Source of the DNA: an uncultured Bacteroidales bacterium
GTDB taxonomy: Bacteria > Bacteroidota > Bacteroidia > Bacteroidales > Bacteroidaceae
Assembly: GCA_902779085.1 (NCBI GenBank)
Contig: CACYZY010000008.1
Coordinates: forward strand, 46,201-110,200
Reading direction: 5' to 3'
DNA length: 64,000 nucleotides
The position numbers were made by a program, and so were the translations under genes. Shown here in pieces: positions 1 through 64,000 of this stretch (within the stretch, counting starts at the first letter, position 1; every line of letters begins with the position of its first letter). The notes beneath the pieces are model-generated. The model was not told where the DNA came from. It saw only the letters and a list, made by a program, of their open reading frames with translations, and ran no database searches.

Positions 1-198
1 CTTTACTTGCAACCAGATACATCAAGAGCATCAATCTTTTTCAAGGAAGGTTGTAAGGTTGTAGGTTATATTCATGGGAAAACTATTTTTGTCGCAACAT
101 TATTATAATAATTAGCCATATGGTTGTTAATAATTGCTGCATAGTTAGGGAACTTAAAATAAAAAACAAAAAAAGATAAGTAAAACGAGATTTTTTCT

Positions 199-206
199 TA
201 CTTTTG
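199..206 (+). promoter_or_regulatory. Bacteroidetes sigma70 -7 element (TACTTTTG) for fprA
   Basis: Exact TAnnTTTG match 28 nt upstream of the fprA ATG. Confidence 0.6.
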
Positions 207-233
207 CGTTTTGAAAACTTAAAATGATAAATA

Positions 234-1427
234 ATGAAAGATATTTCACTGCTGAAAGGCAAGATTCATTATGTGGGTGTGAACGACCGTAGCACCCATC
301 TTTTTGAGGGCATGTGGCCTATTCCTTACGGCGTATCATACAACTCATATCTTATCGACGATGAAAAGGTAGCCCTGATAGATACTGTAGAACTGGGCTA
401 TTTCGATATTTTCTTGCAGCATATCAAGGCTATCTTGGGCGAAAAGCCTATCGACTACCTGATAGTGAACCATATGGAACCTGACCATTCGAGCTCTATA
501 GCACTCATCAAGCAGTATTACCCTGAAGTGACGATTGTGGGCAATGCCAAGACTTTCGGCATGATTGACGGATACTATGGCGTTGAGAGCAAACGACTGG
601 TGGTGAAAGAGGGTGACTCCTTGGACCTGGGACACCACAAACTGGCGTTCTACATGGCGCCTATGGTGCACTGGCCTGAGGTGATGGTGACCTACGATGC
701 TACGGAGCAGGTGCTCTTCTCTGCTGATGCTTTCGGTACCTACGGAACAGTGGATGGCGGTCCGATAGACACGCAGATCAACCTCGACAAATATTGGGAC
801 GAGATGGTGCGCTACTATGCCAACATCGTGGGCAAGTATGGCACCCCTGTGCAGAAAGCTTTGCAGAAGCTGGGCGCATTGCCTATCCAGATGATTTGCT
901 CTACCCATGGTCCTGTGTGGACAGAGAATATCAGTAAGGTTATTGGCATTTATGACCGTCTGAGTCGCTATGATGCCGACAAGGGTGTGGTGATTGTATA
1001 TGGCAGTATGTACGGACATACCGAACAGATGGCTGAGCAACTGGCCCATCAGCTTACAGCTAAGGGTGTGAAGAATGTGGTGATGCACAATGTCAGCAAG
1101 AGTCATCCTTCATACATTTTGGCAGATATCTTCAAGTTTAACGGACTGATTATCGGTAGTCCGACCTATAATACGCAGCTTTATCCAGAGGTGGAGGCCA
1201 TATTGAGCAAAATCCTGATGCGCGACATAAAAGGCCGTTGCCTGGGCTGGTTCGGCTCTTTCAGCTGGGCAGGCAAGGCTGTGGGGCTACTGGGTGAGTT
1301 TGCCGAGAAGAGCCACTTTACTCTGGTGGGCGAGCCTGTGGAGATGAAGCAGGGCATGCTGGCGTCTGTAGAAGAACAGTGCGAGGCGTTGGCAGAAGCA
1401 ATGGCAGAAGCAATAAATAACAACTAA
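234..1427 (+). CDS. fprA: Flavodiiron protein (FprA family A-type flavoprotein)
   Basis: Metallo-beta-lactamase-like N-domain (HMEPDHS, HWPE, DAFG) plus C-terminal flavodoxin domain (YGSMYGHT, GSPTY); 397 aa. Confidence 0.93.
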   Translation: MKDISLLKGKIHYVGVNDRSTHLFEGMWPIPYGVSYNSYLIDDEKVALIDTVELGYFDIFLQHIKAILGEKPIDYLIVNHMEPDHSSSIALIKQYYPEVTIVGNAKTFGMIDGYYGVESKRLVVKEGDSLDLGHHKLAFYMAPMVHWPEVMVTYDATEQVLFSADAFGTYGTVDGGPIDTQINLDKYWDEMVRYYANIVGKYGTPVQKALQKLGALPIQMICSTHGPVWTENISKVIGIYDRLSRYDADKGVVIVYGSMYGHTEQMAEQLAHQLTAKGVKNVVMHNVSKSHPSYILADIFKFNGLIIGSPTYNTQLYPEVEAILSKILMRDIKGRCLGWFGSFSWAGKAVGLLGEFAEKSHFTLVGEPVEMKQGMLASVEEQCEALAEAMAEAINNN

Positions 1428-1452
1428 ATAAACGCATTAATTTTATTAGACT

Positions 1453-2247
1453 ATGAGAGTAATTATTGAACCGAATTATCAGTTGGTATCCAAATGGGCT
1501 GCCAACTATGTGGCTTCAAAAATCAATGCTGCAAAACCAACAGCTGAGAAGCCGTTTGTCTTAGGCTGTCCTACTGGTTCTTCCCCTCTGGGTATGTACC
1601 ACGAACTGATTGAACTGAACAAACAAGGCAAGGTGTCATTCGAGAACGTAGTGACATTTAATATGGACGAGTATGTCGGTCTGCCAAAGGAGCATCCGGA
1701 AAGCTATTATAGCTTTATGTGGAACAACTTCTTCAGTCACATCAATATCAAGGCTGAGAATACCAATATTCTGAATGGCAACGCTCCTGACCTGGAGGCT
1801 GAATGTGCTCGCTTCGAAGCAAAGATCAAGGCGTATGGTGGCGTTGACCTGTTCATGGGTGGCATTGGTCCAGACGGACACATCGCTTTCAACGAACCAG
1901 GTTCTTCACTGACTTCTCGCACTCGCCAGAAGACATTGACTACCGATACCATCATCGCTAACTCACGTTTCTTCGACAACGATGTGAACAAGGTGCCAAA
2001 GACAGCGCTGACCGTAGGTGTGGGCACTGTAATGGATGCCAAGGAAGTGATGATTATCGTCAATGGTCACAACAAGGCACGCGCTTTGCGTCATGCTGTT
2101 GAGGGGGCTGTTACCCATATGTGGACAGTAAGCGCTCTTCAGATGCATCCAAAAGGCATCATCGTTTGCGATGACGCTGCTTGCGATGAATTGAAAGTAG
2201 GTACTTATCGTTACTATAAAGACATTGAAGCAGGTAATCTGTTGTGA
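1453..2247 (+). CDS. nagB: Glucosamine-6-phosphate deaminase
   Basis: [34 protein letters not shown] motifs; 264 aa. Confidence 0.97.
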
Positions 2248-3038
2248 TTAAGGCACTGTTCTTCGATATAGACGGGACACTGGTGAGTTTCAAGACTCAC
2301 CAGATACCCGTTTCTACCGTGTCTGCCATTGCGGAGGCGAAAGCCCGCGGTGTGCAGATTTTTATTTCTACAGGGCGTCCCAAAATCATCATCAACAACC
2401 TGGCTGCCTTAGAAGACCGACAACTCATCGATGGCTATATCACCATGAACGGAGGCTATTGTTTTGCTGGTGATACCGTTATCAGCAAGCATCCTATCTC
2501 TCCGCATAGCGTGGAAATTATTACTCAATATGCTACGGAGAGGAAAATTCCTAACCTAGTGGTGGGGGAGCACAACATGGTGATTTGTGACAAGGGTGAG
2601 ATATTCGAGGAGTTGTTCTACAGACAACTGAAGGTGGGCGTCCAACTGGAGGAGAAGACTGTGGAAGAGGCCATTGCCGAAGGCAAGGACATTATCCAAC
2701 TTACTACCTTCATTACCAAAGAACAAGAGGCAGAGTTACAACCTATGGTGCCCGATTGTGAAATGGGGCGCTGGCATCCTGCCTTTGTCGATATCACGGC
2801 ACAGGGGTGCACCAAGCAGCAAGGCATTGACGAAATGATTCGCCACTTTGGCATCAGTTTGGACGAGACGATGTCGTTTGGTGATGGTGGCAACGACATA
2901 CCCATGATACAACATGCAGCTATTGGTGTGGCGATGGGCAATGCCTTAGACAGTGTAAAAGCTGTGGCCGACTACATTACTGATACCGTTGACAATGACG
3001 GCATAGCGAAAGCGCTTCGTCATTATGGCGTAATATAA
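2244..3038 (+). CDS. Cof-type HAD-IIB family hydrolase
   Basis: [19 protein letters not shown] motifs; GTG start overlaps the nagB stop (GTGA). Confidence 0.9.
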
Positions 3039-3045
3039 TTCATTC

Positions 3046-4791
3046 ATGAACAATGTTCAGCAAAATAAGGAGAATGTGAATTGGCAGAATGCCATGAATC
3101 TGGTGAAATACACTCACCAGTCGGTGTTCCTCACAGGAAAGGCAGGTTCTGGCAAAAGCACGTTCCTCAAACAGGTATGTCAGGAAACCAAGAAGAAATA
3201 TGTGGTGTTGGCACCTACCGGCATCGCTGCTATCAACGCCGAAGGCTGTACGTTGCATAGCTTCTTCAAATTGCCTTTCTATCCCTTGTTGCCTGATGAT
3301 CCCAATTTGTCATTGCAACGAGGACGCATCCATGAGTTTTTCAAATACAGCAAGTCGCACCGCAAGTTGCTCGAAGAGCTGGAACTTGTCATCATCGATG
3401 AGATTTCCATGGTGCGCGCAGACATTATCGATGCTGTCGATCGTATCTTGCGTGTCTATTCCCACAACCTGCGTGAGCCATTTGGCGGCAAGCAGTTGTT
3501 GCTGGTAGGCGATGCCTTCCAACTGGAACCTGTGGTGAAAGCCGACGAGCGCGACATCATCAACCGTTTCTATCCCAATCCCTACTTCTTCTCGGCTCAT
3601 GTGTTCAGTCAGATTGAGCTGGTGGCAGTAGAACTGACCCATGTCTATCGGCAGAGTGACCCCGTGTTTGTGGGAGTGCTCGACCATATCCGCAACAATA
3701 CTGCCACAGCCCATGACTTGCAACTGCTCAACACCCGTTTTGGCAAGTCTGTTGTTCACGATGAGAAAGATCTGTATATCACTCTGGCTACCCGTCGCGA
3801 TCAGGTAGATTATATCAACGATAAGAAATTGGCTGAGTTGCCTGGTGACCCCGTAACGTTTAGGGGTATTATTCACGGTGACTTTCCCGAAAACAGTTTG
3901 CCCACCTCGTTGGAACTGGTTGTAAAGCCAGGGGCACAGGTTATCTTTGTCAAGAACGATTTCGACAAACGCTGGGTGAATGGCACCATTGGTACCATTA
4001 TGGGCTTCGATACTGAAGAAGAAACCCTTTATATCCTTACCGATGATGGTGATGAGGTGGATGTGAAACCTGAATCATGGCGTAATATACGCTATACATA
4101 CAACGAAGAAAAGAAAGAAATAGAAGAGGAGGAACTGGGTACGTTTACGCAGTTTCCCATCCGTTTGGCGTGGGCCATTACCGTACACAAGAGCCAGGGC
4201 CTGACATTCAGTCGTGTGGTGATAGATTTCACTGGTGGTGTGTTTGCTGGTGGACAAGCCTATGTGGCACTGAGCCGATGCACCTCGTTGGAGGGCATTC
4301 AGCTCACCAACCAACTCAGTCGTAGCGATATTTTTGTGCGAGCAGAGATAACCCAGTTTGCCAAGCGCTTCAACAACCAGCAAGCGGTGGATAAAGCCCT
4401 GAAGGAGGCACGTGCCGACATAGAATACATAGCTGCATCCAAGGCGTTTGATAAGGGTGATTTCCAACAATTCCTCGATTCGTTCTTCAAGGCCATTCAT
4501 ACCCGTTATGACATCGAGAAGCCTTTGGTACAAAGGTTTATCCGTCGTAAGTTGTCTGTCATCAATATGTTGCGTAGTGAAGTGGCCCAACTCAAACAAG
4601 AGGCGCAAGAAAAAGAGAAAGCTCTATTGAAGTATGCCCGTGAGTATGTGCAGATGGGTGATGAATGCATGAAGCACGATATGCCTGAGGCGGCATTGCG
4701 TAACTATGACAAGGCAGTGACACTTTGTCCTCAGTATAAGGAGGCTTGGAAGAAAATCAAGAAAACGGAGAAAATGATGAAAAACAGATAG
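3046..4791 (+). CDS. PIF1/RecD-like SF1B helicase with C-terminal TPR-like helical region
   Basis: Walker A GKAGSGKS, DEISM, GDAFQL, TVHKSQG, YVALSR; C-terminal AREYVQMG...YDKAVTLCPQY TPR-like repeat. Confidence 0.88.
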   Translation: MNNVQQNKENVNWQNAMNLVKYTHQSVFLTGKAGSGKSTFLKQVCQETKKKYVVLAPTGIAAINAEGCTLHSFFKLPFYPLLPDDPNLSLQRGRIHEFFKYSKSHRKLLEELELVIIDEISMVRADIIDAVDRILRVYSHNLREPFGGKQLLLVGDAFQLEPVVKADERDIINRFYPNPYFFSAHVFSQIELVAVELTHVYRQSDPVFVGVLDHIRNNTATAHDLQLLNTRFGKSVVHDEKDLYITLATRRDQVDYINDKKLAELPGDPVTFRGIIHGDFPENSLPTSLELVVKPGAQVIFVKNDFDKRWVNGTIGTIMGFDTEEETLYILTDDGDEVDVKPESWRNIRYTYNEEKKEIEEEELGTFTQFPIRLAWAITVHKSQGLTFSRVVIDFTGGVFAGGQAYVALSRCTSLEGIQLTNQLSRSDIFVRAEITQFAKRFNNQQAVDKALKEARADIEYIAASKAFDKGDFQQFLDSFFKAIHTRYDIEKPLVQRFIRRKLSVINMLRSEVAQLKQEAQEKEKALLKYAREYVQMGDECMKHDMPEAALRNYDKAVTLCPQYKEAWKKIKKTEKMMKNR

Positions 4792-4830
4792 AAACGGAGT
4801 GTGCTTCGTTTCCCAAAGAGCAAAGATAGT

Positions 4831-5442
4831 ATGATACTGAAACTCTATGAAAAAAACAACAATCCTGCCGATATACAGCAGGTGGTAGATGTACTCAACG
4901 ACAGTGGCATTATCATCATGCCCACCGATACTAAGTATGCTTTGGCTTGCAATGCCTTGAAGGAGCGTGCGGTGGAACAAATATGCCGTCTGAAGAACAT
5001 TGACCCGCGCAAGAACCATCTTTCGGTGATTTGCTACGACATGAGTACCATCAGCGAATATGCTAAGGTGGACAACAACTCGTTCAAGTTGATGAAGAGA
5101 AATCTTCCAGGACCCTTTACCTTCATCCTCAACGCCACGAGTCGTTTGCCCCGCATCTTTCGCAACCGCAAGGAGGTGGGCTTCCGTATGCCTGATAATC
5201 CCATTGTGCGTGAGATATGCAGTGTGCTCGATGCTCCGTTGATGGTGGCATCGGTGCCTTTCAGTGAAGATGAGGTAGATTATCTTATCAACCCAGAGTT
5301 GATGGACGAGCGCTTGGGCAACCAGGTAGATATTGTCATCGATGGAGGCTTTGGCGACACCGTGGGCTCTGCCGTCATCGACTGCACTACGGATGAGCCC
5401 GAGGTGTTACGTGAAGGACCCAAAGAATTAGATTTCGGATAA
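4831..5442 (+). CDS. Sua5/YciO/YrdC family protein (threonylcarbamoyl-AMP synthase-like)
   Basis: PTDTKY, LPGPFTFIL, GFRMP, S-x-VID motifs; ATG at 4831 preferred over GTG at 4801. Confidence 0.85.
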   Translation: MILKLYEKNNNPADIQQVVDVLNDSGIIIMPTDTKYALACNALKERAVEQICRLKNIDPRKNHLSVICYDMSTISEYAKVDNNSFKLMKRNLPGPFTFILNATSRLPRIFRNRKEVGFRMPDNPIVREICSVLDAPLMVASVPFSEDEVDYLINPELMDERLGNQVDIVIDGGFGDTVGSAVIDCTTDEPEVLREGPKELDFG

Positions 5443-5455
5443 AATAGTACCATTT

Positions 5456-8400
5456 ATGAAAATAAAGTCAATCCTTTCAGCATTATCACTCACGCTGGCC
5501 GTGGGCGTAGCAGCGCAGGAGAATCCCCTGTGGATGCGTCATAACGCCATCTCCCCTGATGGCACAGTTATCGCCTTCTCTTATAAAGGTGATATCTTTA
5601 CCGTACCCGTAAGTGGTGGCAAAGCTACCCAACTTACCACTAATGCCGCACAAGACTCTTATCCTGTATGGAGTCCTGACAGCAAGCAGATTATCTTTGC
5701 TTCTGCCCGTGAAGGTGGCTACGACCTCTATATCATGAGTCGTGATGGAGGTACCCCTCGTCGTCTCACCACCCATTCTGGCAATGAGTTGCCTATGGCG
5801 TTTTTGGATGCCAACACCGTTTTGTTCCAAGCAAATCTGATGCCTGATGCAGAGTCGGTTATCTTCCCTCAACGCTACCAACAGGTCTATACAGTAAGCA
5901 CCCAGGGTGGACGTCCTCATCTGTTCTCTTCAGTGACATTGGAAGATGTCAATGTGGGCAAGAACGGCGTGTTGCTCTATCACGACAGAAAAGGTATGGA
6001 AGACCAGTGGCGCAAGCATCACGAGTCGTCTGTGACACGCGATGTGTGGATGGCTACCCCAAAAGGAAAGGCCTATGAATACAAGCAACTCACTACCTAC
6101 TACGGCGAGGACCGCAACCCTGTGTGGGCACCCGACGGACAGTCATTCTACTACTTAAGTGAGCAGAAAGGCACTTTCAACGTGTTCAAACGCAATATCA
6201 ACGGTAATGCTGATGAGCAACTTACCAGTTTGAAGGATCATCCTGTACGTTTCCTCAGCGTGGCTAACAATGGTACCCTGTGCTTTGGCTACAATGGCGA
6301 ACTCTATACATTAAAAGAAGGTGCACAACCTCAGAAAGTTAATGTCACAGTAGTGACCGACCGCAACGACAAAGACTTGATTCGTCAAGTGCAGAGCCGT
6401 GGGGCTACTGATGTAGCCGTATCACCTAATGGCAAGGAAGTGGCTTTCATCATGCATGGCGATGTGTATGTGACCTCTGTTGAGTACAAGACCACCAAGC
6501 GCATTACCGATACCCCTCAGCAAGAGCGTGGCATAGACTTCGCTCCTGATGGCCGTGCGTTGGTTTATGCCGCTGAGCGCGATGGCTATTGGCAGATCTA
6601 TCAGGCCAAGTTGGGCAAGGCTGACGAGAAACTATTCACCTATGCTACCGACATTCAGGAAGAGCGTCTCACCAATACCAAGATAACGTCTTTCCAACCT
6701 TATTATAGTCCTGATGGTAAGAAGGTAGCTTTCTTGGAGAACCGCACCACCTTGCGCGTCATCGACCTCGCTACAAAGAAGGTGGTTACCGCTATGGATG
6801 GCAAGTATGAATACAGTTACAGCGATGGCGACCAGTGGTTCCAGTGGAGTCCTGACAGTCGTTGGTTGCTTACCAATTACATAGGCTTTGGAGGTTGGAA
6901 CAATAAGGATGTGGCGCTGGTCAATGCTTCTGGCAATGGCGAGATACACAACCTCACCCAAAGTGGCTACAATGATGTTAGTGCCAAATGGGTATTAGGT
7001 GGCAAGGCGATGATTTTTGCTTCTGACCGTTCCGGTTATCGAAGTCATGGTAGCTGGGGTGCTGAGGATGATGTCTATATTATGTTCTTCGATCTTGATG
7101 CCTACGAGCAGTTCCGTCAGACCAAGGAAGAAACCGCTCTGCGTGAAGAAGCCGAGAAAGACAAAGATAAGGATGACAAAGCTACTGATAAGAAAAATGC
7201 TAAAGACACCCCATCAAAGGATAATGGTCAGCCAGAAAAGAAGGACGTTGAACCTTTGAAGTTTGACTTCGACAACTGCAAGGACCGTGTGATACGTCTC
7301 ACCGTCAACTCCTCCCATTTGGCAGATGCTGTGCTCAACACCAAGGGCGACAAACTCTATTACACAGCTTCGTTCGAGGCTGGAGCCGATCTCTGGATGC
7401 ACGATCTCAAGGAGGGCAGTACTTCTATCGTGCTGAAGAATGTAGGTCGTGCCGAACTTGTTCCAGATAAGGATTTCAAGAAACTCTACCTCGCTACCCA
7501 AGGTGGCATTAAAGAAGTGGACCTCGAAAAGAAGAGCAGCAAAAACCTAGACTTTGAGGCAAACTTCAATTATCGTCCTGCTGATGAGCGGGCTTATCTG
7601 TTCGACCATATCTGGCAACAGGTACTCGATAAGTTCTATGACGTCAACCTGCATAAAACCGACTGGAACAAGATGCGTGATAACTATCGCCGTTTCTTGC
7701 CATATATCAATAACAACTACGACTTTGCCGAGATGACCAGCGAGATGTTGGGTGAACTCAATGCATCACATACTGGTACCCGATACAGCCCTGCTGGTCC
7801 ACAGCTTACCACTGCTTCCTTAGGCTTGTTCTATGACTGGAGCTATACAGGTGATGGACTCAAGGTGAAAGAGGTGGTTGCCAAAGGTCCTTTTGCCGTG
7901 AAGAAGACCGAAGTAGGCGAGGGTAGCATCATCGAGAAGATTGACGGTCAACCTATTGGCAAGGATACCGACTATTATCCTATGCTCGATGGCAAAGCAG
8001 GCAAGCCAGTACGTGTGAGCGTCTATAACCCCAGCACAGGCAAGCGGTTCGATGTGACTGTAAAGCCTGTATCAGCTTCCGAACTCACCGATTTGCTCTA
8101 CAAACGTTGGGTAGATCGTAACAAGAAGTTGGTCGAGAAGCTCTCAGGTGGCAAGGTGGCCTATGTGCATGTACGCGCTATGGACAGTCCTTCGTTCCGC
8201 CAGGTATATGCCGACATCCTCTCCGATGAGAACCGCCAGAAGCAGGCCGTCATTGTCGATGAGCGCAACAACGGCGGTGGTTGGTTGCACGATGACCTCT
8301 GCACCTTGCTCGCAGGTAAGGAGTACCAGCATTTCGTACCTCGTAACCAGTACATCGGCTACGACCCTTATAACAAGTGGACCAAACCATCATGCGTGCT

Positions 8401-8707
8401 GATTTGCGAGAACGACTATAGTAATGGTCACGGCTTCCCTTGGGTATATAAGACCTTGGGCATCGGCAAACTCATCGGCTCACCCGTGGCAGGTACCATG
8501 ACCGCAGTTTGGTGGGAGACGCTGATGGACAACACCCTTGTGTTTGGCATCCCACAGGTAGGTTGTGTGGATATGAATGGCGTCTATCAGGAAAACACCG
8601 AGCTGAAGCCGGATATCACCGTTTATAACACCCCAGAGGATGTGATGAATGGCTACGACCGCCAATTGGAGACCGCTGTTAAAGAAATGATGAAAACTGT
8701 TAAGTAA
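5456..8707 (+). CDS. Tricorn-like S41 peptidase (signal peptide, PD40 beta-propellers, PDZ, S41)
   Basis: Repeated SPDG/SPDS motifs, EMLGELNASHTG, DERNNGGGWLH; 1083 aa. Confidence 0.92.
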   Translation: MKIKSILSALSLTLAVGVAAQENPLWMRHNAISPDGTVIAFSYKGDIFTVPVSGGKATQLTTNAAQDSYPVWSPDSKQIIFASAREGGYDLYIMSRDGGTPRRLTTHSGNELPMAFLDANTVLFQANLMPDAESVIFPQRYQQVYTVSTQGGRPHLFSSVTLEDVNVGKNGVLLYHDRKGMEDQWRKHHESSVTRDVWMATPKGKAYEYKQLTTYYGEDRNPVWAPDGQSFYYLSEQKGTFNVFKRNINGNADEQLTSLKDHPVRFLSVANNGTLCFGYNGELYTLKEGAQPQKVNVTVVTDRNDKDLIRQVQSRGATDVAVSPNGKEVAFIMHGDVYVTSVEYKTTKRITDTPQQERGIDFAPDGRALVYAAERDGYWQIYQAKLGKADEKLFTYATDIQEERLTNTKITSFQPYYSPDGKKVAFLENRTTLRVIDLATKKVVTAMDGKYEYSYSDGDQWFQWSPDSRWLLTNYIGFGGWNNKDVALVNASGNGEIHNLTQSGYNDVSAKWVLGGKAMIFASDRSGYRSHGSWGAEDDVYIMFFDLDAYEQFRQTKEETALREEAEKDKDKDDKATDKKNAKDTPSKDNGQPEKKDVEPLKFDFDNCKDRVIRLTVNSSHLADAVLNTKGDKLYYTASFEAGADLWMHDLKEGSTSIVLKNVGRAELVPDKDFKKLYLATQGGIKEVDLEKKSSKNLDFEANFNYRPADERAYLFDHIWQQVLDKFYDVNLHKTDWNKMRDNYRRFLPYINNNYDFAEMTSEMLGELNASHTGTRYSPAGPQLTTASLGLFYDWSYTGDGLKVKEVVAKGPFAVKKTEVGEGSIIEKIDGQPIGKDTDYYPMLDGKAGKPVRVSVYNPSTGKRFDVTVKPVSASELTDLLYKRWVDRNKKLVEKLSGGKVAYVHVRAMDSPSFRQVYADILSDENRQKQAVIVDERNNGGGWLHDDLCTLLAGKEYQHFVPRNQYIGYDPYNKWTKPSCVLICENDYSNGHGFPWVYKTLGIGKLIGSPVAGTMTAVWWETLMDNTLVFGIPQVGCVDMNGVYQENTELKPDITVYNTPEDVMNGYDRQLETAVKEMMKTVK

Positions 8708-8792
8708 AGAGATGGCTTCCTCCTCAAGTTCCTCCCCGCAACGGGGAGGTACCCTGATGGGCAGAGGGTTATGATAGCCGTCAAAAAGTAAT

Positions 8793-9650
8793 ATGAAAAG
8801 AACTGCTATAATTTTGCTGCATTGCCCCGACAGACCAGGCATCATCTCCGATGTCACCAACTTCATCACCGTCAATCAGGGCAACATCATCTACCTCGAC
8901 CAGTATGTCGATAGGGTAGAGAACGTATTTTTCATGCGTATAGAGTGGCAACTCGAGAAGTTTGCCATTCCTGAAGAAAAGATAGAAGACTATTTCAACA
9001 CTCTCTATGGTCAGAAGTACCAGATGCATTTCCGACTGTATTTCTCCGACCAGAAGCCCCGCATGGCCATCTTTGTATCTAAGATGTCGCACTGTCTTTA
9101 TGACCTGTTAGCGCGTTATAGCGCAGGCGAGTGGGATGTGGAGATTCCTCTCATTATCAGCAACCATGAAGATATGCGACCAGTAGCGCAGAAGTTCGGC
9201 ATTCCTTATTTCTGTCTGCCCATCACCAAGGAAAACAAGGCAAAGCAGGAGGAAGTCGAGATGCAACTCTTGCGCGACAATGGCATTACTTTTATCGTCT
9301 TGGCACGTTATATGCAGGTCATCTCTGAAGAAATGATTGCTCACTACCGCCATAAGATTATCAACATCCATCACTCGTTTTTGCCCGCATTTATCGGTGC
9401 TAAGCCCTATCATGCTGCTTTTGAGCGTGGCGTGAAGATCATTGGCGCTACCGCCCACTACATCACTACCGAGCTGGATGCAGGTCCTATCATTGAGCAA
9501 GATGTTGTGCGTGTCACCCATAAAGACACCATCGAGACATTAGTCAACAAAGGCAAAGACCTCGAGAAGATTGTCCTCTCCCGAGCTGTGCAGAAACATA
9601 TCGAGCGCAAGATACTTACCTTTAAGAACAAAACAGTGATCTTTAACTAA
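8793..9650 (+). CDS. purU: Formyltetrahydrofolate deformylase
   Basis: ACT domain CPDRPGI; INIHHSFLPAFIGAKPYH; LDAGPIIEQDV. Confidence 0.96.
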   Translation: MKRTAIILLHCPDRPGIISDVTNFITVNQGNIIYLDQYVDRVENVFFMRIEWQLEKFAIPEEKIEDYFNTLYGQKYQMHFRLYFSDQKPRMAIFVSKMSHCLYDLLARYSAGEWDVEIPLIISNHEDMRPVAQKFGIPYFCLPITKENKAKQEEVEMQLLRDNGITFIVLARYMQVISEEMIAHYRHKIINIHHSFLPAFIGAKPYHAAFERGVKIIGATAHYITTELDAGPIIEQDVVRVTHKDTIETLVNKGKDLEKIVLSRAVQKHIERKILTFKNKTVIFN

Positions 9651-9679
9651 CCATTAAGTGTTGACGCTCATATCTAACG

Positions 9680-9720
9680 AGAACCGTTCTTATATTGGAC
9701 AAGAACGGTTCTTGTTTTTT
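9680..9720 (+). terminator. Intrinsic terminator after purU
   Basis: 12-bp stem AGAACCGTTCTT/AAGAACGGTTCT followed by TGTTTTTT. Confidence 0.75.
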
Positions 9721-9908
9721 CTCTCCTGTTAGTAAATTGCTAACACTGCTGAAAAATACTATTATGGTAGGTTATATGAGAAAAACGAGCGAATCAACCT
9801 TTATAATGCTATAGAATAGTGTTGTAAAACAAGTTTTTGCACTTAAAATTTGGCAATATGGCAGAATGTTACTATTTTTACAAGATAAATAGTAAGACTA
9901 GATAAAGG

Positions 9909-12371
9909 ATGAAGACTGAAAACAAAGATAATAAGAAAGTTAAGAACAAAACACAACAGGTGGAAACGCCAGGAAAGGTAAGTGCAATAAAAGCCTTCTT
10001 TAAGAATGAAACCGTGCATTTCATCTTTGGTTTAGCTATTGCGCTGATAGCTGCTTTCGCTCTCGTTTCGTTTGGCTCTTTCTTCCTCTATGGTGCTGCT
10101 GACCAAAGTGTGATTGATAATAGCACATCTGAAGAATTGTTAGCAGGTGAAGGTGATGTGCAGAATATGGGTGCTATTCGTGGAGCTCAGTTGGCTGACT
10201 ATTTTATCAACCATCAGTTTGGCGCTCCATCCATCTTTATGGTAATCTTCTTGCTCGTAATGGGATTGAAACTGATGCGTGTAGTGAAGGTTAGGCTTTG
10301 GAAATGGTTTATAGGCTGTTCACTGTTGATGGTGTGGTGCTCTGTATTCTTCGGTTTCATGTTCAAGGGAATGTACGAAGATACATTCTTCTACCTTGGA
10401 GGTTTGCATGGTTATAACGTGAGCAGTTGGTTGGAGAGTCAGGTGGGCGTTCCAGGTGTGTTGATGATATTGTTCTTCACTGCTGTTTGTCTCTTGGCTT
10501 ATTTGAGTACACAAACCATCATTTGGTTGCGTAAGCTATTGGGTTTTGGTTATTTGAAACGTAAGAAAAAAGAAACACCTGCTGAGGATTCAGTTGATAT
10601 GCAGACTGATGGAGAACAACAAGAGGAAGCTCCTGTCAATGATTTAGATGATATACTTGATACCCCTAAATCTGCTGCAATTAATTTGGGTGGACCAGAC
10701 GATAACTTCATAGTTAATCCAGTTACAGAGTTGTTACATGGAGATGACGAGGAAGTCTTTAACGATGGTTCTGATGATGAACCATACAGAAAAAGAGATG
10801 AAGAATCAGAACCTGGTTTTGAGGTGGATGTTCCTGAAGACGAAGAAGTGGTTGAGTTGGAACCCTATAATCCCAGATTAGACTTGTCTCACTATAAGTT
10901 CCCAACCTTGGACTTGATGAAGCACTTTGACAATGACGGTCCAAGTGTGGATATGGAGGAGCAACAAGACAATAAGAACCGTATTGTTGAAGTATTGCGT
11001 AGCTTTGGCATAGAGATAAAGACTATAACCGCTACGGTGGGTCCTACTATTACACTGTACGAGATTACCTTAGCAGAAGGTATTCGTATTGCCAAGATAC
11101 GCAGTTTGGAAGATGATATTGCGTTGCAGTTGGCTGCTTTGGGTATTCGTATCATTGCACCAATTCCTGGCAAAGGAACTATCGGTATTGAGGTGCCTAA
11201 CAAAACTCCAAGAGTTGTATCAGGTCAAAGTGTGATAGGCAGCAAGGCATTCCAAGAGAGCAAGGCTGATTTACCGATGGTGTTGGGAAAGACCATTAGT
11301 AACGAGCCATTCGTAATAGACTTGGCAAAGATGCCGCACATGTTGGTAGCTGGTGCAACAGGTCAGGGTAAGTCTGTAGGTCTGAATGCCATGATAGCTT
11401 CTTTGCTGTATAAGAAACATCCTGCTGAGTTGAAGCTTGTTCTGGTGGATCCCAAGAAAGTGGAGTTTAGTGTTTATAGCGAGCTTGACCATCATTTCTT
11501 GGCACAGTTGGAAGATGCCAAGGAACCTGTTGTAACAGACGTGAAGAAGGTGGTGCGTACTCTCAATTCTCTGTGTGCCGAGATGGATGCCCGTTATGAT
11601 TTGCTGAAGATTGCTAAGGTGCGTAACATCAAAGAATACAATGAAAGATTCAATAGTCGTCGCTTAAATCCGAATAACGGACATCGTTTCTTGCCCTATA
11701 TCGTGGTGGTGATTGATGAGTTTGGCGACTTGATTATGACGGCAGGTAAGGAAGTTGAACTGCCTATAGCTCGTATAGCACAGTTGGCCCGTGCCGTGGG
11801 TATACACATGATTATCGCTACCCAGCGTCCTACGACCAACATCATTACGGGTACCATCAAGGCCAACTTCCCTGCACGTATAGCTTTCCGTGTAGCAGCG
11901 ATGATTGACTCGCGTACAATCCTTGACCGTCCAGGTGCTAACCAGTTGATAGGTAAGGGTGATATGCTGTTCTTGCAAGGCAACGACCCTGTGCGTGTGC
12001 AGTGTGCATTTATCGATACACCAGAAATTGAGAATATAGTGAAATACATATCTGAGCAACAAGGTTATACCACACCATTTTATTTGCCAGAAGTGGCAGA
12101 AGATATTGATTCAGAAGGTGGTGGTGCTGAAGTTGATATGGACAAACTCGACTCTTTGTTCGAGGATGCAGCTCGCCTGTTGGTCATTCATCAGCAGGGC
12201 TCAACATCTTTGATACAAAGGAAGTTCTCGATAGGCTATAATCGTGCTGGAAGATTGATGGATCAACTGGAGAAAGCAGGCATTGTAGGCCCTGCTATGG
12301 GTAGCAAACCACGTGATGTATTGTGTGTGGATGAAATGGCTTTAGAAGAAAAACTTGCCAATTTGAAATAA
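9909..12371 (+). CDS. ftsK: DNA translocase FtsK
   Basis: N-terminal TM region, acidic linker, Walker A GATGQGKS, IDEFGDL, ATQRP, gamma domain GSTSLIQRKFSIGYNRAGR. Confidence 0.97.
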   Translation: MKTENKDNKKVKNKTQQVETPGKVSAIKAFFKNETVHFIFGLAIALIAAFALVSFGSFFLYGAADQSVIDNSTSEELLAGEGDVQNMGAIRGAQLADYFINHQFGAPSIFMVIFLLVMGLKLMRVVKVRLWKWFIGCSLLMVWCSVFFGFMFKGMYEDTFFYLGGLHGYNVSSWLESQVGVPGVLMILFFTAVCLLAYLSTQTIIWLRKLLGFGYLKRKKKETPAEDSVDMQTDGEQQEEAPVNDLDDILDTPKSAAINLGGPDDNFIVNPVTELLHGDDEEVFNDGSDDEPYRKRDEESEPGFEVDVPEDEEVVELEPYNPRLDLSHYKFPTLDLMKHFDNDGPSVDMEEQQDNKNRIVEVLRSFGIEIKTITATVGPTITLYEITLAEGIRIAKIRSLEDDIALQLAALGIRIIAPIPGKGTIGIEVPNKTPRVVSGQSVIGSKAFQESKADLPMVLGKTISNEPFVIDLAKMPHMLVAGATGQGKSVGLNAMIASLLYKKHPAELKLVLVDPKKVEFSVYSELDHHFLAQLEDAKEPVVTDVKKVVRTLNSLCAEMDARYDLLKIAKVRNIKEYNERFNSRRLNPNNGHRFLPYIVVVIDEFGDLIMTAGKEVELPIARIAQLARAVGIHMIIATQRPTTNIITGTIKANFPARIAFRVAAMIDSRTILDRPGANQLIGKGDMLFLQGNDPVRVQCAFIDTPEIENIVKYISEQQGYTTPFYLPEVAEDIDSEGGGAEVDMDKLDSLFEDAARLLVIHQQGSTSLIQRKFSIGYNRAGRLMDQLEKAGIVGPAMGSKPRDVLCVDEMALEEKLANLK

Positions 12372-12390
12372 TTGAAAATTGAGAATTAGT

Positions 12391-13065
12391 ATGAATATAA
12401 AGCACATAATATTCATGAGAGATTTAGAACGTAACTACGCATTACGCTTAGTCTGTATTTTTTTTCTTTTTCTAATTTCATTTTTCAGTATTCAAATAAC
12501 TTGGGCTCAGACACCGAAAGAATTGTTGGATGAAGTTGTGGAGAAAGCTTATTCCAGTGGTTATATAGATGTTGATTTCACGGTATATATGGACGGTGCT
12601 GATACGCAAGGCCACATCATTGTGCAAGGGAAACAGTTCATATTGGAAACGCCAGGTATGAAAACTTGGTTTGATGGCAAGACACAGTGGACACTTGCAG
12701 AAGAGAATGAGGAGGTAAGCATTTCTGAACCTACTGATGAAGAGTTGCAGGCACTTAACCCTTATGCGTGGATGTCTCTCTATCAACAAGGCTATGATTT
12801 AAAGTATGGTGAAACGGGTGTTTCGGGTGTGAGAAAGGTGATTATGACAACCACTATTCCTCGTGAAGAGATGCAGAGTATTGTGCTATTGATTCATCAG
12901 ACAGAACTCTATCCTGTACGCCTTAGTATGGCTAGTAGAGGAGGGCTGGATGTGGTAGTCATTGACATTGACAGTTATAAGGTGAAGCAGCAACCTCTGG
13001 CTGAAGAAACTTTTGTGTTCGACAAGAGTGAATACCCAGGCATAGAGGTTATTGACCTGAGATAA
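12391..13065 (+). CDS. lolA: LolA-like outer-membrane lipoprotein carrier
   Basis: Signal peptide, WFDGKTQW motif, C-terminal EVIDLR; follows ftsK as usual. Start uncertain (12379 TTG, 12391 or 12415 ATG). Confidence 0.75.
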   Translation: MNIKHIIFMRDLERNYALRLVCIFFLFLISFFSIQITWAQTPKELLDEVVEKAYSSGYIDVDFTVYMDGADTQGHIIVQGKQFILETPGMKTWFDGKTQWTLAEENEEVSISEPTDEELQALNPYAWMSLYQQGYDLKYGETGVSGVRKVIMTTTIPREEMQSIVLLIHQTELYPVRLSMASRGGLDVVVIDIDSYKVKQQPLAEETFVFDKSEYPGIEVIDLR

Positions 13066-13083
13066 TAATTAACACTAAATATT

Positions 13084-14022
13084 ATGGAAACAGAAAAAGT
13101 AAGATTGCTGATCATTGGTTCTGGACCGGCAGGCTATACAGCTGCGATCTATGCATCGCGTGCCAATCTTCAGCCTGTATTGTATGCAGGCTTGCAGCCT
13201 GGAGGTCAGCTTACGACAACTACAGAAGTTGAAAACTTTCCAGGTTATCCTCAAGGTGTGGATGGAAACCAGTTGATGGAAGACTTGCGCCAGCAAGCAG
13301 AGCGATTTGGTGCCGATCTTCGTCAAGGTGTTGCCACCCAGGCTGATTTAAGCCAGCGTCCATTTAAGATTACTATTGATGGCTCTAAGATAATTGAGAC
13401 TGAAGCACTGATTATTGCTACTGGTGCTGCTGCCAAGTATCTAGGGCTGGAAGACGAAAAGAAATATGCTGGTATGGGTGTGAGTGCCTGTGCCACCTGT
13501 GATGGATTCTTTTATCGCAAGAAAGTAGTAGCAGTGGTAGGAGGTGGTGATACGGCTTGCGAGGAAGCCACTTATTTGGCAGGACTTGCTGCAAAAGTCT
13601 ATTTGATTGTACGCAAACCATTCCTACGTGCTTCTAAGATTATGCAAGAACGTGTGATGAATCATCCGAAAATTGAAGTGCTCTTTGAGCACAATGCAGA
13701 AGGTTTGTTCGGTGACAATGGCGTAGAAGGAGTGCATCTTGTGCAGCGTTTGGGTGAGCCAGATGAGCGTCATTATGACCTGCCTATCGATGGATTTTTC
13801 TTGGCCATTGGTCATAAACCTAGTTCTGACATTTTTAAGGACTATGTTGAGACTGATGCAGCTGGCTATATCGTAACAGAAGGAAACAGTCCGAGGACCA
13901 ATGTGCCTGGAGTGTTTGCTGCAGGTGATGTGGCAGACCCTCATTATCGTCAGGCTATTACTGCTGCAGGCAGTGGATGCAAAGCTGCTATTGAAGCAGA
14001 AAGGTTTTTATTAAACGGATAA
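13084..14022 (+). CDS. trxB: Thioredoxin-disulfide reductase
   Basis: GSGPAG, CATCDGFF, GGGDTA, AAGDV...YRQAITAAG. Confidence 0.97.
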   Translation: METEKVRLLIIGSGPAGYTAAIYASRANLQPVLYAGLQPGGQLTTTTEVENFPGYPQGVDGNQLMEDLRQQAERFGADLRQGVATQADLSQRPFKITIDGSKIIETEALIIATGAAAKYLGLEDEKKYAGMGVSACATCDGFFYRKKVVAVVGGGDTACEEATYLAGLAAKVYLIVRKPFLRASKIMQERVMNHPKIEVLFEHNAEGLFGDNGVEGVHLVQRLGEPDERHYDLPIDGFFLAIGHKPSSDIFKDYVETDAAGYIVTEGNSPRTNVPGVFAAGDVADPHYRQAITAAGSGCKAAIEAERFLLNG

Positions 14023-14026
14023 TATC

Positions 14027-14728
14027 ATGGTGAAGCCTAATATTACAGACATCAATATCCCGGAACTGATATCAGATCTTTGGGCGCCATTGACACCTGA
14101 GCAGCGAGAGCGTTTGGCTAGCAGTTTTTCGATTCAGACTTATAAGAAAAACGAGATTGTGCACAGTGAAGATGAAACGCCAACTCATTTGTTCTGCCTC
14201 TTAAAAGGTAAGGTTAAAGTTTTTAGAGAAGGTGTGGGTGGAAGAAATCAAATTGTTCGTATGATAAAGCCTGTAGAGTATTTTGGTTTCCGTGCTTACT
14301 TTGCTAACGAGACTTATGTCAATGCTGCGGCAGCAGTAGAGTCATCTGTTGTATGTCTGATTCCGTTGGAAGTGATTGAAGAACTGGTTAAGGAGAACAT
14401 TGACCTTGCCTGCTTCTTTATCCGCAATCTTTCGGCCTCTTTAGGTGTGGCTGACCGTCGTACAGTGAACCTGACGCAGAAGCATATCCGTGGTAGGTTA
14501 GCTGAGTCGTTGCTGTTCCTGAAAGAGAGTTATGGTCTAGAAGAAGACAACTCTACACTGAGCATCTACCTTTCTCGTGAGGATTTGGCAAACCTTTCTA
14601 ACATGACTACTTCTAATGCCATTCGCACGCTATCGCAATTTGCATCAGAGAAATTGATAGCCATTGATGGACGTAAGATTAAGATTATTGAAGAGGATAA
14701 ACTTAAGAAGATATCTAAGATAGGATGA
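14027..14728 (+). CDS. cur: Crp/Fnr-family regulator, probable orthologue of Bacteroides BT4338 (Cur)
   Basis: cNMP-binding domain plus HTH (LSREDLANLSNMTTSNAIRTLS); sequence and position beside GS-III match BT4338 as I recall it. Confidence 0.8.
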   Translation: MVKPNITDINIPELISDLWAPLTPEQRERLASSFSIQTYKKNEIVHSEDETPTHLFCLLKGKVKVFREGVGGRNQIVRMIKPVEYFGFRAYFANETYVNAAAAVESSVVCLIPLEVIEELVKENIDLACFFIRNLSASLGVADRRTVNLTQKHIRGRLAESLLFLKESYGLEEDNSTLSIYLSREDLANLSNMTTSNAIRTLSQFASEKLIAIDGRKIKIIEEDKLKKISKIG

Positions 14729-14762
14729 TATAAAAAATCCTCCCTATTGGGGAGGAGTGATG

Positions 14763-14804
14763 AAATAATAACAATCCCCCAATGCAGGGGGATTGTTATT
14801 ATTT
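14763..14804. terminator. Bidirectional terminator between the Crp gene and glnA
   Basis: Perfect 18-bp inverted repeat AAATAATAACAATCCCCC/GGGGGATTGTTATTATTT between convergent genes. Confidence 0.85.
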
Positions 14805-16988
14805 AGTAAACAGCAACTCTCGATACTTTGGCAATGGCCAAATCTCATCGTCAATTTCCATCTCGAGTTTGTCGATATGTTCACGTATTTGTTCCAAGAA
14901 AGGTTTAACTTCCTGCTCGTAAGCGAAAGCACGCTCTTGATAGTTCTCCATGTGATTAGCCTTCTTGCGTGATTCTGTCATTTCTTTTACCAAGCGCTTA
15001 ATTTCTGTTACACGGAAAGATATTTCACGAATCAAGTCCTTTCTATCGGCGCTGAGTGATTCATATTCTTCAGCATCGAATACCTCTCGCAATCCACGCA
15101 AATTCTCTAACAAGCGATTCTGATAGGTAACGGCTGTTGGTACAATATGGTTGATGGCTAAATCACCTAATACACGGCTCTCAATCTGTACTTTTTTTGT
15201 GAATTTCTCCAACTCCACTTCCAAGCGACTTGCCAACTCAGTTTCATTGAAAATATGTTCGCCGATTAATACAGCCCTTGACTGCTCGCTTTCATAGAGC
15301 ATCAATGCCTCTGGCACATTGTTGATATTACTCAAGCCTCGACGAGCAGCCTCCTGTTTCCATTCTTCAGAATAACCGTCACCCTCAAAACGAATGGGAG
15401 CCGATGTAACGATAGCATCTTTTAACGCACGGAATAGGGCTTCCGTCTTGCTCATGCCATCTTCCATAAATTTATCAACCGTTGCTTTGAACTCCTGCAA
15501 CTGGTTAGCCATAGCTGCATTGATAGCAATCATCGCACCGGCGCAGTTGGCCGATGAACCCACAGCGCGGAACTCAAAGCGATTACCTGTAAAAGCAAAA
15601 GGCGAGGTGCGGTTGCGGTCAGTCGTGTCGAGCAGAATCTCTGGAATACGGTCAATACCCAACTTCAGTGTAAGGTTAGCCGCCTGGTCACTCTTGCTAC
15701 TATAGTCTTGCTTGACAAATTCATTCAGCACTGTTGTCAATTGCTTGCCCAAGAAGATGGATAAGATAACAGGAGGCGCCTCGTTACCTCCTAAACGATA
15801 ACTGTTGGTGGCACTCATAATGGAAGCCCTCAACAAATTCTGGTTCTTATAGACCATCATTAACACGTTTACCAAGAAAGTCAAGAACAACATGTTGCCC
15901 TGTGGGTTCTTACCTGGTGCGAACAAATTTATGCCTGTATCTGTGCAGAGCGACCAGTTATTATGCTTGCCTGAACCATTTACTCCGTTGAAAGGTTTCT
16001 CATGCAACAGCACTGAAAAATTATGCTTCCCTGCTAAGCGCTTCATCATGTCCATCACCAACTGGTTATGGTCATTGGCCAGATTGACATTTTCAAAGAT
16101 AGGAGCCAACTCAAACTGGTTGGGTGCTGCTTCGTTATGTCTGGTCTTCACAGGAATGCCCAGTTTATAGCATTCTATTTCCAGCTCTTTCATGAAAGCA
16201 GTTACACGGGCAGGAATGGAACCAAAATAGTGATCGTCCAACTGCTGGTCTTTGGCAGATGAATGTCCCATTAGCGTACGTCCCGTCAAACAAAGGTCAG
16301 GACGCGCGTCGTACAAAGCACGATCTACTAAGAAATATTCCTGTTCCCAACCTAAGTTAGCATGCACACGCTTTACATGTTCATCAAACAATTTACAAAC
16401 GGATGTTGCTGCCTTATCAACGGCTGCTAATGCTTTTAGTAATGGCGTCTTGTAATCCAGCGCCTCACCTGTGTAAGAGATGAAGATTGTAGGTATACAC
16501 AAAGTGTCATCTACCACAAATGCAGGAGATGAAACGTCCCAGGCAGTGTAGCCACGTGCTTCAAAGGTGTTGCGTATACCCCCACTGGGAAAAGAAGAAG
16601 CATCTGGTTCCTGCTGGATAAGTAGCTTACCAGAGAAACGCTCTATCACATTTCCGTCTTCATCGAAATCAATAAAACCGTCATGTTTCTCAGCTGTACC
16701 GTCAGTCAATGGCTGGAACCAATGGGTATAGTGAGTCACGTTCAACTGCTTTGCCCAACTTTTCATGCCGTTGGCAATCAGGTCGGCTGTCTCAATGCTG
16801 ATAGGTTTCCCCTTCTCGATGGCGTCTTGAACAGCTTTATATGCCTCTTTCGGGAGATACTCCTGCATCTTTTGCTGATCAAAGACATGAATACCATAAT
16901 AGTCATTCAGCTTGTCAGACGGGAGGCTCACTTCCACAGGTTTTCTGTTTGCCAATTCTTGCAGGGCAAAAAATCTCATTTTTGACAT
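14799..16988 (-). CDS. glnA: Glutamine synthetase type III
   Basis: 729 aa; THYTHWFQP, EPDASSFPSGG, HNEAAPNQFE, GSGKHNNWS, DRNRTSPFAFTGNRFEFRAVG. Confidence 0.96.
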   Translation of the reverse strand: MSKMRFFALQELANRKPVEVSLPSDKLNDYYGIHVFDQQKMQEYLPKEAYKAVQDAIEKGKPISIETADLIANGMKSWAKQLNVTHYTHWFQPLTDGTAEKHDGFIDFDEDGNVIERFSGKLLIQQEPDASSFPSGGIRNTFEARGYTAWDVSSPAFVVDDTLCIPTIFISYTGEALDYKTPLLKALAAVDKAATSVCKLFDEHVKRVHANLGWEQEYFLVDRALYDARPDLCLTGRTLMGHSSAKDQQLDDHYFGSIPARVTAFMKELEIECYKLGIPVKTRHNEAAPNQFELAPIFENVNLANDHNQLVMDMMKRLAGKHNFSVLLHEKPFNGVNGSGKHNNWSLCTDTGINLFAPGKNPQGNMLFLTFLVNVLMMVYKNQNLLRASIMSATNSYRLGGNEAPPVILSIFLGKQLTTVLNEFVKQDYSSKSDQAANLTLKLGIDRIPEILLDTTDRNRTSPFAFTGNRFEFRAVGSSANCAGAMIAINAAMANQLQEFKATVDKFMEDGMSKTEALFRALKDAIVTSAPIRFEGDGYSEEWKQEAARRGLSNINNVPEALMLYESEQSRAVLIGEHIFNETELASRLEVELEKFTKKVQIESRVLGDLAINHIVPTAVTYQNRLLENLRGLREVFDAEEYESLSADRKDLIREISFRVTEIKRLVKEMTESRKKANHMENYQERAFAYEQEVKPFLEQIREHIDKLEMEIDDEIWPLPKYRELLFTK

Positions 16989-17018
16989 ATCAGTTTATCT
17001 TTTAACGGTAATTTGCCA

Positions 17019-17047
17019 CAAAAGTACAAATTTAATTTATACTTTTG
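17019..17047. promoter_or_regulatory. Back-to-back -7 elements for glnA (-) and the DUF5686 gene (+)
   Basis: CAAAAGTA at 17019-17026 (TACTTTTG on minus strand) and TACTTTTG at 17040-17047. Confidence 0.6.
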
Positions 17048-17058
17048 CTATTTAGTAT

Positions 17059-19236
17059 ATGAAAAAAGCGCACGAAATAGGATTCATCTTGTGGTTAGTC
17101 TTGCTAATTACTTTCTCACTAGAGGCTTTGGATGTCAGTGCCAAAAAGCATAATCCCATTGATGTACTGGCAGACAGCATTGTTCGTCTGACAGTAGGTC
17201 GTGCCAGGGATAGTGTAGGATTAGCTGATGAATACAATGCTCAACTATACATCAAAGGGCTGGTATATGTGCGTAAGAAGAATGTGTTTTACCATCAGAT
17301 ACCAGGCATGTTTCATGTCAGTAAAAATGGACAGCGTCGTTTTATTATCGAGACGATTAATCAGGTGCATTATTCCTCTCCGGACTTATTTGATCAACGT
17401 ACAGAAGCAGTGCTGGGCACTACCAACAGTTTCTTTGAGGGAGATGGCAGATTGTCCGATTTGTTTCATATCACTCCTTATCATCACATGTTGATGCAGG
17501 ATAAACTTATCTCTCCACTTTCCCCTAATGGTGACAAATATTATATATATATGCTCGATTCTGTCTTCTACGTAGGCAACATTCAACACTATAAAGTCGC
17601 TTTCAAACCACGAGTTGTTAGCTATCAGTTGGTTGAGGGCTATTTTATCATTACCAATGGTGCATGGAGCATCAGAGAAATGTGTTTTGAAGGCCGTAAC
17701 GAGATGTTGCGTTTCAAAAATACGATGACAATGGGTAGAGTAGGTACAGAAACAGAAATGTTGCCAATGAAATATAACTTAGAGGTTTATTTCCATTTTA
17801 TGGGCAACCGTATTGATGCTACCTATACAGGCCTGATGACCTATCATGACATAGAGCTCAAAGCGCCACTTCTTGTTTCAAAAGAACTGCGTCGCAAGGG
17901 TAAAGAAAAGTATGATCTCTCGCGCTATTATAATTTGGGTAGTGACGATAGTGCACCGACAAGAGATATAAAATTCTTCGAGAATCATCGTCCTACACCG
18001 CTGACGGATGACGAGTTGGATCTTTATACTGATTATATCAACGCACAGTTGGACAATCAACTTGACACAGTGAGGCAAAGTAAGGAGAAGCGCTCCCGTT
18101 TCTGGGGCAATGTAGGTGACGCTTTGGTGAGCCGAAGCCGTTTTTACGTGAAAGACGTGGGGAATTTCCGTCTCTCTCCTTTGTTTAATCCTCAACAGAT
18201 AGGATATAGCCACCGCAATGGCATATCATATAAAATGGATTTGCGCTATACCCGAAGAATGGTACATGACCGTGTGATTGAGATAACGCCACGCTTGGGA
18301 TATAATTTCAAGCATCGTGAGTTTTATTGGCTTGTAAGGGGCTATTTCGATTATTGGCCAGAAAAACGTGCCTCCTGGAATTTCGAAGTAGGTAATGGCG
18401 ACAAGGTTTATAATAATGAAGTGGTAAAAGACATAGAAACTATTATAGGTGATAAGGTTGATTTGTCGGATGTAAACCTGGAATATTTCAATCATACCTA
18501 TTTCAAACTATCACATAGTTGGGAGGTTTTCAATGGTTTCACCCTGGATCTAGGTCTTAACCTGCACCATAGAGCTGCTACTGGTAACCGCAACGAGAAT
18601 TACAATCGTACCTATAACAGTTTTGCACCAACGATGAGGCTTTCGTATACTCCAGGGCAATATTACTATATGGATGGTAAACGAAAAGTAAACCTGCATT
18701 CTTCTTACCCCACCTTAATATTTGAATGGGAAAAAGGGCTAGGGGGCATTTTAAAAAATTCTACTGTTTATGACCGTTTTGAGATAGACATTCAGGATGA
18801 TCTTCCTCTCGGGCTGCAACGCACATTATTCCTTCGATTTGGAGCTGGTGCCTTCGCGTATAAAGATCATTTGTATTTTATTGATTTCGAGAGATTCCGT
18901 AGGCATAACCTGCCCATGGGCTGGAGCGATGATATTGGTGGTGTATTCCAACTGCTTAACAATGATGTTTACAACTCTTCTACCCGATATTTGAGGTTCC
19001 ATGCCACTTATCAGGTTCCGTTCCTGATCATTCCACATGTTGCGAAATATTTGAAATATGTGATGAATGAGCGCATATATTTCAACACAGTATTCTTGCC
19101 TCATCAAAAACCCTTCTATGAAGTGGGTTATGGGTTAGGTACACATATTTTCGACTTTGGTCTCTTTATGTCGTTTGCACAGCAGAAAAAAAGTGAATTT
19201 GGATTCAAGATAACTTTTGAGCTATTTAATAGATAA
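17059..19236 (+). CDS. DUF5686-family outer-membrane beta-barrel-like protein
   Basis: Signal peptide, aromatic-rich beta-strand pattern, C-terminal YEVGYGLGTHIFDFG...FELF; family recalled from Bacteroidales proteins. Confidence 0.7.
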   Translation: MKKAHEIGFILWLVLLITFSLEALDVSAKKHNPIDVLADSIVRLTVGRARDSVGLADEYNAQLYIKGLVYVRKKNVFYHQIPGMFHVSKNGQRRFIIETINQVHYSSPDLFDQRTEAVLGTTNSFFEGDGRLSDLFHITPYHHMLMQDKLISPLSPNGDKYYIYMLDSVFYVGNIQHYKVAFKPRVVSYQLVEGYFIITNGAWSIREMCFEGRNEMLRFKNTMTMGRVGTETEMLPMKYNLEVYFHFMGNRIDATYTGLMTYHDIELKAPLLVSKELRRKGKEKYDLSRYYNLGSDDSAPTRDIKFFENHRPTPLTDDELDLYTDYINAQLDNQLDTVRQSKEKRSRFWGNVGDALVSRSRFYVKDVGNFRLSPLFNPQQIGYSHRNGISYKMDLRYTRRMVHDRVIEITPRLGYNFKHREFYWLVRGYFDYWPEKRASWNFEVGNGDKVYNNEVVKDIETIIGDKVDLSDVNLEYFNHTYFKLSHSWEVFNGFTLDLGLNLHHRAATGNRNENYNRTYNSFAPTMRLSYTPGQYYYMDGKRKVNLHSSYPTLIFEWEKGLGGILKNSTVYDRFEIDIQDDLPLGLQRTLFLRFGAGAFAYKDHLYFIDFERFRRHNLPMGWSDDIGGVFQLLNNDVYNSSTRYLRFHATYQVPFLIIPHVAKYLKYVMNERIYFNTVFLPHQKPFYEVGYGLGTHIFDFGLFMSFAQQKKSEFGFKITFELFNR

Positions 19237-19247
19237 ATTGATATATT

Positions 19248-21425
19248 ATGAAGAAAGTATTGTTAATATTGTTGGGTATTGGGTTCTTTGCTGCTTGCCA
19301 AACAAGAAGACAAACTGTAAATGAGCAGGAAACCTCTTACACACAGTATGTCGATCCATTTATTGGATCAGGCGGGCACGGACATGTATTTGTGGGAGCC
19401 AATGTCCCGTTCGGTTTCGTTCAGTTGGGCCCTTCCCAACTGACCCAAGGCTGGGACTGGTGCTCCGGTTATCACTATTCTGATTCAGTACTGGTGGGTT
19501 TCAGTCACCTTCATCTCAGTGGCACAGGTTGTGGTGATTTGGGTGATATAACTTTCCTGCCGCTGGCGAACAAAGAGCAGCGTACAGATAAGTTTACACA
19601 TGAACAGGAAATGGCAGAACCAGGCTACTATAGTGTACATACCCAGGAGGCGGATGTACAAGTAGAGCTAACGGCAACCACTCGTACTGGTTTCCATCGT
19701 TATTTCTATCCTGATAATAACGAGCAATTGTTATTGGTGAATCTTGATTATGGTATCAGTGGCGGCGATGTTACCCTTGGGGCAGCTATTCGTCAGCAAG
19801 GTGACCGAAGCATTGAGGGTTATCGTTTCTCAAAAGGGTGGGCTGTGAACCAACGTGTGTTTTTTGTGGCAGAGTTCAACAAACCTATCCGTAGTTTGGA
19901 ACAACCCGAAGACAACTTCAGCGTGTTGGCTTTCGAGGGTGGTAGTGAACCCCTGATGATGAAGGTGGGCATTTCTGCTGTGAGTGAGGCGAATGCTCGT
20001 CTGAATCTGCAGACTGAGAATCCAGGCTGGGATTTTGATGAGATATGCCTACAGGCCAATGCCTTGTGGGAAGAACAACTGAGCAAGATTAAGATTGATA
20101 CAGATGATGAAGTGGCCCGTACTATCTTCTATACCTCTCTATATCACACCATGATAGCTCCGTCTGTGTTCAACGATGTGAATGGTGACTATAGAGGTTC
20201 TGACGGTAAGGTGTATCAGCACGCCGATTTCATCAACTATACCACCTTCTCTTTGTGGGACACCTATCGTGCTGCCCATCCGTTGGCTACACTTATTCAT
20301 CCTGACAAACAGCGCGACTTTGCCCAGACTTTCCTGAAGATTTGCGAGCAGCAAGGGCGCTTGCCGGTTTGGCACCTGATGGGCAATGAAACCGATTGTA
20401 TGGTGGGTAATCCTGCCCTTCCTGTTTTAGCCGACATCGTTTTGAAAGGCTTCGATGTAGATGCTAAGGCAGCTTTGGAAGCGATGAAACAGACGGCAAT
20501 GGTAGATGGTCGTTCTATCGGCTTATTGAAGAAATATGGTTATATCCCATGGGATAAGGAACCTACCAACGAGACTGTAGCCAAGGCGATGGAATATGCA
20601 TTGGCAGACGATGCATTGGCCCGTGTGGCTAAGCAGTTGGGTGATGAGGAAGCCTATTCCTACTTCTATAATCGTGGCCAGTCATATAAGAAATACTTTG
20701 ATCCACAGACAGGTTTTGTGAGAGCCATTGATGTGAATGGCAAGTTCCGTGAGCCATTCGACCCCATCAAGGTGATCCATCGAGCTGATGATTATACAGA
20801 GGGCAATGCCTGGCAATACACCTGGTTGGTGCCTCACGATGTGAAAGGTCTTGTTGGTCTGTTTGGCAGTGAAGAAGCGTTTGTCACTAAACTGGATTCC
20901 CTGTTTGTGGTTGAAGGCGACTTGGGCGAGGAGGCATCACCAGATATCAGTGGTCTGATAGGACAATATGCACATGGCAACGAGCCCAGTCACCATACCA
21001 TTTATCTGTATAATTACGTTGGTCAGCCTTGGAAGACAGCTCAGCGCTTGCGTGAAGTGATGACTACCCTCTACAAAGCCGATCCTGATGGGTTGTGCGG
21101 CAACGAAGACGTAGGCCAGATGTCAGCTTGGTATATCCTCTCTTCTTTGGGATTGTATCAGGTAGAACCGGCAGGAGGTAAGTTCGTATTTGGTTCACCG
21201 TTGTTTGACAGTGCTGATGTGATGATGGGTGATAAGACATTAAGCATCATTGCCCACAATAACAGTGCTGAAAACATCTATATCCAGTCTGTTCGTTGGA
21301 ACGGGCAACCATACGATAAGTCGTATATCGATTTCAAGGATTTGCAGCAAGGTGGCACATTGGAGTTTGAGATGGGTGCCTATCCATCCGATACCTTTGG
21401 GGTAGCTCCAGAGAGCAGACCGTGA
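19248..21425 (+). CDS. GH92 alpha-1,2-mannosidase (lipoprotein)
   Basis: Lipobox FFAAC; VDPFIG, FSLWDTYRA, YTEGNAWQY, HGNEPSHH, GNEDVGQMSAW. Confidence 0.94.
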   Translation: MKKVLLILLGIGFFAACQTRRQTVNEQETSYTQYVDPFIGSGGHGHVFVGANVPFGFVQLGPSQLTQGWDWCSGYHYSDSVLVGFSHLHLSGTGCGDLGDITFLPLANKEQRTDKFTHEQEMAEPGYYSVHTQEADVQVELTATTRTGFHRYFYPDNNEQLLLVNLDYGISGGDVTLGAAIRQQGDRSIEGYRFSKGWAVNQRVFFVAEFNKPIRSLEQPEDNFSVLAFEGGSEPLMMKVGISAVSEANARLNLQTENPGWDFDEICLQANALWEEQLSKIKIDTDDEVARTIFYTSLYHTMIAPSVFNDVNGDYRGSDGKVYQHADFINYTTFSLWDTYRAAHPLATLIHPDKQRDFAQTFLKICEQQGRLPVWHLMGNETDCMVGNPALPVLADIVLKGFDVDAKAALEAMKQTAMVDGRSIGLLKKYGYIPWDKEPTNETVAKAMEYALADDALARVAKQLGDEEAYSYFYNRGQSYKKYFDPQTGFVRAIDVNGKFREPFDPIKVIHRADDYTEGNAWQYTWLVPHDVKGLVGLFGSEEAFVTKLDSLFVVEGDLGEEASPDISGLIGQYAHGNEPSHHTIYLYNYVGQPWKTAQRLREVMTTLYKADPDGLCGNEDVGQMSAWYILSSLGLYQVEPAGGKFVFGSPLFDSADVMMGDKTLSIIAHNNSAENIYIQSVRWNGQPYDKSYIDFKDLQQGGTLEFEMGAYPSDTFGVAPESRP

Positions 21426-21445
21426 TATGCTTCAGAAGCGAATTT

Positions 21446-21780
21446 AGTCTACTACGGGAGGACCGCCCGTCTTCCCGTAGTAGAGTGACCGTCCTCCCGT
21501 AGTAGAGCGTTATGCTATCCGTGGTTAATAAATAACCATCTTTGACTGCAGGGCTTCCTACTGGTAACCCCAGTATTTGCTATGGGGTGACTCTAATATC
21601 TTCTATGGGTTGCCACAATGCTTGCTATGGGTTGTCGCAAAGCCTTCTATCACTTGTCGCAATATCTCTTTTACCCCCATAGCAGATACTGCGACGAGTG
21701 ATGGAAGATACTGGAGAAGGCGATGGCAAGCCTTACCCTATGATATAGCAAGCCTTAGTCATAGAGATAGCAGCCGTTAA
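21446..21780. repeat. Degenerate 22-bp tandem/inverted repeat array (copy A)
   Basis: CTAY cores at 21558/21580/21603/21625/21647; inverted ATRG cores at 21679/21701/21723/21745/21767; CTACGGG/CCCGTAG at 21452/21474/21496. Confidence 0.85.
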
Positions 21781-21834
21781 TCATAGGGTTAGGGTACATT
21801 AGTCTATGATTTTCTGTTGCTATGAAAAATATAC

Positions 21835-22653
21835 TCAATCTTGAGTTGCTGTTCCTTCTACAACAGTAGGGGCTTCTTCTGGTGCTGCATCTTCGGCAAC
21901 ACTTGCAGGCTCTTCTTCTGAATGTACGGGATTCTCCTCTGTTATATCCTCAACACCGGCATTGAAATAATCTTCCAACTCTTGCTCGGCAGAATTGTTC
22001 TCATTCACAAGGTCACGGATAATCTTGCCATGCTCCATCAGGGCAATGCGTGAGCAGATATCTACCGTGTGGTTCAGGTTGTGAGAGGAAATGATGACGG
22101 TGGCGTTGTGCTCCTCGTGATACTTCTTCAGCAACTGCTTGATGACAGACTGTGAGGTAGGGTCGAGGAAGTTGAAAGGTTCATCCAATATTAGCAACTG
22201 GGGGTGATGGATCATGGCACTGATGATGCCCACCTTCTGCTTGTTGCCGGCAGAAAAGTTGCGGATGTACTTCTTCTGACCAATGACCTCACCATTCATG
22301 AAATGCTCAAATGGCTTGAGACGTTCGTCTATCTCCTGCTTGCTCAGTCCATAGACCTTGCCGATGAAATAAAAATACTCTTCTGGGGTGAGGTAGTCAA
22401 TCAGGAAACCATCGTCGATGAACTCTCCAGTAGTCTTCTTCCAGTCTTCACTCTTACTCACGTCAATACCGTCGATGGTAACATGGCCGTTGTCGGCCTG
22501 CAACAAATCCAGTATCAGGCGGAAAAGGGTGGTCTTGCCTGCTCCGTTGTTACCCACCAATCCCAGCATATCGCCTTGGTTAATCACATAGTTGTCTATA
22601 TCTACGGCTTTTGTCTCGCCAAACTGCTTCAACAAATTCTTTATCTCTATCAT
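21835..22653 (-). CDS. ABC transporter ATP-binding protein
   Basis: GNNGAGKTT, FSAGNKQK, LDEP, SSH motifs; acidic C-terminal tail. Confidence 0.93.
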   Translation of the reverse strand: MIEIKNLLKQFGETKAVDIDNYVINQGDMLGLVGNNGAGKTTLFRLILDLLQADNGHVTIDGIDVSKSEDWKKTTGEFIDDGFLIDYLTPEEYFYFIGKVYGLSKQEIDERLKPFEHFMNGEVIGQKKYIRNFSAGNKQKVGIISAMIHHPQLLILDEPFNFLDPTSQSVIKQLLKKYHEEHNATVIISSHNLNHTVDICSRIALMEHGKIIRDLVNENNSAEQELEDYFNAGVEDITEENPVHSEEEPASVAEDAAPEEAPTVVEGTATQD

Positions 22654-22659
22654 AATTCT

Positions 22660-24144
22660 TTATTTCTGTCTTGAGTCTCTAAATCCTTCCATATTGATAT
22701 ACCTGCGCTTCATAAAACGCTTGTACACATTCATAATCCAAAGATTGGAGGTAAGCATAAATGCGATGCCCACCGTCAGTACAATGATAGCCATCCACAT
22801 CTCTCCCATGATGCCTTTCAGTGCCAGTCCTAAAGTGATAGGTACACCGAACACCACCAGCGAGATGATGTTCTGCTTGCCCGAACCCATATAGTTGCGG
22901 TTGGTCATCTTTTCGTTCATCGGGATGGTGCGGTTGTTATAGACTGCCAGCTGGAAATAGCAGCAGAACACGGCACCACAGGTGAACAGCATCCATGCCA
23001 GACACGTCAGGAAGAGTACCTTGCCGGTGAATACGGCTGGCAACATGAACAGCAGGGGGATGAGCATGGCTACTGAATAGATGTAATACTTGGCTCTCAG
23101 CAATGTGTAGATACTTTCCTTACGGCTCATCAGTCCGTCGATATAGTTGCCCTCAAAGCTCATCAGCATACTGAGGAACATGGTGCCGAATATCACGAAA
23201 TTGTAGATGACGAGGAAGTCTTGGAACGAGCCTTCATACACATCAGAAAAGCTAATCAGCAGTGAGAATACAATCACCAATACGGAGATGGATATGAGTT
23301 GCTGACGACTCACCTTGTTGCGTGTCAGCATCTTCAGTTCCAATCGCATATACTCGCCAATCTCTCCAAAACGGTCGAAGAACTTGTATTCGCTGACATG
23401 TTTTACCTTCGTATCAGCCACCTTGTTCATCTCGTCATACATCAGTTTGCCAATCAGCCAACGGTTGATAAAGAACAATATAGCAATCAGGGCCAATAGT
23501 CCGATGAAGGTAAAGATATTGCCTTGTATCAGTCCTTCGCCTACCTCCAGGTGGAAATTATACAAAGGATCGAAATCAGCAAAAGCCAGACCAATAATAC
23601 AGCCCCAGAAAGCTACGGGCAACAGGAACCACCAGAACTTCTCACCTAGCAACAATTTGCAAAGCTGGTACCAGTAGTTGTTGGCTACAGCGATGAGCCA
23701 GATGCCAAAACAGTAGGTGATGACACCCCAAATGCCATAGTACTTGGTGACGGTAAGGATGGCGAATGGCACGAAGAAGAACAGCCAGAAGAGGTTGAAA
23801 CTGTTCAGTGCTGAGCGTACCAGCAACACATCGATTAGACTGCTGCGTTTGACGGGCAACAGTATGTAGGGCTTTATCTCCTGTGTAGGGAGCTTTTGAA
23901 AGCCGAATCGCATCAGGAAGTCGATAGCAAAGAAGATGAACAGGCCAGAGTTGATATAATGGTAGGCCTCTTTCGCTCCGTCATCCATGATGAAGGCGAA
24001 CATCACACCAAACAAGATGAGGTAGCACACGTAGAAAGCCGCTGCCAGGTAGATAAAGAACTGGGCTACCTGGCTCTGCTCATAAAACGGACTGCGCTTA
24101 TTGCTCAGCTTGTCGTGACGTCGTAATTCAAGAAATAAATTCAT
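22660..24144 (-). CDS. DUF5687-family multi-pass membrane protein (probable ABC permease)
   Basis: Many hydrophobic helices; MSFEGNYIDGLMSRKESI and GEYMRLELK motifs; directly upstream of the ABC ATPase. Confidence 0.72.
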   Translation of the reverse strand: MNLFLELRRHDKLSNKRSPFYEQSQVAQFFIYLAAAFYVCYLILFGVMFAFIMDDGAKEAYHYINSGLFIFFAIDFLMRFGFQKLPTQEIKPYILLPVKRSSLIDVLLVRSALNSFNLFWLFFFVPFAILTVTKYYGIWGVITYCFGIWLIAVANNYWYQLCKLLLGEKFWWFLLPVAFWGCIIGLAFADFDPLYNFHLEVGEGLIQGNIFTFIGLLALIAILFFINRWLIGKLMYDEMNKVADTKVKHVSEYKFFDRFGEIGEYMRLELKMLTRNKVSRQQLISISVLVIVFSLLISFSDVYEGSFQDFLVIYNFVIFGTMFLSMLMSFEGNYIDGLMSRKESIYTLLRAKYYIYSVAMLIPLLFMLPAVFTGKVLFLTCLAWMLFTCGAVFCCYFQLAVYNNRTIPMNEKMTNRNYMGSGKQNIISLVVFGVPITLGLALKGIMGEMWMAIIVLTVGIAFMLTSNLWIMNVYKRFMKRRYINMEGFRDSRQK

Positions 24145-24149
24145 AACAA

Positions 24150-26990
24150 TTATTTGTCAGTTGTCAACACCACCGTTACTTTGTTGCCTTGCTTGATAAG
24201 GTCTGTGGCGAATGCTTTGACATCATCAGCGGTTACACTGTTTACCGTGTTCAGGTAATCAGCGTTGAAGTCAATGCCGGTGTAGTAATATTCATCCAAG
24301 GAGCTTATCCAGTAGCTATTCTCTTTTTGGTTGTCGTTATACTGCTTCACCATGTAGTCACGCACCTTCTGCATCTGTTCGGGTGTAGGACCTTCAGCCG
24401 CCATTTTCTTCACCAACTCATCAATCAGGGTATTCAACTTTTCCTTCTTCGTTGGATCGGTCTGATACACAATCTGCATCATGGCTTCCTCGTGAGGATA
24501 TTTGTTGAGCGAACCGTAAGAACTAACGCCATAGGTGCCACCTTCTTTCTCACGCACCTCATCGGTGAATACCATATCGAGTGCTTGTGTCAAGAAGTCC
24601 ATCAGCACATTGTTGCGTAGGTTGTAGTTCTCCTTGCCAGAATAAACCATGATGGTGGTAGCCATTGGTGTCTGCATCTCCTTGGCATATTCCTTGACAC
24701 GGGTGCCAGGCAGGATATCCATCTTCCTGTCGATAGCAGCCTCTTTGCGCTGCTTGTCAGGCAGTGCACCCAGGTACTGGGCAATCAGTGGCTTCACGGC
24801 ATCCACATCAATGTTGCCGACGAAGAAGAAAGTAAAGTCGCTGGCGTCAGCAAAACGATCGGCAAACATGTCCAAGCCACGCTGGTAGTCAATCTGCTCC
24901 ACCATCTCGGGTTGCATCATTACTAAGCGTGGGTGATGTCCATACATAGCTACGCTAATGGTATCGTTGATGGTGGACAATGGGTTGGCTTTAGCATTTT
25001 CCAACTGTGCTTTTGTACGTGTCTTGAAAGATTCAAAAGCGTCTGCATCCATGCGAGGTGCCTGGAAGCGCAGATAAACCAGTTGCAACATGGTTTCAAA
25101 GTCTTTTGGTGAACTGTTGCCACCCAGGGTCTCACGTTGTGAGGTGATAGAGGCACTGAGTGACACTTTCTTGCCTGCCAGTTGCTTGGTCAGCTCTGTC
25201 TGACTGAAATTACCCAAACCGCCAATGGTACCCAGGTCATCCAATACCTCCATCTCCAGCTTGTCCTTGTTGTCAAACTGGGTTGTACCACCAGGACTCA
25301 CGGCACGCATACGTATCTCATCTTCCTTGAAGTCGGTTTTCTTGATATAGACTTGTACGCCGTTGTTCAACGTCAGTTTGGTCGATCCATAAACGCCAGC
25401 TTCTTCTTTGACAATCTTGCCTGTTGCAGGGATGTCGCTCACCAGTGGCTCGTCAGACACGTTATCAACGTATGCCTCTACTTGCAGTTGATTCATGCCA
25501 TTCAGCATGTTCAGTACCTGCTCCTTAGTAGGACATTTATCTACAGCCGACTCAGGTACAGCAATAAATACCACGCGATTATTGTCAGGTATCAACTGTT
25601 GCTGAACAAGGGCATTGATAGCTTCAACTGGTATATTGGGAGCTATTTGCTGCATGATGCTGTATTCCTGTTCAATACCTGGAATAGGCTCATTGTTGAG
25701 GAAATGTTGCACATATTCGTTTACGAAGTTAGCATTCTGGGTGTTGTTACGTTCCTTATAAGCAGATTCCAAGCGCTGCAAATAGTTGGCACGTGCACGT
25801 TCATATTCCGATGCGGTGAAGCCAAAGCGCTTCATGCGCTCAATCTCCGTCAGCGCGGCCTGCAAGCCTGCCTCGATGCCATCAGCCTTGGTAATCACTG
25901 TCACATTGAATGCTTCCTTGGTCTTGCTCAGGAAATAGTCACCATAATCAGATCCAGCACCGTTGAAAGGGGGATTGGCCTGCTGCGTCATTTCCTCGAA
26001 GCGTTCGTCGAGCATGCTGCTTGCCATCGACAGCATGTAGTTCTGCATCAGATACATCATGCTTTCTTTCTCCTGATTGGTGGTGGCGTCATGCTTGAAG
26101 AATATCTGCACATTAGGGGTGCTCACTTCTTTGTCATTACCTATATATATTATAGGTGCATCATTATCTGATACGGGGTAATAGATACGCTCGGGCTTGC
26201 CAACCGCCTTGGGAATCTCGCTGAACAATGCCTTTACCTTACCTTCCATCTCATCAACATTAATGTCACCAACAATGATGATGCCCTGCAGGTCGGGATG
26301 ATACCACAGGTTGTAATAGTCGCGCAGGTCTTGGTAGGGGAAATTGTTCACCACATCGATGTTGCCGATAGGCATACAGTCAGCATATTTTGAGCCAGGA
26401 TACATGGTCTCTTGTGCGTCGGTATAAACACGCAACAGTCCGCTGTTACGGCTTCGCCATTCTTCGCGGATCACACCACGCTCCTTGTCTATCTCCTCAT
26501 CTTCCAGCAACACATAGTTGCTCCAGTCGTGCAGAATCAGCAGGCAGGAATCCAGTACAGCAGTATTGTCGGTAGGTACATTGCTGATGTTATACACTGT
26601 CTCGTCCACGCTGGTATAAGCGTTGAGGTTAGTGCCAAACTTGATGGCATGGCTCTCACACCAATCCACGATGCCCTTGCCCTTCTCATTGCCTGGGAAA
26701 TTTTTCGTTCCATTAAAGGCCATGTGTTCCAGAAAGTGTGCCAAACCACGCTGGCGGGGTTCCTCTTGGATGGAACCCACTTTCTGGGCGATATAGAATT
26801 CTACTCGGTTTTCGGGTTTCTCATTATGACGGATATAATACGTCAGGCCATTGTCTAAATGACCAATTCTAACTGACGGATCCACAGGGATAGGAGGTAA
26901 TTGCATCTCCTGACCATTAACCGTAAACCATTGGCCGCTAAGTACAATCAATGCTACGGCCCCAAACATTATTCTCAAGAACCTTTTCAT
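24150..26990 (-). CDS. M16 family zinc peptidase (PqqL-like)
   Basis: Inverted zincin motif HFLEHMAFNG, LNAYTS, ERGVIREE; start taken at ATG 26990 (MKRFLRIM). Confidence 0.92.
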   Translation of the reverse strand: MKRFLRIMFGAVALIVLSGQWFTVNGQEMQLPPIPVDPSVRIGHLDNGLTYYIRHNEKPENRVEFYIAQKVGSIQEEPRQRGLAHFLEHMAFNGTKNFPGNEKGKGIVDWCESHAIKFGTNLNAYTSVDETVYNISNVPTDNTAVLDSCLLILHDWSNYVLLEDEEIDKERGVIREEWRSRNSGLLRVYTDAQETMYPGSKYADCMPIGNIDVVNNFPYQDLRDYYNLWYHPDLQGIIIVGDINVDEMEGKVKALFSEIPKAVGKPERIYYPVSDNDAPIIYIGNDKEVSTPNVQIFFKHDATTNQEKESMMYLMQNYMLSMASSMLDERFEEMTQQANPPFNGAGSDYGDYFLSKTKEAFNVTVITKADGIEAGLQAALTEIERMKRFGFTASEYERARANYLQRLESAYKERNNTQNANFVNEYVQHFLNNEPIPGIEQEYSIMQQIAPNIPVEAINALVQQQLIPDNNRVVFIAVPESAVDKCPTKEQVLNMLNGMNQLQVEAYVDNVSDEPLVSDIPATGKIVKEEAGVYGSTKLTLNNGVQVYIKKTDFKEDEIRMRAVSPGGTTQFDNKDKLEMEVLDDLGTIGGLGNFSQTELTKQLAGKKVSLSASITSQRETLGGNSSPKDFETMLQLVYLRFQAPRMDADAFESFKTRTKAQLENAKANPLSTINDTISVAMYGHHPRLVMMQPEMVEQIDYQRGLDMFADRFADASDFTFFFVGNIDVDAVKPLIAQYLGALPDKQRKEAAIDRKMDILPGTRVKEYAKEMQTPMATTIMVYSGKENYNLRNNVLMDFLTQALDMVFTDEVREKEGGTYGVSSYGSLNKYPHEEAMMQIVYQTDPTKKEKLNTLIDELVKKMAAEGPTPEQMQKVRDYMVKQYNDNQKENSYWISSLDEYYYTGIDFNADYLNTVNSVTADDVKAFATDLIKQGNKVTVVLTTDK

Positions 26991-27004
26991 AGTTATTATA
27001 ATAA

Positions 27005-27805
27005 TCAATTTTGTAACGCTTCTCTAATTCTTACTAATCGGGTCAATAAATCTTCTAAATATTCCAACTTCAGCATGTTGGCGCCATCACTCTTTGCTAC
27101 AGAAGGGTCTTCATGTGTCTCGATGAAAAGGCCGTCAGCGCCAACGGCGATACCTGCTTTAGCAATGGTGCTGATGAGTTGGGGCATACCACCTGTCACG
27201 CCACCAACTTGGTTGGGCTGCTGTAGAGAATGTGTACAATCCAATATCACAGGGAAACCAAAAGTCTGCATCTCAGGGATGCTACGAAAATCTACCACTA
27301 AGTCCTGATAGCCAAAAGTCGTACCTCGCTCCGTCAGCATCACATTCGGATTGCCTGTTTCCACTACTTTCTGCGCAGCAAACTGCATTGCCTGTGGCGA
27401 AAGGAATTGTCCTTTCTTAATATTTACAATCTTGCCAGTCTGTGCAGCTGCTACCAATAGGGTAGTCTGCCTGCATAAGAAGGCAGGTATTTGCAAAATG
27501 TCTACATATTCGGCTGCCATTTCTGCCTCGGGCTCGGTATGGATGTCAGTTACGACAGGAATGCCAAAAGTATCCTTCACCTTGCGAAGAATCTTTAATG
27601 CCTTCTCGTCGCCTATACCAGTAAACGAGTCGAGTCTACTTCTGTTTGCCTTGCGATAACTACCCTTAAAGGCGTAGGGTATCTGCAACTTTTCTGTAAA
27701 GCCCACTACCTTTTCCGCTATACGCATCGCCATGTCCTCACCTTCTATCACACATGGTCCTGCTAACAGAAAGAAATTCTTATGATTCTTCAACATGTTA
27801 TTCAT
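27005..27805 (-). CDS. kdsA: KDO-8-phosphate synthase
   Basis: AGPCVIE, KANRSR, QIPAFLCRQT, KKGQF, DCTHSLQQP. Confidence 0.97.
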   Translation of the reverse strand: MNNMLKNHKNFFLLAGPCVIEGEDMAMRIAEKVVGFTEKLQIPYAFKGSYRKANRSRLDSFTGIGDEKALKILRKVKDTFGIPVVTDIHTEPEAEMAAEYVDILQIPAFLCRQTTLLVAAAQTGKIVNIKKGQFLSPQAMQFAAQKVVETGNPNVMLTERGTTFGYQDLVVDFRSIPEMQTFGFPVILDCTHSLQQPNQVGGVTGGMPQLISTIAKAGIAVGADGLFIETHEDPSVAKSDGANMLKLEYLEDLLTRLVRIREALQN

Positions 27806-28730
27806 CTTTATTCAATAATTCAATTACTTCATTTACTCTTTCCTCCATTGGCAGTGTAGCCTCTATCCAATGAATCTGTATCCCACGGCGCTCCATTCCC
27901 CTGAACCAAGTCATCTGTCGCTTAGCAAACTGATGGATGGCTATCTCCAATTGGCTTACCATTTCGTCATAGGAGAGCTGTCCTGTGACATAGAGCGTCA
28001 GATACTTATATTCCAACCCGTAATATATCAGGTCTTCGGCTGGAATACCCTCTGCCAACAGGTTTCTCACTTCTTCCACCATACCTTCATCCAAGCGTTG
28101 GCGTAGTCTTCTCGATATCTTTTCCCTACGCAACTCACGATCTATGCTTACGCCGATCACCAACGGATGGAACAACGGTTGGTTGCCTTCTGCCGTAGGA
28201 TTGATTCCATGCTTAACGTAATACTCCTCAATTTCAATCGCACGGATAGCTCGTTTGGAAGTATTTGTATCGGTAGTGTTGTGCAAGGTTTTATATGTTT
28301 GCAGTATCTTAGTTAATTCCTCTAATGACTTACCTTCCAGTTGTTGGCGCAACTCTTTGTTCTCTGGTACGTCAGCCATTTGATAACCTCGCAATACCGA
28401 CTCTACATACAGTCCTGAACCTCCGCAAACGATAGGCAACTTACCTTTATTGACTATGCTTTTATATGCCAGCATGAAATCCTGTTGGAACTGATATACA
28501 TTGTATTTTGTTCCTGGTTCGGCAATGTCTATCAGATGATAGGAAATCTGCTTTCCTTCCACCAAATAGTCGGCCAGGTCCTTGCCAGTACCAAGGTCCA
28601 TACGACGATACACCTGACGAGAATCGGCGCTGATAATCTCTGTGTCTAGCTTTGCTGCCAAATGTGCAGCCAATGTGGTCTTCCCACTGGCTGTAGGCCC
28701 CAATATGGCTATTAAGTCATATTTTTTCAT
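27798..28730 (-). CDS. miaA: tRNA dimethylallyltransferase
   Basis: GPTASGKT, DSRQVY, GGSGLY, FAKRQMTWF. Confidence 0.96.
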   Translation of the reverse strand: MKKYDLIAILGPTASGKTTLAAHLAAKLDTEIISADSRQVYRRMDLGTGKDLADYLVEGKQISYHLIDIAEPGTKYNVYQFQQDFMLAYKSIVNKGKLPIVCGGSGLYVESVLRGYQMADVPENKELRQQLEGKSLEELTKILQTYKTLHNTTDTNTSKRAIRAIEIEEYYVKHGINPTAEGNQPLFHPLVIGVSIDRELRREKISRRLRQRLDEGMVEEVRNLLAEGIPAEDLIYYGLEYKYLTLYVTGQLSYDEMVSQLEIAIHQFAKRQMTWFRGMERRGIQIHWIEATLPMEERVNEVIELLNKDE

Positions 28731-28734
28731 GATG

Positions 28735-28769
28735 CAAAGATAGTGTTTTTATTTTTATACTTATCTTTG
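28735..28769. promoter_or_regulatory. Back-to-back -7 elements for miaA (-) and the S9 peptidase (+)
   Basis: CAAAGATA at 28735-28742 and TATCTTTG at 28762-28769. Confidence 0.6.
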
Positions 28770-28804
28770 CATTCATATTATTATTAATACAAATACTAAT
28801 TACA

Positions 28805-31234
28805 ATGAAAATTTACAAAAGTTGTTTATTGGCTGTAGTTTTGCTGGCAACCACCTCTATGTGCCTGATAGCACAAGACGTCACTTTGCCTGAGTATGAT
28901 GCAGCCCGTGCATGGACGCCCGACAAGAACGAGCAGAAAACATTCTCGCTGAGTATTCATCCGAACTATTTCAAGGGATCTACCCGTTTTTGGTATAGTT
29001 TCAAGACCAGTCAGGGAGAGAATGTTTATGTGGTGGATCCAGCTACACGGACGAAGCGCGTGTTGTTCAGCACTGAAGACATTGCTTCTCAAATTTCATC
29101 ACAGAGTGAACAGAAATATACCGCTCAGCAGTTACCTATCAAGGATTTGAAACTCAAGGATGACAATGTTACCTTCGAGTTCACTGTTGATAGCGTGAAA
29201 TACGAGTACCAATACACACAGCAGAAACTTACCAATCTTGGCAAGGAGAAGAAAGATCGTCCAGCCCAGCGTTTCGGCAACATAAGCCCTGATAAACAGT
29301 GGGTAGTGTATGCCAAGAACTATAATCTTTACATGATGAGTAATGCTGATTACGAGCGCATTCAGAAGAATCCTAAAGATAGCACCATCACAGAGATTCA
29401 GTTGTCCAAAGATGGTATTAAGGACTTTGGCTTCACCATGGAGCGCAAGACGGTGAGTGATGGCAGCGATCCTAAGGTAGATACCTCTCGCCGACAGATG
29501 GCCAACGGCTACTGGAGTCCCGACTCCAAGTATTTCGTGAGCATTATCAGTGACCAACGTAAAATTAAAAACCTGTGGGTCATTAACGTCATGTCAGAAC
29601 CTCGTCCTACACTGGAAACCTACAAGTATCAGATGCCGGGTGAGGAGGGAGCCACCCCTCATATGTATGTCTTTGACATAGCCAACCGTTCACAGAAAGA
29701 AGTGAGTTTGGGCAACTGGGCAGAGCCTGTGGTACGTATCGTTACAGGCAAGCAGGGCAGTGCCTATAGTTTCGATCCTGATGAGGCACGCACTTGGGAA
29801 AACCATCCGGAATGGTGCTATGTGATGCGCATGAGCCGTGATTTCAAAAAGGTAGATATCTGTACCTATACCTTTGGGCAGGATGCTATCGTACCAGTGT
29901 TAGAAGAACGTATGCCGCAGTCTTATCTCGACACCCGCAACCTTATTTCGCTCGACAAGGGCAACCGTTTTATCTGGTGGAGCGAGCGCGACGGATGGGG
30001 ACATCTCTATCTTTACGACAAGGCTGGTAAGTTGATCAACCGCATCACTAAAGGAGCATGGCATGTAGAGGATATCAAGGGCGTAGATGAGGCCAAGAAA
30101 GTTATCTATTTCAGTGCCAATGGACGTGAACCAGGTGATTCTACACCATACTACGAACATCTTTATAAGGTTAATTTCGACGGCTCTGGTTTGCAACTGC
30201 TTACTCCCGGCAATTATTTCCATACCTCATTTATGGATGAGCAGCATGCCTATATAGTGGACAACTACTCTCGCGTGGATACCAAACCTGCTATTGACCT
30301 GCTTGACAATCAAGGCCGTAAACTGATGACATTGGAGGAAGCTGATTTTAGCCAGCTCTTTGCTGCTGGTTATAAGTTCCCGGAACTTTTCAAGGTTAAG
30401 GCAGCTGATGGTATCACCGATTTGTATGGTGTGATGTACAAGCCTTTCGATTTCGACAGCACGATGGTTTATCCTGTCATCGATTATGTCTATCCAGGTC
30501 CGCAGACTGAAGGTCCGTATTGGCGATACAATCGTGTTTCTCCACGTACCGATCGATTGGCACAAGCTGGCTTCATCGTCATCAGTGTAGGTCAGCGAGG
30601 AGGACACCCTAGTCGTTCAAAATGGTATCACGATTTCGGCTACCAAAATCTGCGTGACTACCCGTTGGCAGATCACAAGGCAGCCATTGAGCAACTGTGT
30701 GCTCAGAATAAGTTCATGGACATCACCAAGGTGGGTATCACTGGTCATAGCGGTGGTGGCTTCATGAGTACTGCAGCAATTCTTACCTATCCAGATTTCT
30801 TCAAGGTGGCAGTTTCATGCAGTGGCAACCATGACAACAATGTCTATAACCGTAGCTGGAGTGAGAAGTACCATGGTGTTACCGAGCGCATCGACGAGAA
30901 TGGTAAGGTGCATTTCGACATCCATATCCCTGCCAACCAGGAATTGGCCAGTCGTTTGAAAGGTCATCTTCTGCTTATGACAGGAGATATTGATGATAAT
31001 GTGCATCCGGCAGGTACCATCCGTATGGTCAATGCCCTTATCAAGGCAGGAAAGCGTTTCGATATGCTTATTCTGCCAGAAAAGCGTCATCAGTATGAAG
31101 GCTACAATGAATACTTCTATTGGAAGATGGTGGACTACTTCAGTGAACACCTCAAGGGCAAGAGTGAGAAGAGCATCGACATCAAAGACCTTAAGTTAGG
31201 TAACTGGTGGCGAGGAGCGCAGGAAGATATCTGA
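28805..31234 (+). CDS. S9 family dipeptidyl-peptidase IV-like protein
   Basis: Signal peptide, DPPIV propeller region, catalytic GHSGGG, DDNVH, RHQY. Confidence 0.9.
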   Translation: MKIYKSCLLAVVLLATTSMCLIAQDVTLPEYDAARAWTPDKNEQKTFSLSIHPNYFKGSTRFWYSFKTSQGENVYVVDPATRTKRVLFSTEDIASQISSQSEQKYTAQQLPIKDLKLKDDNVTFEFTVDSVKYEYQYTQQKLTNLGKEKKDRPAQRFGNISPDKQWVVYAKNYNLYMMSNADYERIQKNPKDSTITEIQLSKDGIKDFGFTMERKTVSDGSDPKVDTSRRQMANGYWSPDSKYFVSIISDQRKIKNLWVINVMSEPRPTLETYKYQMPGEEGATPHMYVFDIANRSQKEVSLGNWAEPVVRIVTGKQGSAYSFDPDEARTWENHPEWCYVMRMSRDFKKVDICTYTFGQDAIVPVLEERMPQSYLDTRNLISLDKGNRFIWWSERDGWGHLYLYDKAGKLINRITKGAWHVEDIKGVDEAKKVIYFSANGREPGDSTPYYEHLYKVNFDGSGLQLLTPGNYFHTSFMDEQHAYIVDNYSRVDTKPAIDLLDNQGRKLMTLEEADFSQLFAAGYKFPELFKVKAADGITDLYGVMYKPFDFDSTMVYPVIDYVYPGPQTEGPYWRYNRVSPRTDRLAQAGFIVISVGQRGGHPSRSKWYHDFGYQNLRDYPLADHKAAIEQLCAQNKFMDITKVGITGHSGGGFMSTAAILTYPDFFKVAVSCSGNHDNNVYNRSWSEKYHGVTERIDENGKVHFDIHIPANQELASRLKGHLLLMTGDIDDNVHPAGTIRMVNALIKAGKRFDMLILPEKRHQYEGYNEYFYWKMVDYFSEHLKGKSEKSIDIKDLKLGNWWRGAQEDI

Positions 31235-31240
31235 AAAAAT

Positions 31241-31264
31241 GAGGCGAGGAATAATCCTCGCCTC
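31241..31264. terminator. Hairpin terminator between convergent genes
   Basis: GAGGCGAGGA-ATAA-TCCTCGCCTC, 10-bp perfect stem. Confidence 0.7.
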
Positions 31265-31309
31265 TATTGTATTATGAAAAGAATGCTTTTGGTGTCGTCG
31301 TAACTATTG

Positions 31310-31957
31310 TTATTGCGACTGACGATAGATGTAGTCCATGATGATATCTACAGCATCATCCTCTTTCAGGTGTTCCATAGAGATAACCAAATCGTAGTTA
31401 CGAGTGTCATAACGGGAAGTACCGCAGAACTTTTGTACATAGTTCTCACGGCGCTCATCTACCTGATTAATAACCTTGATGGCCAAATTCCGAAGCAGCT
31501 CCTGGCGCATCATGATGCGTTGGATACGCTGTTCCATTGGAGCTTGAATCAATACACTCAGGTGGTTAGGGTGATCTTTTAGTACAAAGAATGCGCTACG
31601 GCCTGTAATTACACATGATTCCTCTGCCGTGATGCCCTTGATGATTTCAGTCTCAGTCTTGAACACTTCTTCAGTGGTAATGATTTCTGGCTCGTTTCCC
31701 ATAGAACTTGAATAAGGAGAATCAATCTCAGCAAAAGGAACAACTTTGCGCTGGAACTCAGCCCACCAGCCTTCTTTTTGTCCTTTCAGTTTTTCAATCT
31801 CCTCTGTAGTGAGATGAAACTTCTCCTTCAAAGCCTTGATTACAGCCTTGTCGTAGAACTTAACACCCAGCCTTTCAGCTAGTTTCTTTCCTACACTACG
31901 TCCGCCAGAACCTAACTCACGGTTAATCGTAATGACAAATTTTTCGTCTCTATTCAT
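31310..31957 (-). CDS. Cytidylate kinase-like family protein
   Basis: ITINRELGSGG, CVITGR, YDLVI motifs. Confidence 0.85.
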   Translation of the reverse strand: MNRDEKFVITINRELGSGGRSVGKKLAERLGVKFYDKAVIKALKEKFHLTTEEIEKLKGQKEGWWAEFQRKVVPFAEIDSPYSSSMGNEPEIITTEEVFKTETEIIKGITAEESCVITGRSAFFVLKDHPNHLSVLIQAPMEQRIQRIMMRQELLRNLAIKVINQVDERRENYVQKFCGTSRYDTRNYDLVISMEHLKEDDAVDIIMDYIYRQSQ

Positions 31958-32201
31958 GGTATAGTTCGTTTATTAATTAGCTTAATAGTATGCACAAACA
32001 TGTACATTTGCCGTAAAGTTACGATTAAATGATAGAAAAACCAAAAATTAGATAAAAAAAAATACTATTCATATAAATAAAACTTAGTACAGTTCATGGA
32101 TGTGACAAAGTGGCACGCCTGACTGACAAATCTACCTTGTAGAAATAACATTTAGTATTGTAAGGTAGTTTGGCATAGTTTTCGTACTTTTGGTTACGCT
32201 G

Positions 32202-32347
32202 AAGATAGGCTACACCTCAACCAAACAAATAAGCTTATTTGGTTTTGTGCTCGGCTTGCACTATCTTTAGATAAGATAGGCAGCACCTCAACAAAATCAA
32301 ATTAAATACATTTATTTGCTTTTGTGTTCGGCTTGCACTATCTTTGC
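32202..32347. repeat. Tandem pair of ~70-bp palindromic intergenic elements
   Basis: Two copies (32202-32268, 32273-32345) bounded by AAGATAG...CTATCTT and sharing TCGGCTTGCACTATCTTT. Confidence 0.85.
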
Positions 32348-32387
32348 AGGCAGAAAATTAATAACATATTAAAAATAGATTTAGATT

Positions 32388-32660
32388 ATGACAGTTAAAC
32401 CAATGGCAGACAGAGTTTTGGTATTACCAGAAGCTGCTGAAGAGAAGACTTCTACTGGTCTGTATATCCCAGACACAGCGAAGGAAAAACCTGTAAAGGG
32501 TGAGGTAGTTGCTGTAGGCAACGGAACCAAAGATGAGGAAATGGTACTGAAGGTAGGCGACAAAGTGCTCTATGGCAAGTACGCAGGAACTGAGTTGGAA
32601 GCAGATGGCACTAAGTACCTGATTATGCGTCAGAGCGATGTGCTGGCAGTTGTAGAATAA
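32388..32660 (+). CDS. groES: Co-chaperonin GroES
   Basis: [27 protein letters not shown]. Confidence 0.98.
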
Positions 32661-32664
32661 TTAA

Positions 32665-34320
<1,656 letters not shown>

Positions 34321-34352
34321 TGCATCACTCAAATCCTATAATTAAATGATAT

Positions 34353-34385
34353 AAGAGGTGAAGCTTTTGCTCCACCTCTTTTTTT
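34353..34385 (+). terminator. Intrinsic terminator after groEL
   Basis: AAGAGGTG-AAGCTTTTGCTC-CACCTCTT plus T-tract. Confidence 0.75.
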
Positions 34386-34435
34386 ATTGACATAGTTTTG
34401 TTATATTTGCGGATAAACAATAAATCTACGTAGTT

Positions 34436-35554
34436 ATGGCAAAGAAATTAGGATTCGGATGTATGAGATTGCCGTTGCTGGACCCAGCAGACCAGGCAAG
34501 TTTTGACAAGGAGCAACTAAAACGTATGGTAGATACGTTCATTGAGCGTGGTTTTACTTATTTTGATACGGCGTGGATGTATCATAATTTTCAGAGTGAG
34601 GAGGTATTGAAAAAAGTACTGGTACAGCGTTATCCTCGTGATAAGTTTACCATAACTTCGAAACTGCCCATCATGATGATTTATACTGAAGCAAAGCAGC
34701 GTGAGACTTTCGAGCGTCAGCTGCAAAAAGTGGGAGTAGATTATTTTGACTATTATCTCGTGCACTCACTCAACGAGAATACTTACAAGAATGCGGTGAA
34801 ACTGCATAGCTTCGAATACCTGCAGCAGCTGAAGGCGCAGGGTAAGATAAAGCACATGGGTATTTCGTTCCACGATAGTGCCGAGCTGTTGGACCGTATA
34901 TTGACTGAACATCCTGAAATTGAATTAGTGCAGATTCAACTGAATTATGTGGATTGGAATAGCGACAGCATCCAGTCGGGCAAATGCTACGATGTGATTT
35001 GCAAACATAACAAACCAGTGGTGGTGATGGAACCCATCAAGGGTGGTACGCTGGCTAATGTGCCAGAAGAGGTGAAGTCGATGTTCAAACAATCAGAACC
35101 TGACTTGTCTGTCGCTTCATGGGCTATCCGTTTTGCTGCTTCCCAGCCCCAGGTGATGATGGTACTCTCAGGTATGTCCAGCTATGAGCAATTGGATGAC
35201 AATACTTCTTATATGCAAGACTTCAAGCCATTGTCAGAGGACCAAATGGCATTGACGACAAAAGCTGCAGAGATTATCAATAGTACTATAGCCGTGCCCT
35301 GTACGGCTTGCCGTTACTGCGTGAAGGGTTGCCCCAAGAAGATTGCCATACCTGAATACTTCTCTCTTTACAACCAGAAGAAACGTTTTGGCAAGAAGGG
35401 CTTTGTCACTGAGGTAGCTTACTACAACAATCTCATTGTTGATCACGGTAAGGCTTCCGAGTGTATAGAGTGTAAGAAATGTGAGAAGATTTGTCCACAA
35501 CACATCAAAGTCAGTGAGGTGATGAAGGATGTGGCGAAGGAGTTTGAAGGATAA
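34436..35554 (+). CDS. Aldo/keto reductase with C-terminal 4Fe-4S dicluster domain
   Basis: LGFGCMRLP, YFDTAWMY, MEPIKGG; CTACRYCVKGCP and CIECKKCEKICP. Confidence 0.9.
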   Translation: MAKKLGFGCMRLPLLDPADQASFDKEQLKRMVDTFIERGFTYFDTAWMYHNFQSEEVLKKVLVQRYPRDKFTITSKLPIMMIYTEAKQRETFERQLQKVGVDYFDYYLVHSLNENTYKNAVKLHSFEYLQQLKAQGKIKHMGISFHDSAELLDRILTEHPEIELVQIQLNYVDWNSDSIQSGKCYDVICKHNKPVVVMEPIKGGTLANVPEEVKSMFKQSEPDLSVASWAIRFAASQPQVMMVLSGMSSYEQLDDNTSYMQDFKPLSEDQMALTTKAAEIINSTIAVPCTACRYCVKGCPKKIAIPEYFSLYNQKKRFGKKGFVTEVAYYNNLIVDHGKASECIECKKCEKICPQHIKVSEVMKDVAKEFEG

Positions 35555-35586
35555 AATAAAAGCTGCGAGAAATCGCAGCTTTTATT
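35555..35586. terminator. Bidirectional terminator
   Basis: 14-bp stem AATAAAAGCTGCGA/TCGCAGCTTTTATT with GAAA loop between convergent genes. Confidence 0.85.
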
Positions 35587-35596
35587 ATTCAATTAT

Positions 35597-35663
35597 ACTT
35601 CGTTTCAAAGCAATTCGGCACAGCTCAATCAAACTTGGCCTTGCACTCGCTGCTTCATGAAGT
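35597..35663. repeat. Palindromic intergenic element, related in its core to the groES-leader copies
   Basis: ACTTC...GAAGT ends, AAGCA/TGCTT arms, core TCGGCACAGCTCAATCAAACTTGGCCTTGCACTCG. Confidence 0.5.
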
Positions 35664-37370
35664 TTATTGCTTGTAAGCCTCCAAGTCCTCAGCCTTAAAA
35701 CTGTTGATGAACTTAAAGTGCTTTTCTACCTCAGACTCAACCAAGTTTACATACACCTTAGCTGACTTAGCAAACAGCTCAGGAGCACGAGAAGCATCCA
35801 TCAGCAAGAGATTAGCCATCACATTCACTGCCGCCATCTCATAGAGGCTGCGAGCCAAGATGTCGAGCAACTCTTGATTGCCAGCTTCTTTCACCAGGTT
35901 AGTAGCTGCCTCAAACTTGTTAGTCATCTCGATGATGCGCTCCTGCAAAGGTTTCAGCTCATCAATAACAGCCTCCTGCTCAAACTCACGCAGGATGTCC
36001 AGGTAGGTGCCATTGGTGACGTAGCGAATAGCTGCTACCACCTGCAACTGTGTGGTACCTTCGTAGATGGAGAGGATACGAGCATCGCGATACAGACGCT
36101 GTGCCTTGTACTCCATGATGAAACCAGAACCACCATGAATCTGAATACAGTCATAAGTGTTTTGGTTGGCATACTCAGAGGTCATACCTTTACCCAATGG
36201 AGTGAATGCGTCTGCCAAGCGAGTGTATTTCTTCTGTTCCTGACGCTCTTCAGGTGTCAGTTTGCGCTCACGGCTGATGTCATTCAAAGCCTTATAGATA
36301 TCCACATAGCGAGAGGTCATGTAAAGGATGCTGCGACCTGCATCAAGCTTAGCTTTCATACGAGCCAGCATCTCATATACAGCAGGAAATTCGATGATGG
36401 CCTTGTCGAACTGCTTGCGGTCCTTGGCGTATGCCAAAGCCTCGTTGTAGGCAGCCTGACTCACACCAGTGCTCTGCGCAGCGATACCCAAACGGGCGCC
36501 ATTCATCAAGCTCATCACATATTTGATCAAGCCTAACTTGCGGTCACCACAAAGCTCGGCCTTAGCATTCTTATATACCAGCTCGCAAGTTGGAGAGCCA
36601 TGAATACCCAACTTATGCTCAATGTGACGTACTGTCACGCCGCCCTGACGCTTGTCGTAGATGAACATTGACAAGCCACGACCGTCGCGAGTGCCTTCCT
36701 CAGAGCGAGCCAGTACCAAGTGGATGTCAGAGTCGCCATTGGTGATGAATCGTTTTACACCATTCAGCAACCAGCAACCTTCTTCTTCGCTATAGGTGGC
36801 TTTCAGCATTACACGCTGCAAGTCGGAACCTGCATCTGGCTCTGTCAAGTCCATAGACATGGTCTCACCTTGGCATACGCGAGGGATATATTTCTGACGC
36901 TGCTCCTCAGTACCAAACTCATACAGGGTTTCGATACAATCCTGCAACGACCAGATATTCTGGAAACCAGCATCGGCAGCAGAGATGATCTCTGAAGCCA
37001 TAGAGTAGGGCACGGTAGGGAAATTCAAACCACCATAGCGGCGAGGCATAGGAACACCGTTCAGACCAGCCTTGATGGTGGCAGCCAGATTCTCCTTAGT
37101 CTTCTCAGCATATACCATGCGTCCATCTACCAAATGAGGACCTTCAATATCTACGCTTTCGCTGTTAGGCTCAATCACGTTGGCAGCAATGTCGCCTGCA
37201 ATCTCCAGCACACGGTCGTAGTTGTCTATAGCGTCGTTGTAGTCAACAGGCGCCTCGTCAAACTGATCCTTGTCGGCATAACCACGTTCCTTCAGTTCAA
37301 CGATGCGTTCCATCAGCGGATGGGTAAGATGGAACTTCAGTTCTGGATAGTCACTATAATAATTTGCCAT
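35664..37370 (-). CDS. Acyl-CoA dehydrogenase (long Bacteroidales type)
   Basis: SMDLTEPDAGSD, NGVKRFITNG, KLGIHGSPTCEL, IYEGTTQLQ; 568 aa. Confidence 0.93.
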   Translation of the reverse strand: MANYYSDYPELKFHLTHPLMERIVELKERGYADKDQFDEAPVDYNDAIDNYDRVLEIAGDIAANVIEPNSESVDIEGPHLVDGRMVYAEKTKENLAATIKAGLNGVPMPRRYGGLNFPTVPYSMASEIISAADAGFQNIWSLQDCIETLYEFGTEEQRQKYIPRVCQGETMSMDLTEPDAGSDLQRVMLKATYSEEEGCWLLNGVKRFITNGDSDIHLVLARSEEGTRDGRGLSMFIYDKRQGGVTVRHIEHKLGIHGSPTCELVYKNAKAELCGDRKLGLIKYVMSLMNGARLGIAAQSTGVSQAAYNEALAYAKDRKQFDKAIIEFPAVYEMLARMKAKLDAGRSILYMTSRYVDIYKALNDISRERKLTPEERQEQKKYTRLADAFTPLGKGMTSEYANQNTYDCIQIHGGSGFIMEYKAQRLYRDARILSIYEGTTQLQVVAAIRYVTNGTYLDILREFEQEAVIDELKPLQERIIEMTNKFEAATNLVKEAGNQELLDILARSLYEMAAVNVMANLLLMDASRAPELFAKSAKVYVNLVESEVEKHFKFINSFKAEDLEAYKQ

Positions 37371-37372
37371 AT

Positions 37373-38398
37373 TTACTTCGAATTTTGCTTGTAATACTTT
37401 ATCAACTTAGGAACCACTTCTTCCACTGTGCCTGTAATCACGTAGTCGGCAATCTTGTTGATAGGCGCGTCGGGGTCGTTGTTGATGGAGATGATGATGT
37501 CAGAATCCTGCATGCCGGCAATGTGCTGGATCTGTCCGCTAATGCCGCAGGCGATATATACCTTTGGATGAACGGTCACACCAGTCTGACCAATTTGACG
37601 ATCGTGGTCGCAGAAACCTGCATCCACAGCAGCACGGCTGGCACCTACCTCACCATGCAATACCTTAGCCAGTTCAAACAGCATGTCGAAGCCTTCCTTG
37701 CTGCCCATGCCATAACCACCGGCTACCACAATCTTGGCACCCTTCAGGTTATGCTTTGCAGCCTCTACATGATGGTCGAGCACCTTCACTACAAAGGCCT
37801 CAGGGCTTACATATTTGCTCACCTCAGGGTATACCACCTCTTTCTTGCAAGCACCATCATAGATGGCTTTCTGCATCACGCCCGAACGTACGGTTGCCAT
37901 CTGAGGGCGATGATCGGGGTTTACGATGGTAGCCACGATGTTACCACCGAATGCAGGACGAATCTGATACAGCAAGTTCTTATACTCAGTGCCAGTTTTG
38001 GCATCGGTGTGGTCACCAATCTCCAACTGTGTACAGTCGGCTGTCAAGCCGCTGGTCAGTGAAGAGGATACACGAGGTCCCAAGTCACGGCCGATAACGG
38101 TAGCACCCATCAGGGCAATCTGTGGCTGCTGCTCCTTGAACAAGTTTACTAAGATGTCAGTATGAGGTACTGAGGTATAGGGGAACAAGCCTGGGGCGTC
38201 AAATACAAACAGTTTGTCAACACCGTAAGGCAGAATCTGATCCTCTACCTTGCCACGGATGCCTGTGCCGGCAACGATGGCATGCAGCTCAACATTCAGT
38301 TGATTGGCGAGCTTACGACCTTTGGTCAGCAGCTCCTGAGATACTTCGGCTACGGTTGTGCCTTCAATCTCACAATATACAAATACATTGTTACTCAT
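37373..38398 (-). CDS. etfA: Electron transfer flavoprotein alpha subunit
   Basis: GLTADCT, RPQMATVR, GASRAAVD, QIGQTG, GISGQIQH. Confidence 0.96.
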   Translation of the reverse strand: MSNNVFVYCEIEGTTVAEVSQELLTKGRKLANQLNVELHAIVAGTGIRGKVEDQILPYGVDKLFVFDAPGLFPYTSVPHTDILVNLFKEQQPQIALMGATVIGRDLGPRVSSSLTSGLTADCTQLEIGDHTDAKTGTEYKNLLYQIRPAFGGNIVATIVNPDHRPQMATVRSGVMQKAIYDGACKKEVVYPEVSKYVSPEAFVVKVLDHHVEAAKHNLKGAKIVVAGGYGMGSKEGFDMLFELAKVLHGEVGASRAAVDAGFCDHDRQIGQTGVTVHPKVYIACGISGQIQHIAGMQDSDIIISINNDPDAPINKIADYVITGTVEEVVPKLIKYYKQNSK

Positions 38399-38402
38399 TT
38401 CT

Positions 38403-39296
38403 TTAGCCGATTATCTTCTTGTCCAACAATTCTTTTATCAAACCTTCTACATCGCTGTCGCTGCTAGAGAGTGTCTGGCACTCCTTTGCTTGGAACACAA
38501 TGTTCTGCACGGTCTTTACCTTAGTAGGTGAACCGCTCAAACCACACTGCTCGAAATCAGCATTTACGTCAGCAGCTGTCCATTCCGTCAAATTTAGGTA
38601 TGGGCGCTGCTCATAGAGCTCTGCGTATGGCAATGTGCCGCCATTCTTGGTGAATTCAGCTTTCTCCTGTGCACCCAGGGCACGTTTGTATTTCTCCACC
38701 AGTTTGGCGTTGCGAGGACGGCAAGGAGCGGCACTGCCGTTGACGGTTACTACCAAAGGCAGGGGAGCCTCTACAGTTTCTACACCACCATCAATGTGGC
38801 GGCGGATAGTCACCTTGCGTTTAGCTTCGTCCAAGCTGATGATTTCCTCAGCGTATGTAACTTGTGGCAAACCCAGTTTCTCAGCTACCTGTGGTCCTAC
38901 CTGAGCTGTGTCACCATCGATGGCCTGACGGCCGCCCAAGATGATGTCATACTCGCCAATCTTGCGGATGGCTGTTGCGATAGCATAAGAAGTTGCCAAT
39001 GTGTCTGCGCCGGCGAAAGCACGGTCGGTTAACAGATAGCCGCCATCGGCGCCACGAAATAGTCCTTCACGAATAATCTCAGCTGCACGTCCAGGACCCA
39101 TTGTCAGCAAAGTGACGGTAGAGCCAGGAAAAGCGTCTTTCAGTCTGAGAGCCTGCTCCAGAGCGTTCAAATCTTCTGGGTTGAAGATGGCAGGCAATGC
39201 CGCACGGTTAATGGTTCCGTCGGCTTTCATGGCATCTTTCCCCACATTACGGGTGTCGGGTACTTGTTTTGCCAATACTACGATTTTCAAACTCAT
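38403..39296 (-). CDS. etfB: Electron transfer flavoprotein beta subunit
   Basis: KQVPD, NPEDLNALE, GADTLATS, GRQAIDGDTAQVG. Confidence 0.96.
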   Translation of the reverse strand: MSLKIVVLAKQVPDTRNVGKDAMKADGTINRAALPAIFNPEDLNALEQALRLKDAFPGSTVTLLTMGPGRAAEIIREGLFRGADGGYLLTDRAFAGADTLATSYAIATAIRKIGEYDIILGGRQAIDGDTAQVGPQVAEKLGLPQVTYAEEIISLDEAKRKVTIRRHIDGGVETVEAPLPLVVTVNGSAAPCRPRNAKLVEKYKRALGAQEKAEFTKNGGTLPYAELYEQRPYLNLTEWTAADVNADFEQCGLSGSPTKVKTVQNIVFQAKECQTLSSSDSDVEGLIKELLDKKIIG

Positions 39297-39386
39297 ATTG
39301 TTTTATTTAAGTTGTTTTCAATCAGGATCAAGCCAAATTAGGCTGCAAAGGTACTCAAAATCTTTGATTATACCATATAAAATATG

Positions 39387-39420
39387 AAAAAAGTGGAGTT
39401 GCATGAAGCTACTCCACTTT
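39387..39420 (-). terminator. Terminator downstream of the aminopeptidase C gene
   Basis: AAAGTGGAGT/ACTCCACTTT stem with T-tract on the minus strand. Confidence 0.7.
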
Positions 39421-39463
39421 ACATAAATGTCGAGGCAATCCTGACACATATTGGCGATTAGAC

Positions 39464-40669
39464 TTATTTCACACCCAGCTTATCCAAAATGCTCTTAGGC
39501 ACAGCCTTCTTGTTCACCACGATGTTCATGGTTTTGTAGCGGGCAAAAGCCTTTGATACATACCACAAACCATGATACTTGCCACTGTCGCCCCATGAGT
39601 TCTTCACCATATAATAATCGGTGCCGTTCTGGTCCTTAGCAGTACCATAGATCAGCATGCCATGGTCGTCGGTAGTCTCATAGTTGTCATATGCCAACTG
39701 ACGTTCAGCCTGAGTAACCCACTTCTGTGGACTTGGCTTTGATGTTACGTCACGCTGTGTTGCAGGCAGCTTCAGCCAATGAGCCATATCACTGCCACTC
39801 AGCTCAACCACCTTCTCGATATCAGGCACTACACCAATACCCTGACGGTTGAAACCTTCTTCACTTACGTCAGAACCCCACAATACTGTGTAGCCGTTGT
39901 TGATGGCATTGTCAAATACTTCCATCAGTTCGTCGATAGGTAGGTTGTAGCTCTGTGCCCAACGCCAGTTGTCTTGAATCTCCAGTACAAATGGCTCATA
40001 GAATGGATGGTGGGTATATGAGGTCAGAGAGATATAGTCGCTGGCCTTCAAGCCTGTACTCTCAAAGAATGATTTCGGGGTATAGGTCGCACCTTTATAA
40101 GTAAAGGTAGTTGGGTCTGGGCCCAGATATACATCATGTATAGCCTTTATAGCCTTCTTCCACAACAGGTTGTTGTCCTTGTCGTGCTGCAAGCTGCGCA
40201 AGCGTCCTTTGGCGATAGCAGCTACTGCTGCGTCAGCAATGGCACTCAACTCAGAGTGATTGCTGATGGTGTCGCCATACATTTTACCTGCAGGCATCAC
40301 CTCATCAGGCACCAGTCCGAAATGCTCCATGCCGTAGAGTACGTCATAGAATGAACCACCCTGTGAGAAGCTCACGTCACCATGAGTACGAACAGCATAG
40401 TCTGCACGATCCATATAAGTGTTCTTCACGATAAACATTTCGCTGAAATCATAAGTGCCCTTACCAGCTTTCAGTAACTCTGACTCCAGAAAAGCCATAC
40501 CTGAATAGCACCAGCAAGTACCGGCGCGGCTCTGGTTCTTGACGCTTGTGATAGGAATTTCCTTTACTACCGTAAACTTGAAACCCTCTTCGTCCTTGGG
40601 GGCATCCTGTGCTGCAACGCTCAGACTCATTAAGCCCAGGGCAGCTAATAATATTGACTTTTTCATCAT
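39464..40669 (-). CDS. C1B cysteine aminopeptidase (PepC/bleomycin hydrolase-like), secreted
   Basis: QSRAGTCWCYS (catalytic Cys), DDHGM (His), KNSWG (Asn); signal peptide. Confidence 0.9.
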   Translation of the reverse strand: MMKKSILLAALGLMSLSVAAQDAPKDEEGFKFTVVKEIPITSVKNQSRAGTCWCYSGMAFLESELLKAGKGTYDFSEMFIVKNTYMDRADYAVRTHGDVSFSQGGSFYDVLYGMEHFGLVPDEVMPAGKMYGDTISNHSELSAIADAAVAAIAKGRLRSLQHDKDNNLLWKKAIKAIHDVYLGPDPTTFTYKGATYTPKSFFESTGLKASDYISLTSYTHHPFYEPFVLEIQDNWRWAQSYNLPIDELMEVFDNAINNGYTVLWGSDVSEEGFNRQGIGVVPDIEKVVELSGSDMAHWLKLPATQRDVTSKPSPQKWVTQAERQLAYDNYETTDDHGMLIYGTAKDQNGTDYYMVKNSWGDSGKYHGLWYVSKAFARYKTMNIVVNKKAVPKSILDKLGVK

Positions 40670-40755
40670 ACTTGTTTGTTAAATTAGTTTGAATTGCGAC
40701 AAAGTTACAGATATTTTTTAATTTTTCGTTATCTTTGCGTGGAAAATATAAAAAG

Positions 40756-41613
40756 ATGTCACAGGTTGTTAAGATAGATGATAAGACGGCTCTCGTTTTG
40801 GAGGGTGGCGGCATGCGTGGAGTGTTTACTTGCGGTGTGCTCGACTATTTTATGGACCGCAACATCTATTTCCCCTATACTGTTGGCGTTAGCGCAGGAG
40901 CAAGTAACGGCCTTTCTTACATGTCTCATCAGCGAGGCCGTGCCAAGGTTGCCAACATCGATTTGCTTGACAAGTACCATTATATCGGGTTGAAGTACTT
41001 GTTTACCCAGCGTAATATCATGGATTACAAGCTGATGTTCCAAGATTTTCCAGAACGCATCATTCCTTATAGATACGATGTCTATGCAGCAAATCCTTGC
41101 CGTTTTGAGAGTGTCACTACCGATTGCCTAACAGGTAAGCCAGTGTATTGGGAAGAAAAGCACGACGAAAAACGCATTATCGATATTGTCAAAGCATCGT
41201 GCAGTCTGCCTTTCGGCTGTCCCATCGCTTATATTGATGGACGGCCTATGCTGGACGGTGGTATAGCTGACTCCATCCCTTTTGAGCGGGCTTTTTCACA
41301 AGGTTATGAAAAGGTTGTAGTAGTACTCACCCGCAATGCCGGTTATCGCAAAAATGAGCGGAAACCCTATATCCCATGGTTCCTTTATAGGAGCTATCCA
41401 CTGCTCAAGGAGGCCATACGACTTCGTGGACAAATGTATAATCGTCAACTCATGCAATTAGAAGAATTGGAACGCCGGGGAAAGGCAGTTGTAATCCGTC
41501 CAATTAACCCCATAAAGGTAGGCCGTATGGAGAAAAATGTAGAAAAACTGCAAAAACTATATGATGAAGGCTATCAGTGTGCCTCTGGTTTTAACTTTTT
41601 TGTGTTGCCATAA
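40756..41613 (+). CDS. Patatin-like phospholipase
   Basis: GGGMRG, GVSAG, DGG motifs; ATG 40756 preferred. Confidence 0.92.
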   Translation: MSQVVKIDDKTALVLEGGGMRGVFTCGVLDYFMDRNIYFPYTVGVSAGASNGLSYMSHQRGRAKVANIDLLDKYHYIGLKYLFTQRNIMDYKLMFQDFPERIIPYRYDVYAANPCRFESVTTDCLTGKPVYWEEKHDEKRIIDIVKASCSLPFGCPIAYIDGRPMLDGGIADSIPFERAFSQGYEKVVVVLTRNAGYRKNERKPYIPWFLYRSYPLLKEAIRLRGQMYNRQLMQLEELERRGKAVVIRPINPIKVGRMEKNVEKLQKLYDEGYQCASGFNFFVLP

Positions 41614-41745
41614 TATTGTCTCTTAATTGTTAAAAACGTTTACTTATCTTATCCTTTCTATAAATCATTTCACATATTATTCCCTCTATCTATTATTTAA
41701 TAAACGTTATTCGTTAGATAATTAACTTTTTTTAAAGGTGCTATA

Positions 41746-41959
41746 TTTGGTAATATAGGCAATTATTTCTTACATTTGTATTGTTGTAGTGTAATAAGTA
41801 CACTTTATAATGCATTTTCTATCTGAACATTAGGAAATTTTAATGATTTATTTTTCATGGAATAATTGAACATTCACTACACTTTAACAATATTCAATTC
41901 CACACTGCGACATGCTACTTCTAACTAAAGAGAGCGCCCTTTATCTGGGTGCTTTCTTT
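41746..41959 (+). ncRNA. Candidate small RNA or micropeptide transcription unit
   Basis: TTTG (41746-49) plus TACATTTG (41771-78) at 21-nt spacing; 13-bp terminator hairpin at 41927-41959; no ORF of 60 aa or more. Confidence 0.45.
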
Positions 41960-42033
41960 ATGCGTTATAATATCTCTTTTTTCTTTGGTATCGTTTTTTT
42001 TTTGCTCATATTTTTATAGAATATGATAAATAA

Positions 42034-42065
42034 ATAGCAAGATTGCTAACTAGCAATCTTGCTAT
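42034..42065 (-). terminator. Terminator of tRNA-His
   Basis: Perfect 15-bp inverted repeat ATAGCAAGATTGCTA/TAGCAATCTTGCTAT immediately 3' of the tRNA. Confidence 0.8.
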
Positions 42066-42068
42066 GTG

Positions 42069-42143
42069 GGTGCCAGGTGGGACTCGAACCCACGACATTC
42101 AGAACCACAATCTGACGCTCTAACCGACTGAACTACGGGCACC
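42069..42143 (-). tRNA. tRNA-His (GTG)
   Basis: Cloverleaf: anticodon arm TCAGA-TTGTGGT-TCTGA, T-arm GTGGG-TTCGAGT-CCCAC, G-1 and C73; CCA not encoded. Confidence 0.95.
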
Positions 42144-42219
42144 ATATATGCATTCTTTTAGAATGCGGTTGCAAAGATAGGGTAAAACTTTGAATTATCA
42201 AAGGTTTTGCCCTGTTTTT

Positions 42220-43101
42220 TTATTGATATATTGCTTTCTTGCCTGCAAGTAAGGTATTTTTCATCAATGACACAATGGTCATAGGTCCAACGCCACCAGG
42301 TACTGGGGTGATGAACGAACATTTGGGTGCCACTTCATCGAACTGTACATCCCCATTGAGGCGGAAACCGTTCTTCTTGGTGGCATCAGGCACTCGGGTG
42401 GTACCAACATCAATGACTACGGCGCCTTCCTTCACCATGTCGGCTGTTACGAAGTTGGGCTTACCAATAGCAGCAATAATGATGTCTGCTTCTAGACATT
42501 CTTTCTTCAAGTAGTGGCTGTGGCTGTGGCATACAGTTACGGTTGCATCGCCTGGGGTAGCTTTCTGCATCATCAGCGCTGCCATAGGCTTACCCACGAT
42601 GTTGCTTCTGCCCAGTACCACGCATTTCTTCCCAGAAGTCTCTATATTGTAGCGTCGCAACAGTTCGATAATGCCGTTAGGGGTGGCAGAAACATAGCAA
42701 GGTAGTCCGATTGCCAGGCGTCCAACGTTGATAGGGTGGAAACCATCCACATCCTTGCGGTAGTCAATAGTCTCAATAACTTTCTGTTCAGAGATGTGTT
42801 TTGGCAAAGGCAGTTGAACGATGAAGCCATCCACATCGACATCTTGGTTTAATTCCTCCACCTTGGCTATTAGTTCCGCCTCGGTGATATCTGCCTCATA
42901 ACGGATCAGGGTTGATTTGAACCCACATGCCTCACAGGCCTTTACCTTGTTGGCTACATAGGTCTCACTACCACCATCATGGCCCACTAAGATAGCAGCC
43001 AAATGAGGTCGTTTGCCACCTGCAGCAACAATTTGTTCTACCTCGGCTGCAATTTCTTGCTTGATTTGTGCTGATACTGCTTTCCCGTCAATTAATGTCA
43101 T
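42220..43101 (-). CDS. folD: Methylene-THF dehydrogenase/cyclohydrolase
   Basis: [39 protein letters not shown]. Confidence 0.97.
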
Positions 43102-43169
43102 AAATAATGTGTTTATATGATTTGTCCCTCGATTCTCCCTAAAGAATGGGGAAATATGTTGTTACATCT

Positions 43170-44513
43170 TTAAAACGGCCTTCTACCTCCGCCACCTCTC
43201 ATCATCTGCGCCATTTGAGGAATCTTACCGCTGGTAACGGTTTTCATCATTTTGCGCATCTGATCGAATTGTTTTATGAGGCGATTCACCTCCTGTATGT
43301 CAGTTCCACTGCCTTTCGCAATTCGTTGACGGCGAGAGGTGTTCAGTACTTCTGGATGTGTGCGCTCCTGCGGAGTCATAGAGTGGATAATGGCTTCAAT
43401 GCTCTTGAAGGCATTATCGTCAATGTCGATATCTTTAATGGCTTTGCCTACACCAGGTATCATGGCTGCCAGGTCCTTAAGATTACCCATCTTCTTGATT
43501 TGGGCTATCTGACCTAAGAAATCGTTGAAGTCAAACTGGTTCTTTTGGATTTTCTTCTGCAGACGCTTGGCCTCTTCCTCATCGTATTGTTCCTGTGCAC
43601 GCTCAACCAAAGAAACAATATCACCCATACCAAGAATACGGTCGGCCATACGCTCAGGGTGGAATTGGTCGATAGCCTCGAGCTTCTCGCCTGTACCCAC
43701 AAACTTGATAGGCTTATTCACAACCGTGCGGATAGACAAAGCTGCACCACCACGAGTGTCACCATCGAGTTTGGTAAGTACTACACCCGTGAAGTCTAGG
43801 CGGTCATTGAATTCCTTAGCGGTGTTCACTGCATCTTGACCAGTCATTGAATCCACCACGAAAAGGATTTCATCAGGGTGGATGCCCTCCTTGATAGCTG
43901 CAATCTCATTCATCATCTCCTCGTCAACAGCTAAGCGACCTGCAGTATCTACAATCACAGGGTCGTAGCTTTTGGTCTTGGCTTCAGCGATGGCGTGCTG
44001 GGCAATACTCACGGGATCTTTGCTGTCAGGTTCAGAATACATCGGTACACCAATCTGTTCAGCCAAAACACGTAATTGCTCGATAGCAGCAGGACGGTAA
44101 ACGTCGCATGCAACCAGTAGTGGACGACGGTTCTTTTTAGTTTTAAGCATACGGGCCAACTTGCCAGAAAAGGTAGTTTTACCAGAACCTTGCAGACCAG
44201 ACATCAGAATGATCGATGGCTTTTGGGTGAGGTTCAATTCGGCTGTTTCACCACCCATCAGGTCGGCCAGTTCATCGTGTACAATCTTCACCATTAATTG
44301 ACTGGGCTTCACAGCGGTAAGCACGTTCTGTCCCAGAGCCTTCTGCTTTACGGTGTCAGTAAATGTCTTCGCTACCTTGTAGTTCACATCGGCGTCAAGC
44401 AACGCCTTGCGTACATCCTTGAGGGTTTCGGCAACATTGATCTCGGTAATCTTGCCTTCACCCTTCAATATCTTAAACGACCTTTCGAGTCTGTCACTTA
44501 AACTTTCAAACAT
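43170..44513 (-). CDS. ffh: Signal recognition particle protein
   Basis: GLQGSGKTT, DTAGR, TKLDGD, RILGMGD, SRRQRIAKGSG. Confidence 0.98.
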   Translation of the reverse strand: MFESLSDRLERSFKILKGEGKITEINVAETLKDVRKALLDADVNYKVAKTFTDTVKQKALGQNVLTAVKPSQLMVKIVHDELADLMGGETAELNLTQKPSIILMSGLQGSGKTTFSGKLARMLKTKKNRRPLLVACDVYRPAAIEQLRVLAEQIGVPMYSEPDSKDPVSIAQHAIAEAKTKSYDPVIVDTAGRLAVDEEMMNEIAAIKEGIHPDEILFVVDSMTGQDAVNTAKEFNDRLDFTGVVLTKLDGDTRGGAALSIRTVVNKPIKFVGTGEKLEAIDQFHPERMADRILGMGDIVSLVERAQEQYDEEEAKRLQKKIQKNQFDFNDFLGQIAQIKKMGNLKDLAAMIPGVGKAIKDIDIDDNAFKSIEAIIHSMTPQERTHPEVLNTSRRQRIAKGSGTDIQEVNRLIKQFDQMRKMMKTVTSGKIPQMAQMMRGGGGRRPF

Positions 44514-44526
44514 TGTAATATAATTA

Positions 44527-46524
44527 TTATGAATTCATGCTCATCAGGTATTCCTGGTTGTTACGTGTATGTTCCATCAGGCCCTTGACCTTCTCAATAG
44601 CCTCTTGTGGTGTCATGTCGGCCATGAAACGGCGAGCCACCCACATGCGGTCACGAGTGAGTTGGTCTTGCAGCAGGTCATCACGACGTGTACTTGACAG
44701 GATGACGTTTATAGCTGGGAAGATACGCTTGTTGCTCAGCGTGCGGTCTAACTGCAATTCCATGTTGCCCGTACCCTTGAATTCCTCAAATATCACATCG
44801 TCCATCTTAGAGCCTGTCTCAGTGAGGGCTGTTGCCAGAATGGTCAGTGAACCACCTCCTTCAATGTTTCGGGCTGCACCGAAAAAGCTCTTTGGCTTGT
44901 GCAGGGCGTTAGCGTCCACACCACCTGAGAGTACTTTGCCTGATGCTGGCGCAACAGTATTGTAAGCACGAGCCAGGCGGGTGATAGAGTCGAGGAAGAT
45001 GACTACATCATGACCGCATTCCACCAAACGCTTTGCCTTTTCCAACACAATATTGGCAATCTTTACGTGACGTTCGGCTGGTTCGTCGAAAGTAGATGAA
45101 ATTACCTCAGCATTAACGGTGCGAGCCATATCGGTCACTTCTTCAGGGCGCTCGTCAATGAGTAGTACCATCATATATACTTCAGGATGGTTCGCTGCAA
45201 TAGCGTTGGCAATGTCCTTCATCAAAGTGGTCTTACCTGTCTTTGGTTGTGCCACAATCAACGCTCGCTGACCTTTGCCGATAGGAGTATAGAGATCGAC
45301 GATGCGTGCATCGATGCTGTCATGTCCATCGCCCTTGCACAGCGTAAATTTCTCTTCGGGGAAGAGGGGAGTAAGGTGTTCGAAAGGAACACGGTCGCGT
45401 ACCAGTTCTGGAGCCAAACCGTTAATCTTGTTTACCTTCACCAATGGGAAATATTTTTCACCTTCCTTGGGTGGACGAATTACACCTTCCACTACATCGC
45501 CAGTCTTCAAGCCAAAAAGCTTGATTTGTGATTGGGATACATAGATATCATCGGGAGAAGAAAGGTAGTTGTAGTCTGAAGAACGCAGGAAACCATATCC
45601 ATCTTGCATGATTTCCAACACACCCCATCCTTGCAGTATGTCTTCGAAGTCATACAGAGGCTGACGTTTTTCTTGGTTTTCATTATATTGCTGAACCTGT
45701 GGGGCCTGCAGGAAAGATTTGTTGTTTTGTGCCTTAATAGGAGCATTGTCAGCCTTTGACGCATTGAACTTACCTATAAGTTCAGTAGGGATCTCTTGAT
45801 TGTCGTTTGGCAGTTCTTCGATAGGTATAAATGTATCAACGGATGTCTTTGCATCTTGCGTAATCTCTTGTGCAAGAGGTTGCACTCTCTTTGACATATT
45901 TGTATTTTCTTGTTCAGCCACTTTCTCGGCTTCCATCTTGGCTGCGTTTTTCTGTTGTAGACGTTCCAGTACTTTTTCTACATCCGGTGCTTTGCGAGAA
46001 CGCCCCTTACGCTTAGTTTGTATACCCTCTGTAGAATCAGCGGAAACTACTATTGCTGGAACCTCAACTTGTTGGTCATCAGAGGTTGGCTTAAGTCCTG
46101 TTACTGTTTGTTTCTTTGCTGGTTTACTTGCCTTTGTTTGTACATTTGCAGGTTTCTCTATGGGTTCCTCTACTGTTTTTTCAGCTTCAACCTTGGCTGG
46201 TTGCTCAGCCTTTTTTTCACTTACCTTTTTTTCTTGTACAACGGAAATAGGTTGCTCTTCACGAGAGATAGTACCTTCCTTATTGGCAGAGAATACTTTA
46301 TTTAATTTACCGTTGGTTACTGTCACGCGTTTACGTTTGGTTTTCTCTTCTTTTTGCTTGTCTTTTGCAACAATTTTATTAGCATTAGAGATAGCTTGCT
46401 CATCAAGAATTCTATATACTAAATCCTCCTTACTCAAGGATTCTGGTTTAGAAATGCCCAGCTCATTAGCTATGGCTTGTAAGTCTGTTAAAGACTTTTC
46501 GTTTAATTGAACGATATTATACAT
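44527..46524 (-). CDS. rho: Transcription termination factor Rho with a long N-terminal insertion
   Basis: [44 protein letters not shown]; 665 aa. Confidence 0.97.
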
Positions 46525-46625
46525 GGAAAATAATAATGTGTTTTAAGGGAAAAACGTTGAAGAAAGGATTTCTTTTAATTCAACGGTGCAAAGGTAGTAA
46601 TTATTTTTTGAATAGCTACAATTGT

Positions 46626-47897
46626 TTAAGCCTTTTTTCTAATGACCAACACTCTTTTTGTTTCATGTTCCACTCTGAAGCGGTTGTCAATGCGTTCGCC
46701 AATCACCCAAACAACTTCTTTGCCACAGCAAAGCACATACTGATAGGCTTTTTCACTGATGCTTTTTTTCTGGTCAGTCAAGAAATCGCTCACCAGCTTC
46801 TTACCTTTCATACCAAAAGGAATGAACCAATCTCCTGCTTGCCACAGGCGTATATTAAGTTCTCCATTCAGCTTGTCTGCATCAAAGCAAGCAGTATCCT
46901 TATCTTTGGGAATGACGAAGTGGGACGAATAAGGATGTTCCTCATGCTCCAAGAGTGGAGGAGTAGTTTTTTTTACTTTTTCTATCAGCAGATGACTGCG
47001 ATCTTTTACGATACGCCATTCTTTTGATTCGAACAACTTGCCCGGCTGTCCATGTAACGTTTCCATCATATCGTAAATTTGCGTGGAATTAAACCCCAAA
47101 GGTGCCACAGCTTCGTAAAGTAGGCATTGTGGTGAAGGCTCTTGCATCAGTTGATAGATGTTGATTCCTTGCTCGTCTCTCACCCTTTCCATTCCCTCGT
47201 TAATGCACTTATTATATATTTGGAACACATCATTCAAGTGGCTAGCCGTTTGTAATAAACTCTGCCTTATAGATGGGTTTATGCTTTCTAACAAAGGAAG
47301 CAGTTCGAGGCGTATCTTATTGCGGGTAAAGTCAGTTTGCAGGTTGGTACTGTCGGTTACATAGGTTTGCCCTAGATGTCGCAAATAGTTGATGATCTCA
47401 TTACGGCTCACACATAATAACGGACGAACGATGTTGCCGTTCTGAGGGCGTATGCCCTGTAAGCCTTTGATGCCCGTTCCTCTAATGAGGTTCAGCAGGA
47501 AAGTTTCTACGCTGTCGTCCTGATGGTGGGCAACGGCTACATGTAGACAGTCTGTTTGTTGCAGTAACAGTTCAAACCAATTGTATCTAAGATCACGTGC
47601 TGCCATTTCAATCGAGATGCGTTTTTCTTCGGCATATTCTTGTGTATTGAAATGCTGTATGTGCAAAGGCACATGCAGCTCTTTACAAAGTGCTCTGACA
47701 AACGCCTCATCGTGGTTGGACTCTTCTCCACGCAGGTGAAAATTGCAATGGGCAGCTTCGCAAGGATAGCCCAAGTGTAGTAATACACGCAATAATGCTA
47801 CCGAGTCGGCTCCACCGCTCAGTGCCACCAGCGTCTTGTCGCCCTTGCGCAACAAATCTTGACTTTTGATAAACTGTCTGACCTTGCGTATCAACAT
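46626..47897 (-). CDS. tilS: tRNA(Ile)-lysidine synthetase
   Basis: SGGADS, ARDLRY, AHHQDD, RNKIR. Confidence 0.96.
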
Positions 47898-48012
47898 ATC
47901 TGCGTGACAAAGTTATATTATTTCTCACAAATTTTACTTATTTGTCGGCAAATAAATCATCTGCCTTTGTTAGTTTTGATATACCTAATAATAGGTATTA
48001 TGGTGGTTACTC

Positions 48013-48064
48013 TTTAAATCCGTTCTAAATAGTTTGGGTATTGCACGATAAAATCTTATCTTTG
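48013..48064 (+). promoter_or_regulatory. feoB promoter (-33 TTTG, -7 TATCTTTG) with a putative Fur-type box
   Basis: TTTG 48033-36, TATCTTTG 48057-64 (20-nt spacing); near-palindrome TTTAAA-N5-TCTAAA at 48013-48029. Confidence 0.55.
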
Positions 48065-48083
48065 CACTACTAAAAAGTAAAGC

Positions 48084-50612
48084 ATGAAATTATCGGATCT
48101 GAAAACAGGAGAGAAGGGAATTATCGTCAAGGTGTTAGGACACGGTGGATTCCGTAAGCGTGTGATTGAGATGGGTTTCATTAAGGGTAAGGAGGTGGAG
48201 GTATTACTCAATGCTCCTCTACAAGACCCAGTAAAATATAAACTGATGGGCTATGAAGTGTCACTTAGGCACGATGAGGCCGAACTGATAGAAATCATTT
48301 CTGAAACTGAGGCAGAACGTGAACTGCAGAACGACACTCTTGGACTAAATGGTCCTCTTTCAGGAAATTTGCAATTTACAGACTATAAACTTCAATTGGC
48401 TAAGCAGAAGCGCCGAATTATCAATGTGGCACTTATTGGCAACCCCAATTGTGGCAAGACCTCTCTCTTTAACTTTGCCAGTGGGGCACACGGCAAGGTG
48501 GGCAACTATGCTGGCGTAACGGTTGATGCTACCGAGGCACGTGCCACTTTCGAAGGATATGAGTTCAACCTCACCGACTTGCCTGGCACTTATTCACTTT
48601 CGTGCTATAGCCCTGAAGAACTTTATGTTCGTAAGCATCTGTTCGATAAACGACCAGATATTGTAATCAATATTATTGATGCCAGCAATTTGGAACGCAA
48701 TCTTTATCTCACCACTCAGTTGGTGGATATGAACCTCCGCATGGTGTGCGCCCTGAATATGTATGACGAATTTGAACGTCGTGGTGACCAAGTGAATATT
48801 GAGACATTGAGTTCACTGTTTGGGGTGCCTATGATACCTACTTCTTTCAAAACTGGCATGAACGTAGATTTGCTCTTCCATATTATCATCAATATGTATG
48901 AAGGGGCAGATTATATTGATGAGAAGGGTAATATCAATCCAGACGTGGCGAAGGAGATCAAGGAGTGGCATGACAAGTATGCTACTAAATCTCCTCAGCA
49001 TCATATCGAGGACTTTGCCGAGGGCAAGCGCCCTTTGAAAAACTATTACCGTCATATCCATGTCAACCATGGACAGTATATAGAGCGTGGCATCAATACG
49101 GTACAGGTACCGTTAAAAGGAGATAAGCACCTGCGCCAACTTTATTCCACCCGTTATCTTGCCATTAAGTTGCTGGAACACGATAAGTCGGTCGAGCAGA
49201 TTATTGCTGGCCTTCCAAATGCCGATGCCATAAAGGATGCTATCCAGCAGGCTTCAGCCCAAATAGAACAGGATACCCAGCAGGATGCAGAAACAGCCAT
49301 CATGGATGCTAAATATGGCTTTATTCATGGTGCCTTGGCTGAGGCGGGCTTTGCAGAAGGTAAGGTGACTGACACCTATAAGATGACTCACCTCATCGAC
49401 AGTATTTTGTCTAACAAGTGGTTGGGCTTCCCCATATTTTTCCTATTGTTGTTCCTTATGTTTGAGGTAACTTTCGAACTTGGTCAGTATCCAATGGATT
49501 GGATTGATGAAGGTGTGGCATGGTTGGGTAATTTAGTGGGTAGTGCTATGCCCGAAGGATCTTTACGCTCATTGTTGGTAGATGGCGTAATAGGAGGCGT
49601 TGGCTCGGTCATTGTTTTCCTTCCCCAGATATTGATACTCTATTTCTTTATCTCGTTGATGGAAGACTCTGGCTACATGGCGCGTGCCGCTTTCATCATG
49701 GATAAACTCATGCACAAGATGGGGTTGCATGGAAAATCGTTCATTCCACTTATCATGGGTTTTGGCTGTAATGTGCCAGCTGTAATGGCTACTCGCACCA
49801 TTGAAAGCCGCCGTTCTCGCATCATCACCATGATGATATTGCCGTTCATGTCATGTTCGGCTCGTCTGCCTATCTATATCATGATTACAGGCACTTTCTT
49901 CTCGTTACAATACCGTTCGTTGGCGATGATATCGCTCTATGCTGTTGGTATATTAGTAGCAGTGGTGGTAAGTAACATCTTCTCGCGGTTAGTTATTAAA
50001 GGCGAAGACACTCCTTTTGTCATGGAACTGCCTCCGTATCGCATGCCTACAGCTCAAGCTATTGGTCGTCATACATGGGACAAGGGCAAAGAGTATCTTA
50101 AGAAAATGGGTGGCATCATTCTTGTTGCATCTATTATAGTGTGGACATTGCAATATTTTCCACACGACGATACCCTCACTACTCAGCAGCAACAAGAGCA
50201 GTCTTATATCGGCCGTTTAGGCAAGGCTATCGAACCTGTGTTTAAACCTCAAGGTTTCAACTGGAAACTGGATGTGTCACTTATCGCAGGTGTGGGTGCT
50301 AAGGAAATAGTTGCCTCTACCTTGGGTGTTATCTATTCTGATGACGATTCGTTTGCCGACGATGAGTCTTTCAGCGATGATAGTGAAAAATACAGCCGTT
50401 TACGTCAGCAGATGTTTGACGATGGTATCACGCCTTTGGCTGGTTATTGCTACCTGCTGTTTATCTTGCTCTATTTCCCCTGCGTAGCTACAATCGTGGC
50501 TATCAAGAATGAGACGGGTAGCTGGAAGTGGGCTTCATTTGCTGCCATTTATACCACCTGTGTGGCTTGGCTGGTTTCTGCTATAGTTTATCAGATAGGT
50601 ATGATGTTATGA
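48084..50612 (+). CDS. feoB: Ferrous iron transporter, FeoA-FeoB fusion
   Basis: N-terminal FeoA (EMGF...APLQDP), GNPNCGKT, DLPG, NMYD, GFGCNVP, MSCSARL. Confidence 0.96.
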   Translation: MKLSDLKTGEKGIIVKVLGHGGFRKRVIEMGFIKGKEVEVLLNAPLQDPVKYKLMGYEVSLRHDEAELIEIISETEAERELQNDTLGLNGPLSGNLQFTDYKLQLAKQKRRIINVALIGNPNCGKTSLFNFASGAHGKVGNYAGVTVDATEARATFEGYEFNLTDLPGTYSLSCYSPEELYVRKHLFDKRPDIVINIIDASNLERNLYLTTQLVDMNLRMVCALNMYDEFERRGDQVNIETLSSLFGVPMIPTSFKTGMNVDLLFHIIINMYEGADYIDEKGNINPDVAKEIKEWHDKYATKSPQHHIEDFAEGKRPLKNYYRHIHVNHGQYIERGINTVQVPLKGDKHLRQLYSTRYLAIKLLEHDKSVEQIIAGLPNADAIKDAIQQASAQIEQDTQQDAETAIMDAKYGFIHGALAEAGFAEGKVTDTYKMTHLIDSILSNKWLGFPIFFLLLFLMFEVTFELGQYPMDWIDEGVAWLGNLVGSAMPEGSLRSLLVDGVIGGVGSVIVFLPQILILYFFISLMEDSGYMARAAFIMDKLMHKMGLHGKSFIPLIMGFGCNVPAVMATRTIESRRSRIITMMILPFMSCSARLPIYIMITGTFFSLQYRSLAMISLYAVGILVAVVVSNIFSRLVIKGEDTPFVMELPPYRMPTAQAIGRHTWDKGKEYLKKMGGIILVASIIVWTLQYFPHDDTLTTQQQQEQSYIGRLGKAIEPVFKPQGFNWKLDVSLIAGVGAKEIVASTLGVIYSDDDSFADDESFSDDSEKYSRLRQQMFDDGITPLAGYCYLLFILLYFPCVATIVAIKNETGSWKWASFAAIYTTCVAWLVSAIVYQIGMML

Positions 50613-50830
50613 TGGGTTCATGGCAAGACTGGATTGTGGCACTCGTTGTGGTGCTATGTATAGCCCGTGTAGGAATGAGTGTATGGAATATGTTCTTGAA
50701 GAGCAAAAAGGATGGGCACAATCCATGTGCTCATTGTCCGCAACCTTGTGATCTAAAGCGGCAGTATAACCAAAAAGTGCAGAATTGCTGCCATGACGAC
50801 AAAAAAAGTAAGAAATCTTGTTGCGAATAG
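50609..50830 (+). CDS. FeoB-associated Cys-rich small membrane protein
   Basis: 73 aa, one N-terminal TM helix, CAHCPQPC, CC and CC (8 Cys); ATGA overlap with the feoB stop. Confidence 0.82.
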   Translation: MMGSWQDWIVALVVVLCIARVGMSVWNMFLKSKKDGHNPCAHCPQPCDLKRQYNQKVQNCCHDDKKSKKSCCE

Positions 50831-50881
50831 TTGTCAATTAAAAAAAATGTTGTACATTTGCAACCGCATTCAACAAAACTC

Positions 50882-50953
50882 GGTGCCTTGGATGAGTGGT
50901 TGAGTCACTGGTCTGCAAAACCATGCACGGCGGTTCGAATCCGCCAGGCACCT
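50882..50953 (+). tRNA. tRNA-Cys (GCA)
   Basis: Acceptor GGTGCCT/AGGCACC, anticodon loop CTGCAAA, T-arm GGCGG-TTCGAAT-CCGCC, U73; -7 TACATTTG at 50853. Confidence 0.95.
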
Positions 50954-50954
50954 C

Positions 50955-50995
50955 AAAGAATATCCCCGCCTGTTATGGGTGGGGATATTCTTTTT
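50955..50995. terminator. Bidirectional terminator after tRNA-Cys
   Basis: AAAGAATATCCCC/GGGGATATTCTTT 13-bp stem with T-tract. Confidence 0.8.
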
Positions 50996-51200
50996 ATTGA
51001 CCTTTGCGCTGCGATGGACGATTGGCGCGCCACTTACGTATATCAGCCTTCATCTTAGCAGAGGCAGACTTGTGCGCTCCTGTAATATACGTTTTTTTCT
51101 TTGCCTTGGTCTTTATCTTGTTCGTCTCCTTAGGTTTGTTGCTCTTGCCTCTGAACACAACACCTTGCATGATGATTTTCTCGATGTCTTCTCCTGCCAT
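50994..51200 (-). CDS. Small, highly basic hypothetical protein (68 aa)
   Basis: ATG at 51200, 11 nt after the DUF4468 stop; KTKAKKKTYITG...SAKMKADIR..RANR motif resembles a conserved Bacteroidales hypothetical as I recall it. Confidence 0.7.
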   Translation of the reverse strand: MAGEDIEKIIMQGVVFRGKSNKPKETNKIKTKAKKKTYITGAHKSASAKMKADIRKWRANRPSQRKGQ

Positions 51201-51211
51201 AGTGTTTATGG

Positions 51212-52390
51212 TTATTGTAATTCTACACTCGTTATCTGTCCTATAAAAATGTTGGCACGTCCCTGTACAGGTTTCTCTTTCGTGGCGTTGAGGCACTTCA
51301 ACACTACCGATGGCTTGTTTGCTCCATTAGGGTAGAAGGCTACCTTGTATTCTTTGGCCTGCTCTAGTGCCTGGTAGCTTTGCTCAGGCGTGAGAATTGT
51401 ATTGATAAACTTTAAGCCATTAGAAGAAGACAGATAACCACCAGCATTAGCAGTCAAAGTGGTGCGGTTGAATTCGTCATCACCAATGATTATTACCAAT
51501 CTGCCATTGCTGGCTTGAACCTTGTCAGCAGTTAGCTCTGGAAAAGCCTCAGCAGGAGTCGCTACCGCAGGTTTCTCTACTTCCACTGGTTTCACATTCT
51601 CCACCGCCTTTTCTGCTTTTACAATAGGAATAGCAGGATTAATGGCAGGAGCAGCAGCTTTAGCAATAGGCTTAACAACTGCAACTGGCTTTTCTGTTTC
51701 GGCTGATGTATTATTCTCAGCAGTTCTTACTTGATTATTTACAATTGATACAGCATCAGATTTGCGTGTTTCTTCAGGCTTTCCGTCGCTCTGAACAATG
51801 GTGAAGCCACTCAATGCCTTTTGCAAACTCTCGTTCATGTCATCTACAAAGTCCACTGTCTTTCTGCGCCATTTGGCAAATCCACGTGCTAGTCGGCTTT
51901 GGTCTTTCGTAAGAGCTATCTCGTCTGTAATCCAGTCTTCTGCTAAATAAATCTCTTTTTCGTTAGGATAGTCATAACGTATATTCCTAATCTGTAATAC
52001 ACACTTACCATTGTCGCAGTTGGCTATCATCTGATACATTACCTTTGTACGGTCAAGGGCCAATGCAGTGTTTGAGAATACAATATATTCTTCACCATTT
52101 GCAGCAACTTGCCCTTTCTCCTCATTCATGTAAGCCACTTTGCTCTTATTGTTGTTTTGCTGCATCCGAGCATTCATCCATTCTTGTACCTTTGTATACA
52201 CCTCGTCCTTATTCATGCCAACAATGCTGAACTCTTTGGTAAAAACTACTTTACCATTGACCTCAGGTACGGCACCTTTTAAATAATATGAATCTTCATG
52301 ATGAGCGTTTTCATTCTTTTGGGCTGAGATTTGTTGTGGCAATATCCAAGCCATAATAGCAATGCAAAGTGAAATAAAGGTATTCTTCAT
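51212..52390 (-). CDS. DUF4468-domain secreted protein
   Basis: Signal peptide MKNTFISLCIAIMAWIL; YLKGAVPEVNGKVVF, WITDEIAL motifs; Pro/Ala/Lys linker; start at 52390 preferred. Confidence 0.72.
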   Translation of the reverse strand: MKNTFISLCIAIMAWILPQQISAQKNENAHHEDSYYLKGAVPEVNGKVVFTKEFSIVGMNKDEVYTKVQEWMNARMQQNNNKSKVAYMNEEKGQVAANGEEYIVFSNTALALDRTKVMYQMIANCDNGKCVLQIRNIRYDYPNEKEIYLAEDWITDEIALTKDQSRLARGFAKWRRKTVDFVDDMNESLQKALSGFTIVQSDGKPEETRKSDAVSIVNNQVRTAENNTSAETEKPVAVVKPIAKAAAPAINPAIPIVKAEKAVENVKPVEVEKPAVATPAEAFPELTADKVQASNGRLVIIIGDDEFNRTTLTANAGGYLSSSNGLKFINTILTPEQSYQALEQAKEYKVAFYPNGANKPSVVLKCLNATKEKPVQGRANIFIGQITSVELQ

Positions 52391-52613
52391 ATCATATTGA
52401 TTATTTATTTTTTGCAAAGATATAGTTTTTCACTTAAAATAGTATTTCCATGTCCATGAAACTTGTGTCTTTTGCACAAAAATATACCAATTGTGCAAAA
52501 AGTGTTCAAAAAAGTTGCGTAATATCGAAAATAGACATACCTTTGCAGCCGTTTTGTGGAGAATACTCCAAAAAATACGTTAAATTAACCACTTTTATTT
52601 AAAAGGTAAAAAG

Positions 52614-54002
52614 ATGAGAAAGACAATTTTAAGCTTTGCTATGCTGGGTATATCAGCCACAGTTTTCGCTGGTGGCGTATTGACCAATACAAACCAATCA
52701 GTAGCATTTATTAGAATGATGACTCGTGGAGCTATGATAGATTCTGATGGCCCTTATTCCAATCCTGCAGGATTAGGTTTTCTGCATAGAGATGGATTGC
52801 ATTTGTCGTTTAATTGGCAGAATGCTTATCAGGAACGCAATATAGATGCTACCTTCCCTTTGTTCCCAGAAGCCAATAACCACCGTTTTTATAAAGGAAC
52901 TGCTTCGGCTCCTATTATTCCTTCACTCTTCTTGACTTATAAGAATGGACCATGGGCTATTTCTGCCTATGGCGGCGTGATAGGAGGTGGTGGTGAAGCT
53001 TCCTATAGCAAAGGTTTGCCGATGTTTGACTCTGCTGTAATGGCAAAGATAGCTGCTAATCCAACTGTGCAGACAGTGATGAAGGCTGTGGGTGCACAAG
53101 CAGCATCTGACCTTTACGACATGAACTCTTCTATGAAGGGCCGTCAGTTTATCTATGCCTTCCAGGCTGGTGTGACCTATCGTGCTGCCGACTGGTTATC
53201 GGTTTATGCAGGTGCCCGTATGAACTATTTTGTGGGTGGCTATAATGGCTATGTTACCGCTACTGCAAAGCCTGAATTGTTGCAGAACCCAGTAATACAA
53301 GCTGCTGCAGCAGCCAATCCACAATTAGCAGCCATGGCTAATCAACCTTTGGTGGATCTCAGACTGGATGTTGACCAGAAAGGATGGGGCGTAGCTCCTA
53401 TTATCGGTGCTCATTTTAAATTGAATAAATGGAATATAGGTTTAAAGTATGAGTTGAAAGCTAACCTCAATATCGAGAATGAAACCAAAGAGAATTCTGA
53501 CCCTAATGGCGCTTTGGCACCCTATGGCGATGGCGTGAACACTCCAAGTGATGTGCCTGCTTTGTTCAGTGGCGCCGTGATGTATGAGATTTTACCAACC
53601 TTACGTGCTAGTGTGGAATACCACCACTTCTTTGATAAGGACGCAGAAATGGCCAACGACAAACAGAAAGCGTTGACTCGTGGTACCAATGAATATCAGG
53701 TAGGTGTAGAATGGGATGCACACAAGTATTTCTCCCTCAGTGCCGGCTATCAGCGTACAGACTATGGTCTAAGCGATGAGTTCCAGTATGATACTTCTTT
53801 CTATTGTGACTCTTACTCTGTGGGCTTGGGTGGCGTGATTCACCTCTCTCAACGCATGAAAGTGAATGTTGGTTATTTTTGGACTCATTATCATAAATAC
53901 ACCAAGCAGAGCAGTAACTATAATGGTACTACCTTGCCAGGTACCAATGTGTATAGCCGTCACAACAAAGTATTTGGCGCAAGCATAGACTACATTTTCT
54001 AG
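52614..54002 (+). CDS. OmpP1/FadL/TodX-family outer-membrane transporter
   Basis: AGGVLTNTNQS N-terminus, SNPAGLGF, beta-strand pattern, C-terminal DYIF; -7 TACCTTTG upstream. Confidence 0.85.
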   Translation: MRKTILSFAMLGISATVFAGGVLTNTNQSVAFIRMMTRGAMIDSDGPYSNPAGLGFLHRDGLHLSFNWQNAYQERNIDATFPLFPEANNHRFYKGTASAPIIPSLFLTYKNGPWAISAYGGVIGGGGEASYSKGLPMFDSAVMAKIAANPTVQTVMKAVGAQAASDLYDMNSSMKGRQFIYAFQAGVTYRAADWLSVYAGARMNYFVGGYNGYVTATAKPELLQNPVIQAAAAANPQLAAMANQPLVDLRLDVDQKGWGVAPIIGAHFKLNKWNIGLKYELKANLNIENETKENSDPNGALAPYGDGVNTPSDVPALFSGAVMYEILPTLRASVEYHHFFDKDAEMANDKQKALTRGTNEYQVGVEWDAHKYFSLSAGYQRTDYGLSDEFQYDTSFYCDSYSVGLGGVIHLSQRMKVNVGYFWTHYHKYTKQSSNYNGTTLPGTNVYSRHNKVFGASIDYIF

Positions 54003-54052
54003 AGAAGCATATAAACTAATACTCTTTACTAATACTCTTTTCGGCGCAAAAG

Positions 54053-54084
54053 TTTGCATAATTCGTTGATTATGCCTACTTTTG
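54053..54084 (+). promoter_or_regulatory. Promoter of the yhhQ-queC operon
   Basis: TTTG 54053-56 plus TACTTTTG 54077-84, 20-nt spacing. Confidence 0.65.
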
Positions 54085-54106
54085 CGCCGAAATTTTAATA
54101 TATGAT

Positions 54107-54155
54107 GCTGCGAATAACAGCCGTGTATTCCAGAACACCACGTAAAAAACAGGAA
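54107..54155 (+). promoter_or_regulatory. Putative preQ1 class I riboswitch
   Basis: P0 GCTG/CAGC; P1 CGTG/CACG with loop TATTCCAGAACAC; tail TAAAAAACAGGAA; ends 2 nt before the transporter ATG. Confidence 0.62.
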
Positions 54156-54157
54156 AT

Positions 54158-54838
54158 ATGAAACAACAAGTATCTGTAACATTTATGTTACTCGGCATAC
54201 TGTTTAATGTATGTCTCGTAGCTTCTAATCTTTTAGGCACCAAACTTATTAATGTTTTTGGCATCAGTGTCACAGGAGGTCTGATGATTTTTCCTATCTC
54301 GTATATTATCAACGACTGTGTTGCTGAAGTTTGGGGGTATCGCAAGGCAAGACTCCTCATTTGGAGTGGATTTATCAGTAATTTCTTCACAGTAGCTGTA
54401 GGCTTGATTGCTGTAGCTGTGCCAGCCGCTCCATTCTGGGAAGGTGAAGAGCATTTCAACTTCGTGTTTGGTATGGCACCGCGTATAGCTTGTGCCTCGT
54501 TGCTTGCTTATCTGGTGGGCTCGTTCCTCAATGCATGGGTGATGAGTCGCATGAAGATTGTGAGTAAAGGAGCTCATTTCTCTTGGCGTGCCATTTGGTC
54601 AACCGTAGTTGGAGAGACAGGCGACTCGCTCATCTTCTTCCCCATAGCTTTTGGCTGGGTCATTGGGTGGCACGAGCTTTTCGTGATGATGATTACCCAG
54701 ATTATCCTCAAGACCTTGTATGAAATAATAGTCTTACCGTTGACTATTCGAGTGGTAAGGGCTGTCAAGAAGATGGAAGACACGGATGTGTATGACGACA
54801 ACGTGTCGTATAATGTATTGAACATAAAAGACATTTAA
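54158..54838 (+). CDS. yhhQ: Queuosine precursor transporter (YhhQ/DUF165)
   Basis: [40 protein letters not shown]; directly upstream of queC. Confidence 0.9.
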
Positions 54839-54840
54839 CT

Positions 54841-55509
54841 ATGATTGACGATAAAGTATTGGTGGTCTTCAGTGGCGGACAAGACTCTACCACCTGCCTG
54901 TTTTGGGCTAAGCGTGAATTTAAGGAAGTTTTTGCCGTGAGTTATCGTTATGGGCAAAAGCATGAAAATGAGGTGGAGCTGGCGCGTAAAATTGCTGAAA
55001 AGGCGGGTGTTTCTTTCGAGGTGATGGACATCCCCTTGGTAGGACAATTGGGTCACAACTCTCTGACTGACACAACGATGGTAATGGACCAGGAAGTGCC
55101 AGAGAAAGGTCTCCCTAATACTTTTGTACCTGGTCGTAATATGTTCTTTTTGAGCATAGCTGCCGTATATGCTCGTGAACGAGGTATTCGTCATTTGGTA
55201 ACAGGTGTTTCACAAACAGACTATAGTGGCTATCCTGATTGCCGCGATGCTTTTGTCAAGTCGCTTAACGTAACATTGAATCTGGCGATGGACTATCAGT
55301 TTGTGCTGCATACCCCTTTGATGTGGATTGATAAGGCTCAAACTTGGGAACTAGCTGACCAGTTGGGTGTGCTCGATTTGGTGCGCAACGAAACGCTTAC
55401 CTGTTATAACGGTATACAGGGCGATGGCTGCGGTCATTGCCCATCATGCAAATTGCGTAATGATGGTTTGCATAAGTATTTGGCCTTGAAAGTTGCTCGT
55501 GAAAAATAA
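54841..55509 (+). CDS. queC: 7-cyano-7-deazaguanine synthase
   Basis: SGGQDS, TFVPGRN, GYPDCR, TPLM, TCYNG...CGHCPSC. Confidence 0.97.
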
Positions 55510-55578
55510 TCCTGATCCTTTTGTTTTTTCTTTTTTATTTGTACTTTTACAATCGATAAGACATACAATTATACGACA

Positions 55579-56262
55579 ATGAAAAAGAAGTTATTAGGTT
55601 GGATTTTGGTTTCTTTGATATGTCTTCCTATTATGGCTGATGATATTTCTGGGGTTATTTTGAAGAATGGGAAGCCTAAAAAAGGTATTGTTGTTTGGCT
55701 AAAAGGAGCTGATTTTACAGTAGAAACTGACAAAACAGGAAGATTTAAGTTTTTCAATGTATCTCCAGAAGACACACTTCAGGTGACAGTAAGTATGCGT
55801 TTAGACGTTAAGTTCGCTGTAGGTGATATGAAAGATATAACGGTAAACTTGGGTAAGAATAGCTGTGAGTTGGATGATGGCTCTTTCAAACGTGAGATTG
55901 CGTACAATCGTGTGATGATTTCTTCAAATTCTGCAGATGGGGTGACTCATGAGATGATTATGCGTTCAGGCATGAAGACCGTAACTGATATATTGCGTAA
56001 CTTTATGTCAGGAGTGATTATAACAACTGATAACGCTGGAAATTCAAAAATAATGATTAGGGGCATTAGTTCCATCAATTCCAGTACAGAACCGCTTGTG
56101 GTCATCAATGGTGCAGAGTATAATGGAGGGGACTTTGACAATTTGATGCCGGTGGAGACTATTGCTACAATTAAGGTAAACAAAGACGGTTCTGGATGGG
56201 GTGTGCGTGGAGCTAACGGAGTTATTGAAATTACAACTTTGAAGGGTGGCGATGATATCTGA
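55579..56262 (+). CDS. TonB-dependent receptor plug-domain protein without a barrel
   Basis: Signal peptide, carboxypeptidase-regulatory-like Ig region, plug signature IRG...PLVVING...GVRGANGVIEITT; stop after 227 aa. Confidence 0.78.
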   Translation: MKKKLLGWILVSLICLPIMADDISGVILKNGKPKKGIVVWLKGADFTVETDKTGRFKFFNVSPEDTLQVTVSMRLDVKFAVGDMKDITVNLGKNSCELDDGSFKREIAYNRVMISSNSADGVTHEMIMRSGMKTVTDILRNFMSGVIITTDNAGNSKIMIRGISSINSSTEPLVVINGAEYNGGDFDNLMPVETIATIKVNKDGSGWGVRGANGVIEITTLKGGDDI

Positions 56263-57340
56263 TCGATGGCAAATAATGCTTTTGTCCGTGCTATTGTTTG
56301 CAAGCGCTATTTTAGCACAGGCACAAGATGCCGTTATATATACCATCAGCGGTACAGTGTCTGATGGAATTAAGTGTGTTTACCTGAGTTCTCTCCGCAA
56401 TGAGCCGATAGATACAGCTTTAGTGGAAAATGGCAAGTTCCAGTTTAACGGTTCTTTGCCCCAACATACTTTTGTTACTTTGTCAGACGATGCCTCTAAT
56501 CTGCCGGTGAATTTATTGATTGATGGTACCTCCGTTGAGGTGAATATGGAACGGAGGAGCCTAAAAGGCTCGAAGCTTAATGAGCGGCTTAATAAAGCTG
56601 ATCGTCAAATCACTGACCTTACCATTGACTATATGCAAGACCAGATGGAATATGCACAAGTAAGGCAGTGGCAGACAGAGTTGCGCGATTCATTGCGTAG
56701 GGTGATGAATGCTTCGTATAATAAAGTGGTGGTGGAGATGAAGAATGTGATTCGAGCTAATCCTGACAATGTCATTCCCGCACTATACCTTTCGCAAATT
56801 TATAATACTCTTACTATTGATGAATTAAAAGAGTACCTTGATGAAACTCATGTTTATGCGTCTCATCCGCTTTGTGTAGGAGCGTGGCGTACATTGAACC
56901 ATTATGAAAAAACCAATATAGGCACTCGCTTTACTGACTTGGTAGAGGCCGATACGGCTGGTGTAAGTCATCGTCTCAGCGAGTATGTAGGCAAGGGCAA
57001 CTATGTACTGATTGACTTCTGGGCAAGTTGGTGTGCTCCATGTTTACTGGAAATGGACAATGTGAAGGCTGTCTATCAAAAATACCACGAAAAAGGATTT
57101 GAAATAGTAGGTCTTTCGTTCGATCGTGGACGCCAACCTTGGATCAATGCCATCGTGGACCATCACCTCAATTGGATTCATCTGAGTGATCTCAAATATT
57201 GGAATAGTGAGGCATCTGTCGTTTATGGCATCAGCTCAATTCCTGCCAATATTTTGGTAGATGGCAATGGCATTATCGTTGCTACCGATTTGCGAGGAGA
57301 AGAATTAAGTAGAAAATTGCGACAAATATTTCGATATTAA
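56252..57340 (+). CDS. TlpA-like thiol-disulfide oxidoreductase (DUF4369 plus AhpC/TSA)
   Basis: DFWASWCAPC, HLSDLKYW, IPANILVD; N-terminal signal peptide; start uncertain. Confidence 0.87.
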   Translation: MISDRWQIMLLSVLLFASAILAQAQDAVIYTISGTVSDGIKCVYLSSLRNEPIDTALVENGKFQFNGSLPQHTFVTLSDDASNLPVNLLIDGTSVEVNMERRSLKGSKLNERLNKADRQITDLTIDYMQDQMEYAQVRQWQTELRDSLRRVMNASYNKVVVEMKNVIRANPDNVIPALYLSQIYNTLTIDELKEYLDETHVYASHPLCVGAWRTLNHYEKTNIGTRFTDLVEADTAGVSHRLSEYVGKGNYVLIDFWASWCAPCLLEMDNVKAVYQKYHEKGFEIVGLSFDRGRQPWINAIVDHHLNWIHLSDLKYWNSEASVVYGISSIPANILVDGNGIIVATDLRGEELSRKLRQIFRY

Positions 57341-57410
57341 TTTTTCTAAAAATATTTGATATATAAATATTATTCTCTACCTTTGAGGCGTGCTTAAAAC
57401 AAATACTGCT

Positions 57411-57629
57411 ATGAAAAAGGATAATATAGGAACAAATGCTGGGTTGGTTTGGCGTACCTTGTTTTATAAAGGCACCAAAGCCACATTTAATGAATTAATA
57501 GAAGACACAGGATTAAACGCCATTGATTTGTCATCAGCCATAGGCTGGTTGGCTAGAGAAGATAAAGTTGAGTTCTTCTTAGAGAACGGAGAAGAGTTTA
57601 TTGACGTTTATAGGGATAGCTACTTTTAG
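57411..57629 (+). CDS. Small winged-helix protein (DUF2582-like)
   Basis: IGTNAGLVW...AIGWLAREDKV motif; 72 aa. Confidence 0.85.
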   Translation: MKKDNIGTNAGLVWRTLFYKGTKATFNELIEDTGLNAIDLSSAIGWLAREDKVEFFLENGEEFIDVYRDSYF

Positions 57630-57643
57630 CTATCCCTTTTTTT
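57612..57643 (+). terminator. Terminator overlapping the end of the winged-helix gene
   Basis: AGGGATAGCTA-CTTT-TAGCTATCCCT plus T-tract. Confidence 0.7.
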
Positions 57644-57724
57644 GCTTTTTATTTTGTCTTTTTGATAGATTTGTGCTATTTTTGCTGCCGATATTGAGCA
57701 AATGGCGTAAATTATTATGACAAA

Positions 57725-58810
57725 ATGAAAGGAAAGATTTATAAACTAAGATTGCTGGCGTTAGCTATGATGTTGACCACAAGCATCGTTGCTATGTCAC
57801 AGCAACAATCAAGTGAACCCGACTGGCTGAAGGATTTCACTTCTCGTATCACCCTGAATGGATATGCCCAAGCAGGGTGGAGTTATCAAAACCCAAATGG
57901 CAAAGATCAAAACTCATTCAACCTAAAGCGTACACTGCTTTGGGCAAAAGCAAGGATTACAGATAGATGGTCTTTCTTGTTCATGCATGACTTTACAAGT
58001 GTAGTTCAAGAATTTTATACCGATTTCCGTGTGACAAAAGGCAACGAGATGACAGTGAGGTTAGGTCAATTTAAGCACTCATTCTCAATGGAAAACCCTT
58101 TGTCACCCACACAACTGGAGCTGATAGATGTTTATTCACAAGCTGTGCTCTATCTCGCAGGTGAGGGGCCTGACCCCTTGAATGGTGTGAATTATGGTCG
58201 TGATATGGGTATTGAAGTCTTTGGTGACTTGATAGATGGCAAGTTGCATTACGAACTCGCCCTGATGAGTGGACAGGGTATCAACCGAAAGGATTTAAAC
58301 AATCAAAAAGATTTTATTGCAAAATTGGAGGTACGTCCTATTAGTGGTCTGCGACTGGTGGCTTCTGGTTATATTGGTAAGGGTCATGCTGTGGGTATTG
58401 CTGCTTGGAATCCAGAAATACAATTGGGTGACGACTACAAACGCAACCGCTATAGTGTGGGTGCTGAATATAAAACTCATTCTTACACAGGTAGTAAATA
58501 CAAGGAAGCACGCCCTGCTTCCATACGTGCCGAATGGTTGGGTGGCGTAGATGGCAAAGTGGGTTCGCGTGGTGGATACATCACTTCTAGCATTCCGGTG
58601 GTGGATGCCCTCGATGTGGTTGCGAGTGCTGAGACCTACAACCGAAATACCAAGGTAGATGGATGGGATCAGACTAACCTCACACTTGGGCTGCAATACT
58701 GGTTCTACAAGAAGTGCCGTTTGCAGTTGCAATACACCCGATGTCTTTTAGGCGAACAGTTAGGAAAAGATTATAATTGGCTTCAAGCACAAGTACAAGT
58801 AGCATTCTAA
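57725..58810 (+). CDS. Porin (phosphate-selective porin O/P-like)
   Basis: Signal peptide, GQFKHSFSME, GRDMG, C-terminal QVQVAF. Confidence 0.8.
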   Translation: MKGKIYKLRLLALAMMLTTSIVAMSQQQSSEPDWLKDFTSRITLNGYAQAGWSYQNPNGKDQNSFNLKRTLLWAKARITDRWSFLFMHDFTSVVQEFYTDFRVTKGNEMTVRLGQFKHSFSMENPLSPTQLELIDVYSQAVLYLAGEGPDPLNGVNYGRDMGIEVFGDLIDGKLHYELALMSGQGINRKDLNNQKDFIAKLEVRPISGLRLVASGYIGKGHAVGIAAWNPEIQLGDDYKRNRYSVGAEYKTHSYTGSKYKEARPASIRAEWLGGVDGKVGSRGGYITSSIPVVDALDVVASAETYNRNTKVDGWDQTNLTLGLQYWFYKKCRLQLQYTRCLLGEQLGKDYNWLQAQVQVAF

Positions 58811-58814
58811 AGTT

Positions 58815-60338
58815 ATGGTTATTAAAGTTTTATTGACGATTATTTTTCTGGTAGTAATGATAGGTGTGGGTGTTTATACCCGCAAACAGGCCAGTAGTGT
58901 GGAAGGTTTCGTGTTGGGCGGTCGTGCAGTTGGCCCTTGGTTGACGGCTTTCGCTTTTGGAACAAGTTATTTCTCTGCTGTAGTTTTTGTTGGCTATGCA
59001 GGTCAGTTCGGATGGAAATATGGACTGTCTTCGGCATGGATAGGTATAGGCAACGCCGTGATTGGCTCGTTGCTGGCATGGCTCTTATTAGGACGCCGCA
59101 CTAAGTTGATGACACAACATATTGAGAGTCGCACAATGCCTGATTTCTTCGGCACTCGCTTTGCCGATCAGGGCTTGCGTGTTGCAGCATCCATCATTGC
59201 CTTCGTATTCCTTATCCCATATACGGCAGGTGTTTATAAAGGTATCTCTACATTGTTTGAGATGGGATTTGGTATTCCGTACGAGTATTGCGTTATTATC
59301 ATGGCCATCCTAACAGCAGTTTATGTGATTCTGGGTGGTTATAAAGCTACAGCGATGAACGATTTCATACAGGGCATCATTATGCTCTTTGGCATCGTGG
59401 CGGTAATTGTGGCTGTAATAGCTGCTCAAGGGGGACTTTCCGAGGCTGTTGCTAAATTATCAGTGCTACCGGCTGATGGTAGTACTGAACCAGGTACTGG
59501 AGGCTTTACTTCACTGTTTGGTCCTGATCCTTTGGGACTTTTAGGTGTGGTGGTGCTTACTTCATTGGGTACCATGGGATTGCCCCAGATGGTAGGTAAA
59601 TTCTACTCCATCACAGATGAGAGCGCTATCAAACGTGGTACCGTCATTTCAACAATCTTCGCATTTATTGTGGCAGGTGGCTGTTATTTCTTAGGCGGTT
59701 TCGGCCGTCTCTACGAACCTGTGATAGCAAATGGCAAGATTGCCTTTGACTCTATTGTACCCGCCATGCTTGTTACATTACCTGATGTATTGATTGCTCT
59801 AGTAGTACTCTTGGTACTTTCAGCTTCCATGTCTACACTCGCTTCGTTAGTACTTACCTCATCAAGTACGATGACGCTCGACCTTATTTATCGTGACAAA
59901 AAGTCGCTGCCTGGTGAGGTTGAAGAAGGTACGATTGATGATATCGTTTCAGAGAAGATTGAACGTCGTAAAGTAGTGGTGATGCGTGTGTTGATCATGT
60001 TCTTTATTGCAATTTCACTGCTCATAGCCCTTAATCCACCTACATTTATTGCTCAGTTGATGGGAATCTCTTGGGGTGCTTTGGCTGGTGCCTTTTTAGC
60101 TCCTTTTATGTTGGGCCTATACTCACGTAACGTAACAACTGCTTCTGTATGGGCTTGCTTCATTTGGGGCGTCGGCCTTACAGTGGTGAATATGCTGATG
60201 GGTAATCCTATCAACCCAATCAATTGCGGTGCAATTGCTATGGTTGGTGGCTTCCCTGTGGTATGGATTGTTAGCCTCTTTACTAAAAAGTTGCCCAAGA
60301 ACATGGTAGATAGTATCTTCGATTGTTATAAGAAGTAG
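58815..60338 (+). CDS. Sodium:solute symporter family protein
   Basis: FVLGGR, TSYFSA, TMPDFFGTRF, GGYKA, SASMSTLASL; about 13 TM helices. Confidence 0.9.
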   Translation: MVIKVLLTIIFLVVMIGVGVYTRKQASSVEGFVLGGRAVGPWLTAFAFGTSYFSAVVFVGYAGQFGWKYGLSSAWIGIGNAVIGSLLAWLLLGRRTKLMTQHIESRTMPDFFGTRFADQGLRVAASIIAFVFLIPYTAGVYKGISTLFEMGFGIPYEYCVIIMAILTAVYVILGGYKATAMNDFIQGIIMLFGIVAVIVAVIAAQGGLSEAVAKLSVLPADGSTEPGTGGFTSLFGPDPLGLLGVVVLTSLGTMGLPQMVGKFYSITDESAIKRGTVISTIFAFIVAGGCYFLGGFGRLYEPVIANGKIAFDSIVPAMLVTLPDVLIALVVLLVLSASMSTLASLVLTSSSTMTLDLIYRDKKSLPGEVEEGTIDDIVSEKIERRKVVVMRVLIMFFIAISLLIALNPPTFIAQLMGISWGALAGAFLAPFMLGLYSRNVTTASVWACFIWGVGLTVVNMLMGNPINPINCGAIAMVGGFPVVWIVSLFTKKLPKNMVDSIFDCYKK

Positions 60339-60419
60339 TTAGTTACTTTTGTTGCTTTAAAGTAATACATCTTTCCTTTTGTTTCTTATATTTGCAAAAA
60401 ATAGTAAATAAATGGGTGT

Positions 60420-61280
60420 ATGATAGAACTGAAGAATCAACAACTGACGATTTGCATCGCTGAGAAGGGAGCTGAGCTCCAAAGTATTAAGGATAGTGAT
60501 GGTAGAGAGTATATGTGGCAAGCAGGTCCTGAGTGGCCTCGTCATTCACCTATCCTTTTCCCTATTGTTTGTAGTGTGAACAACAATACCTATGTGGTAG
60601 ATGGTAAAGAATATCATCTACCACGTCATGGTTTTGCACGAGATGCTGAGTTTCGCGTTATGAGTCATTGTAGTACAGACAAAAGGGTGTCGCTATTATT
60701 ACGTGATTCTGAAGAGACACATGAGGTATATCCATTTGGATTCGAACTCATAGTTACCTATGAATTGGTAGGTAACAGGATAGTTATTACTTGGCGTGTG
60801 AATAATATAGATGAGCAAGAGATACATTTCCAGATTGGAGGTCACCCTGCTTTCAATATGCCTGGTGGCAAATTGAAAGGTAGAATAGAATTAGACGAAG
60901 AAGGACCGATAACTACTTTGAAGACTTATCCTGACGGCACTATCGAGATGGTGGAGGTGCCTTTGGATGCATATAAAGGTGTTATGAATATCGATGAAGA
61001 ATTCTTCCATAACGATTCTGTAAAAATTCACAATTGTCAGACGAGTCGTGCCATCCTACTAGATACTAATGGTGAACCATCTGTTACTGTGGATTACTGT
61101 ACGCCTGTCTGTGCTTTTTGGAGTCCATATGGTAAGCAGGCTCCTTTTGTTTGCATTGAACCATGGTATGGCATTGGTGACCCTATCGGTTTCAAAGGTG
61201 AGTTTAAGAACAAACCATTGATGAATCACCTTCTGCCTGGTGCCTCTTTTGAAGGCGGTTATTCAATTTCCATTAGATAA
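60420..61280 (+). CDS. Aldose 1-epimerase family (LacX-like)
   Basis: GAELQS, HSPILFP, HGFARD, GGHPAF, FVCIEPW. Confidence 0.88.
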   Translation: MIELKNQQLTICIAEKGAELQSIKDSDGREYMWQAGPEWPRHSPILFPIVCSVNNNTYVVDGKEYHLPRHGFARDAEFRVMSHCSTDKRVSLLLRDSEETHEVYPFGFELIVTYELVGNRIVITWRVNNIDEQEIHFQIGGHPAFNMPGGKLKGRIELDEEGPITTLKTYPDGTIEMVEVPLDAYKGVMNIDEEFFHNDSVKIHNCQTSRAILLDTNGEPSVTVDYCTPVCAFWSPYGKQAPFVCIEPWYGIGDPIGFKGEFKNKPLMNHLLPGASFEGGYSISIR

Positions 61281-61291
61281 AACTATTGAGT

Positions 61292-61588
61292 ATGAAATTT
61301 GTTATTAGGGCTATTGACGGAGAAGGAAAGCTGGAGAAGCGAATGGAGGTGCGCCCTTTTCACTTCGAAGGTATGGATAGGATGAAGGAACATCTTGTTT
61401 GTGCTGGTGGTTTGTTGGATGATGCAGGAAACCTTAAAGGATCTTTGCTAGTAATGGATTTTCAGAACCGTCAGGAATTAGATGAGTATCTCGCTCATGA
61501 GATATACGTGGTAGAACACGTTTGGGAGCAGATTTCCATTGACCAAATGAATGTAGCCTATCTCGACGGGAAGAAGGTAACTCAGTAA
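61292..61588 (+). CDS. YciI family protein
   Basis: RMEVRPFH, GGLLDD...GSLLVMDF, Y...VW motifs. Confidence 0.82.
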   Translation: MKFVIRAIDGEGKLEKRMEVRPFHFEGMDRMKEHLVCAGGLLDDAGNLKGSLLVMDFQNRQELDEYLAHEIYVVEHVWEQISIDQMNVAYLDGKKVTQ

Positions 61589-61642
61589 ACGAGCAAGGTC
61601 AGTATCTAAATTGCCACTTTTTCTTAGTACGAGATAACTGAT

Positions 61643-61910
61643 TCTTTACTACGGGAGGAACGACGTTCTACTACGGGTAGAGCGCTTGTCCTCCCGTAGT
61701 AAGTAAATACCTATCTCTAACCGCAGTATTTCCTATAGGTAACGGCAGTATTGACTATGGGGTATAAGGAGTGCCTCCTATGGGTTGTCGCAGTATCTTC
61801 TACGGGTAGTCGGAAGGCTTCCTTTCTCCCATCTCAGTATCTCCTTTACCCCCATAGCAGATACTACGATGAGTGATAGCAGGTATTGCGGTGTCCCATA
61901 GCAAAGCTTC
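61643..61910. repeat. Degenerate 22-bp tandem/inverted repeat array (copy B)
   Basis: Cores at 61649/61671/61693, 61711/61733/61755/61778/61800/61822/61844, inverted at 61854/61876/61898; 45/53 identity to copy A across the centre. Confidence 0.85.
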
Positions 61911-62062
61911 GGTTTGAAGATAGTTTTGTATTTTTATCTAATGCCACTCCTTTATGGATATAAGACATAAAAATAATTAATAGATAAAACAATTAAGTAA
62001 AAAATTAGTACTTTTGAAACTCAAATTTAACAAGTATACTTTTTATATTGTCATATACAATT

Positions 62063-63001
62063 ATGGATCAAGAACTAAAACCAAAAAATGATCACTCAAA
62101 CGAGGCAATGAAAGCCGATATAATTTGCATTGGTCACATCACGCACGATCGCATTATCACACCTGACCGCGAAGTGCATATGCCAGGAGGAACATCATTC
62201 TACTTTTCTTATGGTTTACGCCACCTTCTGGGGGAGCGTGACGACATTAGTTATCGTCTTATTACCTCTTTGGCCGAAAAGGATATGAAGGCAGTGGATG
62301 ATATGCGCCGTGAAGGCATCGAGGTTGATGTCATCCCTAGTCGTGAGACAGTGTATTTCGAGAACATCTATGGTGCTAACCAGAATAATCGTCGACAGCG
62401 AGTTAGAGCTAAGGCCGACCCTTTCACATGTGAGAAACTGAGAAATGTCAATGCTCGATATATCGTGCTTGGAACCCTTTTAGCCGACGATTTCGATCTC
62501 TCCATCATTCGCTATCTATCAGGACGCGGCACATTAGTAGTGGATGTGCAGGGTTACTTGCGTGAGGTGCGTGGCGATAAGGTATTTGCATGTGAATGGA
62601 AAGACAAACTTGAAGCTCTTCGCTATGTTGATATCTTGAAGGTGAACGAATACGAAATAGAGGTGCTCACGGGAATCTCTGACCAACATCGCGCCTGCGA
62701 AATGTTGGCTCAGTGGGGAGCGCGCGAGGTGTTGCTTACACTTGGCAGTTATGGCTCAGTGGTCTATGTAGATGGTCAGTTCTTTGATATCCCTGCCTGC
62801 GAACCTATTCGATTAGTAGATGCCACTGGATGCGGTGATACGTACGTGATGGCCTATGTACTACGCCGTTGTTTGGGCGATACTCCAGAGCAGGCAGCAC
62901 GCCTTGCGTCGGCTGTAGCTAGTATTAAGCTGGAAGCCTCTGGACCTTTTTTAGGCACAATGGAAGACGCACTTCAGCGACTCAATAATTCACTTCATTA
63001 A
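62063..63001 (+). CDS. PfkB-family carbohydrate kinase
   Basis: MPGGT, DVQG, LKVNEYE, LTLGSYG, DATGCGD; start uncertain (62063 or 62108). Confidence 0.88.
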   Translation: MDQELKPKNDHSNEAMKADIICIGHITHDRIITPDREVHMPGGTSFYFSYGLRHLLGERDDISYRLITSLAEKDMKAVDDMRREGIEVDVIPSRETVYFENIYGANQNNRRQRVRAKADPFTCEKLRNVNARYIVLGTLLADDFDLSIIRYLSGRGTLVVDVQGYLREVRGDKVFACEWKDKLEALRYVDILKVNEYEIEVLTGISDQHRACEMLAQWGAREVLLTLGSYGSVVYVDGQFFDIPACEPIRLVDATGCGDTYVMAYVLRRCLGDTPEQAARLASAVASIKLEASGPFLGTMEDALQRLNNSLH

Positions 63002-63998
63002 CACTTTTGTCAATAATCTTGTGGCGGGCAAAGATGAAAACGACAACGTATCCAGCAAGAGGGATGAGGAAGGGGAGTACTAAAGAACCTGAATAATCAG
63101 CCAACAAAGCCATTAGCAAGAATCCACAACCCCCAACTGGAGTCATCATCAGCAGTGAAGATGCACTCTTTGTAAGAGAGCCCAAACCACGCAAGGAAAG
63201 AGAGAAAATGGTAGGAAACATGATGGCTTCGAAGAAATAGTTGGCAATGAGAAGGGCAAGTGATATTTTGTAATTGAAGATTGACAATTGACAATTTAGG
63301 AAAAGCAATGCGATGCTTAATACTGTGCCGTATGCACACCAGTATAAGACTCGTTCGGCAGGGACACGACGCATAATCCAACTGCCAACAAAACGACCAC
63401 CCATAAAAATGAACAATGACAATCCTAGGATGTAGGAGGCATTGGCCGCCGAAAGCCATCCCATACCAGTAGTGAAGTTCACAAAGTAGCTGTTAATGCT
63501 TATCTCACTTACTTCGTAGCTCAGTAAAGCAAAAAGTCCGAGAAGGAATGTGCGATTCTGGATGAGTTGGCGAAGGTTTGATAATCCGGAAGCGTTGTTA
63601 TTATCCATTTCAGATTGGCTGTTGATCGTTATAGATTCTTTCTCAATTTGTATCTCTGGTAATTCAGAACGTGAGAAGATGAGTGCTACCAACAGTACAA
63701 TAACGCCTATGACGATATAGGGAAACGAAACATTGGCTCCACTTCTGCTAAAGAGTAACCCACCAACCACAATGGGTGCAAGAGCCGATCCCAAACCATT
63801 AAACGATTGAGATAGATTGAGACGACTACTAGCTGTTTCACAAGGACCAAGTTCGGTGGCATATGGGTTGGCGGCTGTTTCTAAGAACACGAGACCACAG
63901 GCAATGATGAAGAGTGCTACTAGATAGGCAGAGAATGAATTTGTCAATGTACCTGGAACAAAAAGGAAGGCCCCAACGGCGTAAAGCAATAGTCCCAC
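62982..63998 (-). CDS. MFS sugar:H+ symporter (FucP-like), 5' end beyond the window
   Basis: LETAANPY, RLNLSQSFNGLG, GGRFVG, IMFPTIF motifs; frame open to the window edge. Confidence 0.88.
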   Translation of the reverse strand: MGLLLYAVGAFLFVPGTLTNSFSAYLVALFIIACGLVFLETAANPYATELGPCETASSRLNLSQSFNGLGSALAPIVVGGLLFSRSGANVSFPYIVIGVIVLLVALIFSRSELPEIQIEKESITINSQSEMDNNNASGLSNLRQLIQNRTFLLGLFALLSYEVSEISINSYFVNFTTGMGWLSAANASYILGLSLFIFMGGRFVGSWIMRRVPAERVLYWCAYGTVLSIALLFLNCQLSIFNYKISLALLIANYFFEAIMFPTIFSLSLRGLGSLTKSASSLLMMTPVGGCGFLLMALLADYSGSLVLPFLIPLAGYVVVFIFARHKIIDKSVNEVNY

Positions 63999-64000
63999 GA

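Follow-up and report, generated by a model that had tools for sequence, protein, structure and literature searches.

An intergenic palindromic array of 22-bp units belongs to a lineage-specific interspersed repeat family in an uncultured Bacteroidales bacterium

What fills the gap between two convergent genes of an uncultured Bacteroidales bacterium, where the DNA repeats every 22 bp and reverses its orientation partway through? Within the window, that is, the whole 64,000-nt stretch of DNA that was analyzed, the gap covers positions 21426-21834 (409 bp) and is flanked by convergent open reading frames (ORFs) at 19248..21425 (+) and 21835..22653 (-). Pfam assigns the former to a GH92 glycosidase and the latter to an ABC-transporter ATPase, the same identities under which the original prediction had described this convergent GH92/ABC gap. 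Beyond the ATPase gene, the minus strand carries a DUF5687 gene and then an M16 peptidase gene. The gap was correctly described as convergent but is longer than the ~335 bp estimated for it, and the repeated DNA, which spans 21448 to ~21811, runs past the end that had been proposed.

At a lag of 22, the self-identity of the gap is 0.483, against 0.251±0.022 for shuffled sequences, and 0 of 5000 shuffles score as high. Across lags 1-69, no lag other than 22 exceeds 0.35, the value reached at lag 44, and only lags 44 and 66 are otherwise raised. TRF reports period 22 at 21600-21662 and 21722-21786, on both sides of the orientation switch, and together these results bear out the predicted 22-bp periodicity. 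As had been proposed, the array can be classed neither with coding repeats, since 22 is not divisible by 3, nor with CRISPRs, since the units abut without spacers (their spacing equals the unit length of 22 nt); unlike in a CRISPR, the orientation also inverts at the center.

The copy in the gap consists of two modules and a linker. Module A (21448..21506, unstranded) contains three 22-bp units, one CTACTACGGGAGGA and two inverted TCCTCCCGTAGTAG, which correspond to repeats I1, I4, and D4. Alternative hairpins are possible, in which unit 1 pairs either with unit 2 or with unit 3. The existence and the 22-nt spacing of this three-unit module had been recognized before, but its units start at 21449, ~21471, and ~21493, ~3 nt off the positions given for them. 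The linker (21507..21570, unstranded) is covered by just one other copy in the genome, and an alignment of the four long copies shows ~27 nt of it to be unique to the gap; this extra segment includes a small AT-rich hairpin, GGTTAATAAATAACC, at 21523-21537.

Module B is the palindromic array. Its left arm (21571..21658, +) is composed of four forward 22-bp units, here called bricks, that start at 21571, 21593, 21615, and 21637 and are of the type GCAGTATCTNCTAT followed by GGGTYGTC or CACYYGTC, as defined by profile matches, phase-defined units, and direct repeats D1-D3. The conserved core (21659..21692, unstranded) is an imperfect 14-6-14 palindrome, GCAATATCTCTTTT-ACCCCC-ATAGCAGATACTGC. Its dyad axis falls between 21675 and 21676, where a switch of orientation had been placed at ~21675. 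Five bricks starting at 21693, 21715, 21737, 21759, and 21781 make up the right arm (21693..21811, -); the inner two are of the core type and the outer ones of the CATAGGGTTAG/CCCTATGA type, and similarity to other copies stops near ...CATTAGTCTATGA. A repeat finder recovered the predicted forward cores at 21580, 21603, 21625, and 21647 and the reverse cores at 21679, 21701, 21723, 21745, and 21767 in its repeat families D1-D5 and I2-I5. The window contains a second composite element at 61644..61915 (unstranded; G000:C8:107844-108088 in genome coordinates), with module A at 61646-61702, module B at 61723-61889, and a core at ~61834-61867, and its neighboring genes are co-directional. An ORF of 67 aa (21577..21780) lies wholly inside the 22-bp-periodic repeat of the first element.

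Further copies were sought in the genome to which the window belongs (G000), a 90%-complete draft of 2.6 Mb in 39 contigs. BLAST of the gap sequence returned 105 matches at ~40 loci, three of which are near-full-length for the palindromic part at 78-79% identity. A sequence-blind scan gave 45 windows with a lag-22 identity of at least 0.5, compared to 0-15 for each of the other lags between 15 and 30. The lag-22 signals of the small contigs C19, C20, and C26 were considered as autonomous copies and rejected, as they derive from unrelated 22-bp tandem repeats. A profile of the 22 unit columns was then matched against G000, with the reversed genome as the control. Its consensus, GCAGTATCTGCTATGGGTCGTT, agrees with the unit consensus CAGTATCTTCTATGGGTTGTCG that had been read from the gap, and it finds several hundred more units in G000 than in the control. 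Neighboring units on the same strand are spaced by 22 nt in 109 cases, 23 nt in 15, 44 nt in 14, and 66 nt in 7; in the reversed genome, the only spacings are two isolated ones (51 nt and 66 nt), and a 22-nt series is absent.

Clustering of the unit matches results in 39 arrays of 150-400 bp that are found on all large contigs and total 5.8 kb. The array in the gap is thus neither the only one of its kind nor a chance periodicity (39 arrays; 0/5000 shuffles). With ~40 copies scattered through the genome and more in a few close relatives, the feature is a member of a lineage-specific interspersed repeat family with an unusual and strictly phased brick architecture rather than a local oddity.

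This architecture is highly regular. The bricks of 34 of the 39 arrays point purely inward (>>>…<<<), and the other five contain one or two stray matches or a single orientation; the outward order (<<<>>>) occurs in none. Most of 50 loci from related genomes have the same architecture, and a few show one stray match. A common 34-bp core, GCAGTATCTCCTAT-ACCCCC-ATAGGAGATACTGC (also written CGCAGTATCTCCTAT-ACCCCC-ATAGGAGATACTGCG), is present in 29 of the 39 arrays, and in these 29 the two central bricks are offset by exactly 12 nt. Arms contain between 2 and 6 bricks. Module A, built on CTACTACGGGAGG, forms 11 clusters at exact 22-nt spacing in G000 (nine of three units, ordered ><< or >><, one of four units, and one of six direct units) in addition to one degenerate copy; seven of these copies adjoin a module B array and five are free-standing. 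The non-core brick types found at the periphery (CTACTACGGGAGG and CATAGGGTTAG) follow the 22-bp register of the core bricks; the outer bricks of long copies are of type CATAGGGTTAG or CCCTATGA.

Within a brick, positions 1-14 are the most informative (G-C-A-R-T-A-T-C-T-N-C-T-A-T) and contain a small 11-mer dyad, GCAG-TAT-CTGC. Positions 15-18 form a discrete two-state segment, GGGT/GGGG or CACC/ACCC, which has the highest mutual information within the unit. The order of brick types is the same over ~240 bp in four copies, namely, the gap, C1:180458-180696, C1:74697-74937, and C6:56408-56646 (78-79% identity), indicating that whole arrays were copied and not single bricks alone. Similarity between copies is maximal at the core and fades outwards, leaving fuzzy ends. 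The copies in G000 are old (best pair, 91% identity; median best match, 81%), and therefore the activity that produced them may be extinct in this genome.

The family has a narrow host range. The core pattern occurs 29 times in G000 and 25, 19, 12, 10, 8, 6, 4, and 1 times in eight other species of the genus, so that the carriers comprise ~9 of its 250 species, all with small genomes. The remaining ~240 species have 0-1 occurrences, which is chance level, and none of 400 genomes from 236 genera of the order contains the pattern. The carriers with names are rumen metagenome-assembled genomes (MAGs) from goat, yak, and cattle, labelled Bacteroidaceae or Prevotellaceae, and the cultured isolate Prevotella sp. 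tf2-5, which has a single copy of the element.

Comparison of the orthologous gap, as the original prediction had suggested, revealed both occupied and unoccupied sites. In the closest relative, G012 (ABC protein 92% identical), the element is present at the GH92/ABC locus and the contig ends within it. In G019 (87% identical), the gene order is kept, but the stop codons are ~35 nt apart with just a GGGGGC-TTTC-GCCCCC hairpin between them. The flanks of 16 further G000 arrays were searched in seven carriers. Three of these loci are filled in G000 and empty in three relatives each, including two tight operon junctions that measure 12-15 nt when empty versus 350-470 nt in G000. Filled sites also hold extra non-repeat DNA. 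At the filled/empty junctions of the four loci, no recognizable terminal inverted repeat (TIR) or target-site duplication (TSD) was found, although the species are 75-95% identical there and short duplications could be blurred. Other arrays are retained at orthologous sites in G094 and G012 with an identity similar to that of their coding flanks. One orthologous array has its 6-nt loop inverted between species (ACCCCC versus GGGGT), as is expected if the inverted arms recombine.

The relative G010 appears to have undergone a recent copying burst. Copies that are 97-100% identical are located at seven of its contig ends, where they are joined to another module of 22-bp units (GTAAT..ATTAC), and one copy is interrupted by an apparent IS3-type insertion. 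Together, the 39 arrays, the filled and empty orthologous sites, and these near-identical copies lend support to the suggestion that the array is a non-autonomous dispersed or mobile element. Our preferred reading, to which we assign a probability of roughly 0.55, is that the gap holds a composite copy (module A triplet, linker, and module B palindromic array) of lineage-restricted, noncoding modular repeats that would be non-autonomous and read as duplex DNA.

The genomic setting of the arrays was derived from crude, ORF-based gene calls (91% coding), by which 37 of the 39 arrays are intergenic (p=4e-36). Convergent gaps hold 20 of the 39 arrays and account for 286 of the 2054 gaps genome-wide (14%), a 3.7-fold enrichment (p=3.5e-8). 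Co-directional gaps hold 13 arrays and divergent gaps six, and the median distance from an array to the next ORF is 112 nt. The Bacteroidetes -7 promoter motif TAnnTTTG occurs 0 times in the 5.76 kb of arrays on both strands, versus 4.0/kb in intergenic DNA, and the promoter content of the arrays is not above shuffle level.

The most probable rival, although we consider it unlikely, is a role in RNA, where the transcribed element would form a long imperfect hairpin in the 3' UTRs of convergent genes, blocking 3'-to-5' exonucleases or aiding termination like the REP/BIME elements of Escherichia coli. Besides the half of the arrays that lie between convergent genes, folding agrees with such a role, as the gap folds far better than shuffles on both strands (z = -8.2 and -6.9). 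The hairpin at the empty site of G019 is a simple GC hairpin that resembles a bidirectional terminator, so the element occupies a place where a terminator is expected, and the filled GH92/ABC gap has no canonical terminator of its own. However, the core hairpin is not followed by a U-tract, and terminator-like hairpins with T-runs are not found in the arrays beyond chance. In co-directional gaps with core-containing arrays, the strand of the C-rich or G-rich loop shows no bias with respect to the direction of transcription (5 vs 3). Six arrays are situated in divergent (promoter) gaps, and tight operon junctions are also split by arrays. A search of Rfam 15 returned only two sub-threshold miRNA-precursor look-alikes (20 bits versus gathering scores of 100-110), which are generic hairpin matches.

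The base pairing itself also argues against a role in RNA. Variable stem positions lack compensatory covariation and pair less often than column frequencies predict, leaving the invariant part of the core stem as the only one that pairs. Across 77 elements from at least six genomes, the two arms of an element are less complementary to each other than to arms of other copies (0/5000 permutations in three distance bins and 3/5000 in the fourth), p-values that are optimistic because the elements are related by descent. Accordingly, elements fold with a mean of -53.5 kcal/mol, compared to -62.1 kcal/mol for chimeras of left and right arms from different copies (~8.5 kcal/mol worse, p=6e-10). The direction of the effect is nonetheless clear: no result suggests that stable hairpins were selected, and the elements seem to avoid long perfect palindromes. 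Moreover, the six directly repeated module A units of one locus, although unable to form a hairpin, keep the exact 22-nt phasing.

The sequence of the bricks is conserved, whereas their pairing is not. In orthologous arrays, high-information brick positions changed in 14.1% of cases versus 21.4% for low-information positions when units were defined by phase (p=0.008), and in 16.9% versus 25.0% when units were selected by score (p=2.6e-4), a difference that could reflect gene conversion among copies and not selection. The phasing of the direct-tandem module A, the lack of strand polarity, and the dyad in each brick are more readily explained by a sequence-specific protein that recognizes the duplex than by a selected RNA or DNA hairpin. 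Judged from the sequence, a putative phased protein-binding scaffold is the best fit to the exact 22-bp phasing in both inverted and direct arrays, the conservation at the sequence level, and the absence of strand bias.

Such a scaffold might also serve the chromosome, and this is the next rival, which we regard as improbable. The bricks would then be domesticated, phased sites for a nucleoid-associated protein, a topoisomerase, or a condensin loader at convergent gene ends, in the way that BIMEs bind IHF and gyrase. The constrained sequence and the dyad bricks at a pitch of about two helical turns speak for this as much as for the preferred reading, and the ~40 sites across all large contigs and the orthologous arrays kept between species about as well as their coding flanks are in agreement. 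On the other hand, since only ~9 of the 250 species carry the family, a housekeeping role in the chromosome could only have arisen very recently. At many orthologous sites, sister species have neither the array nor anything visible in its place; copy number among carriers ranges from 1 to 29, and a candidate protein that co-occurs with the arrays was not found.

The search for a partner covered several kinds of genes. The REP-associated Y1 transposase family (Y1/RAYT; PF01797), whose presence had been proposed as a check, has no match in the 90%-complete G000, while control genomes did match. Among eight carriers, only G010 and G111 exceed the cutoff, and the G010 gene (L202 1402-1857) is flanked not by 22-bp bricks but by the GC-rich hairpins GCCCTGAAAGGGC and CCCAGGGC..GCCCTGGG. 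RAYT was therefore rejected as the partner, being absent from G000 and belonging to a different REP family in G010. The four-helix-bundle gene PF05635 is absent from G000 and G106 and is single-copy in other carriers, without flanking 22-bp bricks; some of these PF05635 loci show a 7-nt periodicity. Among the genes that flank arrays, no recurrent family was found. The few long repeats of the G000 draft encode primase-like, IstB-like, HU-like, and surface proteins and include no IS-like partner, and no Tn7- or Mu-like genes were noticed among these repeated segments or the array-flanking genes.

A purely local origin is very improbable. In that case, each array would be a minisatellite expanded in place by slipped-strand replication and inversion, with the resemblance between loci due to convergence or chance. 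The variable number of bricks per arm, the fuzzy ends, and the unrelated 22-bp tandem repeats elsewhere in the genome (e.g., C19 and C20) are compatible with this view, but it is contradicted by what the loci share: the 34-bp core with the same 6-nt loop at 29 loci and the brick-type order kept over 240 bp in four copies. The G010 copies that are 97-100% identical at different loci and the lack of the pattern in the reversed-genome control also speak against it. Least probable of all is that the arrays are remnants, integrated many times, of a site at which a plasmid or phage replicates or partitions (iterons or a centromere-like array); the analogy here is that such sites, too, consist of direct or inverted repeats of ~20 bp in phase. 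Searches of 72,556 plasmids, 50,697 phage records, and 2.9 million viral contigs gave no match to the family, and the neighbors of the arrays are ordinary chromosomal genes without replication or partition genes among them; the iteron comparison of the original prediction is likewise unsupported.

If the preferred reading of a non-autonomous repeat holds, the element would be copied or gene-converted by a trans-acting activity other than RAYT, and this activity would recognize the bricks as double-stranded DNA. Each brick would offer the dyad 11-mer, and the 22-bp pitch (about two turns) would align successive sites along nearly one side of the helix, allowing cooperative binding; 22 bp corresponds to 2.1 turns rather than exactly 2, so that the phase drifts by ~34° per brick. 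Arms would change in length as whole bricks are gained or lost by slippage or unequal exchange, and recombination between inverted arms would reverse the loop together with the inner segments. Harmless in 3' gaps, copies would survive chiefly there. Transcripts of the element would in addition adopt a long imperfect hairpin structure, a property that the evidence does not single out as selected.

To place the family among known elements, its organization was compared to that of other bacterial repeats. It is apparently a previously undescribed modular interspersed repeat of the BIME/BOX/BrickBuilt kind, and no description of such an element was found in the literature for Prevotella or rumen Bacteroidales. 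The organizational likeness is closest above all to BrickBuilt, yet the family fails the tests that define each of these kinds. BrickBuilt is a MITE/minisatellite of Porphyromonas gingivalis with 19 copies in strain ATCC 33277, always intergenic (Klein et al. 2015, PMC4596501). Its 23-nt unit, AGAYCATARTATCCTCTCRTRTG, is arranged in direct tandem without spacers between flanking non-repeat modules, and long stem-loops are predicted (PMC4596501). It has a leader and a tail with IS5-type TIRs, carries promoters, is species-restricted, and contains no internal transposase (PMC4596501).

Both families are thus multicopy and intergenic, have a Bacteroidales host of narrow range and spacerless units of near-equal length with non-repeat modules at their flanks, are predicted to form long stem-loops, and lack a transposase inside. 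In contrast to the direct 23-nt units of BrickBuilt, the present units are 22 nt long and inverted about a conserved core; IS5-type TIRs were not seen, and, unlike the promoter-bearing BrickBuilt, the arrays have no -7 motifs. The BrickBuilt consensus matches brick A and brick B no better than shuffles in the best cyclic ungapped match (p=0.96 and 0.29, respectively), and homology of the units was rejected, as a 12/15 match noted by eye does not beat shuffles either. [quoted passage not shown] In addition, the termini are the best conserved part of a classical MITE, whereas here the core is best conserved and the ends fade.

REP, BIME, and REPIN elements with their RAYT are known from enterobacteria and Pseudomonas (PMC2817692). 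Like these, the arrays are extragenic, multicopy (39 arrays, 37 of them intergenic), and frequent at gene 3' ends, and they may correspond to them in being imperfect palindromes clustered as mosaics with regular spacing. The foot of the module A hairpin carries GTAG/CTAC, which the REP tetranucleotide resembles. However, REPs alternate, whereas the 22-bp bricks all converge on one center, G000 has no Y1/RAYT gene, and pairing is not conserved between copies. The BIME/REP-like character that had been proposed for the gap therefore holds as an organizational analogy and does not extend to a RAYT or to selected hairpin pairing.

BOX elements of Streptococcus pneumoniae (boxA-(boxB)n-boxC) are present in ~100 intergenic copies, in which the 45-bp boxB units are direct and the terminal A and C modules pair. 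They share with the present family a modular, interspersed organization, variable internal tandem units, and the lack of an encoded protein, and we know of no activity that mobilizes them. They belong to another phylum, have no sequence relation, and differ in their direct 45-bp units and in their defined pairing ends, A and C. The sites bound by Tn7 TnsB and phage Mu MuA are ~22 bp long and occupy the ends of transposons that carry genes, with conserved tips (TGT...ACA). Arrays of ~22-bp sites, protein-binding in Tn7 and Mu, that are inverted on the two sides of the element are a shared feature, but here the arms abut with nothing between them and the center, not the tips, is most conserved.

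A wider proposal, which we advance only tentatively, is that the family represents a DNA-level class of palindromic repeats in Bacteroidales with phased bricks that had so far gone unrecognized. A trans-acting protein would measure about two helical turns (22-23 bp, the BrickBuilt length) and assemble or copy arrays of dyad sites around a 14-6-14 core similar to loxP or dif, with a two-state flip tetramer (GGGT/ACCC) in each brick and selection against perfect self-complementarity. If the brick length of 22-23 bp in common with BrickBuilt does reflect a common mechanism, it would hint at an undescribed mobilization system in Bacteroidales.

REP, BIME, BOX, and BrickBuilt are examples of interspersed repeats that influence where transcripts end, how genomes rearrange, and how well they assemble. 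To our knowledge, neither the copying enzyme nor the function has been established for most such repeats outside Proteobacteria. The present family offers a clean case for study, having a sharp core, strict 22-bp phasing, a narrow host clade that includes the cultured Prevotella sp. tf2-5, and the apparent recent burst in G010. That sequence is kept while pairing is avoided points to a DNA-binding protein, which could be fished out. The elements could also serve as strain markers, and they break assemblies of rumen Prevotella MAGs, as contigs of both G010 and G012 end inside copies.

Around the GH92/ABC gap, which holds one array of the brick family (the dispersed palindromic repeat built of 22-bp units), a DUF5686 gene lies immediately upstream of GH92 (window 17059-19236). 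On the strand opposite to GH92 is a cluster encoding an M16 peptidase, DUF5687, and an ABC ATPase, which includes window 22660-24144. The three-unit 22-bp module A contains the sequence CTACGGGAGG in its core, at window 21449-21462 and in all module A units. This sequence exactly matches 10 bases of the 16S rRNA segment, universally conserved, that primer 341F (CCTACGGGAGGCAGCAG) targets. The match is probably a coincidence.

Outside the window, the same genome (G000) carries other tandem repeats with a 22-bp period, the units of which are unlike bricks. They are located at C19:283-436, C20:2690-2755, C2:192041-192110, and C2:229868-229933 (C, contig), and their units include AAAAGGGAACAAGCTATATCAA (seven copies), GAACCTAGGCGCTTGCTAGGCG (three copies), and CTTTTACTAGAACTAAGCCGTC. 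Since unrelated units have the same period, the excess of 22-bp periodicity in G000 spans more than one sequence family. A short repeat that is likewise distinct from bricks, CAGAACAAAATAAACTTGTTTATTTTTTATGTTGAGGGCCCCCTATCTTATTTAAAGATAATGC, has a copy number of 5 to 7 in G000. Its copy at C2:242360-242425, also outside the window, immediately adjoins a brick array inserted in an operon junction.

In G010, the genome of a related species that carries the brick family, positions 1100-2010 of locus L202 (contig C66) contain a gene for a Y1 (IS200/RAYT-like) transposase of 151 amino acids, flanked on either side by several GC-rich hairpins (GCCCTGAAAGGGC, CCCAGGGCnnnGCCCTGGG, and GCCCCTTCGGGGC). 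The locus looks like a REP-RAYT unit of the classical type, here from a rumen Prevotella relative. Neither the gene nor its hairpins are related to the brick family. Elsewhere in G010, the first ~310 nt of L194 (contig C65) include a truncated brick array, which breaks off at ...GGGTGATG and is followed by TGACTTATACTG... and then by an ORF starting with MRKSHQKYNEEEKLNYLRLYHESGMGK. This arrangement looks like the insertion of an IS3-family element into the array. The start of contig C65 itself falls inside the array.

When orthologous flanks were compared between G000 and G012, the genome of a second related species carrying bricks, their identity ranged from ~74% to 99% depending on the locus. 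This spread points to recombination between the two species or to a mixed MAG.

What the first reader, a model, noticed from the sequence alone, without database searches (positions are those of the whole stretch)
61643..61910. Second 22-bp array 40,175 bp away, differing by whole-unit loss and an inverted unit
Seen: this is a homologue of the 21.4-kb array, with the same 22/23/22/22 core spacing (61733, 61755, 61778, 61800, 61822). The central junction (ATCTC.TTTACCCCCATAGCAGATACT) matches at 45/53 nt at an exact offset of 40175. The differences are quantised. The distance from the 3-unit module to the main array is 62 bp in copy A and 40 bp in copy B, exactly one unit shorter. The right arm has 3 inverted units versus 5. 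The middle unit of the CTACGGG module is reverse-oriented in A (fwd/rev/rev) and forward in B (fwd/fwd/rev). Context also differs: convergent genes for A, tandem genes for B. Inference: the element disperses and is remodelled unit by unit, which suggests site-specific or template-switch recombination acting on the 22-mer.
Basis: partly seen in the sequence, partly recalled or inferred. Interest (0 to 1): 0.68.

Follow-up and report, generated by a model that had tools for sequence, protein, structure and literature searches.

The report
Dispersed 22-base palindromic repeat, second copy
This stretch is a second copy of an undescribed non-coding repeat, a long imperfect palindrome built from 22-base units and scattered about 40 times through a rumen Prevotella-type genome; its differences from the first copy are old differences between paralogues (a flipped hairpin module and a shorter arm), not evidence of an enzyme that shuffles single units.

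Summary
Copy B (window about 61590-61923) is real and is homologous to copy A (21446-21814). At the single offset 40175 the two align without gaps, 186/295 identical against 74±8 for control offsets, and 45/53 at the core. Both belong to a family of about 40 intergenic elements in this 2.6-Mb genome, found in only about nine rumen Prevotella-like species. The design is n forward 22-nt units, CTAT-ACCCCC-ATAG, then m reverse units, often next to a CTACGGG/CCCGTAG hairpin module.

No unit is lost, because degenerate units fill the slot. The "inverted middle unit" is really a four-slot module in the opposite orientation (A = F R R r, B = f F F R).

The family has been mobile. A relative has an empty site for B, and three have none for A. 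One species carries 91-98% identical copies with 9-bp inverted ends.

A and B are invariant in 13 and 9 independent assemblies. Orthologues rarely differ: one exact 22-nt indel and one whole-element inversion in 18 pairs. Unit number varies between strains only in an array of identical units.

Slippage and recombination between inverted arms explain this. No recombinase or transposase was found. The core evolves more slowly than synonymous sites. Function is unknown.

The parts
61590..61923 (.). Copy B, the whole inserted block: leader, hairpin module, left arm, core and right arm.
   Evidence: The block is absent from the orthologous YCII-PfkB spacer of RUG12062, which is 158 nt against 474 nt here. 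It is identical in unit order in 13 independent contigs.
61621..61708 (.). Hairpin module of copy B. Four 22-nt slots, f F F R: 61621-61642 degenerate, 61643-61664 F, 61665-61686 F, 61687-61708 R.
   Evidence: Motifs at 61649, 61671 and 61693. Slot table. The reverse complement of A's module aligns best. It forms a 15-bp-plus hairpin in the predicted fold.
61711..61843 (.). Left arm of copy B: six forward units, one of them 23 nt long.
   Evidence: Phase table, motif positions, position-weight-matrix chain.
61844..61857 (.). Core of copy B: CTTT-ACCCCC-ATAG, with the loop at 61848-61853.
   Evidence: This is the best-conserved part of the family. It is 94-95% identical between orthologues.
61858..61923 (.). 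Right arm of copy B: three reverse units at 61858-61879, 61880-61901 and 61902-61923.
21446..21533 (.). Hairpin module of copy A. Four slots, F R R r, with the degenerate unit around 21518.
21536..21814 (.). Main array of copy A: left arm 21536-21668, core TTTT-ACCCCC-ATAG 21669-21682, right arm 21683-21814 (5-6 units).
   Evidence: It is 100% identical in 9 independent contigs. Three relatives that keep the ABC/GH92 gene pair lack it.
61292..61588 (+). Upstream gene: YCII-family protein, 98 aa, the last gene of an SSF-transporter / aldose-epimerase / YCII run.
   Evidence: Pfam PF03795.
62009..62016 (+). TACTTTTG, a match to the Bacteroidota -7 promoter motif TAnnTTTG. It lies downstream of the element and 47 nt before the PfkB start codon.
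   Evidence: Read directly. It is conserved in the empty-site relative. That TAnnTTTG is the Bacteroidota -7 motif comes from my own knowledge.
62063..63001 (+). Downstream gene: PfkB-family sugar kinase, 312 aa.
   Evidence: Pfam PF00294.

Best explanation
Copy B is one member of a family of non-coding interspersed repeats that I could not find described. The family is confined to a small clade of rumen Prevotella-like bacteria.

Each element is a long imperfect palindrome. It has n forward 22-nt units, a conserved core (CTAT-ACCCCC-ATAG), then m reverse units, with n and m between 2 and 8. A separate hairpin module of CTACGGG/CCCGTAG units is often attached.

Shown:
- The elements arrive or leave as whole blocks of about 240-330 bp, at the 3' ends of genes.
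- They are then inherited vertically, and the core changes more slowly than synonymous sites.

A and B are old paralogues, about 63% identical. They differ in three ways: substitutions, the number of units at the outer end of the right arm, and the orientation of the whole four-slot hairpin module.

Inferred:
- Unit number changes by replication slippage or unequal exchange between direct units. The rate depends on how alike the units are.
- Orientation changes by exchange or template switching between the element's own inverted arms.
- No enzyme specific to the 22-mer is needed.
- Least certain: the element serves as a hairpin at transcript ends or as an architectural site between genes. The enzyme that copies it is unknown.
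For: Family and design:
- About 30 core-bearing loci and 39 loci matched by A or B in the genome.
- 53 unit clusters against 6 in a shuffled genome, always with a 36-nt step from the last forward unit to the first reverse unit.
- The 22-nt phase holds without gaps for 3-8 units on each side.

Distribution:
- 68 of 73 pattern matches among 185,579 species genomes fall in nine rumen Prevotella-like genomes.
- No match in viral contigs or phage records, and no Rfam family.

Location:
- All 34 larger arrays are intergenic. 19 lie between convergent genes, against 60 of the 464 other gaps over 150 nt (odds ratio 8.5, p = 2e-8).

Mobility:
- RUG12062 has an empty site for B.
- RGIG3355, RGIG6796 and RGIG9776 have 0-184 nt and no units at the site of A.
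- Four RGIG3355 copies are 91-98% identical over 233-250 bp and share their ends, with a 9-bp inverted repeat AATGCCTSC.

Stability and constraint:
- A and B are invariant across independent assemblies.
- Orthologous arrays have a median identity of 88%, against 70% at third codon positions of the flanking genes. Within 26 nt of the loop the figure is 90-95%.

Remodelling:
- One exact 22-nt indel (L087), and one whole-element inversion at an orthologous site (score 57 inverted vs 4 collinear, with 10 controls collinear).
- The loop points one way in 8 elements and the other way in 4, relative to a fixed terminus.
- A's module is the reverse complement of B's.
- Unit number varies between strains (1, 2, 4, at least 5-6) in the array of identical units at G000 C2:446148.
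Against: - No transposase or other copying enzyme was identified.
- No target-site duplication and no clean filled/empty pair at strain level was found. The direction of the B indel (gain or loss) is unresolved because no outgroup keeps the gene order.
- The function is inferred only from position, folding (z = -5.3 and -4.4 for the two strands) and conservation. No canonical terminator was detected at B.
- Mirrored G/C positions favour the same letter on both arms (294 vs 132). A simple hairpin model does not predict this.
- The strain variation in unit number rests on short-read assemblies, which can collapse or break tandem repeats.
Confidence: 0.7

Rival explanations
1. A dedicated site-specific recombinase (invertase or integrase type) recognises the 22-mer and inverts, deletes or adds single units.
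For: Units are phase-locked at 22 nt. Orientation differences exist between paralogues and at one orthologous site. One indel is exactly 22 nt.
Against: - No orientation or unit-number variants at A or B in 13 and 9 independent assemblies.
- The flips seen involve a whole module, a whole element, or the loop and inner segment. Each is bounded by the element's own inverted repeats.
- Neighbouring genes are ordinary metabolic and transport genes.
- Unit number varies only where units are identical, as expected for slippage.
Confidence: 0.05
2. It is a REP/REPIN-type system, mobilised by a REP-associated tyrosine transposase (RAYT) that reads GTAG-containing hairpins on single-stranded DNA.
For: The elements are extragenic palindromes with CCCGTAG / CCCATAG motifs. 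They occur in clusters of alternating orientation and prefer the 3' ends of genes.
Against: - PF01797 is absent from the window's genome and from 6 of the 9 other element-bearing genomes. That includes RGIG3355, which has the youngest copies.
- No units lie beside the Y1 transposase genes of G034.
- GTAG sits inside the stem rather than as an unpaired tag, unlike the GTAG REPs of PMC3733652.
- These genomes are incomplete assemblies from metagenomes, so absence is not proof.
Confidence: 0.07
3. It is a family of structured non-coding RNA genes or 3'-UTR RNA elements. The long hairpin with C-rich loops would be the functional form.
For: Both strands fold far better than shuffled sequence (z = -5.3 and -4.4). 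The core is under constraint. The 22-nt unit equals two turns of an A-form helix (my own knowledge).
Against: - Loop orientation is not tied to gene direction: three each way at tandem-gene loci.
- Wobble pairs are not enriched on the strand that carries the ACCCCC loop (609 vs 685).
- Mirrored G/C positions avoid pairing.
- The stem near the loop of the A/B subfamily carries two conserved mismatches.
- No Rfam match.
Confidence: 0.12
4. It is an array of DNA sites for an architectural or topology protein. Sites two helical turns apart lie on one face of the helix, and they sit where convergent transcription meets.
For: The 22-bp phase is strict. The elements are enriched between convergent genes. 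The sequence, not the pairing, is conserved, and same-strand ACCC/GGGT motifs occur on both arms.
Against: No candidate protein was found. Unit sequences vary widely outside a 9-14-nt part. The outer units are no better conserved than the flanks.
Confidence: 0.15

Closest known systems
BrickBuilt MITE / minisatellite of Porphyromonas gingivalis (Klein et al. 2015, PMC4596501)
   Same: Same order (Bacteroidales). Non-coding, always intergenic, about 20-40 copies per genome. Built of 22-23-nt spacer-less units whose number differs between copies. Narrow host range.
   Different: [quoted passage not shown]
- Here the units form two inverted arms around a conserved loop.
- No such ends occur at A or B.
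- The young subfamily ends in AATGCCTSC.
REP / BIME / REPIN elements of Proteobacteria
   Same: Extragenic palindromes combined in mosaics of alternating orientation. Preference for 3' ends and convergent gene pairs. Vertical persistence of individual copies.
   Different: - REPs are single 20-40-nt hairpins with an unpaired GTAG or CGTC tag and, for GTAG REPs, a cognate RAYT (PMC3733652).
- Here there are phase-locked 22-nt units.
- GTAG lies inside the stem.
- No RAYT is present in most carrier genomes.
BOX elements of Streptococcus pneumoniae (from my own knowledge)
   Same: Modular interspersed repeat with a variable number of internal units (boxA, n copies of boxB, boxC) that folds into a long stable hairpin.
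   Different: Different phylum and sequence, 45-nt units, and no mirror-image arms around a fixed loop.
Other 22-bp-unit repeat families noted by this scan in other rumen Prevotella genomes (AI notes e1-4434943 and e1-4013653, unchecked)
   Same: 22-bp units, intergenic, dispersed. One is described as a giant palindrome that gains and loses units between strains.
   Different: They share no short words with copy B, so they are not the same sequence family. I did not examine them.

Membership tests
BrickBuilt (P. gingivalis MITE) | Tandem direct 23-nt repeats without inverted arms | tested here: not met
   Units are 22 nt and form a forward arm and a reverse arm around a loop.
BrickBuilt (P. 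gingivalis MITE) | Leader and tail segments ending in IS5-type inverted repeats GAGACCTTTGCA / TGCAAAGGTCTC | tested here: not met
   The only match in the window (1 mismatch) is at 35944, far from A and B, and is within chance expectation.
BrickBuilt (P. gingivalis MITE) | Always intergenic, tens of copies per genome | tested here: met
   34 of 34 larger arrays are intergenic. There are about 40 copies.
REP / REPIN-RAYT | Cognate single-copy Y1 (RAYT) transposase, usually flanked by the repeats | tested here: not met
   PF01797 is absent from G000 and from 6 of 9 other carrier genomes. No units lie beside the G034 genes. The genomes are incomplete.
REP / REPIN-RAYT | Short hairpin with an unpaired GTAG or CGTC tag at one end | tested here: not met
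   In the hairpin module CTACTACGGGAGGAC / GTCCTCCCGTAGTAG, the GTAG is inside the stem. Definition taken from PMC3733652.
REP / REPIN-RAYT | Extragenic, mostly downstream of genes | tested here: met
   19 of 34 arrays lie between convergent genes, odds ratio 8.5, p = 2e-8.
MITE (non-autonomous DNA transposon) | Terminal inverted repeats | tested here: inconclusive
   The young RGIG3355 copies end in AATGCCTSC ... GSAGGCATT. A and B show no such ends.
MITE (non-autonomous DNA transposon) | Target-site duplication | tested here: inconclusive
   None is visible at the four young copies or at the empty site of B. The flanks are too diverged to fix the junctions.
MITE (non-autonomous DNA transposon) | Presence/absence at orthologous sites | tested here: met
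   B is absent in RUG12062. A is absent in RGIG3355, RGIG6796 and RGIG9776.
MITE (non-autonomous DNA transposon) | A related autonomous element with the same ends | not tested
   Only the Y1 family was searched. Insertion sequences are often missing from genomes assembled from metagenomes.
Site-specific inversion system (shufflon / invertase type) | Orientation isomers coexisting within a population | tested here: not met
   B has one arrangement in 13 contigs and A in 9. These are consensus assemblies, so rare isomers would be missed.
Site-specific inversion system (shufflon / invertase type) | Recombinase gene next to the invertible DNA | tested here: not met
   The neighbours of B are SSF, aldose epimerase, YCII, PfkB and MFS. 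The neighbours of A are GH92, ABC ATPase, DUF5687 and M16 peptidase.
Rfam RNA families | Match to a curated covariance model | tested here: not met
   Only two tRNAs reach the gathering threshold in the window. The best matches on copy B are chance-level microRNA and snoRNA models.

The most novel reading that the evidence does not exclude
The elements are not just selfish DNA. They would be a domesticated, selected cis-element: a scaffold with a strict two-helical-turn (22-nt) register, carrying same-strand ACCC/GGGT motifs that are deliberately non-complementary between the arms. A still-unknown protein would read it at the ends of convergent genes. The recurring 22-23-nt unit size across Bacteroidales repeats (BrickBuilt, and other Prevotella families noted by this scan) would then reflect one shared, undescribed machinery for propagation or binding.
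Probability: 0.15. Interest if true: 0.75.

Novelty: new variant of a known kind. Interest (0 to 1): 0.42.

Why it matters
Interspersed palindromic repeats are well studied in Proteobacteria and hardly at all in Bacteroidota, the dominant gut and rumen phylum. This family has four useful properties:
- a very regular 22-nt architecture;
- clear presence/absence between sister species;
- a recently active subfamily with defined ends;
- a core that evolves more slowly than synonymous sites.

That makes it a tractable case for asking what copies such elements when no RAYT is present, and whether they do something for the host at convergent gene ends.

In practice these arrays break short-read assemblies, as contigs ending inside them show. 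The arrays of identical units could serve as strain markers. For the finding as handed over, the main result is corrective: the "quantised" A/B differences are not evidence for an enzyme that acts on single units.

Tried and rejected
I used independently assembled contigs instead.
- Rfam at gathering and permissive thresholds: nothing.
- Phage and viral collections: no match.
- RAYT/Y1 transposase: absent from most carriers and not flanked by units.
- BrickBuilt ends: absent. The RGIG3355-type end pattern is also absent from the window.
- Sigma-70 promoter and intrinsic-terminator scan around B: nothing. The scan does not model Bacteroidota promoters.
- Empty/filled comparisons at six other loci (L051, L060, L065/L076, L085, L109): the G000 gaps hold unrelated sequence or other small repeats, so no junctions or target-site duplications could be read.
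- Clusters near C1:465-469 kb as a possible autonomous parent: two of the three were weak matrix hits inside open reading frames.
- Polarity of the B indel: no outgroup keeps the YCII-PfkB gene order.
- RNA-type covariation: mirrored positions show no strand-specific wobble excess, and the G/C positions avoid pairing.
- Literature: nothing on such repeats in Prevotella.

Full report
**What is there.** The window is contig C8:46201-110200 of a 2.6-Mb, 39-contig genome assembled from a metagenome, about 90% complete.
- In B, CTATAGG/CTATGGG/CTACGGG motifs lie at 61733, 61755, 61778 and 61800, with a degenerate one at 61822. CCCATAG lies at 61851 and 61895.
- CTACGGG lies at 61649 and 61671, and CCCGTAG at 61693.
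- Copy A has the same layout, shifted by exactly 40175 bases.
- At that single offset 186 of 295 positions are identical. About 600 control offsets give 74±7.6, maximum 94. The core window is 45/53 identical.
- Repeat finders report the 22-nt period in both copies.

**Correcting two of the "quantised" differences.** The gapless alignment at offset 40175 runs straight through the stretch between the CTACGGG module and the main array (28/40 and 31/44 identical; MAFFT places no gap there). So B is not one unit shorter.
- B has a degenerate first unit (GTACGAG at 61627).
- Each module fills four 22-nt slots: A = F R R r and B = f F F R.
- The reverse complement of A's module matches B better than A's module does directly (local score 63 vs 43; best gapless 56/90 vs 46-48/90).
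- The difference is therefore a flip of the module. Equivalently, the inner pair of units is flipped between the outer pair, which are inverted repeats of each other. It is not one unit turned round.
- Four other composite copies (at C1:180743, C1:355983, C5:149482 and C6:56310) read F F (F) R next to the main array, like B. A is the odd one.
- The right arm does differ by whole units: three in B (61858-61923), five to six in A. The array ends at 61923, not 61910.

**The family.**
- BLAST of A and B against the genome finds 39 loci. Thirty carry the central palindrome GCAGTATCTCCTAT-ACCCCC-ATAGGAGATACTGC.
- Laid out in 22-nt steps from the loop, all 30 stay in phase without gaps for three to eight units on each side. 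One shared 23-nt unit occurs in the A/B subfamily.
- A position-weight matrix of the unit finds 53 clusters of at least three units, against 6 in a shuffled genome. The switch from forward to reverse units always spans 36 nt.
- The CTACGGG module is a second, related kind of array. It also occurs alone, for example as six tandem units at C2:446148.
- About twelve arrays share one terminus, aaaGGAGGCATTT-CTACGGGT. Relative to it the loop reads GGGGGT in eight and ACCCCC in four, so the loop and inner segment have flipped repeatedly.

**Where it sits.**
- All 34 larger arrays are intergenic.
- 19 lie between convergent genes, 10 between tandem genes and 5 between divergent genes. Genome-wide, gaps over 150 nt split 79/277/142. 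After removing the array-bearing gaps, the odds ratio for convergent pairs is 8.5 (p = 2e-8).
- Loop orientation does not follow gene direction.
- B lies after the stop of a YCII-family gene, the last of an SSF / aldose-epimerase / YCII run. It lies before an AT-rich stretch holding TACTTTTG (62009-62016), a match to the Bacteroidota -7 promoter motif TAnnTTTG (motif identity from my own knowledge), 47 nt upstream of the PfkB start.
- That stretch is conserved in a relative that lacks the element. The PfkB promoter is therefore not supplied by the element.

**Distribution.**
- An exact-pattern scan of one genome for each of 185,579 species gave 73 matches. 68 fall in nine rumen Prevotella-like genomes: RGIG3355, RUG12062, RGIG9776, RUG828, RGIG4876, RGIG6796, RUI513, RGIG9675 and Prevotella sp. 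tf2-5. Five singletons elsewhere are what chance would give.
- Nothing was found in viral contigs or phage records, or in Rfam.
- I found no description in the literature.

**Is it being remodelled?** I tested this in three ways.
1. *Population.* Contigs encoding exactly the flanking proteins come from many independent rumen assemblies.
   - Copy B has the same length and unit order in 13 of them. There are a few single-base differences, one TGT-to-CAC cluster (L039) and one strain with a diverged left part (L035).
   - Copy A is 100% identical in 9.
   - This also rules out an assembly chimera.
2. *Orthologues in sister species* (18 pairs).
   - Most show no indel inside the array.
   - One shows a clean 22-nt, one-unit difference (L087 vs C2:415245).
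   - At one site (G000 C10:9136 vs RUG12062 and RGIG6796) the whole element is inverted relative to its flanks: score 57 inverted vs 4 collinear, while ten control pairs are collinear. It lies next to a two-gene indel.
3. *The array of identical tandem units at C2:446148.* The number of perfect units differs between assemblies (1, 2, 4, at least 5-6), and five short contigs break inside it.

Unit gain and loss is therefore real, but it tracks the identity between neighbouring units, as slippage or unequal exchange does. Flips are bounded by the element's own inverted repeats. Neither needs an enzyme aimed at the 22-mer, and no recombinase gene is near A or B.

**Is it mobile?**
- RUG12062 has a PfkB that is 90% identical and a YCII-PfkB spacer of 158 nt, against 474 nt here. 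The whole block from about 61590 to about 61900-61923 is missing, and the promoter-proximal part aligns. The block comprises leader, module and main array.
- At the site of A, three relatives that keep the convergent ABC/GH92 pair have 0, 35 and 184 nt between the stop codons and no units. RUG828 has the outer units of A.
- In this genome the paralogues are old. The nearest paralogue has a median identity of 0.77, and 20 of 27 cores are closest to a copy in another genome.
- In RGIG3355 the nearest-paralogue median is 0.90 with a maximum of 0.99. Four copies, 91-98% identical over 233-250 bp, share exact ends with a 9-bp inverted repeat (AATGCCTSC). They show no unit-number differences among them.
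- The element therefore spreads as a whole block.
- I could not read a target-site duplication, and I found no copying enzyme. Y1/RAYT transposases are absent from most carriers, including RGIG3355.

**Constraint and structure.**
- Orthologous arrays are 88% identical (median). Third codon positions of the flanking genes are 70% identical and first plus second positions 96%. Identity is 94-95% at the loop and the four bases on either side, about 90% out to 26 nt, and about 80% in the outer units.
- Both strands of B fold far better than shuffled sequence (z = -5.3 and -4.4).
- The pairing pattern is not that of a selected RNA hairpin. Wobble pairs are not enriched on the loop-ACCCCC strand (609 vs 685).
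- At the G/C positions 5, 20, 22, 27, 42 and 44 from the loop, the two arms carry the same letter far more often than complementary letters (294 vs 132, p = 3e-15).
- The arms are thus kept non-complementary once per unit. This may protect against the instability of long perfect palindromes, or it may mark a strand-specific motif. It remains unexplained.

**Verdict.** Two of the four "quantised" differences, however, are artefacts of how units were counted. The evidence points to ordinary repeat dynamics in an old and mostly quiescent MITE/BIME-like family, not to a recombination system acting on the 22-mer.

The family itself appears undescribed. Its closest analogue is BrickBuilt of P. gingivalis, but it fails that family's defining features. 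An earlier AI note on copy A (e1-5245641) reached the same general reading. Other notes describe further 22-bp-unit families in other rumen Prevotella genomes; these were not checked here.

Noticed in passing
G000 C2:446148-446270 (L124:2148-2270), outside the window: Six tandem 22-nt units CCTCCCGTAGTAGAACGGTGTT, four of them perfect, lie 109 nt upstream of a short-chain dehydrogenase gene. The number of perfect units differs between independent assemblies (1, 2, 4, at least 5-6), and five short contigs end inside the array.
   Followed up: yes
G000 C10:9136-9281 (L125:1137-1282) vs L115 and L069: At this orthologous site the whole element is inverted relative to its flanks in this genome. 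It lies directly next to a two-gene insertion or deletion (AMMECR1-Memo fusion plus a radical SAM protein) between priA and a 7TM-HD gene.
   Followed up: partly
L035:2501-2700 (Logan SRR35205877), orthologue of window 61561-61750: In one strain the left 190 nt of the copy B region (module plus first units) is only about 84% identical to the window. The rest of the spacer is 100% identical and the flanking genes about 95%. This mosaic suggests exchange with a breakpoint inside the array.
   Followed up: partly
L039, orthologue of window 61892-61894: A cluster of three adjacent substitutions (TGT to CAC) in the second right-arm unit makes it resemble paralogous units at C10:38716 and C1:424390. 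This looks like a templated change or gene conversion.
   Followed up: partly
G000 C6:73663-73740; G000 C2:43121-43447; L132:2367-2660 (RGIG9675): The same kinds of gap hold other, unrelated small repeats: three copies of GTTTAGTACTAGTAAAC; GTTGTAAGG-type repeats; and a 73-nt tandem repeat in which each unit carries a G+C-rich hairpin.
   Followed up: no
window 32202-32345: A 77-nt tandem duplication, 1.9 copies and 83% matching, reported by Tandem Repeats Finder. Another note of this scan already covers it (groES leader).
   Followed up: no
L077:4722-4990, L101:626-863, L054:6396-6633, L071:1589-1838 (RGIG3355): A young subfamily, 91-98% identical, has a 37-nt leader that can form a small hairpin (GGAAAGGA / TCCTTTCC) and ends in AATGCCTSC ... 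GSAGGCATT. These are the best material for finding the copying mechanism.
   Followed up: partly
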